A stretch of 64,000 bases of DNA from an uncultured Veillonella sp. (GTDB taxonomy: Bacteria; Bacillota; Negativicutes; Veillonellales; Veillonellaceae): positions 835 through 64,834 of the forward strand of contig CAJZEE010000001.1 in the NCBI GenBank assembly GCA_915066865.1, written 5' to 3'. Each line of letters opens with the position of its first letter. The stretch's first letter is position 1. The translations under genes and the position numbers were made by a program. The notes beneath the pieces were generated by a model. The model had not been told where the DNA came from. It saw nothing but the letters and a program-made list of their open reading frames with translations, and did no database searches. Below, in pieces: positions 1-64,000 of this stretch.

Positions 1-83
1 CATCCATATTCCAGTTTTAGCAGAATCAAATAATAGGAAGTTACAAAACTATATTTTTACCTAATAACTGTAATTATATAACT

Positions 84-110
84 AAAAAAGGAGATAGACC
101 GCTATCTCCT
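84..110 (-). terminator. Intrinsic terminator downstream of the minus-strand ATPase gene
   Basis: Inverted repeat aggagatag/ctatctcct with accg loop; preceded on the plus strand by an A-run, which is a T-run on the minus strand. Confidence 0.5.
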
Positions 111-162
111 TCTATACATTTAAAGCTTTTTCTATATTCAACCAATATGTTCAAACATACAT

Positions 163-627
163 TTAGTCGATTGCAATAACATGATCTGGATGTGCAATAC
201 TAACTACAGCATGTTTAGGATTATTGTTATGTTCTAAGTACAACTGGTCCCCTTCAATATGTCCACGCCAGCCAACGACAATAGGATACTTCTTACTAAT
301 AGTTTTTAACAACTCAAATGGTTTTAGATTTAAGATAGGTGCAAAGAATACATTAATACCATCTAGCAGAACTACTTCCGTATCGCTACGACTAAGAGCA
401 CGGCAAATAACTTCTTCCGCTAATTGAGGCCGTTCATCACGAGGCACGAGCAAAAACTCTTCCTCGATGAGTTGCTTAGCTTCCAAGTATTTCCAGCCCT
501 TCTGCTCAGACAGTTCACGAATTAGCAAACTTTTACCAGAACCTGGACCACCAACGATAAACAATATACGTTCATCATCACCTTGAATCTTTTCCCAACG
601 TTCTTTTACATCTTGTACAGTAACCAT
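163..627 (-). CDS. P-loop NTPase (small AAA/kinase-like ATPase), function unknown
   Basis: 154 aa. Walker A GGPGSGKS and Walker B-like VVLLDG. Last gene of the minus-strand operon. Confidence 0.5.
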   Translation of the reverse strand: MVTVQDVKERWEKIQGDDERILFIVGGPGSGKSLLIRELSEQKGWKYLEAKQLIEEEFLLVPRDERPQLAEEVICRALSRSDTEVVLLDGINVFFAPILNLKPFELLKTISKKYPIVVGWRGHIEGDQLYLEHNNNPKHAVVSIAHPDHVIAID

Positions 628-655
628 ACCCTTTGCCTCCTCGCTGTGACCTATC

Positions 656-2077
656 CTATTTTACAGGACGGTCAGATAACATAACGGATTTGATATATTG
701 GTTTTTATCATCTAGGGCAAACTGTAAATAAGAGTTGCTTGCCGCTGGATTTTTATATTCATATACGGTAGACGTCCCCGCCTTTGTTGTAGATTCAACA
801 ATACGAGTTGGCATACCATACACAAAGAGCAATAAATATTTGGTATCACCCATTGCGATTCCACGACGTGTAGGCGTATACACATTTAATAATACGCGAT
901 TGATAAGATCTTTTTTATCTACACTCACACCGTATTCATTATAGCCAATAAAAGTGGAACCAAACAATATGCCTTGATGTTTCCAATCATTATTAGGATC
1001 ATTAACAAAATGGTCATTCAACTTGAACCCACGCAATACAAAATCATCAGCCGTAAGTGTACCAGCTTCAAAATCATACACTTCAGCTTTCGGCAATCCA
1101 AATCTAGGCCATACTTGTCCACTAATAATATCTACAGCCTCTATATTACTTTGTTTAATGGTGAAAGCAATATATTCTTTTTGCTGACCAAGCATAGATT
1201 GTTGTTGGCTATTACTATTTGTATTCTCTACGGGACTCTTAAACTCCTTTTTTTGAGGCAATGAATTTTCGGAATGCCCCTCATAAAGGAAAATATATGT
1301 CTCATTTTTCTTATCACGCCACATCGCATTAGGACTGCCATAGGCAAATATCAATTCCATCCGTGTGCTACCAGGACCAATGTCGCGTACTGTATTAGAG
1401 CCTTTTTTCGTACTATGAATATTTGTAATAGTATTTGGTTCAAAGAAGTAAGTCGCCCCTTGCCCACGTAATTGATTGTTAACCAACAATTCTTGAGCAG
1501 GTCCAGTATATACAGTTACTGCTACATCTTTCATGTAATACGTAGTAAAGTTATCACGTACCTCAGTTTTTTCTACATCTTTTGGAACTTCAAACTGATC
1601 TCCCAATCGGTATGTGCCGATAGCATAGTCATCTTGAGAACCTAAAGGCGGTAAACTGTTTGCCGTATAAGACTTACCAATATCAGCTAAATTATTTTGA
1701 GTGATACTCGGCAAAGGACCTTCGTTCTCACTAGCCGCTTGCCAGAATTGTATAGAATCACCAAATTCAGTTACAGCCATTTGCTCTGCGAGCCATCCGG
1801 TTTTAGAACCTTCCTTTTTCGTTTTTGGATCTAGCTTAACAACTCTAACTGGTGCATTATCAAGGTAAGACAAGCTATCAACCTCACCAGTTCCATCTAC
1901 ACTACCATCATTGCTCGCATTAGCGGAATCTTGAGCTACAACGTTAGTGTCATCAGTAGTTTCTACTGCAACTGGATTAACAGTGGAAATGGCAGGCTCT
2001 GCTGCATAACTGATTGTAGTAGCACACAAGCCCACAAGGAGGGCCGCTACAATACGGCTCTTCATAGAATAGTTCAT
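656..2077 (-). CDS. Secreted hypothetical protein with N-terminal signal peptide
   Basis: 473 aa. N-terminus MKSRIVAALLVGLCATTISYAAEP is a typical signal peptide (probable cleavage after SYA). Start overlaps the hypB stop (ATGA). No recognisable catalytic motif. Confidence 0.5.
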   Translation of the reverse strand: MNYSMKSRIVAALLVGLCATTISYAAEPAISTVNPVAVETTDDTNVVAQDSANASNDGSVDGTGEVDSLSYLDNAPVRVVKLDPKTKKEGSKTGWLAEQMAVTEFGDSIQFWQAASENEGPLPSITQNNLADIGKSYTANSLPPLGSQDDYAIGTYRLGDQFEVPKDVEKTEVRDNFTTYYMKDVAVTVYTGPAQELLVNNQLRGQGATYFFEPNTITNIHSTKKGSNTVRDIGPGSTRMELIFAYGSPNAMWRDKKNETYIFLYEGHSENSLPQKKEFKSPVENTNSNSQQQSMLGQQKEYIAFTIKQSNIEAVDIISGQVWPRFGLPKAEVYDFEAGTLTADDFVLRGFKLNDHFVNDPNNDWKHQGILFGSTFIGYNEYGVSVDKKDLINRVLLNVYTPTRRGIAMGDTKYLLLFVYGMPTRIVESTTKAGTSTVYEYKNPAASNSYLQFALDDKNQYIKSVMLSDRPVK

Positions 2078-2727
2078 CGATTATTCTCCAACTGTGCACG
2101 CAACCAATTCAACCATGGTTCAAGACCGTTGTGGGCCGTGCAACTTACTTCAAAAATTTCTCCATTTGGATTTAAATTACGGATATCTTGTATTGCCTGC
2201 TCCTTTTTGAAAGGCACATAGGGCAATAAATCAATCTTGTTAATAAGGATGGCCTTAGACTCTTTAAAGATTAACGGATACTTAAGGGGCTTATCTTCAC
2301 CTTCGGTAACAGATAAAACCGTCACTTTCATGTTTTCACCAATCTCAAATTCCGCAGGGCACACTAAATTGCCTACATTTTCGATAATAATCATATCGAG
2401 GTCATCAAGATTCAGATCACCTAAGGCATCTTGAATCATCTGTGCATCGAGATGGCACCCACCAACCGTATTAATCTGGATAACAGGCACACCCAACTCA
2501 TGAATGCGCTTGGCATCCTTTGCCGTAAATAAATCGCCTTCAATAACGGCTAAGCGATACTCCTTTTTTAAATCTTGTAGGGTTGCCTCCAAAAGGGAAG
2601 TCTTACCTGCCCCAGGTGAACCTAACAGATTAAATACAAATATATTCTTTTCCTTAAACAACTGTTGTAAAGCCTCTGCAATAGCATCGTTTTTTGCCAG
2701 TACATTAGTTTTAACTTGAACTTGCAT
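2074..2727 (-). CDS. hypB: Hydrogenase/urease nickel-incorporation GTPase HypB
   Basis: 217 aa. GSPGAGKTSLL P-loop, ENVGNLVCPAEF motif, CH metal-binding motif. Located downstream of hypA. Confidence 0.8.
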   Translation of the reverse strand: MQVQVKTNVLAKNDAIAEALQQLFKEKNIFVFNLLGSPGAGKTSLLEATLQDLKKEYRLAVIEGDLFTAKDAKRIHELGVPVIQINTVGGCHLDAQMIQDALGDLNLDDLDMIIIENVGNLVCPAEFEIGENMKVTVLSVTEGEDKPLKYPLIFKESKAILINKIDLLPYVPFKKEQAIQDIRNLNPNGEIFEVSCTAHNGLEPWLNWLRAQLENNR

Positions 2728-2742
2728 GCCCTAACCTTTCTA

Positions 2743-3084
2743 TCAATCGATATCCATAGAGGTCACTTGTAACTCACGACCGCCTATAGTTTGTACGAAA
2801 TGGCTGTCACAATAAGGACAAATAAACGTATAATTTTTTACAGAAAATATTTTATCACAATCTAAACACTTTCCTTCAATAGGAATCGTGTTAATTTCTA
2901 TACGCGAACCTTCAGCTGCAGTCCCCTTTGTAACTGCTTCCCAGCAAAAGAGGAGAGAATCTGGCTCTACTCCACTCATAAGGCCCAAATCGAGTTGAAC
3001 GGAATGGATCACAGATGCATCGTGTTGGCGTAACGTATCGAGGGCTACATCAAGTATGCCTTCTGCTATAGACATCTCATGCAT
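2743..3084 (-). CDS. hypA: Hydrogenase nickel insertion protein HypA
   Basis: MHEMSIAEGIL N-terminus typical of HypA. C-terminal CxxC...CxxC zinc finger (CLDCD...CPYCDSHF). Track ORF extended to 3108; the start at MHEMS is preferred. Confidence 0.75.
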   Translation of the reverse strand: MHEMSIAEGILDVALDTLRQHDASVIHSVQLDLGLMSGVEPDSLLFCWEAVTKGTAAEGSRIEINTIPIEGKCLDCDKIFSVKNYTFICPYCDSHFVQTIGGRELQVTSMDID

Positions 3085-3916
3085 GGTATGCCTCATATAC
3101 AGCTTCAAGCATCATAGTAGTCGTTACAGAGCCTACACCACCAGGCACTGGAGTAATGGCAGATGCAATATCTTTTACCGCTTCATAATCAACATCGCCT
3201 ACCGTCTTACCTTCTAGTTCATTAATGCCTACATCGATAACAACAGCACCTGGCTTAATCATATCTGCTGTAATCATATGAGCACGACCAGCTGCAGCAA
3301 TAACGATATCGCCTCGTTTTACTTGCTCTGCCAAATCAGGAGTTCTAGAATGGCACATTGTAACAGTACCATGTGCACCAAGGGTCATAAGAGCTACTGG
3401 TTTGCCAATAACTTGGCTACGACCGATTACTACCACATGTTTCCCCTCTACAGGAATATCGTAGTGATTCAAAATTGCCATACACGCCTTAGCAGTACAA
3501 GGGGCAAAACCACCTTTGCCTGCAGTTACAAGGCCAATATTATACGTAGTTAAACCATCGATATCTTTTTTAGGATCTAGCATATCGATAAGAGCCTCAG
3601 TATCAATGTGTTTAGGCATCGGCATTAACGGTAAAATTCCATGAACAGCCGCATCATTATTTAATTCTTGCAATGCTGCCACCACTTCATCCTGTGTAGC
3701 CGTTTCAGGTAATTGTTTTAATACAAAGCCATAGCCAAAATTCTTTGCTGTCTTTTCCATAAATGTAGCGTACATATGAGCACCGTGGTCTTCACCAACG
3801 AGTAATACTGCCATAGTAATTACAGAGTCCCCTATTGCTGCAACTTTTTCTTGTAAAATCGCCTTGTGAGCATCTGCTACTGCTTTACCGCGTAATTCGA
3901 TCATGTGTATCTCCAT
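3077..3916 (-). CDS. folD: Bifunctional methylenetetrahydrofolate dehydrogenase/cyclohydrolase FolD
   Basis: 279 aa. The GRSQVIGKPVALM and ITPVPGGVG motifs are characteristic of FolD. Confidence 0.85.
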   Translation of the reverse strand: MEIHMIELRGKAVADAHKAILQEKVAAIGDSVITMAVLLVGEDHGAHMYATFMEKTAKNFGYGFVLKQLPETATQDEVVAALQELNNDAAVHGILPLMPMPKHIDTEALIDMLDPKKDIDGLTTYNIGLVTAGKGGFAPCTAKACMAILNHYDIPVEGKHVVVIGRSQVIGKPVALMTLGAHGTVTMCHSRTPDLAEQVKRGDIVIAAAGRAHMITADMIKPGAVVIDVGINELEGKTVGDVDYEAVKDIASAITPVPGGVGSVTTTMMLEAVYEAYHA

Positions 3917-3939
3917 TCATTCAAACTATCTATAAAATA

Positions 3940-3961
3940 AGGTGCCTCCGGAGAGGCACCT
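3940..3961 (-). terminator. Intrinsic terminator after the penicillin-binding protein gene
   Basis: Hairpin aggtgcctc-cgga-gaggcacct followed on the minus strand by a T-rich tract. Confidence 0.5.
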
Positions 3962-4022
3962 AAGTCTCTTATTCTATTATATAACGAACTGTCTATAATT
4001 TCTAATTATGACCGAATTCGTT

Positions 4023-5993
4023 TTATCTACGGAAATGAACAGTAATTGCTGTACCAGCCTGAACAGTTGTACCGCTACTTTCATCTTGAGATGTAGCCGT
4101 ACCAGTTCCATCCGGTTTAAAGGCAAGTCCCGCCTTATGTAACCAATCACGCACTTCACCATAGGTAAAACCAGTAAAGTTAGGCAATGTAACAGAACCA
4201 TCACTTCCCGGTTTTGGTTCAGGTAATGTATTAGCAGCTTTAACAGCTACTGGTGTACTTTCTTTAACATACGGACTCATTTGGTAATACCGTACAAGTT
4301 GAGATACAATGTCCTTAAATACAGGGGCTACAATTTGACTACCATAATAAGAACCCTTTTGTGGGTCATCAATAACGACAAGAACTACAAATTTGGGATC
4401 CTCTACAGGGCCAAAGCCAATAAAGGACGCAATGTATTGTCCGTCGAGATAACCGCCATGTTTGGTATCTAGTTTTTGCGCCGTACCAGTTTTACCGCCG
4501 AAGTGATAACCTTCTACCATCGCTTTTGTGCCGCCACCTTCGGATACTTCTTTTTCTAGAATATCTACAATGGTTTTAGCGGTTTCCGCCGGAACTGGTT
4601 GTCCCACAACAGATGTTTCAGTCGTACTTGTTACATCGCCTTGAGAGTTACTATAAGACTTGATGATATGTGGTTTCATCATAGCCCCACCATTAGAAAG
4701 TGCACCAAAGGCGCGAACCATTTGTAATGGTGTAACCGCAATACCTTGACCGATGGACATAGTCGCAACGTCTAGCTTACTCATATCCTCTGGATTATAC
4801 AAAATACCTGCTCCTTCACCAGGCAATTCAATACCTGTTTCAGAGCCAAAGCCATAATCACGTACATATTTCGAGAGAATATCTGCACCTGTTAATGTAC
4901 CAATTTCAGCCATACCAGTATTAATAGAGTACTTCAAAATATCTAGCAAACGAACAGGACCATATCCCTCACCATTCCAGTTTCTAATGATATGTCCATT
5001 GGCAGCGAAGGCCCCTTTATCGTTATACACAGTGTCTAACTTCCATTTGCCTGCTGCAAGAGCTGCAGATGCAATGATAGGTTTGAATGTAGAGCCTGGT
5101 TCATATAAATTGGTAACCGCAATATTTTTGAAAGCCTCTTCACCACTTTGGTTGTAGTTATTAGGATCATAACTTGGACGATTGGCCATCGCTAATATTT
5201 CACCGGTCTTTGGATCCATAACGATAACGCTGGCATGCTTAGCTCCTGTATCAACCATCGCCTTATCAAGAGCACGTTCTGCAATAAATTGAATTGTTGC
5301 ATCGATGGTTAAAGTTACGCTTTTACCCTTATCTGGTAAAAATTTAGATAGTACGGAACCAAAGATGGCATTCCCTTTATTATCAGTAGCTACAATTTCT
5401 TGTTGTACGCCCCCCTTTAATTCGTCATCAAGAACCATTTCTAGACCATCAAGACCTTTATCATCAGTTCCGACAAAGCCTAATACTTGTGCCGCTAAGA
5501 CACCATTTGGATAATAGCGCTTAGATTCTTCAACGAAATTGAGACCTGCAATATTGTTATCCTTAATAACTTGTTGTACCCCTTTTGATTTATCTGCATC
5601 CATCATACGATTCAACCAGACAAAGGCGGTATCCTCTTGCAAAGCTTTCACAATATTCTCTTTTGACATCGTTACATACGGTGAGATGAGATCCGCAATC
5701 TCTTGAGGAGACTGTTTAATCATCTTTGGATCCGCATATAAAGATTTTGTAACTACACTCATCGCCAAAGGCTTGCCATTACGGTCATAGATTGTACCAC
5801 GCGGCGATTGTAATTTTCTATCTACTTGAACTTGTAATAAGTTTTTCTTCTCTAGGTCAAAGGTATCAAAGACCTGTAACTGTGCTAAACGCCCGATAAG
5901 GACGAAGGCAACGGTCATGAGTATGGCAAGGCACCACGTAGTGCGACTCCAATCACTCATGCGTAATAACGCTTTATTTAATAACTTCATCAT
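4023..5993 (-). CDS. Penicillin-binding protein 2/FtsI-type D,D-transpeptidase with C-terminal PASTA domain
   Basis: 656 aa. N-terminal TM anchor and dimerisation domain. Transpeptidase motifs (STFK, SxN, KTGT) are readable: STFKPIIASAAL, KTGTAQK. C-terminal about 60 aa PASTA-like. Confidence 0.85.
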   Translation of the reverse strand: MMKLLNKALLRMSDWSRTTWCLAILMTVAFVLIGRLAQLQVFDTFDLEKKNLLQVQVDRKLQSPRGTIYDRNGKPLAMSVVTKSLYADPKMIKQSPQEIADLISPYVTMSKENIVKALQEDTAFVWLNRMMDADKSKGVQQVIKDNNIAGLNFVEESKRYYPNGVLAAQVLGFVGTDDKGLDGLEMVLDDELKGGVQQEIVATDNKGNAIFGSVLSKFLPDKGKSVTLTIDATIQFIAERALDKAMVDTGAKHASVIVMDPKTGEILAMANRPSYDPNNYNQSGEEAFKNIAVTNLYEPGSTFKPIIASAALAAGKWKLDTVYNDKGAFAANGHIIRNWNGEGYGPVRLLDILKYSINTGMAEIGTLTGADILSKYVRDYGFGSETGIELPGEGAGILYNPEDMSKLDVATMSIGQGIAVTPLQMVRAFGALSNGGAMMKPHIIKSYSNSQGDVTSTTETSVVGQPVPAETAKTIVDILEKEVSEGGGTKAMVEGYHFGGKTGTAQKLDTKHGGYLDGQYIASFIGFGPVEDPKFVVLVVIDDPQKGSYYGSQIVAPVFKDIVSQLVRYYQMSPYVKESTPVAVKAANTLPEPKPGSDGSVTLPNFTGFTYGEVRDWLHKAGLAFKPDGTGTATSQDESSGTTVQAGTAITVHFRR

Positions 5994-7414
5994 TTCTCCA
6001 CTGGACGGCGTAACTTATGGTCTAATGCATCATATAATGCATCTGGTTCATTGGGAATCACCCCATTTTGAACCTGACCTAATAAATACTGCAATCCTTC
6101 CCCCACTTTTTTCCCTGCAAGCTTAATAACTCGTTCGTCATAATTTAAATCCTTTGTATGGATAGGCATCTCTAGGCTAAGATCTGCCATACATTCACCA
6201 AAGGCTAAGGTGCCATCCGTTGATGCATAGGGCTTCCCACAGCCTAGTACATCAGCAGCACAAACCTTAGCTAATTGCTCCCATGCGGTCCGCATGATTT
6301 GACTATCTCGGAACTCACCACTGCGAGCTTCTTTTCGGATCCACTTTTTCTCATTAGCTTCTCCATTTTGTACAAAATAGTGAAAGCGCATATGATTTTT
6401 TACAATCCAAGCTACACGGCGCACAAAGGCTTTCGGATACCCTAAACGGGTGAGCAACGTCTCTGTCATCTCAGCGCCTAATGTATCGTGGCCACGATCT
6501 GTCAAGCGGCCATCAATAACAGCTCGCACCGTAGGCATCCCCTTCGCCACATCGTGTAATAGAGCGCCCCAACGCAATGTTAAGTCTGGCTCTGTATGAG
6601 ATACAACGGCCAATGTATGATACCAACCATCAAATTCATGAAAGTCTTTTTCTTGTGGTAAATCCACAAGATGATATAGCTCCGGTAAAATAGGAACTTC
6701 ACGAGCCACCCCATTTTCTATGACGCGGCAAGAGCATTCGGCCAATCGCGATTGCACCAATACATCAAGTCCCTTCGCTACAGCAGGCGCTAGCATCAAT
6801 CGATCCAGTTCACTGCGAACTCGTTCGAGAGATAATCCAGGTACACGATGAAAGGCCTTTGGCATAGCCTCTAAAAGATCTTCGGTCGGTAAAAAATCTA
6901 GCTTTGCTACAAAGCGACAGGCTCTAAATAATCGCAATGCATCCTCTTCAAAGCGTTTCTCTGCATTGCCAATGGTTCGCAACGTTTTATGCTTGATGTC
7001 TCGGCGTCCCCCTACCAAGTCTATGACCTCACCATAGCGGTTCATAGCCATGCCATTAACCGTGAAGTCACGGCGCAGTACGTCTTCCTCTAAGGTATCA
7101 GCATAGGATATTTCTTCTGGTCGATGACTATCCGCTCCATATCGCTCGGTTCGATACGTAGCGATTTCATACTGTTTACCTTCTAATGTTGCCACCACAA
7201 CGCCAAAGGATTTACCAACAAGGTCTGTGGTTTGAATATCATGACTGCGGAGAACATCAATGACCGTATCGGGACGTGCAGACGTCACAATATCGAAATC
7301 ATGAGGTTTTTGATGCATTAATATGTCGCGTACAGCTCCGCCTATAATATACGCTTCATAGCCAGCCTCTTCTAGTACAGTCAATATTCGATTGGCTTGT
7401 TCCATCATGCACAC
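5990..7414 (-). CDS. cca: CCA tRNA nucleotidyltransferase (PolyA_pol head domain plus HD domain)
   Basis: 474 aa. GGAVRD nucleotidyltransferase motif near the N-terminus and a C-terminal HD domain. Its stop overlaps the PBP start. Confidence 0.8.
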   Translation of the reverse strand: MCMMEQANRILTVLEEAGYEAYIIGGAVRDILMHQKPHDFDIVTSARPDTVIDVLRSHDIQTTDLVGKSFGVVVATLEGKQYEIATYRTERYGADSHRPEEISYADTLEEDVLRRDFTVNGMAMNRYGEVIDLVGGRRDIKHKTLRTIGNAEKRFEEDALRLFRACRFVAKLDFLPTEDLLEAMPKAFHRVPGLSLERVRSELDRLMLAPAVAKGLDVLVQSRLAECSCRVIENGVAREVPILPELYHLVDLPQEKDFHEFDGWYHTLAVVSHTEPDLTLRWGALLHDVAKGMPTVRAVIDGRLTDRGHDTLGAEMTETLLTRLGYPKAFVRRVAWIVKNHMRFHYFVQNGEANEKKWIRKEARSGEFRDSQIMRTAWEQLAKVCAADVLGCGKPYASTDGTLAFGECMADLSLEMPIHTKDLNYDERVIKLAGKKVGEGLQYLLGQVQNGVIPNEPDALYDALDHKLRRPVEK

Positions 7415-7470
7415 CCCCTTTTCTAAACTAGTCTAATCTTTATTTTACTACAAATGAAAGCATGAAAAAA

Positions 7471-7494
7471 GTGCAATCCTATAAGGATTGCACT
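7471..7494 (-). terminator. Intrinsic terminator overlapping the sdaAA stop codon
   Basis: gtgcaatcc-tata-aggattgcac hairpin. On the minus strand it is followed by TTTTTT. Confidence 0.55.
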
Positions 7495-8354
7495 CGTTCT
7501 GCAATAGCTGTGCCTGTCGGTGTTACCGCAAGGCCACCATCACTTGTTTCACGCAATGCAGCTGGCATAGCGCGACCAATATTATTCATCGCTTCAATAA
7601 CTTCATCTGGCGGAATTTGACTTTCAATATTCATCAACGCCAATTCAGATGCTGTAATAGCATGAACTACATAGAAACCATTCCGTTTAACGCATGGTAC
7701 CTCTACGAGACCCGCCACAGGATCACAAGCTAGGCCCAATAAATTTTTCATGCACAATGCAATAGCATGGCCGACTTGACGCGGCGTGCCGCCCATCATT
7801 TCTACAATGGCACCGGCAGCCATACAAGCAGCAGTGCCAATTTCTGCTTGGCAACCACCAACAGCACCAGCAACGCAAGCGCGATTCGCTACGACATTAC
7901 CAATACCAGAAGCGGCCAAGAAACCTTTTACTACAGTAGGTCTATCTAACTTGTAATGGTCAGCTACGGCTTTCACAGCACCAGGCATAACACCACAGGA
8001 TCCTGCTGTAGGGCAAGCAACAATGCGGAACATTTTAGCATTCGCTTCATTTACAGCGATAGCATAGGTCATAGCTTTATACGCAATATCACTCATAAAT
8101 CTAGGAGTTTGACCGTTAAGCTGTGCCGCCTGACCACCAGACATACCAGAGGCTGTTTTTTCCGCGTAGTCTATACCATCTTGAATAGACCCTTCAAAGA
8201 TATCTAACCGATGCTCTATTTCACGAATAACCGCTTCTTCACTGCGGTCATAATTTTCTAACTCATAACGCAGTACTACGTCACCGAAGGAAATATTATT
8301 TTCCTCTGCTAAGCGAATAATATCTGCAATTGTATCGTATGCATAACTCATCAT
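7479..8354 (-). CDS. sdaAA: L-serine dehydratase, iron-sulfur-dependent, alpha subunit
   Basis: 291 aa. Conserved CPTAGSCGV cysteine motif. Follows the beta-subunit gene. Confidence 0.85.
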   Translation of the reverse strand: MMSYAYDTIADIIRLAEENNISFGDVVLRYELENYDRSEEAVIREIEHRLDIFEGSIQDGIDYAEKTASGMSGGQAAQLNGQTPRFMSDIAYKAMTYAIAVNEANAKMFRIVACPTAGSCGVMPGAVKAVADHYKLDRPTVVKGFLAASGIGNVVANRACVAGAVGGCQAEIGTAACMAAGAIVEMMGGTPRQVGHAIALCMKNLLGLACDPVAGLVEVPCVKRNGFYVVHAITASELALMNIESQIPPDEVIEAMNNIGRAMPAALRETSDGGLAVTPTGTAIAERVQSL

Positions 8355-8362
8355 TCGCCCTC

Positions 8363-9043
8363 CTATAACGCTTCAAAGGTCATCACATCTTGGATGCCTG
8401 GGAACTCGCGCATAAACTGAACGGTAATAGGATTTACTACCGTATCCGTAGTAATAACCATCACTGCATCCTTATGCTTACCCTTACGGAACACACGCAT
8501 GGTAGCAATATTAATATCAGATTCACTCAATGCTTGGCTCACAAGAGAAATGGCACCAGGTCTATCCTCATGAAATACGACAAGGGTAAACTCATCGCCA
8601 GTAATAGACATATCATTGCCATCTACTTCGGTAATCATAATTTGACCACCACCAAGAGAACGACCAATAACAGTCATATGACGATTATGTTCATCGTACA
8701 TATCAAAACGAACTACATTAGGATGACCTACATCGAGAGGAGACTCGATAAAGTTATACTCCATCCCCTCTTTCTCAGCTAATTTATGAGCAATACGAAT
8801 ATTCGTATCATCCTCTTTGAACCCCAACAAACCGCCAATCAAAGCACGGTCTGTACCATGGCCTTTATAGGTCTTAGCAAAAGAGCCATATAAGGTTAAA
8901 TCTACCTTTTTAGGTGTGGAACGGAAAATGCACCGCGCCATCTTACCTAGCCGCGCAGCACCAGCTGTATGCGAACTAGACGGGCCAATCATAACAGGCC
9001 CTATAATATCAAAAATACTATTCATACACGCCTCTATATACAC
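8363..9043 (-). CDS. sdaAB: L-serine dehydratase, iron-sulfur-dependent, beta subunit
   Basis: 226 aa. N-terminal IIGPSSSHTAGA motif and C-terminal ACT-like domain. Confidence 0.85.
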   Translation of the reverse strand: MYIEACMNSIFDIIGPVMIGPSSSHTAGAARLGKMARCIFRSTPKKVDLTLYGSFAKTYKGHGTDRALIGGLLGFKEDDTNIRIAHKLAEKEGMEYNFIESPLDVGHPNVVRFDMYDEHNRHMTVIGRSLGGGQIMITEVDGNDMSITGDEFTLVVFHEDRPGAISLVSQALSESDINIATMRVFRKGKHKDAVMVITTDTVVNPITVQFMREFPGIQDVMTFEAL

Positions 9044-9328
9044 ATAAATAATGTGAGAAAATCTTACTTTACCTATAGTATAACAATCAATATTGATAAA
9101 TGTCTATATGCACATTAGAGGCATATTTGTTTGTCTACAGAGGACTACTATGCTTGTGAAAGCTGTTCTAAAACTTTGTATATTGATGGGACTTATATTC
9201 TACAAATGTTTTACTAACAGGCACAACCTATTGAGGGCCGAAGCGCCTCTATCAGCACCACATACTATTTTGGATAAAGCTATCTACAGAGTAGTATGTT
9301 GATGGGCCGCCTTTATATCTACAGTTAT

Positions 9329-9399
9329 AAAAAGGAAAGACTATACTTATGCAGCGACATCAGGTCACGAGGAGCAAAGAAGTATAGTCTTTCCTTTTT
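9329..9399. repeat. Long imperfect inverted repeat (about 20 bp arms, about 31 nt spacer) in the hcp/sdaA intergenic region
   Basis: aaaaggaaagactatactt ... aagtatagtctttcctttt. No T-run on either side, so it is not a canonical terminator. Confidence 0.5.
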
Positions 9400-9473
9400 A
9401 ACTAAGTTGTGGATACAAAACTGGGCCCCATCAATATACAAACACTCGATAGATAGCTTTCACAATAATAGTA

Positions 9474-9512
9474 AAAAAACGCACCTAAGGATAACCCTAG
9501 GTGCGTTATTTA
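9474..9512 (-). terminator. Bidirectional intrinsic terminator downstream of hcp
   Basis: aaaaaaa-cgcacctaagg-ataac-cctaggtgcg-ttattta. On the minus strand the hairpin is followed by a T7 run. Confidence 0.65.
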
Positions 9513-9579
9513 TAACAACAGTCCTAAATCATAAAAGAGAGGGGACGTAGGACTGTGGTTAACAGATTAATAGATCCTA

Positions 9580-11145
9580 TTAGCCCAAGATAGCTTTCAT
9601 GTCAGCTTCTGGAGTTGTAATTGGATGTAATTGGAATTTATCTACCAAAATGTTCAATACATTGCTGGAGAAGAATTTAGGCAAGGAAGGTCCGATGTAA
9701 ATGTTACGGATACCCAATGCCAACAATGTTAACAAGATACATACCGCTTTTTGTTCGTACCAGGACAATACCAATGTCAATGGCAAATCGTTTACATCAC
9801 ATTCAAATGCACCAGCTAAAGCTACTGCTACTTGAATAGCGGAGTAAGCATCGTTACATTGACCCATATCAAGGATACGAGGGATACCACCGATTTCGCC
9901 GATGTTCATGTCGTTGAAACGGAATTTACCACAAGCCAATGTCAATACTACAGTATCATTTGGAGTTTGTTTAACGAATTCAGTGTAGTAGTTACGGCCT
10001 ACTTTAGCACCGTCACAACCACCTACCAAGAAGAAGTGTTTAATAGCGCCAGCTTTTACAGCGTCAATTACTTTATCAGCAATACCCAATACTGTGCCAT
10101 GACCGAAACCAGTAGTTACTTCATGACCACCGTTGATACCAGTGAATTCTTGAGCTTCTTTGTAGCCGCCCAATTCGATAGCACGGTTGATAACTGCGGA
10201 GAAGTCTTTAGTACCATCTTCTTTTTCTTCGATATGTGCACAACCATCGAAACCTACCATATCTGTAGTGAAGATATTAGCTTTGTAGTTTTCTTTTGGT
10301 GGCATAATGCAGTTTGTAGTGAACAAGAATGCACCAGGAACATCAACAAATTCTTTTTGTTGGTTTTGCCATGCTGTACCGAAGTTACCTTTCAATTGAG
10401 GATGTTTCTTCAATTCAGGATAAGCGTGGCAAGGCAACATTTCACCATGAGTATAGATATTTACACCTTTACCATCAGTTTGTTCCAATAATTGTTTCAA
10501 GTCATGAAGGTCATGACCAGTTACAACGATGAAAGGACCTGGTTCTACAGTCAAAGGAACTGTAGTTGGTACAGGTGTACCATATGTTTCAGTATTAGCT
10601 TTATCAAGAACAGCCATACATTTCAAGTTAATTTGACCAAATTCCATCAAAAGATCAAGCCATTCTTCAGCACTGTGATCTTTAGCGAATTCTACCATGC
10701 CTTTAACGAACCAAGCGTCAACATCAGCATCGTGGAAGCCAAGGCGAGCAGCATGCCATGCATATGCAGCCATACCACGCATACCTAACAATAATGTGGA
10801 ACGAAGGGATACGATGTCTTCTTCACCTTTCCACAATTGTTCCCAATCGAAATTTTGTTGAGCGCTATCCACTTTTGCATGGTAAGCATTTACTTCGTCA
10901 ATGAATTCTTGAACGCGGTCTTCAGAGAAGTTTACGTTTGTTACACACATGAACAAACCGCGCATAATATAATCGATACCTTCTTTAGTATGACCCTTTA
11001 CGTCTAAAGCGCGAGCCAAGCCAACTAAGGCAGCAGTTAATTCGTCTTGTAAGTTAGCAACTGGTGCAGTTTTACCACATACACCTTGTACAGTACAGCC
11101 ACCTGGTGCTGCAGATTGTTCGCATTGATAACAGAACATACTCAT
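9580..11145 (-). CDS. hcp: Hybrid cluster protein (hydroxylamine reductase) Hcp
   Basis: 521 aa. N-terminal MFCYQCEQ...GGCT...GVCGK cysteine cluster is diagnostic of Hcp. RBS aggagg lies upstream on the minus strand. Confidence 0.9.
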   Translation of the reverse strand: MSMFCYQCEQSAAPGGCTVQGVCGKTAPVANLQDELTAALVGLARALDVKGHTKEGIDYIMRGLFMCVTNVNFSEDRVQEFIDEVNAYHAKVDSAQQNFDWEQLWKGEEDIVSLRSTLLLGMRGMAAYAWHAARLGFHDADVDAWFVKGMVEFAKDHSAEEWLDLLMEFGQINLKCMAVLDKANTETYGTPVPTTVPLTVEPGPFIVVTGHDLHDLKQLLEQTDGKGVNIYTHGEMLPCHAYPELKKHPQLKGNFGTAWQNQQKEFVDVPGAFLFTTNCIMPPKENYKANIFTTDMVGFDGCAHIEEKEDGTKDFSAVINRAIELGGYKEAQEFTGINGGHEVTTGFGHGTVLGIADKVIDAVKAGAIKHFFLVGGCDGAKVGRNYYTEFVKQTPNDTVVLTLACGKFRFNDMNIGEIGGIPRILDMGQCNDAYSAIQVAVALAGAFECDVNDLPLTLVLSWYEQKAVCILLTLLALGIRNIYIGPSLPKFFSSNVLNILVDKFQLHPITTPEADMKAILG

Positions 11146-11211
11146 TTAAAAATCCTCCTTTGCGAGACTTCCTCGCAGTCAAGCTAGATAATATAAAACC
11201 TATACATTACA

Positions 11212-11226
11212 CTGATGTTTTATCAG
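11212..11226. promoter_or_regulatory. Candidate Crp/Fnr-family (HcpR) operator palindrome in the hcp-hcpR divergent intergenic region
   Basis: Perfect palindrome CTGAT-gtttt-ATCAG about 70-80 nt upstream of the hcp start codon. It resembles FNR/CRP-type TTGAT-N4-ATCAA boxes. Confidence 0.4.
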
Positions 11227-11417
11227 TTGTCTGATTGATTACATTTGAAAGTATAACGTAAAGATGATACAATTTCTGTAGCTTGAGCAACAAATAAAAA
11301 CTTTTTCAAAAATTTTCCTGACTTCCCTTATGGAACAGGTAGACCATTTAGTCTTATACTTTTATTATACAATAATCATTTTTAATTGCTATAGACTTTA
11401 TCACACCGGAGGTGCTT

Positions 11418-12143
11418 ATGAAACAAATACTTTCAAACGATATCATTAATCAATATATGCCCACCCTCGTGAAATGTCCTTTATTCAATACATTAGGAGA
11501 GCCAGAGCTGCGTAGCTATTTAAATAATGCCAAAGTTATCATCCACAGTTACCAAAAAAATGATTTTATAGCCCTCGCTGGAGATCCTATGGAGGGTATT
11601 GGTGTCATTCTTGAAGGCAGCGCTTTACTGACTCGTGAAAATGTAATGGGGCAACGGGTTATTATGGCAAACTTAGAGCAATCAGATATTTTTGGAGAAG
11701 CACTACTATTTAGCAAACAGCCTTTATGGCCTGCTACCATTAAAGCAACAAAAGCAACTAAAATTATGTTTATTCCCCTTGAAACCTTTATTAAAACATT
11801 ACCGGATTGTCATCAATGCCAAACTAAAATCCTATCTAATCTATTAGAGGATTTATCTGAAAAAGCAATTCTATTAACCAGAAAAGTCCACTACCTCACA
11901 TTAAAAGGGATGCGCGAAAAGATTTTTGCGTACTTAACAGATATTTATAAACGTCAGCATTCTAACACAATTCAATTACCCCACAACCGCGAGCAAATGG
12001 CTGAGGTTCTCAATGTATCTCGCACAGCCCTTAGCCGTGAATTAGGACGCCTTCGCGATGAAGGTCTCATTGATATTACAGGGCGCACCGTAACAATTAA
12101 AAATATTGAAGACATTGAAGAATTCGGCTTTAACACCTTTTAA
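11418..12143 (+). CDS. Crp/Fnr family transcriptional regulator, probable HcpR-type regulator of hcp
   Basis: About 241 aa. N-terminal cNMP-binding-like domain. C-terminal HTH (REQMAEVLNVSRTALSRELGRLRDEGLI). RBS ggagg before the ATG at 11418. Divergent from hcp. Confidence 0.8.
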   Translation: MKQILSNDIINQYMPTLVKCPLFNTLGEPELRSYLNNAKVIIHSYQKNDFIALAGDPMEGIGVILEGSALLTRENVMGQRVIMANLEQSDIFGEALLFSKQPLWPATIKATKATKIMFIPLETFIKTLPDCHQCQTKILSNLLEDLSEKAILLTRKVHYLTLKGMREKIFAYLTDIYKRQHSNTIQLPHNREQMAEVLNVSRTALSRELGRLRDEGLIDITGRTVTIKNIEDIEEFGFNTF

Positions 12144-12173
12144 TACTTAATGTCTATTAAATTTAACAAACTA

Positions 12174-12209
12174 AAAAGTCTCTCAAGATTATCTTGAGAG
12201 ACTTTTTTA
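12174..12209 (+). terminator. Intrinsic terminator after the Crp/Fnr regulator gene
   Basis: agtctctcaagat-t-atcttgagagact followed by TTTTTT. Confidence 0.7.
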
Positions 12210-12299
12210 TTACACGACTCATAAAATATATAACGGTTTTAAGTATATAATAACTATATAATATAATTTTTCAAACTATATAGTGCTTAAAATTGTAAA

Positions 12300-14063
12300 T
12301 TAGAACCAATGAGACAAATCAAATTCTTCACCAATGGTTGCTTTCACATGAGCACGACCTAAGTAAAGGCCTAACAATGTTAAGCTAATTTTAGACATTG
12401 GCGTGCTATCAAAGACATCAGCTAAGTCCAATAGAACCGGTGAAATATCATCCATGATATCACGCGCCTCTTGTCCCCTGAAAGCAGTAGGTTTGCTCTT
12501 CATCAGAGCTAAAAGATCACGTTGAACCATAGCATTAGAAATTCGTGTTTGTCTAAAGAATTGTGGTGCTAAAGACTCATCTACCAAGGCTAATTTATAA
12601 AGATTGGAGTTCAAGCTACGCACCACATAACGTGGATCCACACCATGACCATCTGTAGCACGGAAGAGTTCTTCCTTAGAGAAACCACGATAGTTGAATA
12701 CAAACGGATATGAATTCGACAACACTTGGCATAAAGTGATAGGCTCTTGTTCTTCTTGTGTACAGCGTAAGTAGTCCAGCTGGCGATAGAAGGAATCATT
12801 TCGAGGTAAATCAGAGATGAATGGCTCAATATATTTTTCCACATAATGTTGGAAGTGAATCAATCCATAGTTATTAGAATTTCTAGAATATTGTAACAAT
12901 AATGTTAAGGCCATAACTTGGAAGTGACCTAATGTTAAATGAGGTAATACACGTAATGCATCAAAAGCTACGAGGTATGGCGTACTAGATTTAGGAGATT
13001 GAACCACATCTAGAAAAGCACCTAACGCAGCGGACTTCATCCACTCTGTATTTGTAGCGGCATATGCCTTTTGCATACTCATCAACGCTTCTTGAATAAC
13101 AATATTCTCTAGTAATGCATTCACTTCAACAATTTTTGTAATATTGAGAGCCGCTAAAGCATCTCTTGTAATAGATTCTACATAGTGTTGCGTATCACCA
13201 TGTAACACCCCAAAGGAATGAACAAATGGTGCTATAGCCAACTCAACGCATTTATCCTCATGTGCCGTTTTTGCCCATTGACCATGCGGTTCCTCCTCTT
13301 CAGCTAAACTTGTTGCCGCCAATTGTGCTTCAATTTCAGAAGCATCAAACAAACGCGTTTCATCTAATACCGATGGACCTTCCGCGGTTTGTATTTCGTT
13401 TGCACCACCTATCATTTGTGTAGCATCTATGCTATCCGCTTCATCAGCTTCAAAGGCTTCCACAGATTCACCCATAGCAATTGTATCTTCAACAGAGTTT
13501 GCGCTATTGAGAAGTTCATCTGTAACAACATCGAGGACAATAGTTTTATCCACCAACGGAGTAACACCTTGATTGGCTTGATTAGCTTGCTTAAGATCTG
13601 ATACAGCTGTCATCACAATGGTTTCATCCCCTATTGGTGTGCCATTATCCGAACCTATTGGTGTTCCATTATCCGAACCTAATGCTAACGCATATTCTCC
13701 CTCTGAAACATGACTTGAATTAGACTTTAGAGTACTTCTTTTATTATAAGAGGTATCTATAGGATCAACCAGAGGTTCAGCCGGTTCTCGCTCTTCACCG
13801 ACCACCGTTTCAACTGTATCCGGAATTGATGCAGTATATACATTAGTTCCACTCGTATGTGTGATTGTTACATTGCCCTCTTGCGACTCCGTTGCAAATA
13901 TAACATCATTATGCGCTTTAGGATTATTTTTATTACTTATGTTTTTATAGGATTTTTCTTTTGCCTTACTTTCACCATCACCACCGCTAAATACAGCATA
14001 GCAAACAGCAAAGAATCCCAATGCCACGACGGCTAATACAAAATACGGTATTAGGTTTGACAT
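12300..14063 (-). CDS. Membrane-anchored hypothetical protein with acidic low-complexity linker and about 330-aa C-terminal helical domain
   Basis: 587 aa. N-terminal TM helix (PYFVLAVVALGFFAVCYAVF), then a Ser/Thr/Asp/Glu-rich region containing a tandem octapeptide repeat (GSDNGTPI x2), then a globular C-terminal domain of unknown family. Confidence 0.5.
   Translation of the reverse strand: MSNLIPYFVLAVVALGFFAVCYAVFSGGDGESKAKEKSYKNISNKNNPKAHNDVIFATESQEGNVTITHTSGTNVYTASIPDTVETVVGEEREPAEPLVDPIDTSYNKRSTLKSNSSHVSEGEYALALGSDNGTPIGSDNGTPIGDETIVMTAVSDLKQANQANQGVTPLVDKTIVLDVVTDELLNSANSVEDTIAMGESVEAFEADEADSIDATQMIGGANEIQTAEGPSVLDETRLFDASEIEAQLAATSLAEEEEPHGQWAKTAHEDKCVELAIAPFVHSFGVLHGDTQHYVESITRDALAALNITKIVEVNALLENIVIQEALMSMQKAYAATNTEWMKSAALGAFLDVVQSPKSSTPYLVAFDALRVLPHLTLGHFQVMALTLLLQYSRNSNNYGLIHFQHYVEKYIEPFISDLPRNDSFYRQLDYLRCTQEEQEPITLCQVLSNSYPFVFNYRGFSKEELFRATDGHGVDPRYVVRSLNSNLYKLALVDESLAPQFFRQTRISNAMVQRDLLALMKSKPTAFRGQEARDIMDDISPVLLDLADVFDSTPMSKISLTLLGLYLGRAHVKATIGEEFDLSHWF
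13633..13680. repeat. Tandem 24-bp direct repeat (2 copies, 1 mismatch) inside the 587-aa gene
   Basis: attggtgtGccattatccgaacct / attggtgtTccattatccgaacct. It encodes the GSDNGTPI GSDNGTPI duplication on the minus strand. Confidence 0.8.
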
Positions 14064-14072
14064 ACTATCCCC

Positions 14073-14624
14073 CTACATCAATGCTTCATTATATACAGCA
14101 CGCTCACCGCCAATGCTCTTCGGACGAACACGACAAGCGGTCACATGTGCTTTCCCAATTTCTTTCACACAAAGACGTACAGGCACTGCAACGTGTTTCA
14201 TGTGCATACCAATGAAAGTATCTCCAATATCGATGCCTACATCAGCTTGAATAAATTCAACCATCACAGGATCATCAAAATATTCGTACGCCATCACAGC
14301 CAGGGCACCACCCGCATGACGTTGAGGAACAACATTAACTTCCTCCTCCCATGTCATCGCACTACGTTCCATAACAAGTGCACGATTAATATGTTCACAA
14401 CATTGAATAGCCAAGTTAAGTCCTTTAGCCTTAACAGCATTGTATATTTCATCAAATACGACCTGAGCCACATCAAGGTGAGAGTCAGTGCCGATTTTTT
14501 TACCTACAATTTCGCTAGTGGAACAGCCAACAACGAATAATTGACCTTCGCGAACCTTTGCTAAATCAAGTAATTCAGCCATCGCGTTGCGAGTTGACTG
14601 ACGAATAGTTTCTACAGAAGTCAT
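14073..14624 (-). CDS. TIGR01440/UPF0340 (YwlG-like) family protein
   Basis: 183 aa. LFVVGCSTSE motif and overall size are consistent with the YwlG/DUF436 family. Assignment is from memory of family signatures. Confidence 0.5.
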   Translation of the reverse strand: MTSVETIRQSTRNAMAELLDLAKVREGQLFVVGCSTSEIVGKKIGTDSHLDVAQVVFDEIYNAVKAKGLNLAIQCCEHINRALVMERSAMTWEEEVNVVPQRHAGGALAVMAYEYFDDPVMVEFIQADVGIDIGDTFIGMHMKHVAVPVRLCVKEIGKAHVTACRVRPKSIGGERAVYNEALM

Positions 14625-14743
14625 GTTATCGCCTCACTCAAATTGAATGTATAAAATCTATATGTATATTATCATAAAACCGACAGAATCGGTAGACTAA
14701 ACTCTACACGTAACGGATGAACATCTTATGATTATGGCTTAAC

Positions 14744-14778
14744 AACAAAAAGAGGCTTGCTTTAGCAAGCCTCTTTCA
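14744..14778 (-). terminator. Intrinsic terminator downstream of the fumarate hydratase operon
   Basis: aaaagaggcttgc-ttta-gcaagcctcttt. On the minus strand the hairpin is followed by TTTTTGTTGTT. Confidence 0.7.
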
Positions 14779-14795
14779 ATCACTCAATGGTGATA

Positions 14796-15356
14796 TTAGA
14801 TTTTTCTGTAAGGTTTTTGGCCTAATTCGTAGAAGTTATTACCTTCAGTATCGCCAACCACGATGCAAGGGAAATCTTCAACAGTCAATTCAGCCAAAGC
14901 TTCTGGTCCAAGTTCACCATAAGCAAGTACTTCATATTTTTTGATGGATTTTGCAATCAATGCTGCTGCGCCACCAACTGCTGCGAAGTATGTGCAACCA
15001 TTTTTCTTCATGGATTCAACTACTTCTGGTTTACGGGAACCTTTACCAATCATGCCTTTGATACCTTGGTCAAGCATTGTTGGTGTGTAAGCATCCATAC
15101 GACCGGAAGTTGTAGGACCAGCGGAACCAATTGGATCACCAGGTTTTGCAGGTGTTGGTCCAAGATAATAAACGAATTTATTTGTCCAGTCGATTGGTAA
15201 TTTTTCACCACGCGCTAAAGCTTCAGTCATAACTTTATGAGCAGCGTCACGAGCGGAGTAAATTTTACCAGTGATAAGAACGCTATCACCAACTTTTAAT
15301 TTGCGGGAAAACTCTTCATTATATTCTTCAGTATTAATGCGAATTGATTCAGCCAT
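14796..15356 (-). CDS. fumB: Fe-S hydro-lyase, fumarate hydratase class I / tartrate dehydratase beta subunit
   Basis: 186 aa. GPTPAKPGDPIGSAGPTTSGRMD and KGMIGKGSR motifs typical of the beta (C-terminal domain) subunit. Confidence 0.8.
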   Translation of the reverse strand: MAESIRINTEEYNEEFSRKLKVGDSVLITGKIYSARDAAHKVMTEALARGEKLPIDWTNKFVYYLGPTPAKPGDPIGSAGPTTSGRMDAYTPTMLDQGIKGMIGKGSRKPEVVESMKKNGCTYFAAVGGAAALIAKSIKKYEVLAYGELGPEALAELTVEDFPCIVVGDTEGNNFYELGQKPYRKI

Positions 15357-15375
15357 TGTTTTTACCTCCTATCGA

Positions 15376-16218
15376 TTAAAGTACTACGTGAGCATGACGA
15401 GCAGCATGGCACATGATAGTAACTGCAACAGGAAGACCTGCGATGTGAGTTGCACCCCATTCGATGTTTACACCGATACAAGTTGTAGTGCCACCCAATT
15501 GTGGTCCAATACCAGTTTTGTTAACCATTTCCATGATTTCTTCTTCTAATTTTGCATAGTCTGCATCTTTATGAGGTACGCTAATGTCACGAAGCAACGC
15601 TTTTTTGGACATAACTGCTGCTTGGTCCATAGTACCGCCAATACCAATGCCGAGTACAATTGGAGGGCATGGGTTAGGACCTGCATGTTTTACGATTTCA
15701 AGGACTGCATTTTTAACGCCTTCCACACCATCAGCAGGTACGAGCATAGCTACATCGGATTTATTTTCAGAACCGAAACCTTTTAATTCTACTTGAATAT
15801 CTACTTTATCGCCAGGAACGATTTCAGTATAGATGATTGCAGGTGTGTTATTTTGTGTATTTTTACGATTGAACAATGGTTCAGCTACAACGGATTTACG
15901 AAGATAACCTTCAACATAACCAGCTGCAACACCAGCATTGATAGCTTCTGTAAGATCACCACCAACGAAATGAACATCTTGACCAACTTTTAAGAATACC
16001 ATAGTCATACCAGTATCTTGGCAGTATGGACGATCTTCAGCATCGGCAATTTCTGCATTTTTAATAATTTGATCAAGAACGATACGACCTACTGAAGACT
16101 CTTCTGTTTCACGGCCTTTTTTCAAACCTTCATAGATGTCTTTTGGCAAGTGGTAAGCTGCGTCCATACACATTTGACGGACTGTTTTTGTGATTTCAGA
16201 TACTTGAATCTCGCGCAA
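15376..16218 (-). CDS. fumA: Fe-S hydro-lyase, fumarate hydratase class I / tartrate dehydratase alpha subunit
   Basis: 280 aa. CQDTGM and cysteine ligands (CIGVNIEWGATHIAGLPVAVTIMCHAARH) typical of the alpha subunit. Immediately upstream of the beta subunit. Confidence 0.8.
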   Translation of the reverse strand: MREIQVSEITKTVRQMCMDAAYHLPKDIYEGLKKGRETEESSVGRIVLDQIIKNAEIADAEDRPYCQDTGMTMVFLKVGQDVHFVGGDLTEAINAGVAAGYVEGYLRKSVVAEPLFNRKNTQNNTPAIIYTEIVPGDKVDIQVELKGFGSENKSDVAMLVPADGVEGVKNAVLEIVKHAGPNPCPPIVLGIGIGGTMDQAAVMSKKALLRDISVPHKDADYAKLEEEIMEMVNKTGIGPQLGGTTTCIGVNIEWGATHIAGLPVAVTIMCHAARHAHVVL

Positions 16219-16915
16219 GATAATCCCTCCTCAGGAAAATAGTTGAATATTAATTCTAATACCGATGAGATAAAATAAAATTCTCAAACATATGAAAGAA
16301 TATCTATCTCAAACCGATGAGATTAACTCTATACATAAATCGTAGCACACAATATAGGGGGATTCAACGCCTTACCTATACAGTTTTCTCAATGCTTTTT
16401 CGGTTTTTGAGAATTGTTTTCATGAATATTTTTGTATATATTTCGGTTTTTCAATAGGCTATATAGACCTTATTCTCTAGTCACTAAAATAGCCCTGCAT
16501 TGTGATAAAAGTCATAGTCTATCATATATCAATAAGATTTTTATATCTTATATTTTTACCTACTTTATTATATATAGATTTGGTTTAAAATGAACCACAA
16601 ACATAGGCTATATCTAATAAGATAAATACACTTCTTTCTTAACTGATACTACTTTTCAACTAAATCTTTTAAACTTTTCTATAATGCATATGTATACCGA
16701 TTATCTTCAATATACTTATATTGCTAACTCCCATGCATTTGGAGTCATACAATCACCTTAGAACACAGTAAATATCTATAATTATTAAGCTCTATAGATT
16801 TTATTAATTTTAATGACTCTCTCATCAAAATTATTGATAACCAATTTTATTTATAAAGTTATGTCTTTTAGTCATAATTGATAGTATCTATTTTATAGTG
16901 TTCTAAAAAAAATGC

Positions 16916-16944
16916 TTGCTTTTATAATTAATCTAACATATAAT
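16916..16944 (+). promoter_or_regulatory. Sigma-70-type promoter for the tRNA cluster
   Basis: TTGCTT (-35), 17-nt spacer, TATAAT (-10), about 14 nt before the tRNA-Asn 5 prime end. A-tract upstream may act as an UP-like element. Confidence 0.6.
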
Positions 16945-16958
16945 AACAATCGTACCAT

Positions 16959-17034
16959 TCCTCGATAGCTCAGTCGGTAGAGCAATCGGCTGTTAACCGA
17001 TCGGTCGTAGGTTCGAGTCCTACTCGAGGAGCCA
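16959..17034 (+). tRNA. tRNA-Asn (anticodon GTT)
   Basis: Cloverleaf readable. Acceptor TCCTCGA/TCGAGGA, D-arm GCTCAGTCGGTAGAGC, anticodon loop CTGTTAA, T-arm GGTTCGAGTCC, 3-prime CCA encoded. Confidence 0.9.
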
Positions 17035-17038
17035 TTCT

Positions 17039-17113
17039 GGCCCGTTGGTCAAGCGGTTAAGACACCGCCCTTTCACGGCGGTATCCCGGGTTCGATTCCC
17101 GGACGGGTCACCA
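17039..17113 (+). tRNA. tRNA-Glu (anticodon TTC)
   Basis: GGCCCGTTGGTCAAGCGGTTAAGACACCGCCCTTTCACGGCGG...GGGTTCGATTCCCGGACGGGTCACCA. Anticodon loop CTTTCAC. Confidence 0.9.
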
Positions 17114-17118
17114 CATAT

Positions 17119-17194
<76 letters not shown>

Positions 17195-17199
17195 AAGCA

Positions 17200-17228
17200 A
17201 ACGGTTATCTTCGGATGACCGTTTTTTA
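17200..17228 (+). terminator. Intrinsic terminator after the tRNA cluster
   Basis: aacggttatc-ttcg-gatgaccgtt followed by TTTTT. Confidence 0.7.
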
Positions 17229-17446
17229 GTATGTAAAAAGTACATATGGGTATAAAAATACATATGGTCATGTAGATAAATAAAGGAGTACAACTGCTAT
17301 AGTTGTACTTCTTTTGCTGTAATGCTTATATAGTTTTATGTAAAAAATATATAGTTGCTATGGTTGTACTTTCAAAATATATAGTTAGTTATTGTTATAT
17401 CTAAAAAATATAACTTTTATTATAGTCACATCTGGAAATTGCATAT

Positions 17447-17770
17447 TTAACGTGGCGCATACATGATGATATATACACCTACGAGGCATACAAGGCCGCC
17501 GATGATATCGTACATATCTGGTCGTAAGCCGTCCACAAGCCAGCCCCATAGAATAGAGAGGGCAATGAATACGCCGCCGTATGCTGCGTACACCTTACCA
17601 AAGCTTGCTTCTGGCTGGAAGGTGGGGATGATGCCGTATAAAAATAAAATAAAAGCACCTGCGATTAGGTAAATAGGTCCTTTGTCGTCACGCATATAGA
17701 GCCATACGAGATAACCGCCACCGATTTCCGCAAGTCCTGCTAGTATAAAGAATAGAATAGATAAGAGCAT
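17447..17770 (-). CDS. ynfA: YnfA/UPF0060 family small membrane protein
   Basis: 107 aa, four TM segments. The VYAAYGGVF motif matches the E. coli YnfA family. Confidence 0.7.
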
Positions 17771-17922
17771 AGTAACCTCACTGTATTCTTACTATATTAA
17801 TTGAAATCTATTCTCTATTTTACAACTTAGGACAAGAGAGGGCAATTGTTTTGTATAGTTAGGTCATTTGTTGTCTATAGTAAAACCCCGTACACCAAAA
17901 GGTATACGGGGTCTATTCGTTA

Positions 17923-18822
17923 TTATAAACGTGGTGGTGATTCGCTGTGCACATAGTCCATAAAGGTATGCATAGTTTCTGTTTTAGAATTATTCTTCTT
18001 AAATGCGAAGCACACTTGTAGTTTGAATGGTTTTTCTAAAGGAACAAAGCCATCATTGATGTTTAAAGACGTTAAAATTTGGCGTGCTACGATGCAACCA
18101 GATTTATTCTTTTGACAGTAGTCGATCATTGTATATGGATTGGATAGACGGCTACCGCGGATGTGTAGGTTTTGTTGACCGTTCCCAACATAGTTTTTTA
18201 ATGTGCGATACATAAAGTATTTAGGTGGATACATGAGCAGTGGTTGTTGCTGGATAGCTTTTAAACTGGCTGTTTCCATACCGTTCACTAAGTTTGGTGC
18301 ATAGTATACAAATTCGTCTTCTCTAAGCGCAGTGGATTCGTACGCGGACATATCCTTATTATTTGGTAAATAGAGTAATGCAATATCGATGCGGTTTTCT
18401 CGTAAGTCGAGCATCAATTCTTCTTCTTCCATATCGTAAATACTAACAGAGAATTCAGGATGGTTTTGGAAGAAGTGGGAAACGTAACCGTTTAGACGGA
18501 TATCCCCAAGACTACGTAATACGCCAATATTTAGAATTGGGCGTTCAACCTTGCTAGCCAAACGAATGGATTGGATAGCTCGTTCCAATGTGTCGAGAAC
18601 TTGTTCTGCTTCTGGTAGGAATAACTCACCTTCTGGTGTTAAACGGCTACCTCTTGTAGAACGGGAGATTAATTTCACACCAACTAAACGCTCTAATTTT
18701 TTCATTTGAGCGCTGAAAGCTGATTGTGTAATATTCATAGATTGTGCAGCTAATGTAAAGCTTCCTGTTTTATTATAGGTAATAAAACTTTGTAGCTCTT
18801 GCATTGTAGGTAACTCTTTCAT
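17923..18822 (-). CDS. LysR family transcriptional regulator
   Basis: 299 aa. N-terminal HTH (SFTLAAQSMNITQSAFSAQMKKLE) and a LysR substrate-binding domain. Confidence 0.8.
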   Translation of the reverse strand: MKELPTMQELQSFITYNKTGSFTLAAQSMNITQSAFSAQMKKLERLVGVKLISRSTRGSRLTPEGELFLPEAEQVLDTLERAIQSIRLASKVERPILNIGVLRSLGDIRLNGYVSHFFQNHPEFSVSIYDMEEEELMLDLRENRIDIALLYLPNNKDMSAYESTALREDEFVYYAPNLVNGMETASLKAIQQQPLLMYPPKYFMYRTLKNYVGNGQQNLHIRGSRLSNPYTMIDYCQKNKSGCIVARQILTSLNINDGFVPLEKPFKLQVCFAFKKNNSKTETMHTFMDYVHSESPPRL

Positions 18823-19031
18823 GTTATTCCCCCAACTTAGACATAAGACTCCAATGATACCTATTACCTTACTTATTCATATTGTAGCATACTATAATTG
18901 ATTTTTCATCTAAATCTATAAAATATGATGAAACATGCACAACCGATATAGTACGTTGTATTATCGTAAAAAAGTGTAATTAAAAATTGTGATTATGCAC
19001 TTATTTCAATGACTTTCACAAGTATCGATAA

Positions 19032-19060
19032 TTGACATAACTAGATGAAAATGATATTAT
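19032..19060 (+). promoter_or_regulatory. Sigma-70 promoter of rpsD
   Basis: TTGACA - 17 nt - TATTAT. About 60-nt leader before the rpsD RBS gaggtga. Confidence 0.65.
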
Positions 19061-19119
19061 ACTTGGGTACCATTATGTATAGGTACAGGTTTATTTTAAT
19101 CTTATGAGGTGATAATCAC

Positions 19120-19707
19120 ATGGCAACGAGAAGAGAGGCTCGATTCAAACTTTGTCGTCGCTTTGGTGTGAACGTATTCGGTCACGCAAAAGCCTTGAAT
19201 CGCGTCAAAAAAGACCAACGTCAGAAAAAAATGTCTGAGTATGGCACACAATTATTAGAAAAACAAAAAGTTAAAGCTTACTACAACTTGCTAGAACGCC
19301 AGTTCGTACGCTATTATGATAAAGCGAAAAAAATGCAAGGTGTTACAGGTCAAAACATGTTGATCCTTTTGGAACAACGCCTTGATAACCTTGTATATCG
19401 CATCGGCTTTGGTAACTCCATTCGTCAAGCTCGTCAAATGGTAAACCATGGCCACATCTTGGTAAACGGTCGTCGCGTAGACATTCCTTCCTTCTCCTGC
19501 AAACCAGGCGATGTAATCGAATTGCGCGAAGCATCTCGTGATAACGAAATGTTCAAAACTAACTTCCAAGAACTTCGTTCTTTCGAACTTCCTTACATTG
19601 AAAAAGACTTGGAAGGCTTCAAAGCTACTTTCACTCGTCTTCCTCAACGTGAAGAACTTCCTATCGAAGTTAACGAAACACTTATCGTCGAATTGTACTC
19701 CAAATAA
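19120..19707 (+). CDS. rpsD: 30S ribosomal protein S4
   Basis: 195 aa. N-terminus [14 protein letters not shown]-terminal S4 RNA-binding domain ([38 protein letters not shown]). Confidence 0.9.
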
Positions 19708-19720
19708 TTTGGCGTCATTA

Positions 19721-19748
19721 CCCGCAGTGCTATGCACTGCGGGTTTTT
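19721..19748 (+). terminator. Intrinsic terminator after rpsD
   Basis: cccgcagtgc-tatg-cactgcggg followed by TTTTT. Confidence 0.75.
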
Positions 19749-19805
19749 GTATGTTGTGGGTATTAAAAAATTAATTTGATGACAGCATATAACTGCTAAA
19801 TTTTA

Positions 19806-19834
19806 ATTGACACAAACCTATAAAATCTGTATAC
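19806..19834 (+). promoter_or_regulatory. Sigma-70 promoter of the rplM-rpsI operon
   Basis: TTGACA - 17 nt - TATACT. It is followed by an about 95-nt leader that may correspond to the L13 ribosomal-protein leader structure. Confidence 0.6.
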
Positions 19835-19931
19835 TATTTTGAGTAAGCTTTAGTCGTGTTTCCATTAGCCCCGGAAGCAAAGGACAAGCTGATTTTGGTA
19901 GAATTATGACGTTATTAGGAGGATATGCAGC

Positions 19932-20372
19932 ATGAAAACTACATATATGGCCAATCCGAACACAATTGAACGGAAATGGTATGTTGTTGACGCTGAAGGT
20001 AAAACTTTAGGACGCCTTGCTGCCGAAGTTGCAAAAGTTCTTCGGGGCAAAAATAAACCAACTTTCACACCACACGTAGATACTGGTGACCATGTGATCG
20101 TTGTAAACGCAGAAAAAATTCGCGTAACTGGTAAAAAATTGGAACAAAAGGAATACTTCCGTCACTCTGGTTACCCAGGTGGTTCCCGTTTCACTAAATT
20201 GTCCATGATGCTTGAAAAACAACCTGAACGTGTTGTTGAAATGGCAGTTCGTGGCATGCTTCCAAAAAACAAATTGGGTGCACAACAATACCGTAAATTA
20301 AACGTATACGCTGGTCCTGAGCATCCACATGCAGCTCAAAAACCAGAAGTGTTAGAAATTTCCGTACGATAA
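19932..20372 (+). CDS. rplM: 50S ribosomal protein L13
   Basis: 146 aa. [19 protein letters not shown]-terminal motif typical of L13. Confidence 0.9.
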
Positions 20373-20392
20373 TCTAGAGGGAGGAATATATA

Positions 20393-20785
20393 ATGGCAGT
20401 AGCACAATATTACGGCACTGGTCGTAGAAAATCTTCCGTTGCTAGAGTTCGTCTGGTACCGGGCACAGGTAAAATCACTGTTAACAAACGTGAACTTAAT
20501 GATTATTTCGGTCGCCAAACTTTGGAATTGATCGTAAAACAACCTTTGAACTTGACTAATACAGTTGAACAATACGATGTTATCGCAACTGTAGCTGGTG
20601 GCGGTCCTTCCGGTCAAGCTGGTGCAATTCGTCACGGTATCTCCCGTGCGTTATTGGACGTAGATGGCGAACTTCGTCAATCTTTGAAAAAAGCTGGCTT
20701 CTTGACTCGTGACCCACGTATGAAAGAACGTAAAAAATACGGTCTTAAAAAAGCCCGCAAAGCAAGCCAATTCTCCAAACGTTAA
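20393..20785 (+). CDS. rpsI: 30S ribosomal protein S9
   Basis: 130 aa. [16 protein letters not shown] and C-terminal [17 protein letters not shown] typical of S9. Confidence 0.9.
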
Positions 20786-20806
20786 TATTTGGAATACAGG
20801 ATATTA

Positions 20807-20837
20807 CACCTGCAGACAATGTCTGCAGGTGTTTTTG
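20807..20837 (+). terminator. Intrinsic terminator after rpsI
   Basis: cacctgcagac-aat-gtctgcaggtg followed by TTTTT. Confidence 0.8.
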
Positions 20838-20889
20838 TGTTTTATTTATGGTATAGTTAAAATATATTTTGTTTGTTAAGGGGGATATT

Positions 20890-21858
20890 ATGGGAAACAA
20901 TATCATATATAAAAAGGATTATGTTACGAGATTTAATTTAAAAACAGATACAAAGTTCCGATCTGAGTTAGTAGATTTATGTTTAAATGGTGAAATGAAA
21001 ATTTCTAATATAAAGCAATGTTTAGCTATAGGTTGGAGTTGTGTTGATTTTGAATCTGATGACTACTCTGCGTTTTATGATACCGTAGTAGAGTATGTAC
21101 ATGGACAAAAGCGACGATTAAATCCTGCTTTAAATATTTTTAAGTCGGCCCGTGAAAATGATCTGTTTTGGACGAGAGATCTAAATGGTGTGTATTGGAT
21201 TTGTCGAGTCAAAAATCCTGCTATGGCCTATTTAAATAAAGAGTTAGATATAGGTGCGATTTTGCCTGTTGAAGCTTATAAATTCGGACTTGAAGTACCT
21301 GGTCAGATAAAAGCGTCTTTTAATAGACCTCATGGTGGTATTACTGAAAAGATAAAAAGCATCAATATTATTGAATATTCTAAGTTTGTGTTTAATAAAT
21401 TATCTGGTGAAGATTACTATGACGTTAATTTAAATATAACTGATAACGTAATAGCAAACTTACCAGATTTTGAATTGGAAGAGTTAGTAATTTCTTATCT
21501 TCAAATTGTTAAAGGGTATTATCTTCTTTCGAACTCTATTGCTAATAAATCAACGACTGTAAAAATTGAATGTCAATTGATCTCCCGTGATGTAAATAAT
21601 GTTAAAAAGGCTGTAGTACAAGTTAAAGGTCCGAAAGCGCAAGTTTTAGATGCTCTTGATTTTAAAGATTATGAAGACAAAGGCTATTATATCTACTTAT
21701 ATGCACCTTATATTGATAATTTAGAAAAAATGAAGAATGTAATTCGTATTTCGGATGAAGAGCTATATACATTCTATACGGAATATAAAACTATTTTGCC
21801 AGAATCTATTACTCTATTTGAAAATCTATTTAATATTGTGTTTAGTGAAAAGAAGTAA
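20890..21858 (+). CDS. Hypothetical protein with C-terminal Mrr-like (restriction endonuclease-like, PD-(D/E)xK QxK-variant) domain; candidate standalone defense nuclease
   Basis: About 322 aa from the ATG at 20890 (RBS aaggggga). AT-rich codon usage compared with neighbours. C-terminal segment FELEELVISYLQIVKGYY...TTVKIECQLIS...AVVQVKGPK follows the Mrr_cat pattern (FExLV..LL..GY / GDGGIDLIA / VQCK). N-terminal about 200 aa has no recognisable family. Confidence 0.45.
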   Translation: MGNNIIYKKDYVTRFNLKTDTKFRSELVDLCLNGEMKISNIKQCLAIGWSCVDFESDDYSAFYDTVVEYVHGQKRRLNPALNIFKSARENDLFWTRDLNGVYWICRVKNPAMAYLNKELDIGAILPVEAYKFGLEVPGQIKASFNRPHGGITEKIKSINIIEYSKFVFNKLSGEDYYDVNLNITDNVIANLPDFELEELVISYLQIVKGYYLLSNSIANKSTTVKIECQLISRDVNNVKKAVVQVKGPKAQVLDALDFKDYEDKGYYIYLYAPYIDNLEKMKNVIRISDEELYTFYTEYKTILPESITLFENLFNIVFSEKK

Positions 21859-21865
21859 TTTCACA

Positions 21866-21894
21866 TTTACATCCCCATCTAATTTTCCTATAAT
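21866..21894 (+). promoter_or_regulatory. Sigma-70 promoter of the enoyl-CoA hydratase gene
   Basis: TTTACA - 17 nt - TATAAT immediately downstream of the islet gene stop. Confidence 0.55.
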
Positions 21895-21948
21895 AAAGAT
21901 ATATAATCGAATTTTTTCGAAAATGGATTTTCATATAGGAGAACTCAT

Positions 21949-22740
21949 ATGATTTATAATACAATTCAGTACGTAGTGGACAACGGCATTGGTACGTTGA
22001 CGTTTAATCGTCCAACTGTGGCGAATGGTTTTAATATCGAGATGTGCAAGGAGATCCTTGAGGTCTTAGATAAAGCTCATAATGATGAAAGTGTTCGTGC
22101 ATTGCTTATCAATGCAGAGGGAAAGGTGTTCTCTGCGGGTGGCGATTTAACAGAGATGGAGCGCGCTGTAAACGAAGGGGATACTGAGTCTTTATTTGAA
22201 ATCGTTGAGCTAGTAGCTGAGATTTCTATGGCCATGAAGAAGTTACCAAAACCTGTTATCATGAGCCTTCAAGGGGCTGCGGCAGGTGCTGCCTTCAATA
22301 TGGCTTTGGCGGCGGACTTTGTTGTAGCTGCTAATAACGTACGCTTTATTCAAGCCTTCGTAAATGTAGGTCTTGCTCCTGATGCAGGCGGTTTATTCTT
22401 ATTAACTCGCTCCATTGGCATGAACCGTGCTATGCATATTGTTATGACCGGTGAAGCCGTATCTGCTGAAAAGGGTAAGGAACTTGGCTTTGTGTATAAG
22501 GTTTGTGAATTAGAAGATTTAGAGACTGCTACAAGACGCCTTGTTGAGAAGTTGGCAAAAGGGCCTGCACAATCTTACCGCGTTATGAAGGAAATGATGT
22601 GGAATAGCTTCTTAGCGGGTTGGGAAGAGTACAAGAAGTTTGAGGTAGAAAACCAATGTAAATTAGGCCTTTCAGAGGACTTCAAAGAAGGCGTACGTGC
22701 TTTCACAGAGCGTCGCCGTCCTAAATTTGGTCAACAATAA
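21949..22740 (+). CDS. Enoyl-CoA hydratase/isomerase (crotonase) family protein
   Basis: 263 aa. FSAGGDL oxyanion-hole motif and general crotonase fold signature. Confidence 0.8.
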   Translation: MIYNTIQYVVDNGIGTLTFNRPTVANGFNIEMCKEILEVLDKAHNDESVRALLINAEGKVFSAGGDLTEMERAVNEGDTESLFEIVELVAEISMAMKKLPKPVIMSLQGAAAGAAFNMALAADFVVAANNVRFIQAFVNVGLAPDAGGLFLLTRSIGMNRAMHIVMTGEAVSAEKGKELGFVYKVCELEDLETATRRLVEKLAKGPAQSYRVMKEMMWNSFLAGWEEYKKFEVENQCKLGLSEDFKEGVRAFTERRRPKFGQQ

Positions 22741-22910
22741 TATTGATTTATGAATATACGGAATGGAATTTCCTGTAATTCATAAGAAAATACAAATATA
22801 ATTAGAACCGATGTGGCTCCAACTATTGAGTTACATCGGTTTTGCTTTCATTACACAGAAAAAGTGTATATAATAGAACTATTGAAATAGTTTTAGGAGG
22901 TCATTATTAC

Positions 22911-23666
22911 ATGGCTCAAGATACAATTAAATGTTATGACAGCCCTAGCGATGTAGTTCAAGCATTGGCAGAGGATTTTATTGTTTTCACCAACGAGGAA
23001 ATCAATCGCACTGAAACGTGTGTTGTTGGTATTACGGGCGGGACTGTTATTAATGGTTTATTAGAATTGCTTAATTCCCCAGAATATATTGAACGCCTCA
23101 ATTGGGAACGCATATTCTTTGTGTGGACTGATGAGCGATTCTTGCCGCAATCTCATGAGGATAATTACTTCAATCGCGTGAAACCTTACTTGTTGTGTAA
23201 GGCGAAAGGGGCGGCTCATTTTTTGCCAATCAATACAGATTCTAAAACTGTAATAGAAGCGGCAGCGGAATACGAGAAAGAGGTTAAGAATGTTCTCAAG
23301 GCTTGTAAAAAAAGTGGACTAGATTTGGCATTGCTCGATCTTGGTGAAGATGGTCATACAGCCGGCCTATTTGCAGGTTCTCATGCATTGCGTGTCACAG
23401 ATCAAGACGTGGTAGCCGTTGAGGATGGAAAGGTATGGGAACGTATTTCTATGACCTTTTCGTTCTTAGCAAAATCTGATGCGGTTTGGTTTACCGTAAC
23501 TGGTGAAAGTAAGCGAACTGCTTTGACAAAGGTATTGTATCAACGCGAAGATTACGAGGATTTACCTTGGGAAAAACGCATTGGTCGTGTATTGCCTGGA
23601 GCGGTGCTTTCACAAGAAGCTATGATCTGGTATGTGGACAAGGCAGCCTATGATGATGTACACTAA
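22911..23666 (+). CDS. pgl: 6-phosphogluconolactonase / glucosamine-6-phosphate deaminase family protein (likely Pgl)
   Basis: GEDGHTAGLF motif and WTDERF motif typical of the Pgl/NagB fold. Start chosen at MAQD after RBS ggagg (track ORF begins 22842). Confidence 0.6.
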   Translation: MAQDTIKCYDSPSDVVQALAEDFIVFTNEEINRTETCVVGITGGTVINGLLELLNSPEYIERLNWERIFFVWTDERFLPQSHEDNYFNRVKPYLLCKAKGAAHFLPINTDSKTVIEAAAEYEKEVKNVLKACKKSGLDLALLDLGEDGHTAGLFAGSHALRVTDQDVVAVEDGKVWERISMTFSFLAKSDAVWFTVTGESKRTALTKVLYQREDYEDLPWEKRIGRVLPGAVLSQEAMIWYVDKAAYDDVH

Positions 23667-23702
23667 AGAGTATAAGTAGTAGTATTAATAAAGGAGATAC
23701 AT

Positions 23703-23945
23703 ATGGGGTCTATAGGAACACCTGAATTAATAGTTATATTAGTGATTGCTCTAGTTATCTTCGGACCTGGTAAATTGCCTGAAGTCGGTAAAGCTATTGG
23801 TAAAGGCATCAATGAGTTTAAAGATGCTATTTCGGGGCCTAAAAAGGCTGTTGATGAAACGAAAGAAGCCGTTAAGAAAGCGACTACTATCGACGTAACA
23901 GCAGGGGCTAAGAACGACGATAAACATAAAGAAGCTAAGGATTAA
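23703..23945 (+). CDS. tatA: Twin-arginine translocase subunit TatA/E
   Basis: 80 aa. N-terminal TM helix then the [21 protein letters not shown] amphipathic motif. Confidence 0.85.
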
Positions 23946-23959
23946 TAGGAGGTAACACT

Positions 23960-24268
23960 ATGTGCAAAGATTGTGGTTGTGGCGAAGATAATGGCGTTGT
24001 AACAAAGGTATTTACCGTTCCGGGGATGATGTGTAATAACTGTAAAGAAACAGTTGAAGGTGCATCTCTAGGTTTACCTGGAGTATTAAGTGCAGAAGTA
24101 GATTTGCCAGAAAAGACGGCTACCGTTTCTTTTGATCCAACAAAAGCATCTGTAGAAGTTATTACAAAAGCCATTGAACGAACTGGCTTTGAAGTGGCAG
24201 GCGTTACAGACGGTGTACAAAAACATAGTCATGGATTACTAGGCACTTTGAAACGTCTCTTCAAATAA
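23960..24268 (+). CDS. Heavy-metal-associated (HMA) domain copper chaperone-like protein with Cys-rich N-terminal extension
   Basis: 102 aa. GMMCNNC metal-binding motif. N-terminal MCKDCGCGEDNG. Confidence 0.7.
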   Translation: MCKDCGCGEDNGVVTKVFTVPGMMCNNCKETVEGASLGLPGVLSAEVDLPEKTATVSFDPTKASVEVITKAIERTGFEVAGVTDGVQKHSHGLLGTLKRLFK

Positions 24269-24336
24269 TCGAACCGATGGAGCTGTATTGAAACCTTGTT
24301 TCGATGCAGCCCTTTTTTGTTTAAAGAGGTAATACG

Positions 24337-24780
24337 ATGATACGTAAGTTTGATGCTAAAAATTTTAAGTGGGATGGTATTGAAACCTTGGTTTATAAAC
24401 AAGATGGTAGTCCTTTTAAAGATGTAACACGTCAAGTATTATACGATGGTGCTTATGATATTCCCTGTCAATTCCGCTATTTTGAATGTTTGCCAGGGGG
24501 ATATTCTACCTTAGAGTATCACGATCATACTCATATGGTTATGATATTCCGCGGCAAAGGGCAAGTCTTATTGGGTGATGAAATCCACGATGTAGAAGCT
24601 GGTGACTTTATCGAAATTCCAGGCAAAACAATTCATCAATTCCGTGCTAATAAGGGTGATTATATTGGTTTTCTTTGTTTGGTAAATCAAGACCGGGATA
24701 AGGTGAAATTATTATCCCCTGAAGAGATGGAAATGTTACGAGCAAATCCTAAAATCAAAGAATTCTTGGAAAGTTGTTGA
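24337..24780 (+). CDS. Cupin domain protein
   Basis: 147 aa. HDHTH...G...H metal-binding pattern of cupins. Confidence 0.6.
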   Translation: MIRKFDAKNFKWDGIETLVYKQDGSPFKDVTRQVLYDGAYDIPCQFRYFECLPGGYSTLEYHDHTHMVMIFRGKGQVLLGDEIHDVEAGDFIEIPGKTIHQFRANKGDYIGFLCLVNQDRDKVKLLSPEEMEMLRANPKIKEFLESC

Positions 24781-24796
24781 GTCTGGTGGAGGTTCT

Positions 24797-26200
24797 ATGA
24801 ATACTTTTACACGAGCGGCCCTTACCGTTTTAGTGGGCCTCGTCATTTGGTTTTTACCTCATACAGAGGCAATCAAGCCTGAAGGTTGGCATTTATTAGC
24901 TATCTTTACGGCTACTATTGTGGGTTTTATCTTGCGACCTTGGCCAACGGGCATTATGGCGCTTTTTGGTATTGTTGTAGCCGTAGCCACTAATTCCATC
25001 ACTATGGTACAGGCTCTAGGTGGCTATGCAGAGGCGAATGTGTGGCTTATCGTAGCGGCCGTATTCTTTTCACGAGGTATTATTAATTCTGGCCTTGGTA
25101 AGCGTATTGCGTACACCTTGATTCGCTCTTTTGGCACAAGCTCATTAAAGCTTGCCTATGCGTTGGCTTGTACGGACTTGATTATTTCTCCAGCTACACC
25201 ATCTAATACGGCGCGTGGAGGTGGTATTGTATTCCCCATTGTACAAAATATTTCCTTAGCTTTTGGTTCTGAACCTTATGGTAATACGGCCCGCCGCATT
25301 GGGGCGTACTTGATGACGACGGCACATACTATTAACACTATTACTGTGACGATTTTCTTGACCGCATGTAGCGGTAATTTGCTTATTACGTCTTTAGGTG
25401 CTAAACTGTTTGGCTATGATATATCTTGGTGGGAATGGTTTCAAGCAGGTGTCATTCCTGGTGTGATTTGTATGATTTTGATGCCTTGGTTTATCTATAA
25501 AATCTATCCACCAGAAATTAAGGAAACACCAGAGGCTGCTGCAATGGCTCAAAAAGAACTAGAGGCTCTTGGACCTATTACGAAGGCTGAAATTTCTGTT
25601 GCTATTATCTTTGTACTTTGCATTTTGCTTTGGGCGACAGCGATTTGGACTAAGCTTCATCCTACAGCTGTTGCGATGATGGGGGTTCTGGCGTGTGTTG
25701 TGACTGGCTCTCTTAGGTGGGAGGATATCTTGGGTGAACGCACCGGTTGGGATATCCTTATCTGGATGGGCACGCTTGTCGGCATGGCTGGACTTCTTGG
25801 TAAACTTGGTGTAGTAGCTGTGTTTGCAGACTTTATAAGTCAACATTTAGCTGGCTTCGATTGGTTCTGGGCATCCTTTATCATTTCCGCTACCTTTGTG
25901 TATTCTCAGTATTTCTTTGCCAGTGGTACGGCGCGTATTACGGCTCTGTTCTCTGCCTTTGCAGCTATTTTAGTGGCGATGGGGGCTCCTATTCCGTTTA
26001 CAATATTGCTCTTTGGTTTGATGAACAGCCCTGGCTGTACATTGACTCACTATAGTTCAGGTGTAACACCGATTTTCTTCGGTGCTGGTTATGTGCCACA
26101 AGGTACGTGGTGGCGCGTAGGCCTTGCCATTTCTGTGGTAAGTTTCCTCATTCATTTCTGGGGCGGCACTTTTGGCATGTGGCTCTTTGGTATTTTATAA
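24797..26200 (+). CDS. DASS (divalent anion:Na+ symporter / SLC13-like) family di/tricarboxylate transporter
   Basis: 467 aa, polytopic. ISPATPSNTARGGG hairpin-tip motif (SNT) typical of DASS/ArsB-NhaD superfamily carboxylate transporters. Paralog at 59879. Confidence 0.75.
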   Translation: MNTFTRAALTVLVGLVIWFLPHTEAIKPEGWHLLAIFTATIVGFILRPWPTGIMALFGIVVAVATNSITMVQALGGYAEANVWLIVAAVFFSRGIINSGLGKRIAYTLIRSFGTSSLKLAYALACTDLIISPATPSNTARGGGIVFPIVQNISLAFGSEPYGNTARRIGAYLMTTAHTINTITVTIFLTACSGNLLITSLGAKLFGYDISWWEWFQAGVIPGVICMILMPWFIYKIYPPEIKETPEAAAMAQKELEALGPITKAEISVAIIFVLCILLWATAIWTKLHPTAVAMMGVLACVVTGSLRWEDILGERTGWDILIWMGTLVGMAGLLGKLGVVAVFADFISQHLAGFDWFWASFIISATFVYSQYFFASGTARITALFSAFAAILVAMGAPIPFTILLFGLMNSPGCTLTHYSSGVTPIFFGAGYVPQGTWWRVGLAISVVSFLIHFWGGTFGMWLFGIL

Positions 26201-26208
26201 TATATTCA

Positions 26209-26236
26209 ATCCCTCACTACGATGAGGGATTTTTCT
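26209..26236 (+). terminator. Intrinsic terminator after the DASS transporter gene
   Basis: atccctca-ctacga-tgagggat followed by TTTT. Confidence 0.6.
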
Positions 26237-26411
26237 TGTTATATCTATATTTTTATACCTTACTAGGTTTGCTATAGTTTTTGGGTATGGTGAACTTCAT
26301 AAAAAAACTATGATGAATCTATAGAATTTATTGTGAATTATCTTGCGCGGGATAATATAACGTGTTATTATTATTCCGTGATTATTATTACAGAATATTT
26401 TAGGAGGAAAC

Positions 26412-26543
26412 ATGTTAGGTTTAGTCATTAGCTTATTGATTATTGCGCTAGTCGTGATTATTAATGACATTCGAATTATGAACAACAACTTAACACGTTT
26501 TTGTCTTAGAAGTTCCGCGAATGGTTTAATATACAATCAATAA
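26412..26543 (+). CDS. ilv operon leader peptide (branched-chain amino acid rich), attenuation control
   Basis: 43-aa ORF MLGLVISLLIIALVVIINDIRIMNNNLTRFCLRSSANGLIYNQ after RBS aggagg. 16 of the first 17 residues are Leu/Ile/Val/Ala/Gly/Ser, with runs of consecutive Leu/Ile/Val codons. Followed by an intrinsic terminator just upstream of ilvD. Confidence 0.65.
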   Translation: MLGLVISLLIIALVVIINDIRIMNNNLTRFCLRSSANGLIYNQ

Positions 26544-26652
26544 GATTTGACTATATGGTTTGTTTCTTATGTGTATATTTTCCAAGGGATACATAGGATT
26601 ATTTATGTATATAGGAATTCTGTAAACAAAAGGAATATCATTTGTAAACTTT

Positions 26653-26681
26653 TAAGACGATTCATTGGAATCGTCTTTTTT
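26653..26681 (+). terminator. Attenuator terminator of the ilv operon leader
   Basis: Perfect 10-bp stem aagacgattc-attg-gaatcgtctt followed by TTTTTTT, ending about 50 nt before the ilvD RBS. Confidence 0.75.
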
Positions 26682-26734
26682 TATGCGTCGTGAAAGCTGT
26701 CCAAGTGGATGCTTTCAAAAGTGAGGAGATTAAC

Positions 26735-28405
26735 ATGAGTTGTAGAAGTGACAATTTGAAAACAGGCGTAGCACGTGCACCACACAGATCTTTATTAAAA
26801 GCTCTGGGTTTTGTTGATGAAGAAATGGGTAGACCAGTCATCGGTATTGCCAACTCTTTCAATGAAATTATCCCTGGTCACGTAGGCTTGAAAAATATTG
26901 TACAAGCCGTAAAAGACGGTATCCGCAACGCAGGTGGTGTGCCAATCGAGTTCAATACTATCGGTATTTGCGATGGTTTGGCAATGAACCATATCGGCAT
27001 GAAATACTCCTTAGTTACACGTAATATTATTGCAGATTCTATCGAAGCTACTGCTATGGCTACACCATTCGATGCGATGGTATTCATTCCAAATTGCGAT
27101 AAGGTAGTACCAGGCATGTTGATTGCAGCTGCTCGCCTTAATATCCCATCTGTATTCATATCTGGTGGGGCCATGCTAGCTGGTGTACATAAAGGTAAAA
27201 AAATTGGTTTGTCCGACGTATTCGAAGCCGTAGGCAAACATCAAACTGGTGAAATGGATGATGCTGAGTTAGCTGATATCGAAAATACGGCATGTCCTAC
27301 ATGTGGTTCTTGCTCTGGTATGTATACGGCAAATACAATGAACTGCTTAACAGAAGCTCTCGGTATGGGCCTTCCTGGCAATGGTACAATCCCAGCGGTA
27401 TATTCTGAACGTTTGCGTTTAGCTAAGTTAGCTGGTATGCAAGCGGTAGAGGTATTAAAAGCAAACCTTCGCCCTAAAGATATTATGACTCGTGAAGCCT
27501 TTGAAAATGCGGTAGCTCTTGATATGGCTTTGGGTGGCTCCTCTAATACGGCGCTTCATTTACCGGCTATTGCTCACGAAGCAGGTGTACCACTATCCTT
27601 AGACGATTTCGATCGCATCGCCCAAAATACACCTCAATTATCTAAATTATCACCATCTGGTGTATACTTCATCGAAGACTTGTACGCTGCAGGTGGTGTA
27701 TCTGCGGTGTTGAAACGTTTAGCAGAAAATGGTCGCCTTCATACAGATTGCAAAACTGTTGCTCTTAAAACACAAGGTGAAATTGCAGCGGCAGCTCATG
27801 TTGTGGATGAAGATGTTATTCACCCATGGGATAATCCAGTACATGAAACTGGTGGTATCGCGGTTCTTAAAGGCAATCTCGCTGAAGATGGCTCCGTTGT
27901 AAAAGCCGGTGCTGTAGATGCAGATATGCTTGTTCACTCTGGTCCAGCAAAGGTATTCAACAGCGAAGAAGAAGCGGTTGAAGCTATTACAGGCGGTAAA
28001 ATCGTGAAAGGTGATGTTGTAGTTATCCGCTACGAAGGCCCTAAAGGCGGTCCTGGTATGCGTGAAATGTTGACACCAACATCTATGATTGCCGGTATGG
28101 GGCTCGATAAAGATGTAGCATTGTTGACAGATGGACGCTTCTCCGGTGCGACTCGTGGTGCTTCTATCGGTCACGTATCTCCAGAAGCAGCAGCAGGCGG
28201 TACCATTGCCATCGTTGAAGATGGTGATATTATCAACATCGATATTCCAAACGGTAAATTGGAACTAGCTGTATCTGATGATGAAATCACTCGTCGTAAA
28301 GCTGCATTGAAACCGTTCAAATCCAATGTAACTGGATATCTTAAAAAATACGCTCTTCACGTATCCTCTGCTGCACAAGGTGCTATCGAAGTATTTGAAG
28401 ACTAA
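26735..28405 (+). CDS. ilvD: Dihydroxy-acid dehydratase
   Basis: About 556 aa from [21 protein letters not shown] (RBS gaggag). [16 protein letters not shown]e-S cysteine motif. Track ORF starts at an upstream GTG at 26690. Confidence 0.9.
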
Positions 28406-28447
28406 TACTAGACTTTCATTTAATACTAACTAGAGGAGATAGTGTAC

Positions 28448-29671
28448 ATGCACAAATTATATGATTTTATGGAGGCTCGAGAGCGATTAAGCACAATCAC
28501 GGTGAAAACGAAATTGCTTCACAGCGATGTGTTTTCTGACGAGTGCGAAAATGATGTATATATCAAGCCAGAAAACTTGCAAATAACAGGCTCTTTTAAG
28601 GTTCGTGGAGCTTATAATAAAATTGCAAAGCTGACAGAAGAGGAAAAGGCGCGCGGTGTTATCGCTGCGTCTGCTGGTAATCATGCACAAGGCGTGGCCC
28701 TTGCTGCGAAACGCCTTGGCATTAAAGCGACTATTGTTATGCCGAAACACACGCCTCTTATAAAGGTTAATGCAACAAAACAGTACGGCGCAGATGTCGT
28801 ATTACATGGTGAAATCTATGATGAAGCTTGCCAAAAAGCGATGGAACTCCAACAAGAACATGGTTATGTGTTCGTCCATCCCTTCGATGATGAAGATGTA
28901 ATTGAAGGGCAAGGGACAATTGCTCTCGAGGTTCTCGATGAACTTCCTGATGCAGATGTATTGCTTGTTCCTGTTGGGGGCGGTGGTATCGTATCTGGTA
29001 TTGCGGCAGCGGCAAAGTTAAAAAATCCGCGCGTTAAGATTATCGGTGTAGAGCCTGAAGGTGCCGCAAGTGCAATCGCTGCATTAAAGGCTGATCATCC
29101 GGTACCACTCGATGAAGTGGCGACGATTGCAGATGGTACGGCAGTACGTCAAATTGGGGAAACTACATTAGAATATATCAAACAATATGTAGATGAAATT
29201 ATTACCGTTTCTGATTATGAATTGATGGAAGCATTTTTATTACTTGTTGAAAAACATAAGTTAGTAGCAGAAAATTCCGGTATTTTGCCACTCGCTGGTC
29301 TTAAGAAATTAGAGTGCCGCGATAAAAAGGTGGTAGCTATCGTCAGCGGTGGTAATATCGACGTACTTACTATATCGTCCATGATTAATAAAGGTCTCGT
29401 ATTGCGTGGTCGTATCTTTACCTTCTCCGTTAATCTTCCTGATAAACCAGGCCAGTTAGTGGCTGTATCTCAAATGTTAGCCGATGCAGATGCAAATGTT
29501 ATTAAACTTGACCATAATCAGTTCAAAAACCTTGACCGTTTCCATGAAGTGGAATTGCAAGTAACGGTAGAAACAAATGGTGAAGAGCATATCCAACACA
29601 TTATTGATACTTTCAAACATAATGGTTACATTATTAAACGATTAAATTCCAGCGAGATTTTATCTGAATAG
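28448..29671 (+). CDS. ilvA: Threonine dehydratase (threonine ammonia-lyase) with C-terminal ACT-like regulatory domain
   Basis: About 407 aa. PLP-binding Lys in ITGSFKVRGAYNK. SAGNHAQGVALAA and GGGG(I)VSG motifs. Confidence 0.85.
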   Translation: MHKLYDFMEARERLSTITVKTKLLHSDVFSDECENDVYIKPENLQITGSFKVRGAYNKIAKLTEEEKARGVIAASAGNHAQGVALAAKRLGIKATIVMPKHTPLIKVNATKQYGADVVLHGEIYDEACQKAMELQQEHGYVFVHPFDDEDVIEGQGTIALEVLDELPDADVLLVPVGGGGIVSGIAAAAKLKNPRVKIIGVEPEGAASAIAALKADHPVPLDEVATIADGTAVRQIGETTLEYIKQYVDEIITVSDYELMEAFLLLVEKHKLVAENSGILPLAGLKKLECRDKKVVAIVSGGNIDVLTISSMINKGLVLRGRIFTFSVNLPDKPGQLVAVSQMLADADANVIKLDHNQFKNLDRFHEVELQVTVETNGEEHIQHIIDTFKHNGYIIKRLNSSEILSE

Positions 29672-29689
29672 CTGGTTGAAAGGGTTCCT

Positions 29690-31399
29690 ATGAGCGCAGA
29701 AACAATCAATGGGGCACGCATTGTCCTTGAAACTTTGCATCGCCTTGGTGTAACCGATATGTTCGGTTATCCAGGTGGTGCGGTAATTCCAATTTATGAT
29801 GAAATATATAGCTTCCCTGAAATTAAACATTACTTTGTTCGCCATGAACAAGGTGCTGCACATGCAGCAGATGGCTATGCTCGCGTATCTGGTCGCGTAG
29901 GTGTATGTCTTGCTACGTCTGGTCCTGGTGCAACGAATCTTGTAACAGGTATTATGACTGCGTACATGGATTCCGTACCTATGGTGGCCATTACGGGTCA
30001 GGTTGGACGGCCCTTTATCGGTAAGGACTCCTTTCAAGAGGCGGATATCCAAGGTATTACGATGCCTATAACCAAGCATAACTATCTTGTTCAAGATATT
30101 CATGATTTGCCTCGCATCATTAAAGAGGCGTATTTTATTGCTGGTACAGGTCGCCCAGGCCCTGTACTTATTGATATTCCGAAGGATATTCAAACAGAAA
30201 AAATATCCATGGCGGAATACAACAAATTGTACGAAGTACCTATTCATCTTGAAGGCTATGATCCAACCTATAAAGGTCATCAAGGTCAAATCAAAAAAGC
30301 AGCTACTCTCATCAAAAACGCAAAGCGCCCACTTATCATTGCTGGGGCAGGTGTATTGAAGTCTGGCGCTATGGATGAGCTTAAAGAATTAGCTGAAAAG
30401 GCTCAAATCCCGGTGACGAATACATTAGTTGGTCTTGGTGGCTTCCCAGGAGATCACGAATTGGCTCTTGGCATGGTTGGTATGCACGGTTCTGTAGCCG
30501 CTAATAATAGTACAGATGAGGCAGATCTCGTGATTGCTGCAGGGATTCGTTTCCATGACCGCATCACAGGCCATCCAGATTTCTTCTGTAAAAAAGCTAA
30601 AATCATCCATATTGATATCGACCCAGCTGAAATTGATAAGAATGTTACAATCAACGTGCCTATCGTAGGGGATTTAAAACAGGTATTAACGGAGCTTAAT
30701 GCTCTTGTAGAACCTACAACTCATGACGCGTGGCTTGAACAAATCCGAGAATGGCAAGCGGAATACCCTATGGTAATCCCTGAGTCTAAAAATGGTGTAT
30801 TACATGCACAATATGTGTTATCTGAGCTTAATAAAATTGCCAAGGATGATGCCATAATCGTAAGTGATGTAGGTCAACATCAAATGTGGGCGGCTCAATT
30901 CTTAACTCATAAAAAACCTCATACTATCGTTACCTCTGGCGGTGCGGGTACCATGGGGTATGGCTTGCCAGCGGCTATCGGTGCTCAAGTAGGGGCGCCT
31001 AAGAAGCAAGTTATCCTTGTTGTCGGTGATGGCGGGTTCCAAATGACTTGTGAAGAGCTCATGATGGTTCGCCAATATAATTTGCCAATCAAGATTGTTA
31101 TTATTAACAACGGCTATCTTGGTATGGTTCGTCAATGGCAAGAAATCTTCAATGATAGACGCTACTCCTATGTGGACTTAGAAGTGAGTCCGAACTTCGT
31201 GAAACTCGCAGATGCATTTGACTTGAAAGCAGCGCGTCTAGATAATGTTGAAACTTTCAACAAAGAATTTAAATCATACATTACATCGGATGAAAGCATT
31301 GTCTTGGATTGTCGCGTTGAACGAGAGGATAATGTATTACCAATGATTCCAGCAGGCGGCACGATAAGCGGTATGATGGGGAAGAAAGGGGTGCTATAA
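29690..31399 (+). CDS. ilvB: Acetolactate synthase large (catalytic) subunit
   Basis: 569 aa. ThDP-binding GDGGFQM motif. FAD and ThDP enzyme family signatures. Confidence 0.9.
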   Translation: MSAETINGARIVLETLHRLGVTDMFGYPGGAVIPIYDEIYSFPEIKHYFVRHEQGAAHAADGYARVSGRVGVCLATSGPGATNLVTGIMTAYMDSVPMVAITGQVGRPFIGKDSFQEADIQGITMPITKHNYLVQDIHDLPRIIKEAYFIAGTGRPGPVLIDIPKDIQTEKISMAEYNKLYEVPIHLEGYDPTYKGHQGQIKKAATLIKNAKRPLIIAGAGVLKSGAMDELKELAEKAQIPVTNTLVGLGGFPGDHELALGMVGMHGSVAANNSTDEADLVIAAGIRFHDRITGHPDFFCKKAKIIHIDIDPAEIDKNVTINVPIVGDLKQVLTELNALVEPTTHDAWLEQIREWQAEYPMVIPESKNGVLHAQYVLSELNKIAKDDAIIVSDVGQHQMWAAQFLTHKKPHTIVTSGGAGTMGYGLPAAIGAQVGAPKKQVILVVGDGGFQMTCEELMMVRQYNLPIKIVIINNGYLGMVRQWQEIFNDRRYSYVDLEVSPNFVKLADAFDLKAARLDNVETFNKEFKSYITSDESIVLDCRVEREDNVLPMIPAGGTISGMMGKKGVL

Positions 31400-31887
31400 T
31401 GGCGAAAGAACATCAAGTCTTAATCATTGCAAAAAATGCACCAGGTATTGGTACACGTATTTTGGCACTCTTTAACCGTCGTGGCTTTAACGTTACAAAA
31501 ATGACATCTGGTATTACAAATCAGCCAGGTTATGCACGTATTACTATTACTGTAGAGGCCGATGACCGAATTCTCGATCAAGTGCAAAAACAAATCTACA
31601 AGCTTATCGATGTTGTTAAGGTTAAAGTGTTTGAAGATCATGATGTGGTATGCCGTGAGTTAATGCTTATCAAGGTAAAAGCATCTGCTTCCACAAGATC
31701 ACAAATTGTACAGATTGCCGATGTATATCGTGGTAATGTGTTAGATATTTCTCCTACATCTATGATAATTGAAGTCATTGGCAGTGTAGAAAAATTACGT
31801 GGCTTCATTCAAATTATGGAAACCTATGGTATTCTTGAAATTGCCAAAACAGGTATCACCGCTATGAGTCGCGGAGAAAAAATGTAG
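31399..31887 (+). CDS. ilvN: Acetolactate synthase small (regulatory) subunit
   Basis: 162 aa. N-terminal ACT domain (ILALFNRRGFNV). Start overlaps the ilvB stop. Confidence 0.85.
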   Translation: MAKEHQVLIIAKNAPGIGTRILALFNRRGFNVTKMTSGITNQPGYARITITVEADDRILDQVQKQIYKLIDVVKVKVFEDHDVVCRELMLIKVKASASTRSQIVQIADVYRGNVLDISPTSMIIEVIGSVEKLRGFIQIMETYGILEIAKTGITAMSRGEKM

Positions 31888-31898
31888 GAGCTGATAAT

Positions 31899-32684
31899 GT
31901 GGGGCGTGAATTACTCCATTATGAAAATGTCTGCTTTCGCCGTGATGGTAGACCTATTTTAGATAATGTAAATTGGCATATAGAGGATGGTGAACATTGG
32001 GCTTTATTAGGTCTTAATGGGGCTGGTAAATCAACGCTACTCAGCATGATACCTGCTTATCAAATTCCCACAACGGGTACTTTGCGTGTGTTTGGTAAGG
32101 AATTTGGTAAATATGCGTGGCCTAAAATCAAGGCTAGACTAGGATTTGTTAGCTCTGCGCTTGGACAATTTCAGTCAACCTTGGATAAACAAGTCGTTGA
32201 AGATATTGTTATTTCTGGTGCATTTAGTAGCATTGGTATATACCAAGAGGTAACACCTGAGGTGCGCCAACGAGGTATGCAATTATTATCTGAATTCGGA
32301 CTAGACTATTTGGAAGGTCATCGTTTTCGCACCTTGTCTGCTGGCGAACAGCGCCGGGTATTGTTAGCGAGGTCTATTATGGCAAATCCAGAATTATTGA
32401 TTTTGGATGAGCCTTGCTCTGGTTTGGACTTACCAGCGAGGGAGCAGTTTTTACGCACCGTATCCACTTTGGTAGCTGAGCAGCAGACACCGATTATCTA
32501 TGTGTCACATCAAATTGAAGAGATACTACCGTTTATTACTCATGTAGCTATCTTGCGTGAGGGCAAGATGATTCATGCAGGTCCTAAGCACAAGGTACTA
32601 ACTGATGATATTTTATCTGATGTCTTTGGACTTTCCGTACAAGTTGTATGGAAAGATGATCGTCCATGGGTGATGGTTCGGTAG
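31899..32684 (+). CDS. ABC transporter ATP-binding protein (single NBD, no adjacent permease) embedded in the ilv operon
   Basis: 261 aa, GTG start after RBS aggag. Walker A GLNGAGKST, signature LSAGEQRR, Walker B LLILDEP. Confidence 0.7.
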   Translation: MGRELLHYENVCFRRDGRPILDNVNWHIEDGEHWALLGLNGAGKSTLLSMIPAYQIPTTGTLRVFGKEFGKYAWPKIKARLGFVSSALGQFQSTLDKQVVEDIVISGAFSSIGIYQEVTPEVRQRGMQLLSEFGLDYLEGHRFRTLSAGEQRRVLLARSIMANPELLILDEPCSGLDLPAREQFLRTVSTLVAEQQTPIIYVSHQIEEILPFITHVAILREGKMIHAGPKHKVLTDDILSDVFGLSVQVVWKDDRPWVMVR

Positions 32685-32768
32685 TTATCAAATTTTTTTA
32701 TCAGAGGCTTAAAACTTGGCTTACTGATACTAAATTAATGTACGCCACATCTTGCAAAAATTTGTTAG

Positions 32769-33833
<1,065 letters not shown>

Positions 33834-33878
33834 GAGTATTACTTAGGTAATCTTTTGTGAGATTATATGCTTATTAAA

Positions 33879-33908
33879 AGCGACCCCGTAAGGGGTCGCT
33901 ATTTTTTA
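33879..33908 (+). terminator. Intrinsic terminator after ilvC
   Basis: agcgacccc-gtaa-ggggtcgct followed by ATTTTTT. Confidence 0.8.
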
Positions 33909-34006
33909 TCTTTTCTTACATTATTTTGGGCCATCTTGACGATTACATCGAAAATATTGGAATCAAATATGGTATAATAAAAAGTAATATTTGAAAGGAG
34001 TGTGGC

Positions 34007-34468
34007 ATGGATTTTTACACATTAGCCTATGTTGAAAGTCAGGCTGTAATAGGTCAAACTTGGGGCTTTATTATAATTGTAGCTGTTCTATTAGCATTGC
34101 TCATTTTGGGAGTACAAGTATTGCGAAATGGTTTTACTAGTCGCTATCGTGACTTGATGATTATATTGTCTTTAATCGTAGTGTTCTTCTTAGGGCTTGA
34201 ATACCAAGAGTATAATCGAATGAAAACCTATTCTGAGGACTCCTCTCGTATGGCTCAATTTTTACATTCTTTTAGTTCAGATCGTTCCGTACCGAGTGAC
34301 CAATTGGCGGTTAACTCCTTAAAGATTCGTAATGGTATGATTTTAAAAGTAAGTGACGCTTACTATGAGGTTCAATTTAATCCAGAATTTTCAACCTATA
34401 CGATTACACGTGTTTATAAGGTAAGCCCTATAGATCGAATTCACGATAAAGAGGATGCATTACAATAA
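34007..34468 (+). CDS. DUF3290 family membrane protein
   Basis: 153 aa, two N-terminal TM helices. Typically paired with a DUF421 (YetF-type) gene, which follows here. Confidence 0.55.
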   Translation: MDFYTLAYVESQAVIGQTWGFIIIVAVLLALLILGVQVLRNGFTSRYRDLMIILSLIVVFFLGLEYQEYNRMKTYSEDSSRMAQFLHSFSSDRSVPSDQLAVNSLKIRNGMILKVSDAYYEVQFNPEFSTYTITRVYKVSPIDRIHDKEDALQ

Positions 34469-34480
34469 GGAGGACCACAT

Positions 34481-35200
34481 ATGACAGAAGCTATGGCCGT
34501 CTATGGGATGGTCTTTGCAAAACTCGCCATCGGTCTCTTGGCGATTATTCTACAAATCAATTTAATGGGTAAGGGCAATTTAGCCCCAACCTCTGCTTTA
34601 GACCAATTGCAAAACTACGTACTTGGTGGTATTATCGGTGCCATTATTTACAATGATCAAATTGGCATTTTACAGTTTATGTTAGTTCTTATTTTATGGA
34701 CTATCCTCGTAATGACTCTTAAGTTTTTAAAAGGGAATCTTCGTATTTTTAAAGCAATTCTTGATGGTCATCCAGTTATAGTAATCGAAAAAGGTCATAT
34801 TCTAACAGAAGAATGTATGCGTTATGGTATACAAGCGGCTGAACTTAAATTAAAACTTCGTGCTGCCGGTGTTCAATATGTTACGGATGTTAAGCGTGCC
34901 GTATTGGAGCAAAACGGTCAGCTCAACGTGGTTCAATTCGGTGAAGATAATATTCGATTTGACCTTATCGATGATGGTCAAATTAATCAGTTTACCCTCG
35001 ATGTAATTGAAAAAGATAGAGATTGGCTTGAACAAGAAATCCAAGCTCAAGGATACTCTGTTAAGGACATATATATTGCAGAATATAAAGATGAAAAAGT
35101 TGTTGTATATCCTTATGAAAGAAAACATCGCCCACAAATTGTAAGCACTCTTAAAAGTAAGACCGCTCATACTAAGGATAAATTGAAATCTAAATTGTAA
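34481..35200 (+). CDS. DUF421 (YetF/YdfS family) membrane protein
   Basis: 239 aa. N-terminal TM region and C-terminal YetF-type domain. Conserved pairing with DUF3290. Confidence 0.6.
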   Translation: MTEAMAVYGMVFAKLAIGLLAIILQINLMGKGNLAPTSALDQLQNYVLGGIIGAIIYNDQIGILQFMLVLILWTILVMTLKFLKGNLRIFKAILDGHPVIVIEKGHILTEECMRYGIQAAELKLKLRAAGVQYVTDVKRAVLEQNGQLNVVQFGEDNIRFDLIDDGQINQFTLDVIEKDRDWLEQEIQAQGYSVKDIYIAEYKDEKVVVYPYERKHRPQIVSTLKSKTAHTKDKLKSKL

Positions 35201-35320
35201 TATCTATTGGTTTTTTATTATAGGCGAAATTAGTATTATGTAATTTTATAGATGTACAAATGATATGTAAAGTGTTATTAAGCCCACTATTCGTAGTGGG
35301 CTTATATAGAAAGGAAATTA

Positions 35321-37048
35321 GTGAATCGTAAAGATTTAATTGATCGATTACAAGAATTATATAAAGATGAAGACAGTCGGGTAACAGTAAATCCTCATGC
35401 AGGGCAAAAAGTAGCTATCGTTTATCCGAATACATACTTTGTGGGCATGAGTAATCTTGGACTTCATATCATTTATGAGGAAATCAATTTACGAAATGAT
35501 AGCGTCTGCGAACGAATCTTCTTGCCTGAGAAAAAGGAATTAGAAGCTTACGATAAGACTAAGACTCCGCTTATGAGCGTTGAAACACAACGGCCTATGC
35601 ATCAATTTGATGTAGTTGCTTTTGATGTCACCTTCGAAATGGATTATTTCCATATTCCTTTGATGTTGCGCCATGGCCGTGTACCTATCATGGGAAAAGA
35701 CCGTACCGAATTTGACCCTATCGTTATTGCAGGGGGCCCTTGTGCGACCTTTAACCCTGAGCCTTTTGCCGACTTTATCGATGCTTTTATCATCGGTGAA
35801 GGGGAAGGTATCGTCAGTCGCGTACTAGATATCATTCGAGATGGAAAAATGGAAGGCTTGGATCGTCACGCTATTTTACGTCAATTAGCGGATGTATCGG
35901 GTGTTTACGTACCATCCCTGTATGTGCCGATTTACAATGAAGATGGTGAATTTAAAGGCTATGATATTGCTGAGGGCGTGCCTAAAACGATCAAACGTCA
36001 CTTTGAAATGCTCACTAGCGGTGGTGAAACGGTAGTAGCTACGAACTATACTGAATTTGGTGCTATGTATATCATCGAAGTAGCCCGTGGTTGTGGTCGG
36101 CACTGTCGCTTCTGTATGGCTGGATATTGCTTCCGCGTACCGCGTGTACGTCCTTTGGACATTTTGAAAGAAGGCGTAGAGCGCGCAGAAAAGCTAGGCA
36201 AAAAGGTGGGACTCATGGGTGCTGCTATTTCGGATTATCCCGAGGTAGATGAGCTAGTTAATTATATTCGCTCTAAAGATATGCGTTACTCTTGTGCATC
36301 CTTGCGTGCTGACTCGTTAACACAAGCCGTGGTGGATGGACTAGCGGATAGTGGACAAAAGACGATTACCATTGCCCCAGAAACGGGTAGTGAACGGTTG
36401 CGTCGCGTCATTAACAAGGGTATCAGTGAAGAGCATTTACAAAATGCAGCTACCTTATCTGCAAAGTCAGGTATTCAGCACATGCGCTTATATATAATGA
36501 TTGGGCTGCCAACGGAAACCGATGAAGATATTGAGGCTATTGTAGGTCTTGCGGAAAGGACGCAGGCTCATATGGAAAAAGTTGGCTGTAAAGGTCGTTT
36601 GACGCTCAGTATCAATCCCTTTATTCCGAAGCCTTTTACACCGTTCCAATGGATGGCCATGGATAATCAAAAAGCGGTGGAGAAAAAGTTACAATATATA
36701 AAGAAAGCATTGCAAAAGAATCGCCGTATTGAGGTTCTCGTAGAGTCTCCTAAAGAGGCGTACATTCAAGGAGTTCTCGCTCGTGGAGATCGTCGCTTAG
36801 GCGCTGTCATTGCAGCATGTGCAGCCGATCGGGGCAGTAAATCTTTTAAGTCCGAAATGAAGGCTGCTGGCCTGGATATGGATAATATGAATTATCGTGA
36901 ACGCAGTTTTGATGAATTCTTGCCATGGAGCCATTTAGATATGGGCATGCAGGAGGGCTATCTTGAAATGGAATGGAAACGATCTATCGATGAAGCATAT
37001 ACCCCTCCATGTGCAGTAGGTTGTAAACGCTGTGGCGTTTGTAAATAG
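35321..37048 (+). CDS. Radical SAM protein with N-terminal B12-binding-like domain (TIGR03960-like)
   Basis: 575 aa, GTG start after RBS aaagga. CGRHCRFCMAGY CxxxCxxC radical SAM motif. C-terminal extra Cys pair (CAVGCKRCGVC). Confidence 0.7.
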   Translation: MNRKDLIDRLQELYKDEDSRVTVNPHAGQKVAIVYPNTYFVGMSNLGLHIIYEEINLRNDSVCERIFLPEKKELEAYDKTKTPLMSVETQRPMHQFDVVAFDVTFEMDYFHIPLMLRHGRVPIMGKDRTEFDPIVIAGGPCATFNPEPFADFIDAFIIGEGEGIVSRVLDIIRDGKMEGLDRHAILRQLADVSGVYVPSLYVPIYNEDGEFKGYDIAEGVPKTIKRHFEMLTSGGETVVATNYTEFGAMYIIEVARGCGRHCRFCMAGYCFRVPRVRPLDILKEGVERAEKLGKKVGLMGAAISDYPEVDELVNYIRSKDMRYSCASLRADSLTQAVVDGLADSGQKTITIAPETGSERLRRVINKGISEEHLQNAATLSAKSGIQHMRLYIMIGLPTETDEDIEAIVGLAERTQAHMEKVGCKGRLTLSINPFIPKPFTPFQWMAMDNQKAVEKKLQYIKKALQKNRRIEVLVESPKEAYIQGVLARGDRRLGAVIAACAADRGSKSFKSEMKAAGLDMDNMNYRERSFDEFLPWSHLDMGMQEGYLEMEWKRSIDEAYTPPCAVGCKRCGVCK

Positions 37049-37057
37049 GAGGAACAG

Positions 37058-37912
37058 ATGAATCAATCTGTAAAACGTATAGATGTGAAAGGCCCTCATG
37101 GAACATGGTCTTATGAGGCGCCAAGCTGGGTTGATCGATTTCCCATTGTTATGGGCGATACCTATCGTCATGGTGGTGTATCTAAAGTTCCTTATGAATC
37201 ATTAAACCTAGCGTTTCATGTAGGGGATGAAGCTCAAAGCGTACGAGAAAATCGAGCTATTGTTGCGAAATATTTAGGTGTTGAACCAAATCGTATTTCT
37301 TGTGGCAATCAAGTCCATGGTTTAAAGGCTGTAGAAATCACAGAAGACCTTGTTGGGGCAGGTGCTTTTGGAGAAGATACGGCCATCGATGATTGTGATG
37401 CGGTATTTACAAATCTACCGCATGTGCCATTATTTCTGTTCACAGCAGACTGCGTTGGCGTAGGTATTTACGATGCTAAACATCATGCGATTGCTACGGC
37501 GCATGCAGGTTGGCGTGGTGCCATTGGCCGCTTACCAGTACTTACTATTGAGGCCATGAAAGAGGCTTATGGGACCGAGTTCAAAGATTGCTATATATAT
37601 CTTGGGCCTAGTATTGGCCCAGAGTCCTTTGAAGTAGATATAGAACTAGGTAAACGCTTTGAATTAGCATGGAGAGATATGACAGACAGAGATGCATCTG
37701 ATGTTGTCAATTATCCTGGTGATAAATTAGATAAGGCTTATATCAATTTATGGAACTTTATTGGTGAGGATCTCGTTGTAAATGGAGTTCCTTCAGAGCA
37801 TATCACGATTGGTGGTACCGATAGTGTAAGTGAAGTAGACTGTTATTCCTATCGTCGAGAGGCAGGCCTAACAGGTCGCATGGCCTTATTTGCGATGTTA
37901 CAAGACCGATAA
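37058..37912 (+). CDS. pgeF: YfiH/PgeF family (DUF152, polyphenol oxidase-like) purine nucleoside enzyme / peptidoglycan editing factor
   Basis: 284 aa. TADC, HAGWRG and C..H motifs of the YfiH family. Synteny upstream of yggS-sepF as in B. subtilis ylmD. Confidence 0.75.
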   Translation: MNQSVKRIDVKGPHGTWSYEAPSWVDRFPIVMGDTYRHGGVSKVPYESLNLAFHVGDEAQSVRENRAIVAKYLGVEPNRISCGNQVHGLKAVEITEDLVGAGAFGEDTAIDDCDAVFTNLPHVPLFLFTADCVGVGIYDAKHHAIATAHAGWRGAIGRLPVLTIEAMKEAYGTEFKDCYIYLGPSIGPESFEVDIELGKRFELAWRDMTDRDASDVVNYPGDKLDKAYINLWNFIGEDLVVNGVPSEHITIGGTDSVSEVDCYSYRREAGLTGRMALFAMLQDR

Positions 37913-38090
37913 AATTCGGCTTTCACAGGAATCATAATAAAGTATGATATTTTATATATATATACATGCTTGGATTTGTGGAAGGGATAAGCCTTAAATC
38001 ATGTACATTTGACCTTAAATACTATATAATAAAATAGTCTATACAAATATATTTGATGATTATGATATATAGATTGAAGGGGGCATTCAC

Positions 38091-38777
38091 GTGATTGAAG
38101 AATCCCTACACGCTATACAGCAGCGCATGGCCGATGCTATGGCGCGTGTTGGTCGCGTAGATACAGCATTATTAGTGGCGGTTACAAAGAACCACCCTGT
38201 GTCGGCTGTGGAAGAGGTCGCACGGCTCGGTGTCACTCATGTAGGAGAAAATCGAGTACAAGAGGCCAAAGAAAAACAGCTAACCTATAAGGGGCCACAA
38301 TTAACATGGCATTTGATTGGTCATTTACAGGTCAATAAGGTGCGCCAAGCGGTTCCTATGTTTGATTTAATTCATTCTGTGGATAGCCGTAAATTATTAG
38401 ATGAAATCGAAAAGGTTGCTGCAAAGCACGACAAGATACAAGATGTATTGCTGCAAGTCAATGTGGCCCGCGAAGCTTCTAAAACGGGAATGACCGTTGA
38501 AGAGTTTCCAGAAATACGAGACTATGCAAAAACATTGCCTCATGTACGCGTAAGGGGCTTGATGTGTATGGCGCCATTTTTCGATGATCCACAGGAAGCT
38601 CGTCCAATCTTTCGCGTAGCGAATGCCTTGTTTGAGGATATGAAACGCTACTTTGAAGAAGGGCAGATTCAATATTTATCTATGGGGATGACTCACGACT
38701 TTGAGGTCGCTTTGGAAGAAGGGGCTAACATCGTTCGTGTAGGCACAGCAATTTTTGGGGAACGTGTATATTACTAA
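38091..38777 (+). CDS. yggS: YggS family pyridoxal 5-phosphate homeostasis protein
   Basis: 228 aa. VTKNHP and HxIGHLQVNK motifs of YggS/PROSC. GTG start. Confidence 0.8.
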   Translation: MIEESLHAIQQRMADAMARVGRVDTALLVAVTKNHPVSAVEEVARLGVTHVGENRVQEAKEKQLTYKGPQLTWHLIGHLQVNKVRQAVPMFDLIHSVDSRKLLDEIEKVAAKHDKIQDVLLQVNVAREASKTGMTVEEFPEIRDYAKTLPHVRVRGLMCMAPFFDDPQEARPIFRVANALFEDMKRYFEEGQIQYLSMGMTHDFEVALEEGANIVRVGTAIFGERVYY

Positions 38778-38830
38778 GGTTCGGGTTACCTGATAATCGG
38801 AAGCGTTAATTGTATTAGGAGGAAATCCAA

Positions 38831-39328
38831 ATGGCATTGGGAGATTATTTAGACAAAGCAAAAAACTTATTCTTAGGCAGAACTGATGATGACTATGAAT
38901 ATGATGATTACGAATACGAAGATGAAGAGGAATACGAAGCTGAACCTACCCCAGTAGCAACAGCGGCTCCCGTGTCCGGTGCATCTGAATTTCATCCACG
39001 CAAGGTAGGAGGCCAATCTACGATGACACAACGTCCAACAGCTATGAAAGTAGTTGTAATTGAACCAAAAGTATTTGAAGACTCTGAAAATATTACACAT
39101 CAATTGCGCGACATGCGTCCTGTATTGATTAATTTTGAAAATACAGACCCTCATGAAGCAGCTCGTATTGTAGATTTCGTATCTGGTGCGACCTATGCAT
39201 TGGATGGCAAATTGGAAAAAGTAGGTAAAGACATTTTCATGTGTGTACCTGTAAATATTTCCATTGATTATAATGACAATGAAAGCAACACAACTGAGCA
39301 AAACGAATATTCTTGGGAAAACAAATAA
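38831..39328 (+). CDS. sepF: Cell division protein SepF
   Basis: 165 aa. Acidic Tyr/Glu/Asp-rich N-terminal linker and conserved C-terminal domain (VVIEPKVFEDSENITHQLRDMRPVLINFEN...IVDFVSGATYALDG). Confidence 0.85.
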   Translation: MALGDYLDKAKNLFLGRTDDDYEYDDYEYEDEEEYEAEPTPVATAAPVSGASEFHPRKVGGQSTMTQRPTAMKVVVIEPKVFEDSENITHQLRDMRPVLINFENTDPHEAARIVDFVSGATYALDGKLEKVGKDIFMCVPVNISIDYNDNESNTTEQNEYSWENK

Positions 39329-39339
39329 TCTCTCTATAA

Positions 39340-40149
39340 ATGGTGGTGATAACTATGTTAGGTAAAACCCTATGTATAGGCGTTGGCTCAATGGGTGGCG
39401 CTCTATTGCGCGGTGCATTACAGCATGGTGTGTTGAAAGCCTGTGATACACACATTCTAGTGCGTCGCGAAGAACAATGTAAGGCTCTTGCAGAGGAGCT
39501 TGGTGTAGTAGGTTTTACTACATTGCCTAATGTAAACGAGTACAACACTATTTTATTGGCTGTAAAACCACAAGTGTTACCATCTGTGTTAGAGACTTTA
39601 AAAGAAGTACCTTATGGGACTGTTATGATTTCCGTTGCCGCAGGCGTCACATTAGATACTCTTGATGCGGCGATTCCACAAGCTAACTGGTTTAGAGCTA
39701 TGCCAAATACACCGGCTTCTATCGGTGCTGGCATGACGGCACTTGCCGGGGATGATGTGAATACTGACCTAGGGCGTACTGTACGAGCCTTATTTGAGGC
39801 TGTAGGTGAGGTAGCAGTGGTGAGCGAAGCCGATTTAGATCGCTTAGGCGCACTATCTGGCGCGGGCCCTGGCTATATGTTCGTTATCCTTGATGCTTTA
39901 GCTGATGCAGGCGTTCGTATTGGTTTACCACGTCAGCTAGCCATAAAGGCAGCTGCTCAAACGATGTACGGTGCTGGTAAGATGGCTCTTGAAAGTGGCA
40001 ATCATCCAGCAGTACTACGAGATCAAGTGACCAGCCCTGGGGGCACTACCATTGCTGGTATTGGTGCCATGGAAAAAGGTGGACTTCGCAGTGCTCTCCA
40101 AGATGGCGTAGTAGCATGTCTTGCTCGGTCGAATGAATTGGGGAAATAA
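39340..40149 (+). CDS. proC: Pyrroline-5-carboxylate reductase
   Basis: 269 aa. N-terminal Rossmann GxGxMG. C-terminal VTSPGGTTIAGI motif typical of ProC. Confidence 0.8.
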   Translation: MVVITMLGKTLCIGVGSMGGALLRGALQHGVLKACDTHILVRREEQCKALAEELGVVGFTTLPNVNEYNTILLAVKPQVLPSVLETLKEVPYGTVMISVAAGVTLDTLDAAIPQANWFRAMPNTPASIGAGMTALAGDDVNTDLGRTVRALFEAVGEVAVVSEADLDRLGALSGAGPGYMFVILDALADAGVRIGLPRQLAIKAAAQTMYGAGKMALESGNHPAVLRDQVTSPGGTTIAGIGAMEKGGLRSALQDGVVACLARSNELGK

Positions 40150-40151
40150 TT

Positions 40152-40937
40152 TTGGCAGATACTAGTAAATTAATTCGATATTTTGAAGCCAGCGGCAGCG
40201 GTGAGGAAGCTCGTCGCATGCTTGACTTGGCTGAGCAGGTTGTTAAAGGTCGCCCCTATCGCGTGGCGGATTTTACGAGTCCTGCAGGCCTTGTTATTGC
40301 AGATGCTATCAAGGCTAATTACCCACAGTTAACAGTTAAAACTGACGGTGGCTATGAAGGGGCGGAACGTATTCGTATCGCTTTTGTAGACAGCGATTTT
40401 AACGGTACTGTGGATATGGGTATTCGCGCTCTTAAGGTGAATTGGGACCCTCGGTTCCGATTGCTTACCCATCGCGATGTGCTGGGCTCCTTGATGGGCC
40501 TTGGCATTGATCGCTCCAAATTTGGGGACGTTATCGTCCAGCAAGGGGGCGCTCAGATTATGGTGGATGAAAGCGTGGCTGATTTCGTAATTCAAAACTT
40601 TACGAAAATTGCTATGGTTTCTGTATCTGTAGAGGCTATTGAGTTATCAGATATTGCACCAAAAGAAGAAAAAATTAAAGAAGTTCGCACTACAGTCGCT
40701 TCCTTGCGCTTAGATGCGGTAGCAAGTTCTGGATTTAGTGTATCTCGCACTAAATTGGTGAGTGCTATCAATGCGGGCTTATTACAAGTAAACTGGCAAC
40801 CAGCTAAGGGGGCATCCCAAGAGGTTAAAGAAGGAGATGTCATTTCCATGCGTGGTCGTGGCCGAATGAAGGTAGAAGCTATTACAGGTACCTCTCGTAA
40901 AGGGCGTATCGGCGTATATCTGAAACGATTTATGTAG
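40152..40937 (+). CDS. ylmH: YlmH-like RNA-binding protein (S4 domain)
   Basis: 261 aa, TTG start. C-terminal S4 domain (RLDAVASSGFSVSRTKLVSAINAGLLQVNW). Synteny after sepF. Confidence 0.7.
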   Translation: MADTSKLIRYFEASGSGEEARRMLDLAEQVVKGRPYRVADFTSPAGLVIADAIKANYPQLTVKTDGGYEGAERIRIAFVDSDFNGTVDMGIRALKVNWDPRFRLLTHRDVLGSLMGLGIDRSKFGDVIVQQGGAQIMVDESVADFVIQNFTKIAMVSVSVEAIELSDIAPKEEKIKEVRTTVASLRLDAVASSGFSVSRTKLVSAINAGLLQVNWQPAKGASQEVKEGDVISMRGRGRMKVEAITGTSRKGRIGVYLKRFM

Positions 40938-40943
40938 GCAGTT

Positions 40944-40977
40944 GAAAATCGGCTTGACCATCAAGCCGATTTTTTTG
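40944..40977 (+). terminator. Intrinsic terminator after ylmH
   Basis: atcggcttga-cca-tcaagccgat followed by TTTTTT. Confidence 0.8.
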
Positions 40978-40994
40978 TATATAGTAGGACAGCC

Positions 40995-41642
40995 ATGGTA
41001 TCCATAACATTTCAACCTACAACTGAAGATATAATCCTATTCGTAGGCGGCGGAGAAGTAGCGGAACGACGGATGCAGCTTTTTATTGAGGAGCCTTGCC
41101 AAATTGTCGTTATCGCTCCTGCTGTAACGGATACGATTAGCCAATGGGCAAAGGAAAATCGCATCACTTGGTGTGATCGGGCTTTCACAATGGACGACGA
41201 AGAGCATATTATTTCGAGTAGTTTGCTGTTTATCTGCACAGATAATCATGAACTAAACGATACCTTGTATGAGCTAGGAAAAAAACATCGTGTGTGGACC
41301 AACCGCAGTGATGATCCGAGCGCGTGTAGATTTACTGTGCCGTCATCCCTTGAACTCGGCGATCTTCATATTGCTATTAGTGCCAATAATGTAGGACCTC
41401 GTATCAATCGTCTCGTACGACAAGATATGATGAATCGTTATGGTCAGTTGCAAAAGGCTATGCCTAGACTTAAAATATTTAGAGAAGAAGTAAAGTTACT
41501 ACTTCCTACTCCAGAGGCTCGACAGAAATTTTGGCGAGACAATCTGACGGTAGAAACATTTGAAGCCATTCTCAAGGGAGAGTGGATGATTATAGAGGAG
41601 AAACTAAACTATGCAATTAGTGGTATTAGGTCTAAATCATAG
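40995..41642 (+). CDS. sirC: Precorrin-2 dehydrogenase / sirohydrochlorin ferrochelatase (SirC/CysG N-terminal-like)
   Basis: 215 aa. N-terminal Rossmann VGGGEVAERR. First gene of the hem operon. Confidence 0.7.
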   Translation: MVSITFQPTTEDIILFVGGGEVAERRMQLFIEEPCQIVVIAPAVTDTISQWAKENRITWCDRAFTMDDEEHIISSSLLFICTDNHELNDTLYELGKKHRVWTNRSDDPSACRFTVPSSLELGDLHIAISANNVGPRINRLVRQDMMNRYGQLQKAMPRLKIFREEVKLLLPTPEARQKFWRDNLTVETFEAILKGEWMIIEEKLNYAISGIRSKS

Positions 41643-42882
41643 AAGTGCCGCTGTAGAGGTGCGTGAACGTTTCTCGTTTGATAAAGACGAGGTAGTTGCC
41701 GCACTAAATCGCCTCTATGAATTTGACTGTATCTCAGAATGCGTTATATTATCCACCTGTAATAGAACGGAAATTTATGCTGCTTTAGAAGGTGTAGAAT
41801 TCCCGAAGGATTACATGTTGGCAGTGTTAAAAGATTTAAAAGGAGCAGATCATATCGATGCAGATGCATTCTTCTTCTACGAAGAACGAGATTGTATTGA
41901 GCATCTATTCCGTGTTTCTGCTAGTCTTGATTCCCTTGTGTTGGGGGAAGGCCAAATCTTGAGCCAATTAAAAGGGGCTTATATTCAGGCTTATAGCGCA
42001 GGCTGTACGGGAACAATTTTTAATATTTTATTCCAACGGGCTATTAGCGTTGGTAAGAAGGTACGTACTAATACGGGCATTGCTAATACGCCTGTATCTA
42101 TTAGTTACACGGCGGTCAATCTTGCGGAGGACAGTTTAGATAAGCCATTATCCGAAGCTACAGTACTTATTTTGGGTGCTGGTACGATGAGTGAATTGAC
42201 AGCTACTCATTTACAAGCGAAGGGTGTAAAAACGATTTTCGTATCTAATAGAACCTTTGCTAAGGCTGAAATGTTAGCGGAACGCTTTAATGGTAAAGCT
42301 GTTAAGCTCGATAACTTTGTAGAGTATGCTAAAGATGCGGATATTCTTATTACATCTACAGGGGCACCGCATTATATTATTACTGAAAAAGAAGCGAAGA
42401 AAATTACGACTCTTCGTAAGGGTGAACCAATCGTTATGATCGATATTGCGGTACCTCGTGATATCGACCCTGCGGTGGCAGATTTGGACGGTATTTATCT
42501 ATTTAATATTGATTCTCTTGAAAGTGTAGTAGAAGAAAACAAGGCACAACGAGAAGAGGAAGCTCGTCGTGCAGAACCTATTATTCACGATGCTATTGAA
42601 GAGTTATTGGATAAATTAAGCTATTTAACAGTGCGTCCGATGATGGCATTGCTTACAGAAAAAGCGGAGCGTATTCGCCGTCGTGAATTACATCGCGCAT
42701 TAGCTAAATTGCCAGATATTTCCGATAAAGAGCGCCGTGTTATGGACTCGATGAGTCGCATGATCATTCGCAAAATGTTGCGTGAACCGATGATTCACTT
42801 CAACGAAATCGCTGGTACAGAGGAAGAGGGCTTGTACTGGGATTTATTCAAAGATATGTTTAATCTTGAGAAAGAAGGCTAA
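41611..42882 (+). CDS. hemA: Glutamyl-tRNA reductase
   Basis: 423 aa. VVGLNH N-terminus, catalytic Cys in the STCNRTE motif, NADPH-binding GAGTM(S) motif. Confidence 0.9.
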   Translation: MQLVVLGLNHRSAAVEVRERFSFDKDEVVAALNRLYEFDCISECVILSTCNRTEIYAALEGVEFPKDYMLAVLKDLKGADHIDADAFFFYEERDCIEHLFRVSASLDSLVLGEGQILSQLKGAYIQAYSAGCTGTIFNILFQRAISVGKKVRTNTGIANTPVSISYTAVNLAEDSLDKPLSEATVLILGAGTMSELTATHLQAKGVKTIFVSNRTFAKAEMLAERFNGKAVKLDNFVEYAKDADILITSTGAPHYIITEKEAKKITTLRKGEPIVMIDIAVPRDIDPAVADLDGIYLFNIDSLESVVEENKAQREEEARRAEPIIHDAIEELLDKLSYLTVRPMMALLTEKAERIRRRELHRALAKLPDISDKERRVMDSMSRMIIRKMLREPMIHFNEIAGTEEEGLYWDLFKDMFNLEKEG

Positions 42883-42886
42883 TGCC

Positions 42887-43825
42887 ATGAGAGATCATAT
42901 TCGAATCGGCACGCGAAAAAGTGCCCTTGCCCTGTGGCAGGCTGAACATATTAGTGCAGAATTACAACGTCTGTACCCAAATATTACGGTAGAGTTGGTT
43001 CACTTTAATACAAAAGGTGACCGTATCTTAGAGAAACCACTGGCTCAAGTTGGTGGTAAAGGTTTATTTACCGCTGAATTAGAAGCGGCTATGCATAAAG
43101 GCGATATCGATATTGCCGTACATAGCTTAAAGGACATGCCTACAGAGTTACCAGAAGGCCTCACTCTTGGGGCTATTTCTGCTCGTGAAGTGCCTTATGA
43201 TGCGCTGGTGAGCCCTGTGTATAAAACACTAGATAAATTGCCACAAGGGGCTCGCGTTGGTACCAGTAGCTTGCGCCGTCAAGCTCAATTGCTACACGTT
43301 CGCCCTGACCTAAAGGTAGAGGTTATTCGCGGTAATGTACAGACTCGTTTGAGCAAGATTGAAACGGAAAAGCTAGATGGTGTTATCTTGGCTCAAGCAG
43401 GGCTTAAACGATTAGGTTTAGAAGACCAAATCACACAAGTCTTCAAGGCTGATGAAATGATTCCTGCCGTTGGACAAGGGGCGCTCGCTATTGAGTGTCG
43501 CGCTGACGATGCAGAGATGCTTGATATGTTGGCTCCTATCAACGATGAAGCAACGCGCTATGCCGTTGAAGGGGAACGCAGTTTCTTGCGTCAACTAAAC
43601 GGAGGTTGCCAAGTGCCAATGGGCGTACATGGTATCATAAATAAAGGACAATTAACCTTGAAAGCCATGATTGCATCCCTCGATGGAAAAACTGTGTACG
43701 AAGGGGAAATCTCTGGCCCTGCTAAAAAAGGTGAAATTCTTGGGAAAAACCTTGCAAAAGCTTTATACGAAGAAGGGGGCAAACGTATTGTGGATGCTCT
43801 CATAGAGGAAGGAATCATAAAATGA
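42887..43825 (+). CDS. hemC: Hydroxymethylbilane synthase (porphobilinogen deaminase)
   Basis: About 312 aa from MRDHIRIGTRKSALALWQA. Dipyrromethane cofactor Cys region (GGCQVP). Confidence 0.9.
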   Translation: MRDHIRIGTRKSALALWQAEHISAELQRLYPNITVELVHFNTKGDRILEKPLAQVGGKGLFTAELEAAMHKGDIDIAVHSLKDMPTELPEGLTLGAISAREVPYDALVSPVYKTLDKLPQGARVGTSSLRRQAQLLHVRPDLKVEVIRGNVQTRLSKIETEKLDGVILAQAGLKRLGLEDQITQVFKADEMIPAVGQGALAIECRADDAEMLDMLAPINDEATRYAVEGERSFLRQLNGGCQVPMGVHGIINKGQLTLKAMIASLDGKTVYEGEISGPAKKGEILGKNLAKALYEEGGKRIVDALIEEGIIK

Positions 43826-45330
43826 CAGGTATGGTATATCTAATTGGTGCGGGCCCTGGCGATGTTAAACTTATCACTGTAAAAGGTCGTGAATGCATCG
43901 AAAAAGCAGATGTAATTGTATATGATTATTTAGCAGATGCTCATCTGTTAGAATGGGCACGTCCAGATGCTGAACTGATTTACGCTGGTAAGCAATGTAA
44001 AGATCACACAATGCACCAATGGGAAATCAATGAGCTTTTAGTCCAAAAGGGTAAAGAAGGCAAAATTGTAGCGCGATTAAAAGGCGGTGATCCGCTCGTA
44101 TTTGGTCGTGGTGGTGAAGAAGCGATGGCTCTTGGCGAAGCCGGTGTACCATTTGAATTCGTGCCAGGTGTAACATCTCCTATCGCAGCGCCTGCTTATG
44201 CAGGGATTCCTGTAACACAACGCGCTATGGCCACATCCTTTGCGGTTGTAACAGGTCATGAGGATCCTACAAAAGCAGTATCCGGTATCCATTGGGAAGG
44301 ACTTGCTACGGCGGTAGATACACTTTGCTTTGTAATGGGTGTCGGCAACTTGCCTGTCATTGCCGAAAAGCTGATGGCCCATGGCCGGGCAGCCTCTACA
44401 CCAGTAGCACTTGTTCGGTGGGGAACAAAACCAGTACAAGAGGTATTGGTTTCTACCCTTGAACATGTCGTTGAAGATGTAGCAAAGGCTAAATTGAAAG
44501 CACCAGCTATCATCGTAGTAGGTGATGTAGTCAACCTTCGTGAAAAATTACAATGGTTCGATAATAAACCTTTATTCGGGAAAACTGTTGTGGTCACACG
44601 CGCTCGCTCCCAAGCAAGTGCATTCCGCGAAAAATTAGCGGCTCAAGGCGCAAATGTAGTGGAAGCAGCGGCAATCAAAACATCTCCATTGGAATTATTT
44701 GATGAAGATAAACGTATCATCAATAATACAAAACAATACCAATGCATCGTATTCACATCTGGTGAAGGGGTTCGCTACTTCTTCGATGCTCTTTATAAAG
44801 AAGGCAAAGATACACGTGCGTTAGGCAATTCTAAGGTGGCAGCTATCGGCTGTGCTACGGCTCGTGAACTCCATAAATATGGCATCGTACCAGATATCAT
44901 TCCTGTAGATTACAAGGCAGAATCTGCTGTGGAGGCTCTTGAAGAAGAACTCAATGCAGGGGATTCTGTATTGTTGATTCAACCAAAGGTAGCACGCGAT
45001 GTGATCCCACGCTGCTTGCGTCATCGCGATATGGATGTAGATATTTTGCGTTTATACGAAACAACACAAGATACCTCTCAACAAGACGCATTAATAACAG
45101 CTTTAACAGAAGGCACAGTAGATTACATTACCTTCACAAGTTCTTCTACTGTAACAAATACAATCCAATTATTGGGCGATAATGCACTAGAGCTATTAGG
45201 CAATACTAAAGTGGCTTGTATCGGTCCAATTACAGCTGCTACGGCTATGAGTGCAGGTCTTAAACCGGCTATCATCAGTGATGTATATACAACTGATGGC
45301 TTAGTAAACGCTATTGTAAAAGATATTTAG
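43822..45330 (+). CDS. cobA-hemD: Fused uroporphyrinogen-III C-methyltransferase / uroporphyrinogen-III synthase
   Basis: 502 aa. N-terminal SUMT motifs (YLIGAGPGD, VVRLKGGDP). C-terminal HemD domain. Confidence 0.85.
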   Translation: MTGMVYLIGAGPGDVKLITVKGRECIEKADVIVYDYLADAHLLEWARPDAELIYAGKQCKDHTMHQWEINELLVQKGKEGKIVARLKGGDPLVFGRGGEEAMALGEAGVPFEFVPGVTSPIAAPAYAGIPVTQRAMATSFAVVTGHEDPTKAVSGIHWEGLATAVDTLCFVMGVGNLPVIAEKLMAHGRAASTPVALVRWGTKPVQEVLVSTLEHVVEDVAKAKLKAPAIIVVGDVVNLREKLQWFDNKPLFGKTVVVTRARSQASAFREKLAAQGANVVEAAAIKTSPLELFDEDKRIINNTKQYQCIVFTSGEGVRYFFDALYKEGKDTRALGNSKVAAIGCATARELHKYGIVPDIIPVDYKAESAVEALEEELNAGDSVLLIQPKVARDVIPRCLRHRDMDVDILRLYETTQDTSQQDALITALTEGTVDYITFTSSSTVTNTIQLLGDNALELLGNTKVACIGPITAATAMSAGLKPAIISDVYTTDGLVNAIVKDI

Positions 45331-45339
45331 GAGGATTAC

Positions 45340-46314
45340 ATGTACGATTTAACATACCGTCCTCGCCGCTTGCGTATCAATCCAGAAATGCGAGATTTGG
45401 TACGCGAAACGACACTCGACGTAACTGATTTGATTTATCCATTATTTATTGTGCCTGGTGAAGGTATCAAAAAAGAAATCGACACATTGCCAGGTCAATA
45501 TCACTTGTCTGTTGATGAAGCTGTGAAAGTAGCCCAAGAGGCCTATGATCTTGGTGTGCGTGGTGTAGAAATCTTTGGTATTCCTACATACAAGGACGAA
45601 AAAGGTTCCTCTGCATGGGATATGTCCCAACCAGTACAACAAGCCATTAAAGCCATCCGTGCAGCTGTACCAAATCTATTGGTCGTAGCTGATGTGTGCT
45701 TGTGCCAATATACTACGACAGGGCATTGTGGCATGATTGATGACCATGAAATCTTGAACGATGAAACATTGCCATTACTTTGTAAAGTAGCGGTGAGCCA
45801 AGCGGAAGCAGGTGCACATATGGTGGCTCCATCCGACATGATGGACGGCCGTGTAGGTGCTATTCGTGAAGCCCTTGATGCGGCTGGTTATACCAATGTA
45901 TCTATCATGAGCTATGCGGCAAAATACGCATCTGCATACTATGGTCCGTTCCGCGGTGCTGTTAATTCTGCGCCAAAATTTGGTGACCGTAAATCTTATC
46001 AAATGGATCCAGCCAATCGCTTGGAAGCTTTCAGAGAAATTGAACTCGACATCGCTGAAGGTGCGGATATTATCATGATTAAACCGGCATTATCCTATTT
46101 GGACATTGTTCGTGAAACACGCGACCGCTATGAATTGCCGGTTGCGGTATACAATGTATCCGGCGAATATGCGATGGTTAAATCCGCCGCAGCGGCTGGT
46201 CTTATCGACGAAGAACGCCTCGTTATGGAAACAATGCTTTCCATGAAGCGTGCTGGTGCTAAAATCATCATTACGTACCATGCCTTAGATATTGCTAAAT
46301 GGTTACAACAATAA
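45340..46314 (+). CDS. hemB: Porphobilinogen synthase (delta-aminolevulinic acid dehydratase)
   Basis: 324 aa. Zinc-binding DVCLCQYTTTGHCG cysteine triad and active-site Lys region. Confidence 0.9.
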   Translation: MYDLTYRPRRLRINPEMRDLVRETTLDVTDLIYPLFIVPGEGIKKEIDTLPGQYHLSVDEAVKVAQEAYDLGVRGVEIFGIPTYKDEKGSSAWDMSQPVQQAIKAIRAAVPNLLVVADVCLCQYTTTGHCGMIDDHEILNDETLPLLCKVAVSQAEAGAHMVAPSDMMDGRVGAIREALDAAGYTNVSIMSYAAKYASAYYGPFRGAVNSAPKFGDRKSYQMDPANRLEAFREIELDIAEGADIIMIKPALSYLDIVRETRDRYELPVAVYNVSGEYAMVKSAAAAGLIDEERLVMETMLSMKRAGAKIIITYHALDIAKWLQQ

Positions 46315-46323
46315 GGAGGAACT

Positions 46324-47628
46324 ATGTTCCAACTCGGTAAATCTGAAAAGGCCTTTAACGAGGCTAAACGTTATATGCCTGGCGGCGTAAATAGTCCTGT
46401 TCGTTCCTATCGCAGCGTAGGATCCAACCCTCCGTTTATCAGCAGTGCCAGTGGTAGCCGTATTTATGACATCGATAATAACGAATACATCGACTATGTA
46501 TTGAGCTGGGGTCCTATGATCTTGGGCCATGCGAACCCAGAGGTTATCGCGAGCCTACAAGAGGCTATTCCTCGCGGTACTAGCTATGGTGCGCCTACAT
46601 TACTAGAAACAGAATTGGCTAAAAAGATACAAGCCTTCATGCCATCCATGGAGGTTATCCGCCTCGTAAACTCTGGTACAGAGGCTACCATGAGTGCCTT
46701 GCGCGTTGCTCGTGGCTATACTGGTCGTGATCGCATCGTAAAATTTGTAGGCTGTTACCATGGTCATAGCGATGCGCTATTGGTGAAAGCCGGATCTGGC
46801 CTTGCTACCTTTGGCGTACCGGATAGCCCTGGTGTTCCCCAAGGCGTAGCTGAAAATACCATAACATTGCCGTACAATGATTCTGAAGCGGTTCGTAAAT
46901 TATTCGACGATATGGGCGATACCATTGCGGCTATCATAGTTGAACCTGTAGCTGGTAACATGGGCTGCGTACCTCCAGTACCAGGTTTCCTCGAAACCTT
47001 GCGAGAAGTAACTAAGGCTCACGGTGCAATACTGATCTTTGACGAAGTTATGTGTGGCTTCCGCGCTAGCAGCGGTGGTGCTCAAAAACGTTACAACATT
47101 AAACCAGACCTTACATGCCTTGGTAAAATCGTTGGCGGCGGCATGCCACTCGCTGTATTCGGTGGCTCTCGTGAGATTATGAACCAAATTGCTCCAGCTG
47201 GTCCTATTTATCAAGCTGGTACATTGAGTGGTAACCCCATTGCCGTTACCTCTGGTTTGGCAACGCTTTCCATTCTGCAACGGGATCCAACGGTGTTTAA
47301 ACAAGTAGAAGATACGACGATTGCCCTTTGCGAAGGCTTTGAAAGATTGGCGGCACAATACAATGTGCCTGTTGTAGTACAACGAGTAGGCTCCATGTTC
47401 ACCATCTTTTTCACTGACAAACCGGTTAAGAACTTTGAAGATGCTTCAGCTTGCAACGAAGAACAATTTAAAATGTTCTTCCACCATAACTTGAGCCATG
47501 GTATTTACTATGCGCCAAGTCCTTATGAAAGTAATTTCGTATCTATCTGCCATAAGAGCAGTGAAGTGGAACGCACATTAGCCGTTGCTGATGAAGCTTT
47601 CAAAAAAATCAGTGATACATTATTATAA
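46324..47628 (+). CDS. hemL: Glutamate-1-semialdehyde 2,1-aminomutase
   Basis: 434 aa. Class III aminotransferase with PLP-Lys in GKIVGGGMP. Confidence 0.9.
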   Translation: MFQLGKSEKAFNEAKRYMPGGVNSPVRSYRSVGSNPPFISSASGSRIYDIDNNEYIDYVLSWGPMILGHANPEVIASLQEAIPRGTSYGAPTLLETELAKKIQAFMPSMEVIRLVNSGTEATMSALRVARGYTGRDRIVKFVGCYHGHSDALLVKAGSGLATFGVPDSPGVPQGVAENTITLPYNDSEAVRKLFDDMGDTIAAIIVEPVAGNMGCVPPVPGFLETLREVTKAHGAILIFDEVMCGFRASSGGAQKRYNIKPDLTCLGKIVGGGMPLAVFGGSREIMNQIAPAGPIYQAGTLSGNPIAVTSGLATLSILQRDPTVFKQVEDTTIALCEGFERLAAQYNVPVVVQRVGSMFTIFFTDKPVKNFEDASACNEEQFKMFFHHNLSHGIYYAPSPYESNFVSICHKSSEVERTLAVADEAFKKISDTLL

Positions 47629-47665
47629 AAGTATATAGTTTGTAGTTGTTTATGTATCGATACAG

Positions 47666-48136
47666 GTGATGAACATGCAGTTTTACAAGAACTTAAAGCG
47701 TGCTCGCGTGCGCATGGGCAAAAGCCAAATCGAAGTAGCAAAGGCCGTAGGTATCAGTAATGCGGCGCTTTCAAATTACGAAACAGGGTATCGCGAACCA
47801 GATTTAGATACACTCTGTGCCCTGTCTCGCTATTATGGATTGACCTTGGATGAGCTGTTGGATGTAAATGGAGAAGAACACGAGCCCATCTATGATCTCA
47901 GTCCTGTACTAAAAAATAAATACATCGCCTATAAAGGTGATGTATTCGAGTTAAAAGACTCACAAAAACGTGCGCTCTTGCGCGAGCTAGATAATCTATT
48001 TACTAAATTTGAGAAATCAAAAGTAGAAGATAAAAGTAGCAAGCCAAAGACGTACAAACATGGGAACCCTCATATCAATCGAGCGGGCCTAGCTAGCAGC
48101 GCTGGTAGCTTAGCGGCACGACGAAATATAAAGTAG
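47666..48136 (+). CDS. XRE-family (Cro/C1-type) HTH transcriptional regulator
   Basis: 156 aa (GTG at 47666; alternative ATG at 47675 with RBS aggtga). HTH QIEVAKAVGISNAALSNYETGYREPDLDTL. First gene of the AT-rich island. Confidence 0.75.
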   Translation: MMNMQFYKNLKRARVRMGKSQIEVAKAVGISNAALSNYETGYREPDLDTLCALSRYYGLTLDELLDVNGEEHEPIYDLSPVLKNKYIAYKGDVFELKDSQKRALLRELDNLFTKFEKSKVEDKSSKPKTYKHGNPHINRAGLASSAGSLAARRNIK

Positions 48137-48208
48137 TTTAATATACTAACATTGTAGATTGAGTGAGACATGTTTATTTGAACAATTTAATTAACTTAAT
48201 TATAAAAA

Positions 48209-48271
48209 GTACCATCTATTTGGGGAGCTAAACGACACATAAGTCGTCCCTTGATAGATGGTGCTTTTTTT
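48209..48271 (+). terminator. Strong intrinsic terminator after the XRE regulator gene
   Basis: Long hairpin accatctatttgggga...tcccttgatagatggt followed by GCTTTTTTT. Confidence 0.7.
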
Positions 48272-48372
48272 GCCGTATATAACAAAATATTCGTTGGTGG
48301 TATATGCTAGTTTAACATATAATTAAATTATAGAAGAGGAATAAATATTTACTAGTCTCATAGGAGAAAGTT

Positions 48373-48753
48373 ATGATAGTAGTATTTGCAGGATTTTTAG
48401 CATTTTTATTTTGTCTGTATTTCATTAAAAATCCATACTTCACATTACAGCATATTAAAATTAAACGCTCAAAATCTTTGTTAATTACAGAGCTGCTTTT
48501 AGGTGTGATAATTTTCTTATATATTATTTTTGCAGGGTATTCTAGACTAGTGCGGTTTTTGTTAGAATTGACATCTGTAATTCTGTTTTTATTAGAAATG
48601 TGGTTAAGAGTTCCTGCTATTGAATCGGATTTTAGTTTATCACCTGACGTGAAAGCAATGCTCAATAAAAAAGCTAAAAAAGATTTTTACTCTATATTGC
48701 CAATATTTTTTATAGCAACATGTATGTTTGTATTTAATTTCATCAAGATTTAA
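48373..48753 (+). CDS. Small polytopic membrane protein (4 predicted TM helices), unknown function
   Basis: 126 aa, very hydrophobic. RBS taggagaaag. AT-rich. Confidence 0.55.
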   Translation: MIVVFAGFLAFLFCLYFIKNPYFTLQHIKIKRSKSLLITELLLGVIIFLYIIFAGYSRLVRFLLELTSVILFLLEMWLRVPAIESDFSLSPDVKAMLNKKAKKDFYSILPIFFIATCMFVFNFIKI

Positions 48754-48798
48754 ATAGATTTAATTTAATTGGAAAAGTGTAGATTAATAGGAACAACC

Positions 48799-49081
48799 AT
48801 GAATACATATATTAATAAAATAAGAGATATATTGGTGGAGTGTACGCCTAAATATTGGTATAAGATTTATTTGTTTTTTGAATGTACAGAATCAGGTATG
48901 AGTTCGGCTTGTTATTATGTAAAAACCCCGGCTGGTTCAATCATTAGTTATGGAGATTTGCTATATAATTGCAGTGATGAAAAAGTAAAATCTATAAAAG
49001 CTGGGACTAGGGACTAGTGAGATTTTAACGTATGTACGTTTACTTCATGAAGCCTCTACAGAACAATGGACGTGGGGAACA
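48799..49081 (+). pseudogene. DUF600/EsaG/YezG-like immunity protein module, interrupted (adjacent stop codons or frameshift)
   Basis: ORF MNTYINKIRDILVECTPKYWYKIYLFFECTESGMSSACYYVKTPAG... (RBS agga before the ATG at 48799) matches the N-terminal half of DUF600-type proteins (IP.eW.KIY...FYY.K). It stops at TAG, which I read as immediately followed by TGA. The downstream sequence continues with the expected C-terminal half (...EQWTWGTMYILRDDYE...) and runs into the next ORF. Confidence 0.45.
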
Positions 49082-49693
49082 ATGTATATTTTACGCGATG
49101 ATTATGAGCCACATTGTGAATTCCATAATGATTTTGTAACTGACGATTACTGGCTCCAAAATAGATATAAGTGGGTATATAAAAACTTTGGTGTTTTGGA
49201 AAATAAAGATGAATTTGATCCGGATGTATATAAAAAAATGCTAAAAGGTCCACGAGGTGTTTTATTATTGGAAGATATGGAGTCTCGTGTATTAGCAAAA
49301 AATTATACTGCTATTGATAAGGCGTTTAAGTTAAAGCATAAAAGCTTAGAATCAGAACTTGAGAAACATTATAATAAAGTGGCCAAAAGTATATACAAAT
49401 TAACGCCTTTAAATTGGCATCGTGCTAAATTACACTTTGATATGAATATTGATAATCTCTCTGTAGAGCTTTTAGTTTATAAAACTGAGGATGATTCATG
49501 TATTACAAAGTATATAGAAAATAATGATGAAGAGCCGGCTATTATTTCGGAGGTTATGTATGATTTAAAGAATGAAGTTTTAGCGATAATTGAGACTTTT
49601 AAATTCTATAATCAAAACCCATTCTCTGGTTTAGTATATACATTAACCTCTAATGGTGAGGTATCTTTAGAGCTAACTTATGAAGATAAATGA
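49082..49693 (+). CDS. DUF600/EsaG/YezG-like immunity protein (second module); N-terminal part is the tail of the disrupted upstream module
   Basis: 203 aa. Residues about 93-203 (KHYNKVAKSIYKLTPLNWHRAKLHFDMNID...NQNPFSGLVYTLTSNGEVSLELTYEDK) follow the DUF600 pattern (YN.IA..I...P..W.K.Y....ID ... GQEPWTS.F.L...G...IDYDYED). Family recalled from memory and not searched. Confidence 0.5.
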   Translation: MYILRDDYEPHCEFHNDFVTDDYWLQNRYKWVYKNFGVLENKDEFDPDVYKKMLKGPRGVLLLEDMESRVLAKNYTAIDKAFKLKHKSLESELEKHYNKVAKSIYKLTPLNWHRAKLHFDMNIDNLSVELLVYKTEDDSCITKYIENNDEEPAIISEVMYDLKNEVLAIIETFKFYNQNPFSGLVYTLTSNGEVSLELTYEDK

Positions 49694-49731
49694 TTTTAAG
49701 TTCGTTGATGGAATTGATTGGATGAGCTTTC

Positions 49732-50604
49732 ATGCAGATAGGAAAAAACTCAAAAAAATGGCTTGAGAGAATACTTCTTTCTTGTTTAATAGTAGTAGGT
49801 ATTATTTTTGGCGGTTGGCTTTTCTTTGCTACAAACTTTATGCACCCATTTATCCACTATTTGGATCTGAGGGGAGGTATAATATATTACAAAGAGCCAA
49901 CTAATATAATTGCTTCTAATGTTCTTGGTTTTGATGAAGTACGAGGGAAAATATATTATATAACTACAAATGGTATTGGTGTATATAATGAATTAAATAA
50001 CGAACATGTATTTATATTACATAAAGAGCCACCTAATGAAATTAGAATAGATGACATTACTAATGTATATCCGGAATTTAGTCGTTTCTCTGATGCGGAA
50101 CAGGAGGTTTGGAAAAGCAAATTTTATGCTGATTTTAGGCAAAGAATTCCTATAGAGGAAGGCAATATAATTAGATTTCCATTCTTTTTCTCTTACGAAA
50201 CCCGTGGGATTTATAATTTAGCTACAGGATCTAAATTATCGAAAATTGATACGTATAAAATTTCTAACAATATATTTTATAATGTTGATTTTGGTAGTAT
50301 TACAAAGATAGATTTAGAAACAGGTACTGTATGGAAGTACTATTCTAATAACTTATTAAATTATAATTTTCTTAATGAGACGATTTCTAGTAAATCAAAA
50401 GAGTTTATTATTAATGAATTAATCAAAGAACGAAATCATGATAAACAATTGAAAGATAAAATTATAGCTATAGATCATTATAGTCAATTTAGTAAAGAGG
50501 ATAAGGAGGTTATAGAAGAATTATTTGTTAAGTTAGTCACTGCACGAGAGAGTATGAGCTTAAAACCAGAACATAAAATGGGGTTAGAAAACTATTTAGA
50601 GTGA
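49732..50604 (+). CDS. Membrane-anchored hypothetical protein (N-terminal TM helix, extracytoplasmic domain)
   Basis: 290 aa. One N-terminal TM segment (LLSCLIVVGIIFGGWLFFATNF), Tyr/Asn/Ile-rich soluble domain, AT-rich. Confidence 0.5.
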   Translation: MQIGKNSKKWLERILLSCLIVVGIIFGGWLFFATNFMHPFIHYLDLRGGIIYYKEPTNIIASNVLGFDEVRGKIYYITTNGIGVYNELNNEHVFILHKEPPNEIRIDDITNVYPEFSRFSDAEQEVWKSKFYADFRQRIPIEEGNIIRFPFFFSYETRGIYNLATGSKLSKIDTYKISNNIFYNVDFGSITKIDLETGTVWKYYSNNLLNYNFLNETISSKSKEFIINELIKERNHDKQLKDKIIAIDHYSQFSKEDKEVIEELFVKLVTARESMSLKPEHKMGLENYLE

Positions 50605-50741
50605 TTAACTTTTCAATGTATTCATACTTAGTTGGGGAGTCTGGCTAAAGAATATATATTATTTATTACTATAAATAAAAAGGGTTAATGATAAACCAGT
50701 AAATCAAAAGCTAAAATAATATAGTGGGTAGAGGTATAATT

Positions 50742-51506
50742 ATGATTTATTTTAAAAATAAAAAAAGCTTAGATACATTTTTAATGGTCTTTATATTGGG
50801 TGCTGTTAAGGCATATAGACGAAATTATATTGATTTGACCATTCTAGAATATTACATATTTAGTATGTTAATTCGATTAATGTGTAGAAAAGCACATCTG
50901 TCCGATAAATTGTTAAATATTATTGGAGATGGGATGAGTTTAGAGGATGTTGATGAGTGGATGGCTCGTAGGATTCCTATACCACCATTAAATGATATGT
51001 TAGATGATATTGAATGCAGTAGTTGGATTGCTTTAATAGAACGGGAGTTAGAGGGTAATACTTTATCTGAAGCGTTAAAGATTTCTACACATGATGAAAA
51101 GAAGTTCGGTATCTATTTCTTTACCGATTATGTAGAGGAGATATTTTGGGCGTTGTTTTTGTTAGGATTGTATGAAGTCTTACAAAAACCTGAATTCATT
51201 TCTGAATCAATCTTAAGTTGTATTAAACAGACCTATTTGTCTGAAATATATACGTGTGAACGTATTCAGAATGAAGATTTTCAAGCATGTATTTCCAATT
51301 TACAGGAGATAGTTGATACTAATATATCCGGGCAATTAAGTAAAGAATTAATTACTATGAAAGCAAAATTAGCATCATTACAGGTATTATTACCATTTTA
51401 TGATGTGAGTTTTGATAAGTTAAAAACAGACATTGATTTAAAAGCTACTAGAGGGATGTTCTGGCAAATTAAAGTTTTAGGGAAGTTTATAGACTTGGGA
51501 TTATAG
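50742..51506 (+). CDS. Hypothetical all-alpha protein, possible immunity-type protein
   Basis: About 255 aa from MIYFKNKK (RBS agaggt). Track ORF starts at 50724. No recognisable motifs. Confidence 0.45.
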   Translation: MIYFKNKKSLDTFLMVFILGAVKAYRRNYIDLTILEYYIFSMLIRLMCRKAHLSDKLLNIIGDGMSLEDVDEWMARRIPIPPLNDMLDDIECSSWIALIERELEGNTLSEALKISTHDEKKFGIYFFTDYVEEIFWALFLLGLYEVLQKPEFISESILSCIKQTYLSEIYTCERIQNEDFQACISNLQEIVDTNISGQLSKELITMKAKLASLQVLLPFYDVSFDKLKTDIDLKATRGMFWQIKVLGKFIDLGL

Positions 51507-51626
51507 ATTCTAAAAGATTATTAAGTTGGTTCTATACTTATGATTACTTTTAATTTTGGGATTAACCTTTATTAACTTCTATCCTTAAATAATATTTAGT
51601 GTTAAATGTTATAAGCTTATTTTAAT

Positions 51627-51671
51627 GACATCTATACCTTTCATAAGGGACTGGTATAGGTGTCATTTTTA
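51627..51671 (+). terminator. Intrinsic terminator closing the AT-rich island
   Basis: gacatctatacc-(14 nt loop)-ggtataggtgtc followed by ATTTTTA. Confidence 0.55.
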
Positions 51672-51775
51672 TATTGAAAACTAATAAAAATCAGTATTGA
51701 TTAAAATCTAAGTAGTTCTATTAAAATTACCAGAATTCTACGTTTTCATGAGTGTTTTATGATAAAATAAAAGGT

Positions 51776-52519
51776 ATGAATACTTCAACAACTAGGTCTA
51801 TTACCTATAATGGCGACAGAATTGAATATGAGTTAACCATCAAGCGTGTGAAGAACATGAACATGCGCATTACAAAGGATGGTGTGATCCATGTGTCGGC
51901 GAATGCCTATGTGCCGGATTATAGGGTGGACAAGTTTGTCATCGAGAATATGCCCTTTATTGAGCGGGCTCGTTACAAGATTGATGCATTGAATGCCAAG
52001 CGTGTTGAGGCGCTACAGTATGTGAATGGTGAAAGCTTATCCATCCTCGGCATTCCCGTTACTTTGCGCCTAGTTGAGCAGGACGGAAAGCCTCATATCG
52101 GCTTTGACGGGAAGGCCATTCTTACCATGGTGGTACCTCGTGGTACGACCTTTGAAGCGAAGCATAAATTAATGCAAAGTTATTGGCGCAATTTAGGGGA
52201 GAAGGTCTTTGTCCATTGGGCAAAGGTCGTGTATCAGCGCTTTCACAAGCAAGGTATTGACGTACCTATGCCAACCATAAAACAGCAGCGTATGAAGAGT
52301 CGTTGGGGCTCTTGTACGCCTACAAAGCAGCTCATCAAGATGAATACTCGACTATTAGAGGGGCCACAGGCGTATATTGAGTACGTTATGATTCATGAGT
52401 TTGCCCATTTTAAATATTTAGACCATTCCAAGAACTTTCACAATCTAGTGGCACAGTTTTTGCCAGATTGGAAGGCTCGTAAGAAGTCATTGAACGTGTA
52501 TTTTGCTCATCGCCCTTAA
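51776..52519 (+). CDS. YgjP-like (DUF45, M48/SprT-type) zinc-dependent hydrolase
   Basis: About 247 aa from MNTSTT (RBS aaagg). HEFAH zinc motif in YVMIHEFAHFKYLDHSKNF. Confidence 0.7.
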   Translation: MNTSTTRSITYNGDRIEYELTIKRVKNMNMRITKDGVIHVSANAYVPDYRVDKFVIENMPFIERARYKIDALNAKRVEALQYVNGESLSILGIPVTLRLVEQDGKPHIGFDGKAILTMVVPRGTTFEAKHKLMQSYWRNLGEKVFVHWAKVVYQRFHKQGIDVPMPTIKQQRMKSRWGSCTPTKQLIKMNTRLLEGPQAYIEYVMIHEFAHFKYLDHSKNFHNLVAQFLPDWKARKKSLNVYFAHRP

Positions 52520-52531
52520 AGGAGGTGTACC

Positions 52532-55500
52532 ATGCAGCCATTTGTACATTTACATAGTCATACAGAGTTTAGTTTGCTAGACGGCATCAGTCGCTTGCCT
52601 GACATGGTACGTCGTGCGAAGGAGTTAAATCAGCCAGCCCTTGCCATTACGGATCATGGCAATATGTATGCAGCCATTTATTTTTATAAGGAATGTGTAG
52701 CACAAGGCATTAAACCGATTATTGGGTGTGAAGTATATGTAACGGAACATAGCCGCCTTGATAAACCAGAAGGTCGCAGCCGTGAACGTTTGAAACATCT
52801 CATTCTATTAGCAGAGACTATGGAAGGGTATCGTAATCTCGTAAAAATCGTGTCGAAAGCCTCTACTGAAGGGTTTAATTATAAGCCACGTGCAGACCGT
52901 GATTTATTGCGCCAATACAGTAAGGGGATAATTGCCCTCAGTGCGTGTATTCAGGGGGAAATCCCTCAATATATCTTGCAAGATAATATGGAAGGCGCGA
53001 AGCGATCTATTGAATGGTATATCGAGACGTACGGCAAGGATAATTTCTTCTTAGAAATCCAAAATCATGGCTTGCCAGAGGAGGCAAAGGCCCAAGAGGA
53101 GCTCATTAAGCTCAGCAAGGAATATGGTCTTGGCATTGTAGCATCTAATGACTTCCACTATGTCTTAAAAGAGGATGCGGATGCGCAAGATATTAAGGTA
53201 TGTATTTCTACAGGCCGACGTCGTGCCGAAGTGGACCGCTTAAAGTTCCCTAATGATGAGTTCTATTTAAAATCTGGGGATGAGATGGCAGAGCTGTTCT
53301 CACATATTCCGGGAGCCATCGAAAATACCTTAAAAATTGCAGAACGCTGTAATGTGGAGTTTAATTTTGACGAACATCACTTGCCGCACTTTGATGTGCC
53401 AGAAGGGGAAACGTCTAAGACCTATTTGCGTAAGGTTTGTGAACGAGAAATTCCTCGCCTCTATGGGGAGACCTCTGAAGAATTACAAAAACGTTTAGAC
53501 TACGAGTTAGATGTAATTGGCACCATGGGCTTTGAGGATTACTTCCTCATCGTATGGGACTATGTACGCTATGCCCGTGAGCACGACATCTTAGTAGGTC
53601 CTGGTCGTGGTTCTGCGGCGGGGTCCGTAGTAGCCTATCTATTAGGCATTACAGGCCTCGATCCCTTAAAGTACGACTTGCTCTTTGAACGTTTTTTAAA
53701 TCCAGAGCGGGTAAGCATGCCTGATATCGATATTGATTTCTGCTATGAAAAGCGTGGTCAAGCCATCGAATATGTAACTCGAAAATACGGTCAAGCTCGT
53801 GTGTCCCAGATTATTACCTTCGGTACAGAGGCGGCTCGTGCCGTTATCCGTGACGTAGGTCGCGTGCTAGACCTGCCACTAGCGGAAGTTAACCGCATTG
53901 CTAAGATGATTCCCAACGAACTAGGCATAACCTTAGATAAGGCTTTGCAAGGTAAAGAATTAAAGGCTTTGTACGAAGCTGATCCAAACGTTAAAGAGTT
54001 ATTTGATTTTGGTAAAAAGTTAGAAGGGATTGCGCGCAATTCGTCCACTCATGCAGCGGGTGTCGTAATTTCTGCAGACCCTCTAGATGACCACGTACCG
54101 GTACAAAATGCCAACGAAGAGGGCTTTGTAACGCAATACGATAAGGATAATATCGAGGAACTAGGCCTCTTAAAGATGGACTTCTTGGGCCTACGTACCT
54201 TAACGGTTATGGGGGATGCCTTAAAGCTCATCAAAGCGAACCGTGGTATTGACCTCGATTTAGATGCTATTCCACTAGACGACAAGGCAGCTTGTGATAT
54301 CCTCACTAAGGGCGATACCTCTGGCGTATTCCAGCTCGAATCAGAAGGTATTACAAAGCTCGTTATGGACCTTAAGCCTGAGCATTTTGAGGACTTAATT
54401 CCATTGGTAGCCTTGTACCGTCCAGGTCCATTGGGGTCTGGCATGGTGGCAGACTTTATCGACCGTCGTCACGGTAAAAAAGAGGTTACCTATTTACATC
54501 CTATCTTGGAACCGATTTTGAAAGATACCTTTGGTGTCATCTTGTACCAAGAACAGGTTATGCAGATTGCATCCGCCATGGGCGGCTTCTCCCTTGGTCA
54601 AGCGGACTTAATGCGCCGCGCCATGGGTAAGAAAAAGGAATCCGTTCTAAAGGCTCAGCGCGAATCTTTTATTCAAGGTTCTATTAATAATGGTATAGAA
54701 GAGTCCATTGCGAACGAAGTATTTGACTTGCTCGTATACTTCGCCGGCTATGGCTTTAATAAATCACATAGTGCGGCGTATGCGTATATCGCGTACCAAA
54801 CGGCGTATTTGAAAGCCCACTATTTCCCTGAATTTATGGCTGCAACGATGACTAGCTTCATGCAGAACATGCAGAAATTGACCTACTACATTAATGCCTG
54901 CAAGAAGCACAATGTTAAGGTACTAGGCCCAGATATTAACTATTCTGAGCGTAGTTTCGCCGTACAAGACGACGCTATTCGTTTCGGACTTGGCGGTATC
55001 AAGAATGTAGGGGACAACGCCATTGATCGCTTGATTCGTGAGCGCAATGAGCATGGTCTATATACGGATATCGTGGACTTCTGTAAACGGGTGGACAATA
55101 AGGTTGTTAATAAACGATTACTTGAAAGTCTCATTCGCTGCGGCGCTATGGATGGCTTTAAGGAAAATCGTAACCAATTATTGCACATGTATGAAAGCGC
55201 ACAAGCCGTTGGTGCTAAAGAGCAAAAGGATGCCGCTATGGGCACTATGAACCTCTTTGGCGATATGGAAGAATCTGTCGATTTTATCCCTGTTCCCAAT
55301 GTGGAGGATTTATCGGAAGACGATAAATTAAAGGATGAAAAGGAATATACCGGCTTTTACATTACGGGGCATCCATTGCAAGGATATGCGAAGGAGTTGG
55401 AGGGCCTCTTTGAACTGGGTGCTCTCGTAGAAAATCCAGAGCAATACGATGGTCAAACCATTACCTTTGGCGGTCTCATCGAAAATAAATCAGACCGCAT

Positions 55501-55939
55501 GACGAAGCGCAATGAGGTTATGTCCATTCTTCGCATTGAAGATTATTCTGGTGCGGCTAATGTAGTGGCATTCCCTAAGGTCTTTAGTCAAAGCCAGCAA
55601 TTCATTGCAGTCGATATGATTGTTAAGGTAAAAGGCCGGGTTGATGCGGATGAAAAAGGTGTGCAAATCATTGCAGACCGTATTACGCCATTAAAGGTAA
55701 ACTATGGGCAGGCAAAACAGGTGGCAATCCACATTTATAGCCAATATGATACACCAGAAAATAGCGAAGCCTTAAAACGCGTGTTGACTAGCACTGCTGG
55801 CTCTGTGCCAACGTCATTATATTTACACCGTCAACGAAAACGGATTAATCTGCCACCAAATATGTGCTTTGACCCTAGTGATGAATCCATCAGGGCTATT
55901 GAATCTATTTTAGGTGAAGGCTCCGTAGAGGTGCAATAA
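52532..55939 (+). CDS. dnaE: DNA polymerase III alpha subunit (DnaE type)
   Basis: 1135 aa. N-terminal PHP domain (HLHSHTEFSLLDG), polymerase core, C-terminal OB domain. Confidence 0.9.
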   Translation: MQPFVHLHSHTEFSLLDGISRLPDMVRRAKELNQPALAITDHGNMYAAIYFYKECVAQGIKPIIGCEVYVTEHSRLDKPEGRSRERLKHLILLAETMEGYRNLVKIVSKASTEGFNYKPRADRDLLRQYSKGIIALSACIQGEIPQYILQDNMEGAKRSIEWYIETYGKDNFFLEIQNHGLPEEAKAQEELIKLSKEYGLGIVASNDFHYVLKEDADAQDIKVCISTGRRRAEVDRLKFPNDEFYLKSGDEMAELFSHIPGAIENTLKIAERCNVEFNFDEHHLPHFDVPEGETSKTYLRKVCEREIPRLYGETSEELQKRLDYELDVIGTMGFEDYFLIVWDYVRYAREHDILVGPGRGSAAGSVVAYLLGITGLDPLKYDLLFERFLNPERVSMPDIDIDFCYEKRGQAIEYVTRKYGQARVSQIITFGTEAARAVIRDVGRVLDLPLAEVNRIAKMIPNELGITLDKALQGKELKALYEADPNVKELFDFGKKLEGIARNSSTHAAGVVISADPLDDHVPVQNANEEGFVTQYDKDNIEELGLLKMDFLGLRTLTVMGDALKLIKANRGIDLDLDAIPLDDKAACDILTKGDTSGVFQLESEGITKLVMDLKPEHFEDLIPLVALYRPGPLGSGMVADFIDRRHGKKEVTYLHPILEPILKDTFGVILYQEQVMQIASAMGGFSLGQADLMRRAMGKKKESVLKAQRESFIQGSINNGIEESIANEVFDLLVYFAGYGFNKSHSAAYAYIAYQTAYLKAHYFPEFMAATMTSFMQNMQKLTYYINACKKHNVKVLGPDINYSERSFAVQDDAIRFGLGGIKNVGDNAIDRLIRERNEHGLYTDIVDFCKRVDNKVVNKRLLESLIRCGAMDGFKENRNQLLHMYESAQAVGAKEQKDAAMGTMNLFGDMEESVDFIPVPNVEDLSEDDKLKDEKEYTGFYITGHPLQGYAKELEGLFELGALVENPEQYDGQTITFGGLIENKSDRMTKRNEVMSILRIEDYSGAANVVAFPKVFSQSQQFIAVDMIVKVKGRVDADEKGVQIIADRITPLKVNYGQAKQVAIHIYSQYDTPENSEALKRVLTSTAGSVPTSLYLHRQRKRINLPPNMCFDPSDESIRAIESILGEGSVEVQ

Positions 55940-56032
55940 CATATGTTGTGTGAGGCACAGATAGCTTTCACCAACATTGATATAATAAGAAATGAAAGAT
56001 CCAATCTTGGATGTGCTTTCATAGGAGGAAAG

Positions 56033-57781
56033 ATGAAACGTACAAAGATAGTATGTACTGTAGGTCCGGGAACGGATAAATTTGGTATCTTAGAAGATAT
56101 GATGCGGGCGGGCATGAACGTAGCTCGTTTTAACTTCTCTCACGGATCCCATGAAGAGCAAGCAGAACGCATGCAAATGGTGCGCGATGCAGCGATGATT
56201 GTGAATAAACCGATCGCATTATTGCTCGACACAAAAGGCCCTGAGGTTCGTCTCGGTCTATTTAAAGAAGGCAAGGTATTCCTCGAAGCTGGTCAACCAT
56301 TTACGTTGACTACAGATGATGTGGAAGGCACAAAAGAGCTTAGCTCCGTGAACCACAAAGGTCTTACAGGTGATGTGTCCGTAGGGGATAAAATTCTATT
56401 GGCTGATGGGCTTGTAACACTTACCATCGATGCTATCGAAGGCAATAATATCATTACAACTGTTCAAAATAGCGGGGAAATCGGCAACCGCAAGCGTGTA
56501 GCCGTACCAGGTGTAGCACTAAGCTTGCCACCTGTATCTGAACAGGATGAAGCGGACTTGCGCTTTGGCTGTCAACAAGGGGTAGACTTTGTGGCCGCAT
56601 CCTTCATGCAACGGGGTAAAGACATTGTGGCTATTCGCCGCATTCTTGAGTCTGAGAAAAAAGATATCAAGATTATCGCGAAAATCGAAAATGCAGAAGG
56701 CGTTAAAAATATCGATGAAATCTTGGAAGTAGCTGATGGCCTCATGGTTGCGCGTGGCGATCTCGGTGTAGAAATCCCTGCAGAAGAAGTGCCAGTACTT
56801 CAAAAGATGATGATTGAAAAATGCAATAACTTGGGTAAACCCGTTATTACGGCGACACAAATGCTTGAGTCTATGATTCAAAATCCACGTCCAACACGTG
56901 CGGAAGCAAGTGACGTAGCTAACGCCATTTTGGATGGTACCGATGCGATTATGTTATCTGGTGAAACAGCCAATGGTTCCTATCCTGTAGAAGCTGTTGC
57001 GACCATGACTCGCATTGCAGAGGTAACGGAAAAGGCTGCTATTTACGATAGCTATAGCCGCGCTCGTGAGGATGAAGAAATGACTACTACAAGCGCCGTA
57101 TGCTTGGCTAGTGTGCGCGTAGCTCAAAATCTCGGGGCCGCTGCTATTTTGACATGTACTGAATCTGGCCACACCGCACTTAGCGTGGCGCGTCATCGTC
57201 CAGATTGTAAAATCATCGCTGTCACACCTCATGAGGAAACTATTCGTCGCATGCAATTATGCTGGGGCGTAGAGGCTATTAAGGGACATGAAATTATCAA
57301 CTCCGATGAAATGGTAAAACAAGCCATTACTGGTGCGCTTGGTACTGGGGCTATCGAGTCTGGTGACCTTGTAGTTGTTACCGCTGGTGTGCCATCCGGT
57401 GCAACCGGTACTACAAACATGATTCGCGTTCACATTGCAGGTCGAGTACTCTTGTCTGGCAATGGTATTTTACGTAAATCCGTTACAGGTAATGTATACA
57501 TTGCGGCTAATCATAAGGGTAATTATGAAAGTTTCAAAGATGGTGATATCCTTGTGGTAGGCACAATTGAGCCTGAATTGATGGCTATTGCAAAACGAGC
57601 AGGTGGCATTATTGCCGTAGAAGATGGTTATACATCGGACAGCGCTATTGCGGGCATTACCTATGGTATTCCTGTTATCTTAGGCGCTAAAAATGCTCAT
57701 GAAGTGCTCCTCGAAGGTCAAGAAGTGACTATCGATGGCGAACGTGGTAAGGTGTTTGCGGGCATTGCCAATGCTCGATAA
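56033..57781 (+). CDS. pyk: Pyruvate kinase with C-terminal PEP-utilizing-enzyme mobile domain
   Basis: About 582 aa from MKRTKIVCTVGP (RBS aggagg). Track ORF begins at 55943 directly after the dnaE stop. C-terminal about 100 aa PEP-utilizer domain as in Bacillus-type Pyk. Confidence 0.9.
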   Translation: MKRTKIVCTVGPGTDKFGILEDMMRAGMNVARFNFSHGSHEEQAERMQMVRDAAMIVNKPIALLLDTKGPEVRLGLFKEGKVFLEAGQPFTLTTDDVEGTKELSSVNHKGLTGDVSVGDKILLADGLVTLTIDAIEGNNIITTVQNSGEIGNRKRVAVPGVALSLPPVSEQDEADLRFGCQQGVDFVAASFMQRGKDIVAIRRILESEKKDIKIIAKIENAEGVKNIDEILEVADGLMVARGDLGVEIPAEEVPVLQKMMIEKCNNLGKPVITATQMLESMIQNPRPTRAEASDVANAILDGTDAIMLSGETANGSYPVEAVATMTRIAEVTEKAAIYDSYSRAREDEEMTTTSAVCLASVRVAQNLGAAAILTCTESGHTALSVARHRPDCKIIAVTPHEETIRRMQLCWGVEAIKGHEIINSDEMVKQAITGALGTGAIESGDLVVVTAGVPSGATGTTNMIRVHIAGRVLLSGNGILRKSVTGNVYIAANHKGNYESFKDGDILVVGTIEPELMAIAKRAGGIIAVEDGYTSDSAIAGITYGIPVILGAKNAHEVLLEGQEVTIDGERGKVFAGIANAR

Positions 57782-57816
57782 TCTCTATAAGTGATAATTA
57801 AATAAGGAGGGATAGT

Positions 57817-58560
57817 ATGAATCCATATAATGTAACAGGACCTACTGCAGCTGAGGTTGCACAGGTTGAAAGTATCGTATCCCAACGATTAAAAGGCTCT
57901 TTTTTATGGATGGTTGTAGGCTTACTTACAACTATTGGTGTTGGCTTTGCTGCATTAGTGAATCCAAATTGGTTACGCTTTGCGTACCAAAATTTTAATA
58001 TTATCTTATTAGTAGAGCTAGGTGTGGTATTCCTTTTTAGTGCTCGTGCATATTCTGCTAATGTAATGACGTTACGAGGTATGTTCTTCCTCTATAGTGC
58101 TTTGAATGGTCTCACATTGACTTTGGTATCATTGCGATACAATGTGTTTGATGTTGTTATTCCGGCGTTAATAGGTACGCTTGCTTTCTTCATTGGCTTT
58201 GCAGTGGTAGGGGCTACAACTAAACGTAATTTATCATCCCTTACACCATATGTGATGGCGGCATTGTTCGGCATGATCATCGTATCCTTGGTGATGATGG
58301 GGGCCCGCTTCTTTAACTGGACTGTACTCAGTGGCTTTAGTGATACTGTTAGTTTAGTTCTAGGTTATGTAGGTGTTGTAGTATTCTCTATCTTTACAGC
58401 TATCGATGTGAACCGCATTAAGAATAATGTGACACAAGTGGCGCTCATGGAGGATGAAACAATTTTAGACCGCATTGAAATCACAGGCGCTTTGAGCCTA
58501 TACCTAGATTTCATTAACTTATTCTTATCCTTATTACGCATCTTTGGTAATAAGCGATAA
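57817..58560 (+). CDS. Bax inhibitor-1/YccA family membrane protein
   Basis: 247 aa, seven predicted TM helices, BI-1/UPF0005 topology. Confidence 0.7.
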   Translation: MNPYNVTGPTAAEVAQVESIVSQRLKGSFLWMVVGLLTTIGVGFAALVNPNWLRFAYQNFNIILLVELGVVFLFSARAYSANVMTLRGMFFLYSALNGLTLTLVSLRYNVFDVVIPALIGTLAFFIGFAVVGATTKRNLSSLTPYVMAALFGMIIVSLVMMGARFFNWTVLSGFSDTVSLVLGYVGVVVFSIFTAIDVNRIKNNVTQVALMEDETILDRIEITGALSLYLDFINLFLSLLRIFGNKR

Positions 58561-58573
58561 TAAAGGAGTTTGT

Positions 58574-59485
58574 ATGGACGATAGAGAATGGCAAACCTTT
58601 GTTACTGTTGTCGATGAAGGCAATATTACAAGGGCTGCAGAAAAATTATTTTTATCGCAACCAGCGTTGAGTTATCGGTTGCGCCATATGGAAAAAGCCT
58701 TGGGCCATTCTCTGTTGTTGCGGACTGCTGAGGGGATTGCCCTCACGGCACAAGGCGAAATTTTCTATGATTACTGTAAGCGAATGATGCAAGAAGAAGA
58801 GGCTTTGGAGCACGCTATGAACTCCGCTTCTGGCAAGATTCAAGGGACCTTGAAAATCGCATCATCTATCAACTTTGCAGATTATGAACTACCTGCTTTA
58901 TTGAGAGCTTTCCGCGAACAATATCCTGATGTTCATATTCAAGTGAAGACTGCTTTCAGCCATCAAGTGGTAAAAATGTTTAATACTGGTGACTGTATGG
59001 TCGCCTTTGCTCGTGGTGGCTATGACGTGTCTGGTAAGTCTGAACTGTTACTAGCAGAGCCCTATTGTCTTGTATATAAAGAATTAGTGCCGCCTGAATC
59101 CTTAGTAAAGGTACCGTTCATTAAATACCAAACAGATGCATCGGTAGCAAATATTATCGAAACTTGGTGTGCAGAACATTTTGACGAGCCCCCAAGTGTG
59201 GCGATGGACGTAAATTCTATGAGTACGTGTCGTCACTTTGTTCGTGCTGGTCTTGGTTGGTCTATCTTGACCTATATGGGACTTGGATCCTGTAAGGATA
59301 AAGATATTTATGTGAGTCCATTACGCAGTAAAAATGGTGAATATATCACCCGTGATACCAATATGGTGTACACAAAAGATTCGGAAAATTTAATCGTTGT
59401 TAATACCTTTATTGAATATGTCCGTAACTATTACAAGGAACACACCGTTGTAGATAATAGTATATTTAGAGAATATAAGTCTTAG
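58574..59485 (+). CDS. LysR family transcriptional regulator (adjacent to the citrate lyase locus)
   Basis: About 303 aa from MDDREWQTF (RBS aaagga). HTH NITRAAEKLFLSQPALSYRLRHME. Confidence 0.8.
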   Translation: MDDREWQTFVTVVDEGNITRAAEKLFLSQPALSYRLRHMEKALGHSLLLRTAEGIALTAQGEIFYDYCKRMMQEEEALEHAMNSASGKIQGTLKIASSINFADYELPALLRAFREQYPDVHIQVKTAFSHQVVKMFNTGDCMVAFARGGYDVSGKSELLLAEPYCLVYKELVPPESLVKVPFIKYQTDASVANIIETWCAEHFDEPPSVAMDVNSMSTCRHFVRAGLGWSILTYMGLGSCKDKDIYVSPLRSKNGEYITRDTNMVYTKDSENLIVVNTFIEYVRNYYKEHTVVDNSIFREYKS

Positions 59486-59612
59486 GAATTATCAATAGAG
59501 CATATCTATGAGGTTTTCTAACTGTTTATCCATGCTGTTTCAGTATTGGACTTTTTCGATATAATAGATAATAATAAAAGTGTCTCGAAAGAGAAAGGCA
59601 GTACCATGTAAG

Positions 59613-59656
59613 TGCATGTATACACCCCTTTGGGGACGTATACATGCATTTTTTTC
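59613..59656 (+). terminator. Intrinsic terminator after the LysR gene
   Basis: tgcatgtatac-a-cccc ttt gggg-ac-gtatacatgca followed by TTTTTTT. Confidence 0.6.
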
Positions 59657-59878
59657 ATTTGGGACTGTAAAACTATGCTTAAAATGCATAAAAAGTATGA
59701 TTGACAGATATAAAAGTTTTTATAACCCCTATAAAGGTAATCTATTATTCATATTTCTTTTAAACATTTATAATGAGTATAGACTTAATCAATGTAATCG
59801 ACGTCGCGAACGGTTATGTTGTTGAAGACTAGATGATTTTATGTATGCCTAAGTTAATTCAGAAAGGGAAAGACACAC

Positions 59879-61282
59879 ATGAAAGACAAATTATGGCGCG
59901 TTGCCGTTATGGCTGCCATCGTCGCAATCGCATGGTTTGGTGGCACCCCAGAAGGGCTCAAACCACAAGTATGGCAATTATTTGGTATTTATTTAGCAAC
60001 TATCGTGGGCTTGGTATTAAAACCATTCCCTGTTCCTATTACAGTATTATTAGGTGTTGCTACATCTTCTATTTTATTGAATAACACAAAAGATGTATTA
60101 ACTGGCTACAGTAACACAGCATTATGGTTAATCTTCGCAGCCTTCGCATTATCCGTTGCGTTTGGTAAAACTGGTCTTGGCCACCGCATTGCGTACCACT
60201 TGGTTCGCGCCTTTGGTAGCACTACGCTTCGTCTTGGCTATGTAACTGCATTCCTTGATATGATCTTATCTCCAGCAACTCCATCCAACACAGCTCGCGC
60301 GGCAGGTATCGTATATCCTATCAATTTGTCCATCGCTGAAGCTGTTGGTTCCTATCCTGGTGAAACTGCTAAAAAAGCCGGTGCTTACCTCTTGCAAAAT
60401 GGTTACTTCGCAACAAAGGTCACATCCTTCTTCTTTGCTACTGCAATGGCGCCAAACTTATTAGCATTAGATTTCATCACTAAATTGACAGGGGTATCCT
60501 TGAACTGGGCGCAATGGGCGTTGGCTATGTTCGTACCTGGTTTCATTATGTTAATGTGTATCCCATTCATCGGTTATATGTATGAACGTCCTTCTGTAAA
60601 AGAAATCGACAATAAGAAAATTGCTGAGGATGGGTTAGCAGAATTAGGACCTATGAAAGCGTCTGAAAAAGGCCTTATTGCCATTGCACTTCTTGCAATC
60701 GTAGGCTGGGTTCTTCCTACTTTTGATATTAATATTAATGCTACTGCAGTGGCTATCGTAGCTATGCTTGCTACATTTGTATGTGGCATTATTAATTGGG
60801 ATGACTTGCTCAAAACTAAAGCAGCTTGGAACACATTGATTTGGTTCGGTGGTATCTTGGGCTTATCCTCTGCATTGACTAAAGGTAAATTCTTCGAATG
60901 GTTGGCTAAATACTTAGAGGCTCATATGAACTTTGGCTTAGATCCATTCATGATGCTTATCCTTATTTCTGTAATCTCTGTTGCTGTTCGTTACTTCTTT
61001 GCATCTGGTACTGCATATATTTCTGCAATGTTACCAGTATTCTTGATTGTAGGTATCAACGCAGGTATCGATCCTACATTACTAGCTTTCATCTTAATTG
61101 GGACAAACTCCTATGGTGGTTCCGTAACTCACTACGGTGCGGCTCCTGGTCCAATCATCTTCTCCGCTGGTTACAACAATGTAAAAGACTGGTGGACAGT
61201 TGGTCTTATCTCCGCCGTTGTATGTTTAGTTTTGAACTACGTAATCGGTATCCCTTGGTGGAAAATCGCTGGTTTCATGTAA
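59879..61282 (+). CDS. DASS family di/tricarboxylate transporter (probable citrate carrier), paralog of 24797-26200
   Basis: 467 aa. LSPATPSNTARAAG motif. Immediately upstream of citDEF. Confidence 0.75.
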   Translation: MKDKLWRVAVMAAIVAIAWFGGTPEGLKPQVWQLFGIYLATIVGLVLKPFPVPITVLLGVATSSILLNNTKDVLTGYSNTALWLIFAAFALSVAFGKTGLGHRIAYHLVRAFGSTTLRLGYVTAFLDMILSPATPSNTARAAGIVYPINLSIAEAVGSYPGETAKKAGAYLLQNGYFATKVTSFFFATAMAPNLLALDFITKLTGVSLNWAQWALAMFVPGFIMLMCIPFIGYMYERPSVKEIDNKKIAEDGLAELGPMKASEKGLIAIALLAIVGWVLPTFDININATAVAIVAMLATFVCGIINWDDLLKTKAAWNTLIWFGGILGLSSALTKGKFFEWLAKYLEAHMNFGLDPFMMLILISVISVAVRYFFASGTAYISAMLPVFLIVGINAGIDPTLLAFILIGTNSYGGSVTHYGAAPGPIIFSAGYNNVKDWWTVGLISAVVCLVLNYVIGIPWWKIAGFM

Positions 61283-61404
61283 TCAGAAACTTTCACTATG
61301 GAGTGTTAGATTTTAATTGTTAGTATTCAATATCTGTATAGGCTCTCGCGACGAGTCTGTACAAATTTGGGTTTTATAAATGTTTCACAAGGAAAGGATG
61401 CAAC

Positions 61405-61674
61405 ATGGCACAATTAGTAAAAGCTGCACAAGCTGGCTTCGACGAAAAAAATGATGCATTAGTAACGGTTGAACCGATTGCTAGCGGTATCGAAATCGAA
61501 TTAACATCCAAAGTTATGCGTCAATATGGCGATCAAATTAAATCCGTTATCTTGAACACAGTGAAAGAAGCTGGTTATGATGGCGTAAAAGTAATCGTAC
61601 AAGATAAAAATGCTTGGGATTACACAATTAAAGCTCGCGTATTAGGTGCATTGGAAAGGGGGAGCAAAGCATAA
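61405..61674 (+). CDS. citD: Citrate lyase acyl carrier protein (gamma subunit)-like
   Basis: 89 aa. Homologous to CitD throughout (VEPIASGIEIELTSKV...YGDQIKSVI...KARV), but the canonical prosthetic-group Ser (AGTLESSD motif) appears replaced (AGFDEKND). Confidence 0.6.
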   Translation: MAQLVKAAQAGFDEKNDALVTVEPIASGIEIELTSKVMRQYGDQIKSVILNTVKEAGYDGVKVIVQDKNAWDYTIKARVLGALERGSKA

Positions 61675-62639
61675 TGGCTAACGATAAAACATTCCCAGAA
61701 GTTAAAACAAACCCATTAACAGAGGCTGCTAAAAAACGTTTGTCTCGTTCCATGATGTTCGTACCAGGTAATACACCTAAAATGATTAACAGTGCAGATA
61801 TTCACGGTGCTGACTCCATCATGATCGATATCGAAGATTCCGTGCCAATTACAGAAAAAGACATAGCTCGTCTTTTAACTGCAGAAGCATTGAAATCCCG
61901 TAAATTCCGTGCAGAAACAGTTGTTCGTATCAACCATCCTACACAAACTCCTTATGGCTATGACGATCTTGATGTTATCGTTCCAGCTAAACCTGATATG
62001 ATTCGTTTACCTAAAACTGAAGATGTTTCTGAAGTTGAAATCGTAGCGAAGAAAATCGAAGAAGTAGAAAAAGCTAACGGCTGGCCAGAAGGTACAATCA
62101 ATATTATCGTAGCTATCGAATCCGTTCGTGGCTTATACAATGTTCGTGAAATCTGCCACGGCCCTCGCGTAGTTGCTATCGCTCTTGGCGCTGAAGACTA
62201 TCGTGCAGACCTTCGCACAGGTAAACATAAACCAGCTGTTGAATTGTTGTTCGCTCGTCAAACAATCCTTCATGCAGCACGCGAAGCAGGTATCCGAGTA
62301 ATCGATACTGTATTCTCCGATGTGAAAGATCCTCAAGGTTTCCGCGAAGAAGTTGAATTCATTAAAGCTTTGGGTTATGATGGCAAATCTTGTATCCACC
62401 CAAGCCAAATCAAAATTATCCACGAAGTATTCACTCCTGACGAAAAAGAAATCGCTCATTCCGTTAAGGTATTGAACAGCTATGCAGATGCATTGCGCAA
62501 CAATAAAGGCGTAATCTCCGTAGATGGTAAAATGATCGATGGTCCTATCGTAGTTCGTGCACAACGCGTAGTTGATAAAGCACGTGCAGCAGGCATTAAA
62601 GTTGAATTAGAGGAAGGAGCAGAATACGATGTTAAATAA
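61674..62639 (+). CDS. citE: Citrate lyase beta subunit (citryl-CoA lyase), HpcH/HpaI aldolase family
   Basis: 321 aa. MFVPG N-terminal motif, acidic metal-binding residues. Start overlaps the citD stop. Confidence 0.8.
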   Translation: MANDKTFPEVKTNPLTEAAKKRLSRSMMFVPGNTPKMINSADIHGADSIMIDIEDSVPITEKDIARLLTAEALKSRKFRAETVVRINHPTQTPYGYDDLDVIVPAKPDMIRLPKTEDVSEVEIVAKKIEEVEKANGWPEGTINIIVAIESVRGLYNVREICHGPRVVAIALGAEDYRADLRTGKHKPAVELLFARQTILHAAREAGIRVIDTVFSDVKDPQGFREEVEFIKALGYDGKSCIHPSQIKIIHEVFTPDEKEIAHSVKVLNSYADALRNNKGVISVDGKMIDGPIVVRAQRVVDKARAAGIKVELEEGAEYDVK

Positions 62640-64000
62640 AGTAGGTCGCGATATCCCAACAAATATCCCAGCACTAGAAGGCCGTGAAGTATATCAAGGT
62701 GAATTCGCCATTGAACCTAAAGTTCATCGTGCAGGTAAACCTGTACACATGAGCCGTGTTGGCACTAATAAAGTACTTGCTTCCATCGATGAAGCAATCG
62801 AAAAGGCTGGCGTAAAAGATGGCATGACTTTGTCCTTCCATCATCACTTGCGCAACGGTGACTATGTAATGAAAATGGTTATGGAACGCGTACAAGCAAA
62901 AGGTATTAAAGATATTACTATCGCGTCTTCTTCCTTGTCCCCATGCCATGAATTCTTGGTAGAAATGATTCAAGACGGCACTGTAACAGCTATTGAAACA
63001 TCTGGCTTGCGCGATCGTCTTGGTAAATTCTTAACACAAAACCCTGGCGTATTGAAACGCCCTGTAGTGATTCGTTCTCACGGTGGTCGTGCTCGTGCTA
63101 TCGAATCTGGCGAAGTTCATATCGATGTAGCTTTCATGGGTGCTCCTACAGCTGACCCACGCGGTAATGCTACTGGTCGCATGGGCAAATCCGCATGTGG
63201 TGCTCTTGGCTATGCTAAAGTTGACTCCCACTATGCAGATACAACTGTTATTATCACAGATAATTTGGTTGATTATGTACACAACTATGCAATCCCTCAA
63301 ACTGATGTTGATTATGTTGTTGAGGTTGAAAGCATTGGTGATCCAGAAGGTATCGCTTCTGGTGCAGTAGGTTTCACTAAAAACCCTATTCAAATCAAAA
63401 TTGCTGAACTAGCTGGTGAATTCCTTGACCAAGCTGGCATTATCAAAGACGGTTTCGTATTCCAATTGGGCGCTGGTGGTGCTCCATTGACTGTAGCAAA
63501 ATTCATTGCTGAAAAACTTCGTAAACGCGGTGAAGTAGGTGGCTTCGCTATCGGTGGCGCTACTGGTATCTTGACTGGTATGCTTGAAGAAGGCTTGATT
63601 CGTGCTATTTATGATACTCAAACATTCGATACTACTGCAGCTGCATCCTTGGATAAAAACCCTGCTCACATTGAAATGTCCGCTTCCATGTACGCTAACC
63701 CATGGACAGACTGCACTACAAACTACTTAGACGTAGTATTCCTTGGTGCTACTGAAATCGACCTTGATTTCAATGTAAACGTAATGACTGACTCCAACGG
63801 TGTATTGATGGGCGCTTCCGGCGGTCACTCCGACACAGCAGCAGGTGCTAAATGCACAGTTATTACTTGCCCATTGATCCGTGGCCGTTTGCCAATGATT
63901 CGTGACAAGGTAGCAACTGTAATTACACCAGGCTCCTCCGTTGACGTTCTCGTTACTGAATATGGTATCGCCATCAACCCAGCTCGTACTGATTTGATTG
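62629..64000 (+). CDS. citF: Citrate lyase alpha subunit (citrate CoA-transferase), 3-prime partial at window edge
   Basis: ATG at 62629 after RBS gaggaagga. Open frame runs to the end of the window (MLNKVGRDIPTNIPALEGREVYQGEF...). Overlaps the citE stop by 11 nt. Not listed in the ORF track because it has no stop inside the window. Confidence 0.8.
   Translation, partial: MLNKVGRDIPTNIPALEGREVYQGEFAIEPKVHRAGKPVHMSRVGTNKVLASIDEAIEKAGVKDGMTLSFHHHLRNGDYVMKMVMERVQAKGIKDITIASSSLSPCHEFLVEMIQDGTVTAIETSGLRDRLGKFLTQNPGVLKRPVVIRSHGGRARAIESGEVHIDVAFMGAPTADPRGNATGRMGKSACGALGYAKVDSHYADTTVIITDNLVDYVHNYAIPQTDVDYVVEVESIGDPEGIASGAVGFTKNPIQIKIAELAGEFLDQAGIIKDGFVFQLGAGGAPLTVAKFIAEKLRKRGEVGGFAIGGATGILTGMLEEGLIRAIYDTQTFDTTAAASLDKNPAHIEMSASMYANPWTDCTTNYLDVVFLGATEIDLDFNVNVMTDSNGVLMGASGGHSDTAAGAKCTVITCPLIRGRLPMIRDKVATVITPGSSVDVLVTEYGIAINPARTDLI

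Follow-up and report, generated by a model that had tools for sequence, protein, structure and literature searches.

The window, by which we mean the whole 64,000-nucleotide stretch of Veillonella parvula DNA that was analyzed, carries on its forward strand an operon for the synthesis of branched-chain amino acids (BCAA). NCBIfam and Pfam assignments identify the genes between positions 26735 and 33833 as ilvD, ilvA, ilvB, ilvN, a gene for an ABC-type ATPase, and ilvC. An earlier note on this DNA had named the five ilv genes correctly; however, it overlooked the ATPase gene located between ilvN and ilvC (31899-32684). The gene order is identical in Veillonella, in one Veillonellaceae MAG, and in Fusobacterium. 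As read from the sequence, ilvD begins with the ATG at 26735-26737 and is preceded by the ribosome-binding site GAGGAG at 26723-26728.

Upstream of ilvD and on the same strand, an open reading frame (ORF) of 43 codons and a stop codon occupies positions 26412-26543. Its translation is MLGLVISLLIIALVVIINDIRIMNNNLTRFCLRSSANGLIYNQ* (43 aa), and its Shine-Dalgarno sequence, AGGAGG at 26402-26407, is located 4 nt upstream of the ATG. The earlier note had described a 43-codon ORF with a strong ribosome-binding site, and both are indeed present within 26402-26543. Its count for residues 2-17 was right for the single Ala but too high for the three BCAA (six Leu, six Ile, and four Val); these residues are five Leu, five Ile, three Val, one Ala, one Gly, and one Ser. 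The regulatory run of Leu, Ile, and Val (L/I/V) codons extends from 26415 to 26477, with 13 L/I/V codons among codons 2-17 and 15 among codons 2-22. With 13 of 16 residues being L/I/V, the leader ORF ranks first among the 920 ORFs of 16-70 aa found in the six frames of the window, the runner-up having 11. The richest 16-residue stretch in the 129 longer ORFs of the window contains 12, which is also less than the leader ORF.

The ORF is followed by an intrinsic terminator at 26654-26682. The sequence of 26654-26677 is AAGACGATTC-ATTG-GAATCGTCTT, i.e., a 10-bp stem without mismatch (26654-26663 and 26668-26677) closed by an ATTG loop, and the T7 run is at 26676-26682. The stem begins 111 nt past the stop codon of the leader ORF, in good agreement with the distance of about 110 nt given earlier for a perfect 10-bp stem with a T7 run. 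The end of the T7 run had been placed about 50 nt before the ilvD ribosome-binding site, whereas the actual distance to GAGGAG is about 40 nt. The gap between the terminator and ilvD (about 50 nt) contains no promoter-like site.

A putative promoter, which we assign tentatively, is located at 26343-26371. It consists of a -35 element, TTGCGC (26343-26348), a 17-nt spacer, and an extended -10 element, TGtTATTAT (26363-26371). The -35 element agrees with the consensus at just three of six positions, and a consensus promoter scanner did not report the site. The arrangement TTGCR...TGtTAWKAT is retained in the loci of the V. parvula group and of V. absiana (alignment A3). The start of transcription is predicted to be near 26378.

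Four other candidates at or near the locus were rejected. A 79-aa ORF with a TTG start on the minus strand (26297-26536) spans the promoter, and neither its length nor its frame is conserved in other lineages; we regard it as a shadow ORF. A second small ORF, MCIFSKGYIGLFMYIGIL (26569-26625), has no Shine-Dalgarno sequence and is found only in the V. parvula group. Nine nucleotides of the putative promoter, AACGTGTTA (26360-26368), are complementary to TAACACGTT (26491-26499); the match is not retained in V. absiana and was considered a coincidence. Sub-threshold Rfam matches to Phe_leader, L20_leader, and MicX at 33826-34074 rest on the terminator hairpin after ilvC and were attributed to chance.

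Alternative helices in the leader RNA

The leader RNA contains segments that can pair in three alternative ways. Region 1 (26392-26429), the 5' strand of an anti-antiterminator, holds the Shine-Dalgarno sequence, the AUG, and the first six codons. Region 2 (26478-26522) pairs with region 1 through 26478-26516, and its segments 26501-26514 (TTGTCTTAGAAGTT, codons 30-35) and 26517-26522 form the 5' strand of an antiterminator. Region 3 (26642-26660), which includes AACTTTTAAGACGA (26647-26660), is the 3' strand of the antiterminator. The terminator is the 3:4 pairing, and the initial 7 nt of its 5' arm are part of region 3. The L/I/V codons fall partly in the 3' portion of region 1 and partly in the loop that the 1:2 helix closes.

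The segment 26501-26514, inside the leader ORF, is complementary to 26647-26660 at all 14 of 14 positions. The resulting antiterminator duplex has a dG of -17.6 kcal/mol, which was equalled by none of 200 shuffles. The helix between region 1 and 26478-26516 has a dG of -22.5 kcal/mol, was matched by four of 200 shuffles, and is part of the minimum free energy structure of the free RNA. The mutually exclusive antiterminator and terminator structures that the earlier note had suggested looking for are thus present, and the antiterminator is conserved and shows covariation.

The free full-length RNA folds into the 1:2 helix plus the terminator (-71.6 kcal/mol); when the antiterminator is forced, the energy is -66.0 kcal/mol. 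When full-length RNA was folded at equilibrium with a 30-nt ribosome mask placed at each codon, the switch was not reproduced, and the terminator won at nearly every position. The decision must therefore be kinetic. Because the local terminator hairpin dominates equilibrium folding, we used nascent RNAs truncated before the 3' arm of the terminator. The RNA truncated at 26640 folds into the 1:2 helix. RNA that stops short of the 3' arm folds into the 2:3 helix, except when a ribosome covers codons 27-36; in this nascent RNA, the 2:3 helix appears even without a stalled ribosome.

Comparison between lineages supports these pairings. The 5' side of the terminator finds its best duplex partner within leader codons ~23-41 in 16 of 17 loci, and these duplexes mostly beat nearly all of 200 shuffles; a conserved structure alternative to the terminator is thus present, a point on which the earlier note had made its reading depend. 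Across 18 sequences, 79% of the cells of the antiterminator are paired in alignment A2, compared to 36-51% when the partner is slid, and eight pairs have changed on both sides; alignment A2, made from constructs of region 2 and the terminator, used the predicted duplex as its anchor, so that these counts lean towards the model. An unbiased MAFFT alignment analyzed with RNAalifold recovered the same antiterminator helix, with 13 bp. For the terminator, 97% of the cells are paired across 18 sequences, with changes on both sides at five pairs. One position covaries three ways across regions 2, 3, and 4 (C:G:C versus U:A:U), and V. magna has a further independent U:A to C:G change in the antiterminator. 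No covariation is seen in the blocks AUGUUAG and CUUAACA, which are invariant. Helices equivalent to 1:2 are found in other Veillonella lineages and in locus L051, where they are strong; in Fusobacterium and Leptotrichia, whose leaders are very AT-rich, the helix is weak.

The conserved blocks in alignment A3 correspond to regions 1-4. The variable spacer between regions 2 and 3 (26523-26641) is poorly conserved and is kept among close relatives only; the distance between the two regions in other lineages is estimated at about 64-160 nt. At about 130 nt, the spacer is much longer than those of textbook attenuators, and the 2:3 helix encloses a domain of about 120 nt.

Conservation and competing readings of the element

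We searched for ORFs with a Shine-Dalgarno sequence, an ATG, and at least 12 of 16 L/I/V residues in both strands of 766 kb, comprising the window and 82 loci. All matches were coding-strand ORFs located upstream of ilvD or, in three Fusobacteriaceae loci, of ilvE-ilvD; over the same 766 kb, there were no matches away from ilv operons. A leader ORF with a Shine-Dalgarno sequence, an L/I/V run, and a terminator is present upstream of ilvD in every leader-bearing Veillonella lineage sampled. Leaders were found in V. parvula, V. absiana, V. magna, V. caviae, V. intestinalis, and a Veillonellaceae MAG, as well as in Fusobacterium, Leptotrichia, Sebaldella, and Psychrilyobacter. The V. magna and V. 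caviae loci came from an IlvD protein search, in which all 120 matches listed are at least 80% identical to the query and every match with a named source is from Veillonella. The survey left out Selenomonadales, Acidaminococcales, Megasphaera, and Dialister. In Veillonella and Fusobacteriota, the equivalent ORFs are 30-51 codons long and are located upstream of ilvD or ilvE-ilvD; all the leaders in other lineages have a Shine-Dalgarno sequence of the GGAG/AGGA type ahead of the ATG. The peptide sequences diverge between lineages, while the L/I/V composition is retained (12-14 of 16 residues elsewhere). The comparison of ilvD upstream regions that the earlier note had suggested thus finds the small ORF conserved in Veillonella lineages and in Fusobacteriota.

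In the V. parvula/dispar group, codons 1-17 of the leader ORF show five synonymous changes and one non-synonymous change, whereas codons 18-44 show one synonymous and six non-synonymous changes. The 5:1 excess of synonymous changes in the L/I/V part, compared to 1:6 in the rest, indicates that codon identity is under selection in the regulatory run only.

In V. parvula DSM 2008, the leader ORF is annotated merely as the hypothetical protein Vpar_1442, so that public annotations do call it as a gene, and it is seen on at least 1000 contigs. One could read this annotation, the purifying selection on the N-terminal part, and the potential of the first 17-20 residues to make a transmembrane helix as signs of a functional small hydrophobic membrane peptide (type I toxin-like or a micropeptide) with its own terminator, ilvD being transcribed separately. 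However, the run is almost purely L/I/V, beyond any stretch in the long ORFs of the window, membrane-protein genes included. Only the N-terminal composition is kept while the length varies between 30 and 51 aa, and the C-terminal half is free at the protein level, its conserved parts being RNA pairing strands. In addition, the ORF always lies in cis, on the same strand, and immediately upstream of the ilv operon in two phyla; the short gap before ilvD offers no promoter-like site for separate transcription; and a segment inside the ORF is complementary to the 5' arm of the terminator. We consider a membrane peptide highly improbable.

The upstream region has almost certainly been described before. 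Brewer et al. (2021; PMC8632094) reported a Veillonella-restricted "ilvD motif" (WRC-18-2) as a weak riboswitch candidate and noted no uORF. Their motif and our element agree in the genus, the gene association, the type of genome (V. parvula DSM 2008 is their genome 18), the terminator before ilvD, and the long stems; as judged from the published description, the two are almost certainly the same intergenic element. They differ in that the motif was presented as a riboswitch candidate, whereas we read the element as a leader-peptide attenuator and find it also in Fusobacteriota. The earlier note missed this publication, and the motif is not detectable via Rfam in 26200-26735.

If the element were a metabolite- or alarmone-binding riboswitch, the terminator would respond directly to binding of a BCAA-pathway compound or ppGpp by the conserved RNA, and the presence of the ORF would be fortuitous. 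The 73 Veillonella representatives upstream of ilvD reported in PMC8632094, some with a terminator in between, are compatible with such a switch, as are the strong structure of the leader RNA (z = -3.0) and the 120-nt domain inside the 2:3 helix. By the authors' own account, however, the stems are uncharacteristically long and show little covariation. Conservation across lineages concerns the Shine-Dalgarno sequence, the ATG, the frame, and the L/I/V content instead of an aptamer-like core; the spacer enclosed by the helix is conserved among close relatives only. That the changes within the L/I/V run are synonymous speaks for a constraint imposed by translation. Models for ppGpp/ykkC and other riboswitches gave no match. 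Furthermore, the laboratory that described the ilvD motif later came to regard three ilvB motifs of a similar kind as uORF attenuators (PMC10272879). A riboswitch is accordingly very unlikely in our assessment.

T-boxes control ilvD in other Firmicutes, and a T-box or another tRNA-sensing leader, or a protein-mediated attenuator (TRAP- or CodY-like), might overlap the ORF by chance. Region 26200-26735 had no match to T-box or any other Rfam family, even at E<=10, the whole window contained no T-box at the gathering score, and T-box (RF00230) was also absent from the Veillonella and Fusobacteria loci. The negative result is meaningful because the same scan did detect the T-boxes that immediately precede ilvD in two loci of Syntrophomonadaceae, L061 and L058 (114 and 100 bits, respectively). 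The earlier observation that no T-box is visible here therefore holds. Repeated protein-binding triplets or palindromes were not seen, and readings of this kind leave the features of the ORF unexplained; we regard them as extremely unlikely.

Proposed mechanism and related systems

All the sequence-level features that define a leader-peptide attenuator, as the earlier note had proposed, were found at this locus and are conserved across species and, but for the weak 1:2 helix of Fusobacterium and Leptotrichia, across phyla. The element is very likely a classical ribosome-mediated transcription attenuator of ilvD-ilvA-ilvB-ilvN-ABC-ilvC that responds to the availability of charged Leu-, Ile-, and Val-tRNA.

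Under this model, transcription would begin near 26378, and AGGAGG and the AUG of the 43-codon leader would load a ribosome. When BCAA are plentiful, the ribosome would pass the L/I/V codons, cross region 2, and exit at the stop codon, so that region 1, with its Shine-Dalgarno sequence and start codon (26392-26429), could re-pair with region 2 (26478-26516). Region 3 would then be free to form the 3:4 hairpin (26654-26677 plus the U-run), and RNA polymerase would terminate about 50 nt before ilvD; the predicted terminated transcript is about 305 nt long. Under a shortage of any one of Leu, Ile, and Val, the ribosome would stall within codons 2-22. The 1:2 helix would be blocked, region 2 (26501-26514) would pair with region 3 (26647-26660) once the latter is made, and the sequestered 5' arm of the terminator would allow read-through into ilvD. 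Most likely, Veillonella would turn on its BCAA genes only when Leu, Ile, or Val run short. The long spacer might serve as a timing delay, so that the outcome would still depend on a ribosome trailing RNA polymerase; another possibility is that the enclosed domain provides a second input.

Operon and regulatory architecture are nearly identical in the two phyla, a clear example of a biosynthetic operon that has apparently moved with its cis-regulatory switch. It is possible, if doubtful, that Fusobacteriota and Veillonella share a distinct attenuator lineage that moved between phyla with the ilvD-ilvA-ilvB-ilvN-ABC-ilvC cassette. The mechanism itself is textbook knowledge, and the conceptual surprise is modest; here, it is encountered in a bacterial group in which almost certainly the same RNA had been listed as a possible riboswitch. 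Attenuation by BCAA leader peptides would be extended to Negativicutes and Fusobacteriota, abundant anaerobes of the mouth and gut, and an orphan motif would gain a concrete, testable mechanism, which would spare the search for a ligand. For annotation, "hypothetical proteins" of the Vpar_1442 type should be named ilv operon leader peptides. We found no described attenuator in Veillonella or Fusobacterium, and as a related report only the ilvD motif paper, in the searchable literature, subscription-journal papers on the comparative genomics of attenuation being outside its scope.

The change in interpretation has precedents. The Corynebacterium ilvB-II, ilvB-OMG, and Leptospira ilvB motifs were ncRNA or riboswitch candidates before they were recognized as BCAA-rich uORF attenuators (Narunsky et al. 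2023; PMC10272879). These motifs concern ilvB genes in other lineages and have no sequence relation to the Veillonella element; the paper makes no mention of the ilvD motif.

BCAA leader-peptide attenuators upstream of ilvD have experimental support in Listeria (Rli60; PMC5864092) and Staphylococcus aureus (PMC5794164) and have also been predicted in Lactococcus and Streptococcus. The earlier note had called a peptide attenuator unusual, given that Firmicutes normally use T-boxes; in view of Listeria and S. aureus, this was overstated, and the Veillonella attenuator is less unusual than it had seemed. Rli60 of Listeria monocytogenes and the S. aureus leader are likewise located directly upstream of ilvD and combine an ORF with BCAA codons, a terminator, and an antiterminator. 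With 13 aa and 26 aa, respectively, these leaders are nevertheless far shorter, and they have few regulatory codons, compared to the run of 13-15 codons in Veillonella; they act together with CodY and have no sequence similarity to the Veillonella element.

The enterobacterial leader families in Rfam (Leu_leader, Thr_leader, His_leader, Trp_leader, Phe_leader, and RF02744) gave no match in 26200-26735 at E<=10, whereas RF02744 does match the ilvL leader region of Escherichia coli. As judged from its sequence, the Veillonella element appears to work like these families without being homologous to them. A close parallel is the multivalent attenuator (ilvL) of the ilvGMEDA operon of E. coli and Salmonella, with which it shares neither sequence nor structure homology. 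The Veillonella leader has 43 codons, compared to 32 in E. coli ilvL; the ORF contains the 5' strand of its antiterminator, regions 2 and 3 are about 130 nt apart, and region 1 includes the leader's own Shine-Dalgarno sequence and AUG, all in contrast to ilvGMEDA. Nevertheless, in both systems an intrinsic terminator precedes the first structural gene, the 1:2, 2:3, and 3:4 pairings are alternatives, and ilvD and ilvA belong to the operon. Both leaders are also rich in all three BCAA, and the composition of the two peptides is strikingly similar (E. coli IlvL, MTALLRVISLVVISVVVIIIPPCGAALGRGKA; V. parvula, MLGLVISLLIIALVVII...).

The leader region upstream of ilvD

The window, which matches V. 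parvula, encodes ilvD-ilvA-ilvB-ilvN, an ABC-type ATPase gene, and ilvC on the + strand, and its IlvD is 99% identical to that of V. parvula genomes. The upstream neighbour of the leader region is a DASS-family transporter gene, which ends at 26200 and is followed by its terminator (26208-26231). The intergenic region between this gene and ilvD (start at 26735) spans 534 nt and contains a leader ORF (26412-26543, product MLGLVISLLIIALVVIINDIRIMNNNLTRFCLRSSANGLIYNQ), publicly annotated only as 'hypothetical protein' (Vpar_1442). A Shine-Dalgarno sequence, AGGAGG, is located 4 nt 5' of the ATG, and the Leu, Ile, and Val (L/I/V) codons occupy 26415-26477. A terminator hairpin with a perfect 10-bp stem (AAGACGATTC-ATTG-GAATCGTCTT, 26654-26677) begins 111 nt after the leader stop codon. 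It is continuous with a run of seven T (26676-26682); about 40 nt separate the end of this run from the ilvD ribosome-binding site. Re-reading the sequence bore out how the earlier note had described the leader ORF and terminator, apart from two details: its count of six Leu, six Ile, and four Val becomes five Leu, five Ile, and three Val at positions 2-17 (13/16), and its operon, ilvD-ilvA-ilvB-ilvN-ilvC, overlooked the ABC-ATPase gene between ilvN and ilvC.

Of the window's 920 ORFs that are 16-70 aa long, the leader ORF has the highest L/I/V content (13/16; the runner-up has 11), which also exceeds that of any stretch of the 129 longer ORFs. The leader ORF is not explicable by chance in an AT-rich genome. 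A second small ORF (MCIFSKGYIGLFMYIGIL, 26569-26625) lies in the spacer between leader and terminator; it has no Shine-Dalgarno sequence and is present in the V. parvula group only, and is therefore probably not translated. An antisense ORF of 79 aa was rejected, as it is not conserved in other lineages.

A T-box leader upstream of ilvD is excluded. No T-box match was found in the leader region at E ≤ 10, and none reached the gathering score in the window or related loci, using a search that did detect T-boxes 5' of ilvD in two Syntrophomonadaceae loci. These are located at 3563-3801 of locus L061, directly 5' of ilvD, and at 2459-2710 of locus L058; related ilvD genes in other Firmicutes therefore use a different RNA switch.

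Leader ORFs in other lineages and the published riboswitch candidate

The comparison set comprised 80 ilvD loci of GTDB species representatives, plus the loci of V. magna and V. caviae. Small ORFs that have a Shine-Dalgarno sequence and a near-pure L/I/V N-terminus are located 5' of ilvD in the V. parvula/dispar group, V. absiana, V. magna, V. caviae, V. intestinalis-like species, the DNF00869 group, and one Veillonellaceae MAG. Outside the phylum, the same type of leader precedes ilvD in Fusobacterium nucleatum-like genomes, Leptotrichia or Leptotrichiaceae, and Sebaldella. Across lineages the peptides cannot be aligned at the protein level, and their composition is kept (examples are MVLLAILVLVLFLVVNVIR..., MLLFILIIILIIFIIT..., and MSLTLILVILLLIIIIQ...). 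A filter requiring an ATG, a Shine-Dalgarno sequence, at least 12/16 L/I/V, and at most 70 aa was applied to both strands of 766 kb (the window and the 82 loci). It matched only these ORFs and the Fusobacteriaceae leaders 5' of ilvE-ilvD described next, every one on the ilv coding strand, and nothing elsewhere in the 766 kb on either strand.

Psychrilyobacter and other Fusobacteriaceae have an Ile-rich leader and a terminator 5' of ilvE-ilvD (2807-2935, 2786-2895, and 2332-2460 in loci L044, L045, and L046, respectively; example MRLLINVSIIVSMLIIINIIINIINNISCDLYSTNSTVFLKL), an independent version of the same design. Within these ORFs, the segment ATTAGTTGT mimics the terminator 3' arm. In two uncultured Veillonella species (loci L019 and L020, IlvD 84-85% identical), a hairpin resembling the attenuator terminator (AGGACGATTCCTAGGAATCGTCCTTTTC, about 3880-3950) precedes ilvD; given that its U-tract is weak and that an L/I/V leader ORF is absent 5' of ilvD, it may represent an attenuator that has degenerated or been lost. 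Genes for a BrnQ-type branched-chain amino acid transporter and an amino-acid permease lie directly 5' of the leader-ilv operon in V. magna (L081, 1-2266) and V. caviae (L082, 1-2387), unlike in V. parvula, where the upstream neighbour is the DASS symporter.

Within the V. parvula/dispar group, codons 1-17 of the leader have five synonymous substitutions and one non-synonymous, whereas codons 18-44 have one synonymous and six non-synonymous. This difference in pattern indicates selection on the identity of the L/I/V codons but not on the remaining peptide. A regulatory leader predicts such a pattern, which neither a riboswitch aptamer nor a functional protein does; that the ORF encodes an independent small membrane peptide is unlikely.

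A riboswitch is the published alternative for this region. Brewer et al. (2021) reported the 'ilvD motif' (WRC-18-2), which by its description is very probably the window element, in V. parvula DSM 2008, with 73 representatives exclusively from Veillonella (PMC8632094). It was graded a weak riboswitch candidate, and the authors remarked on its long stems and missing covariation (PMC8632094). The translation-type constraints on the leader argue against a riboswitch, as does the lack of conservation of the enclosed domain. So does a later study from the same laboratory, in which the ilvB-II, ilvB-OMG, and ilvB motifs were reinterpreted as attenuators with a uORF and ilvD went unmentioned (PMC10272879). 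Reading the element as an attenuator would give a published orphan motif a new interpretation.

Alternative RNA helices and a model of attenuation

We searched the whole leader for partners of the terminator 5' side (the 5' arm and 14 upstream nt) in 17 diverse loci, with 200 shuffles. In 16 of the 17 loci the best partner lay within leader ORF codons ~23-41, immediately 3' of the L/I/V run; in most loci the duplex energy was better than in all or nearly all of the shuffles. In the window, TTGTCTTAGAAGTT (26501-26514) and AACTTTTAAGACGA (26647-26660) pair at 14/14 positions in an antiterminator that overlaps the terminator 5' arm by 7 nt.

Pairing was counted across 18 distinct sequences, which had been aligned with the predicted duplex as anchor. 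The antiterminator helix was 79% paired, compared to 36-51% when the partner was slid by 1-3 columns, with both-side changes in 8/15 pairs; the terminator was 97% paired, with both-side changes in 5/10. Three-way covariation, as expected of a strand common to two exclusive helices, occurs at one position: V. parvula-type leaders have GUC/GAC/GUC there, and the DNF00869 group and Fusobacteriota have GCC/GGC/GCC. V. magna has a further independent exchange of U:A to C:G in the antiterminator. Because the 18-sequence alignment was anchored on the duplex, six Veillonella leaders ending before the terminator 3' arm were also aligned by plain MAFFT and passed to RNAalifold; the same 13-bp helix was predicted.

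We number the strands 1 to 4, such that 2:3 is the antiterminator and 3:4 the terminator. The anti-antiterminator, 1:2, pairs the Shine-Dalgarno sequence, AUG, and first codons (26392-26429) with 26478-26516 (dG -22.5 kcal/mol) and overlaps the antiterminator strand. Equivalent helices occur in other Veillonella lineages and one Fusobacterium, partly in a shifted register, and are weak in the most AT-rich leaders. Left free, the full-length window transcript adopted 1:2 together with the terminator, at -71.6 kcal/mol; forcing the antiterminator gave -66.0. RNA ending at 26640 formed 1:2, and RNA cut off immediately 5' of the terminator 3' arm formed 2:3, unless a ribosome covered codons 27-36. 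Equilibrium folding did not by itself reproduce switch behaviour. The spacer between regions 2 and 3 is unusually long and poorly conserved (130 nt in the window, 64-160 nt in relatives).

These features fit the classical four-region attenuation model, of which we infer the kinetic part. Since the L/I/V codons fall within the 1:2 loop and the 3' part of region 1, a ribosome that stalls at any point of the run would prevent 1:2, freeing region 2 for region 3 and blocking the terminator. An undelayed ribosome would cross region 2 and leave at the stop codon; 1:2 would then re-form, the terminator would form, and transcription would end 5' of ilvD. With all three amino acids present in the leader, control would be multivalent, as in E. 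coli ilvGMEDA.

The ilv operon across phyla and known attenuators

The order ilvD-ilvA-ilvB-ilvN, followed by the ABC ATPase and ilvC where the sequence reaches, is common to Veillonella and Fusobacteriota. Fusobacterial IlvD is 79-81% identical to V. parvula IlvD, as close as that of other Veillonella species. Across Fusobacteriota (L025-L031, L035, L044-L046, and L051) identity is 65-81%, with only the upper range matching the closeness of other Veillonella species: 77-81% in Fusobacterium, Leptotrichia, and Sebaldella, and 65-66% in Psychrilyobacter and relatives. In the best 80 loci of a pattern-based search that may be biased, no Negativicutes are named apart from Veillonella and one Veillonellaceae MAG. 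The closeness of IlvD, the common gene order, and the shared leader type suggest that the operon may have been transferred horizontally together with its attenuator across phyla, in either direction.

The stand-alone ATPase gene (31899-32684) matches Pfam ABC_tran only; its best NCBIfam match is ModF-like and below the cut-off. It appears to be a conserved operon member, as homologues with 54-55% identity follow ilvN in the Veillonellaceae MAG (L034, with ilvC next) and in Fusobacterium nucleatum (L026). A strong hairpin 3' of ilvC (AAAAGCGACCCCGTAAGGGGTCGCT, 33826-34074), between A- and T-runs, looks like a bidirectional terminator; sub-threshold Rfam matches there (Phe_leader, L20_leader, and MicX) were attracted by the hairpin and are probably meaningless. 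A cluster of three tRNA genes is located at 16959-17191 on the + strand of the window.

In the openly searchable literature, to which our search was confined, we found no description of leader-peptide attenuation for Veillonella, other Negativicutes, or Fusobacteriota, and the element has no homology to Rfam leader families. The leader would work like the enterobacterial ilvL, ivbL, and leuL attenuators, and the E. coli ilvGMEDA leader (MTALLRVISLVVISVVVIIIPPCGAALGRGKA) is very similar in composition. The same working is found in Listeria Rli60 (13-aa leader, mutant-validated) and in the S. aureus ilvD attenuator (26-aa leader); the earlier premise that peptide attenuators of branched-chain amino acid operons are rare in Firmicutes is incorrect. 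Particular to the window element are the great length of its regulatory run and of its spacer, the placement of the antiterminator strand within the ORF, and the sequestration of the leader's own Shine-Dalgarno sequence and AUG in region 1.
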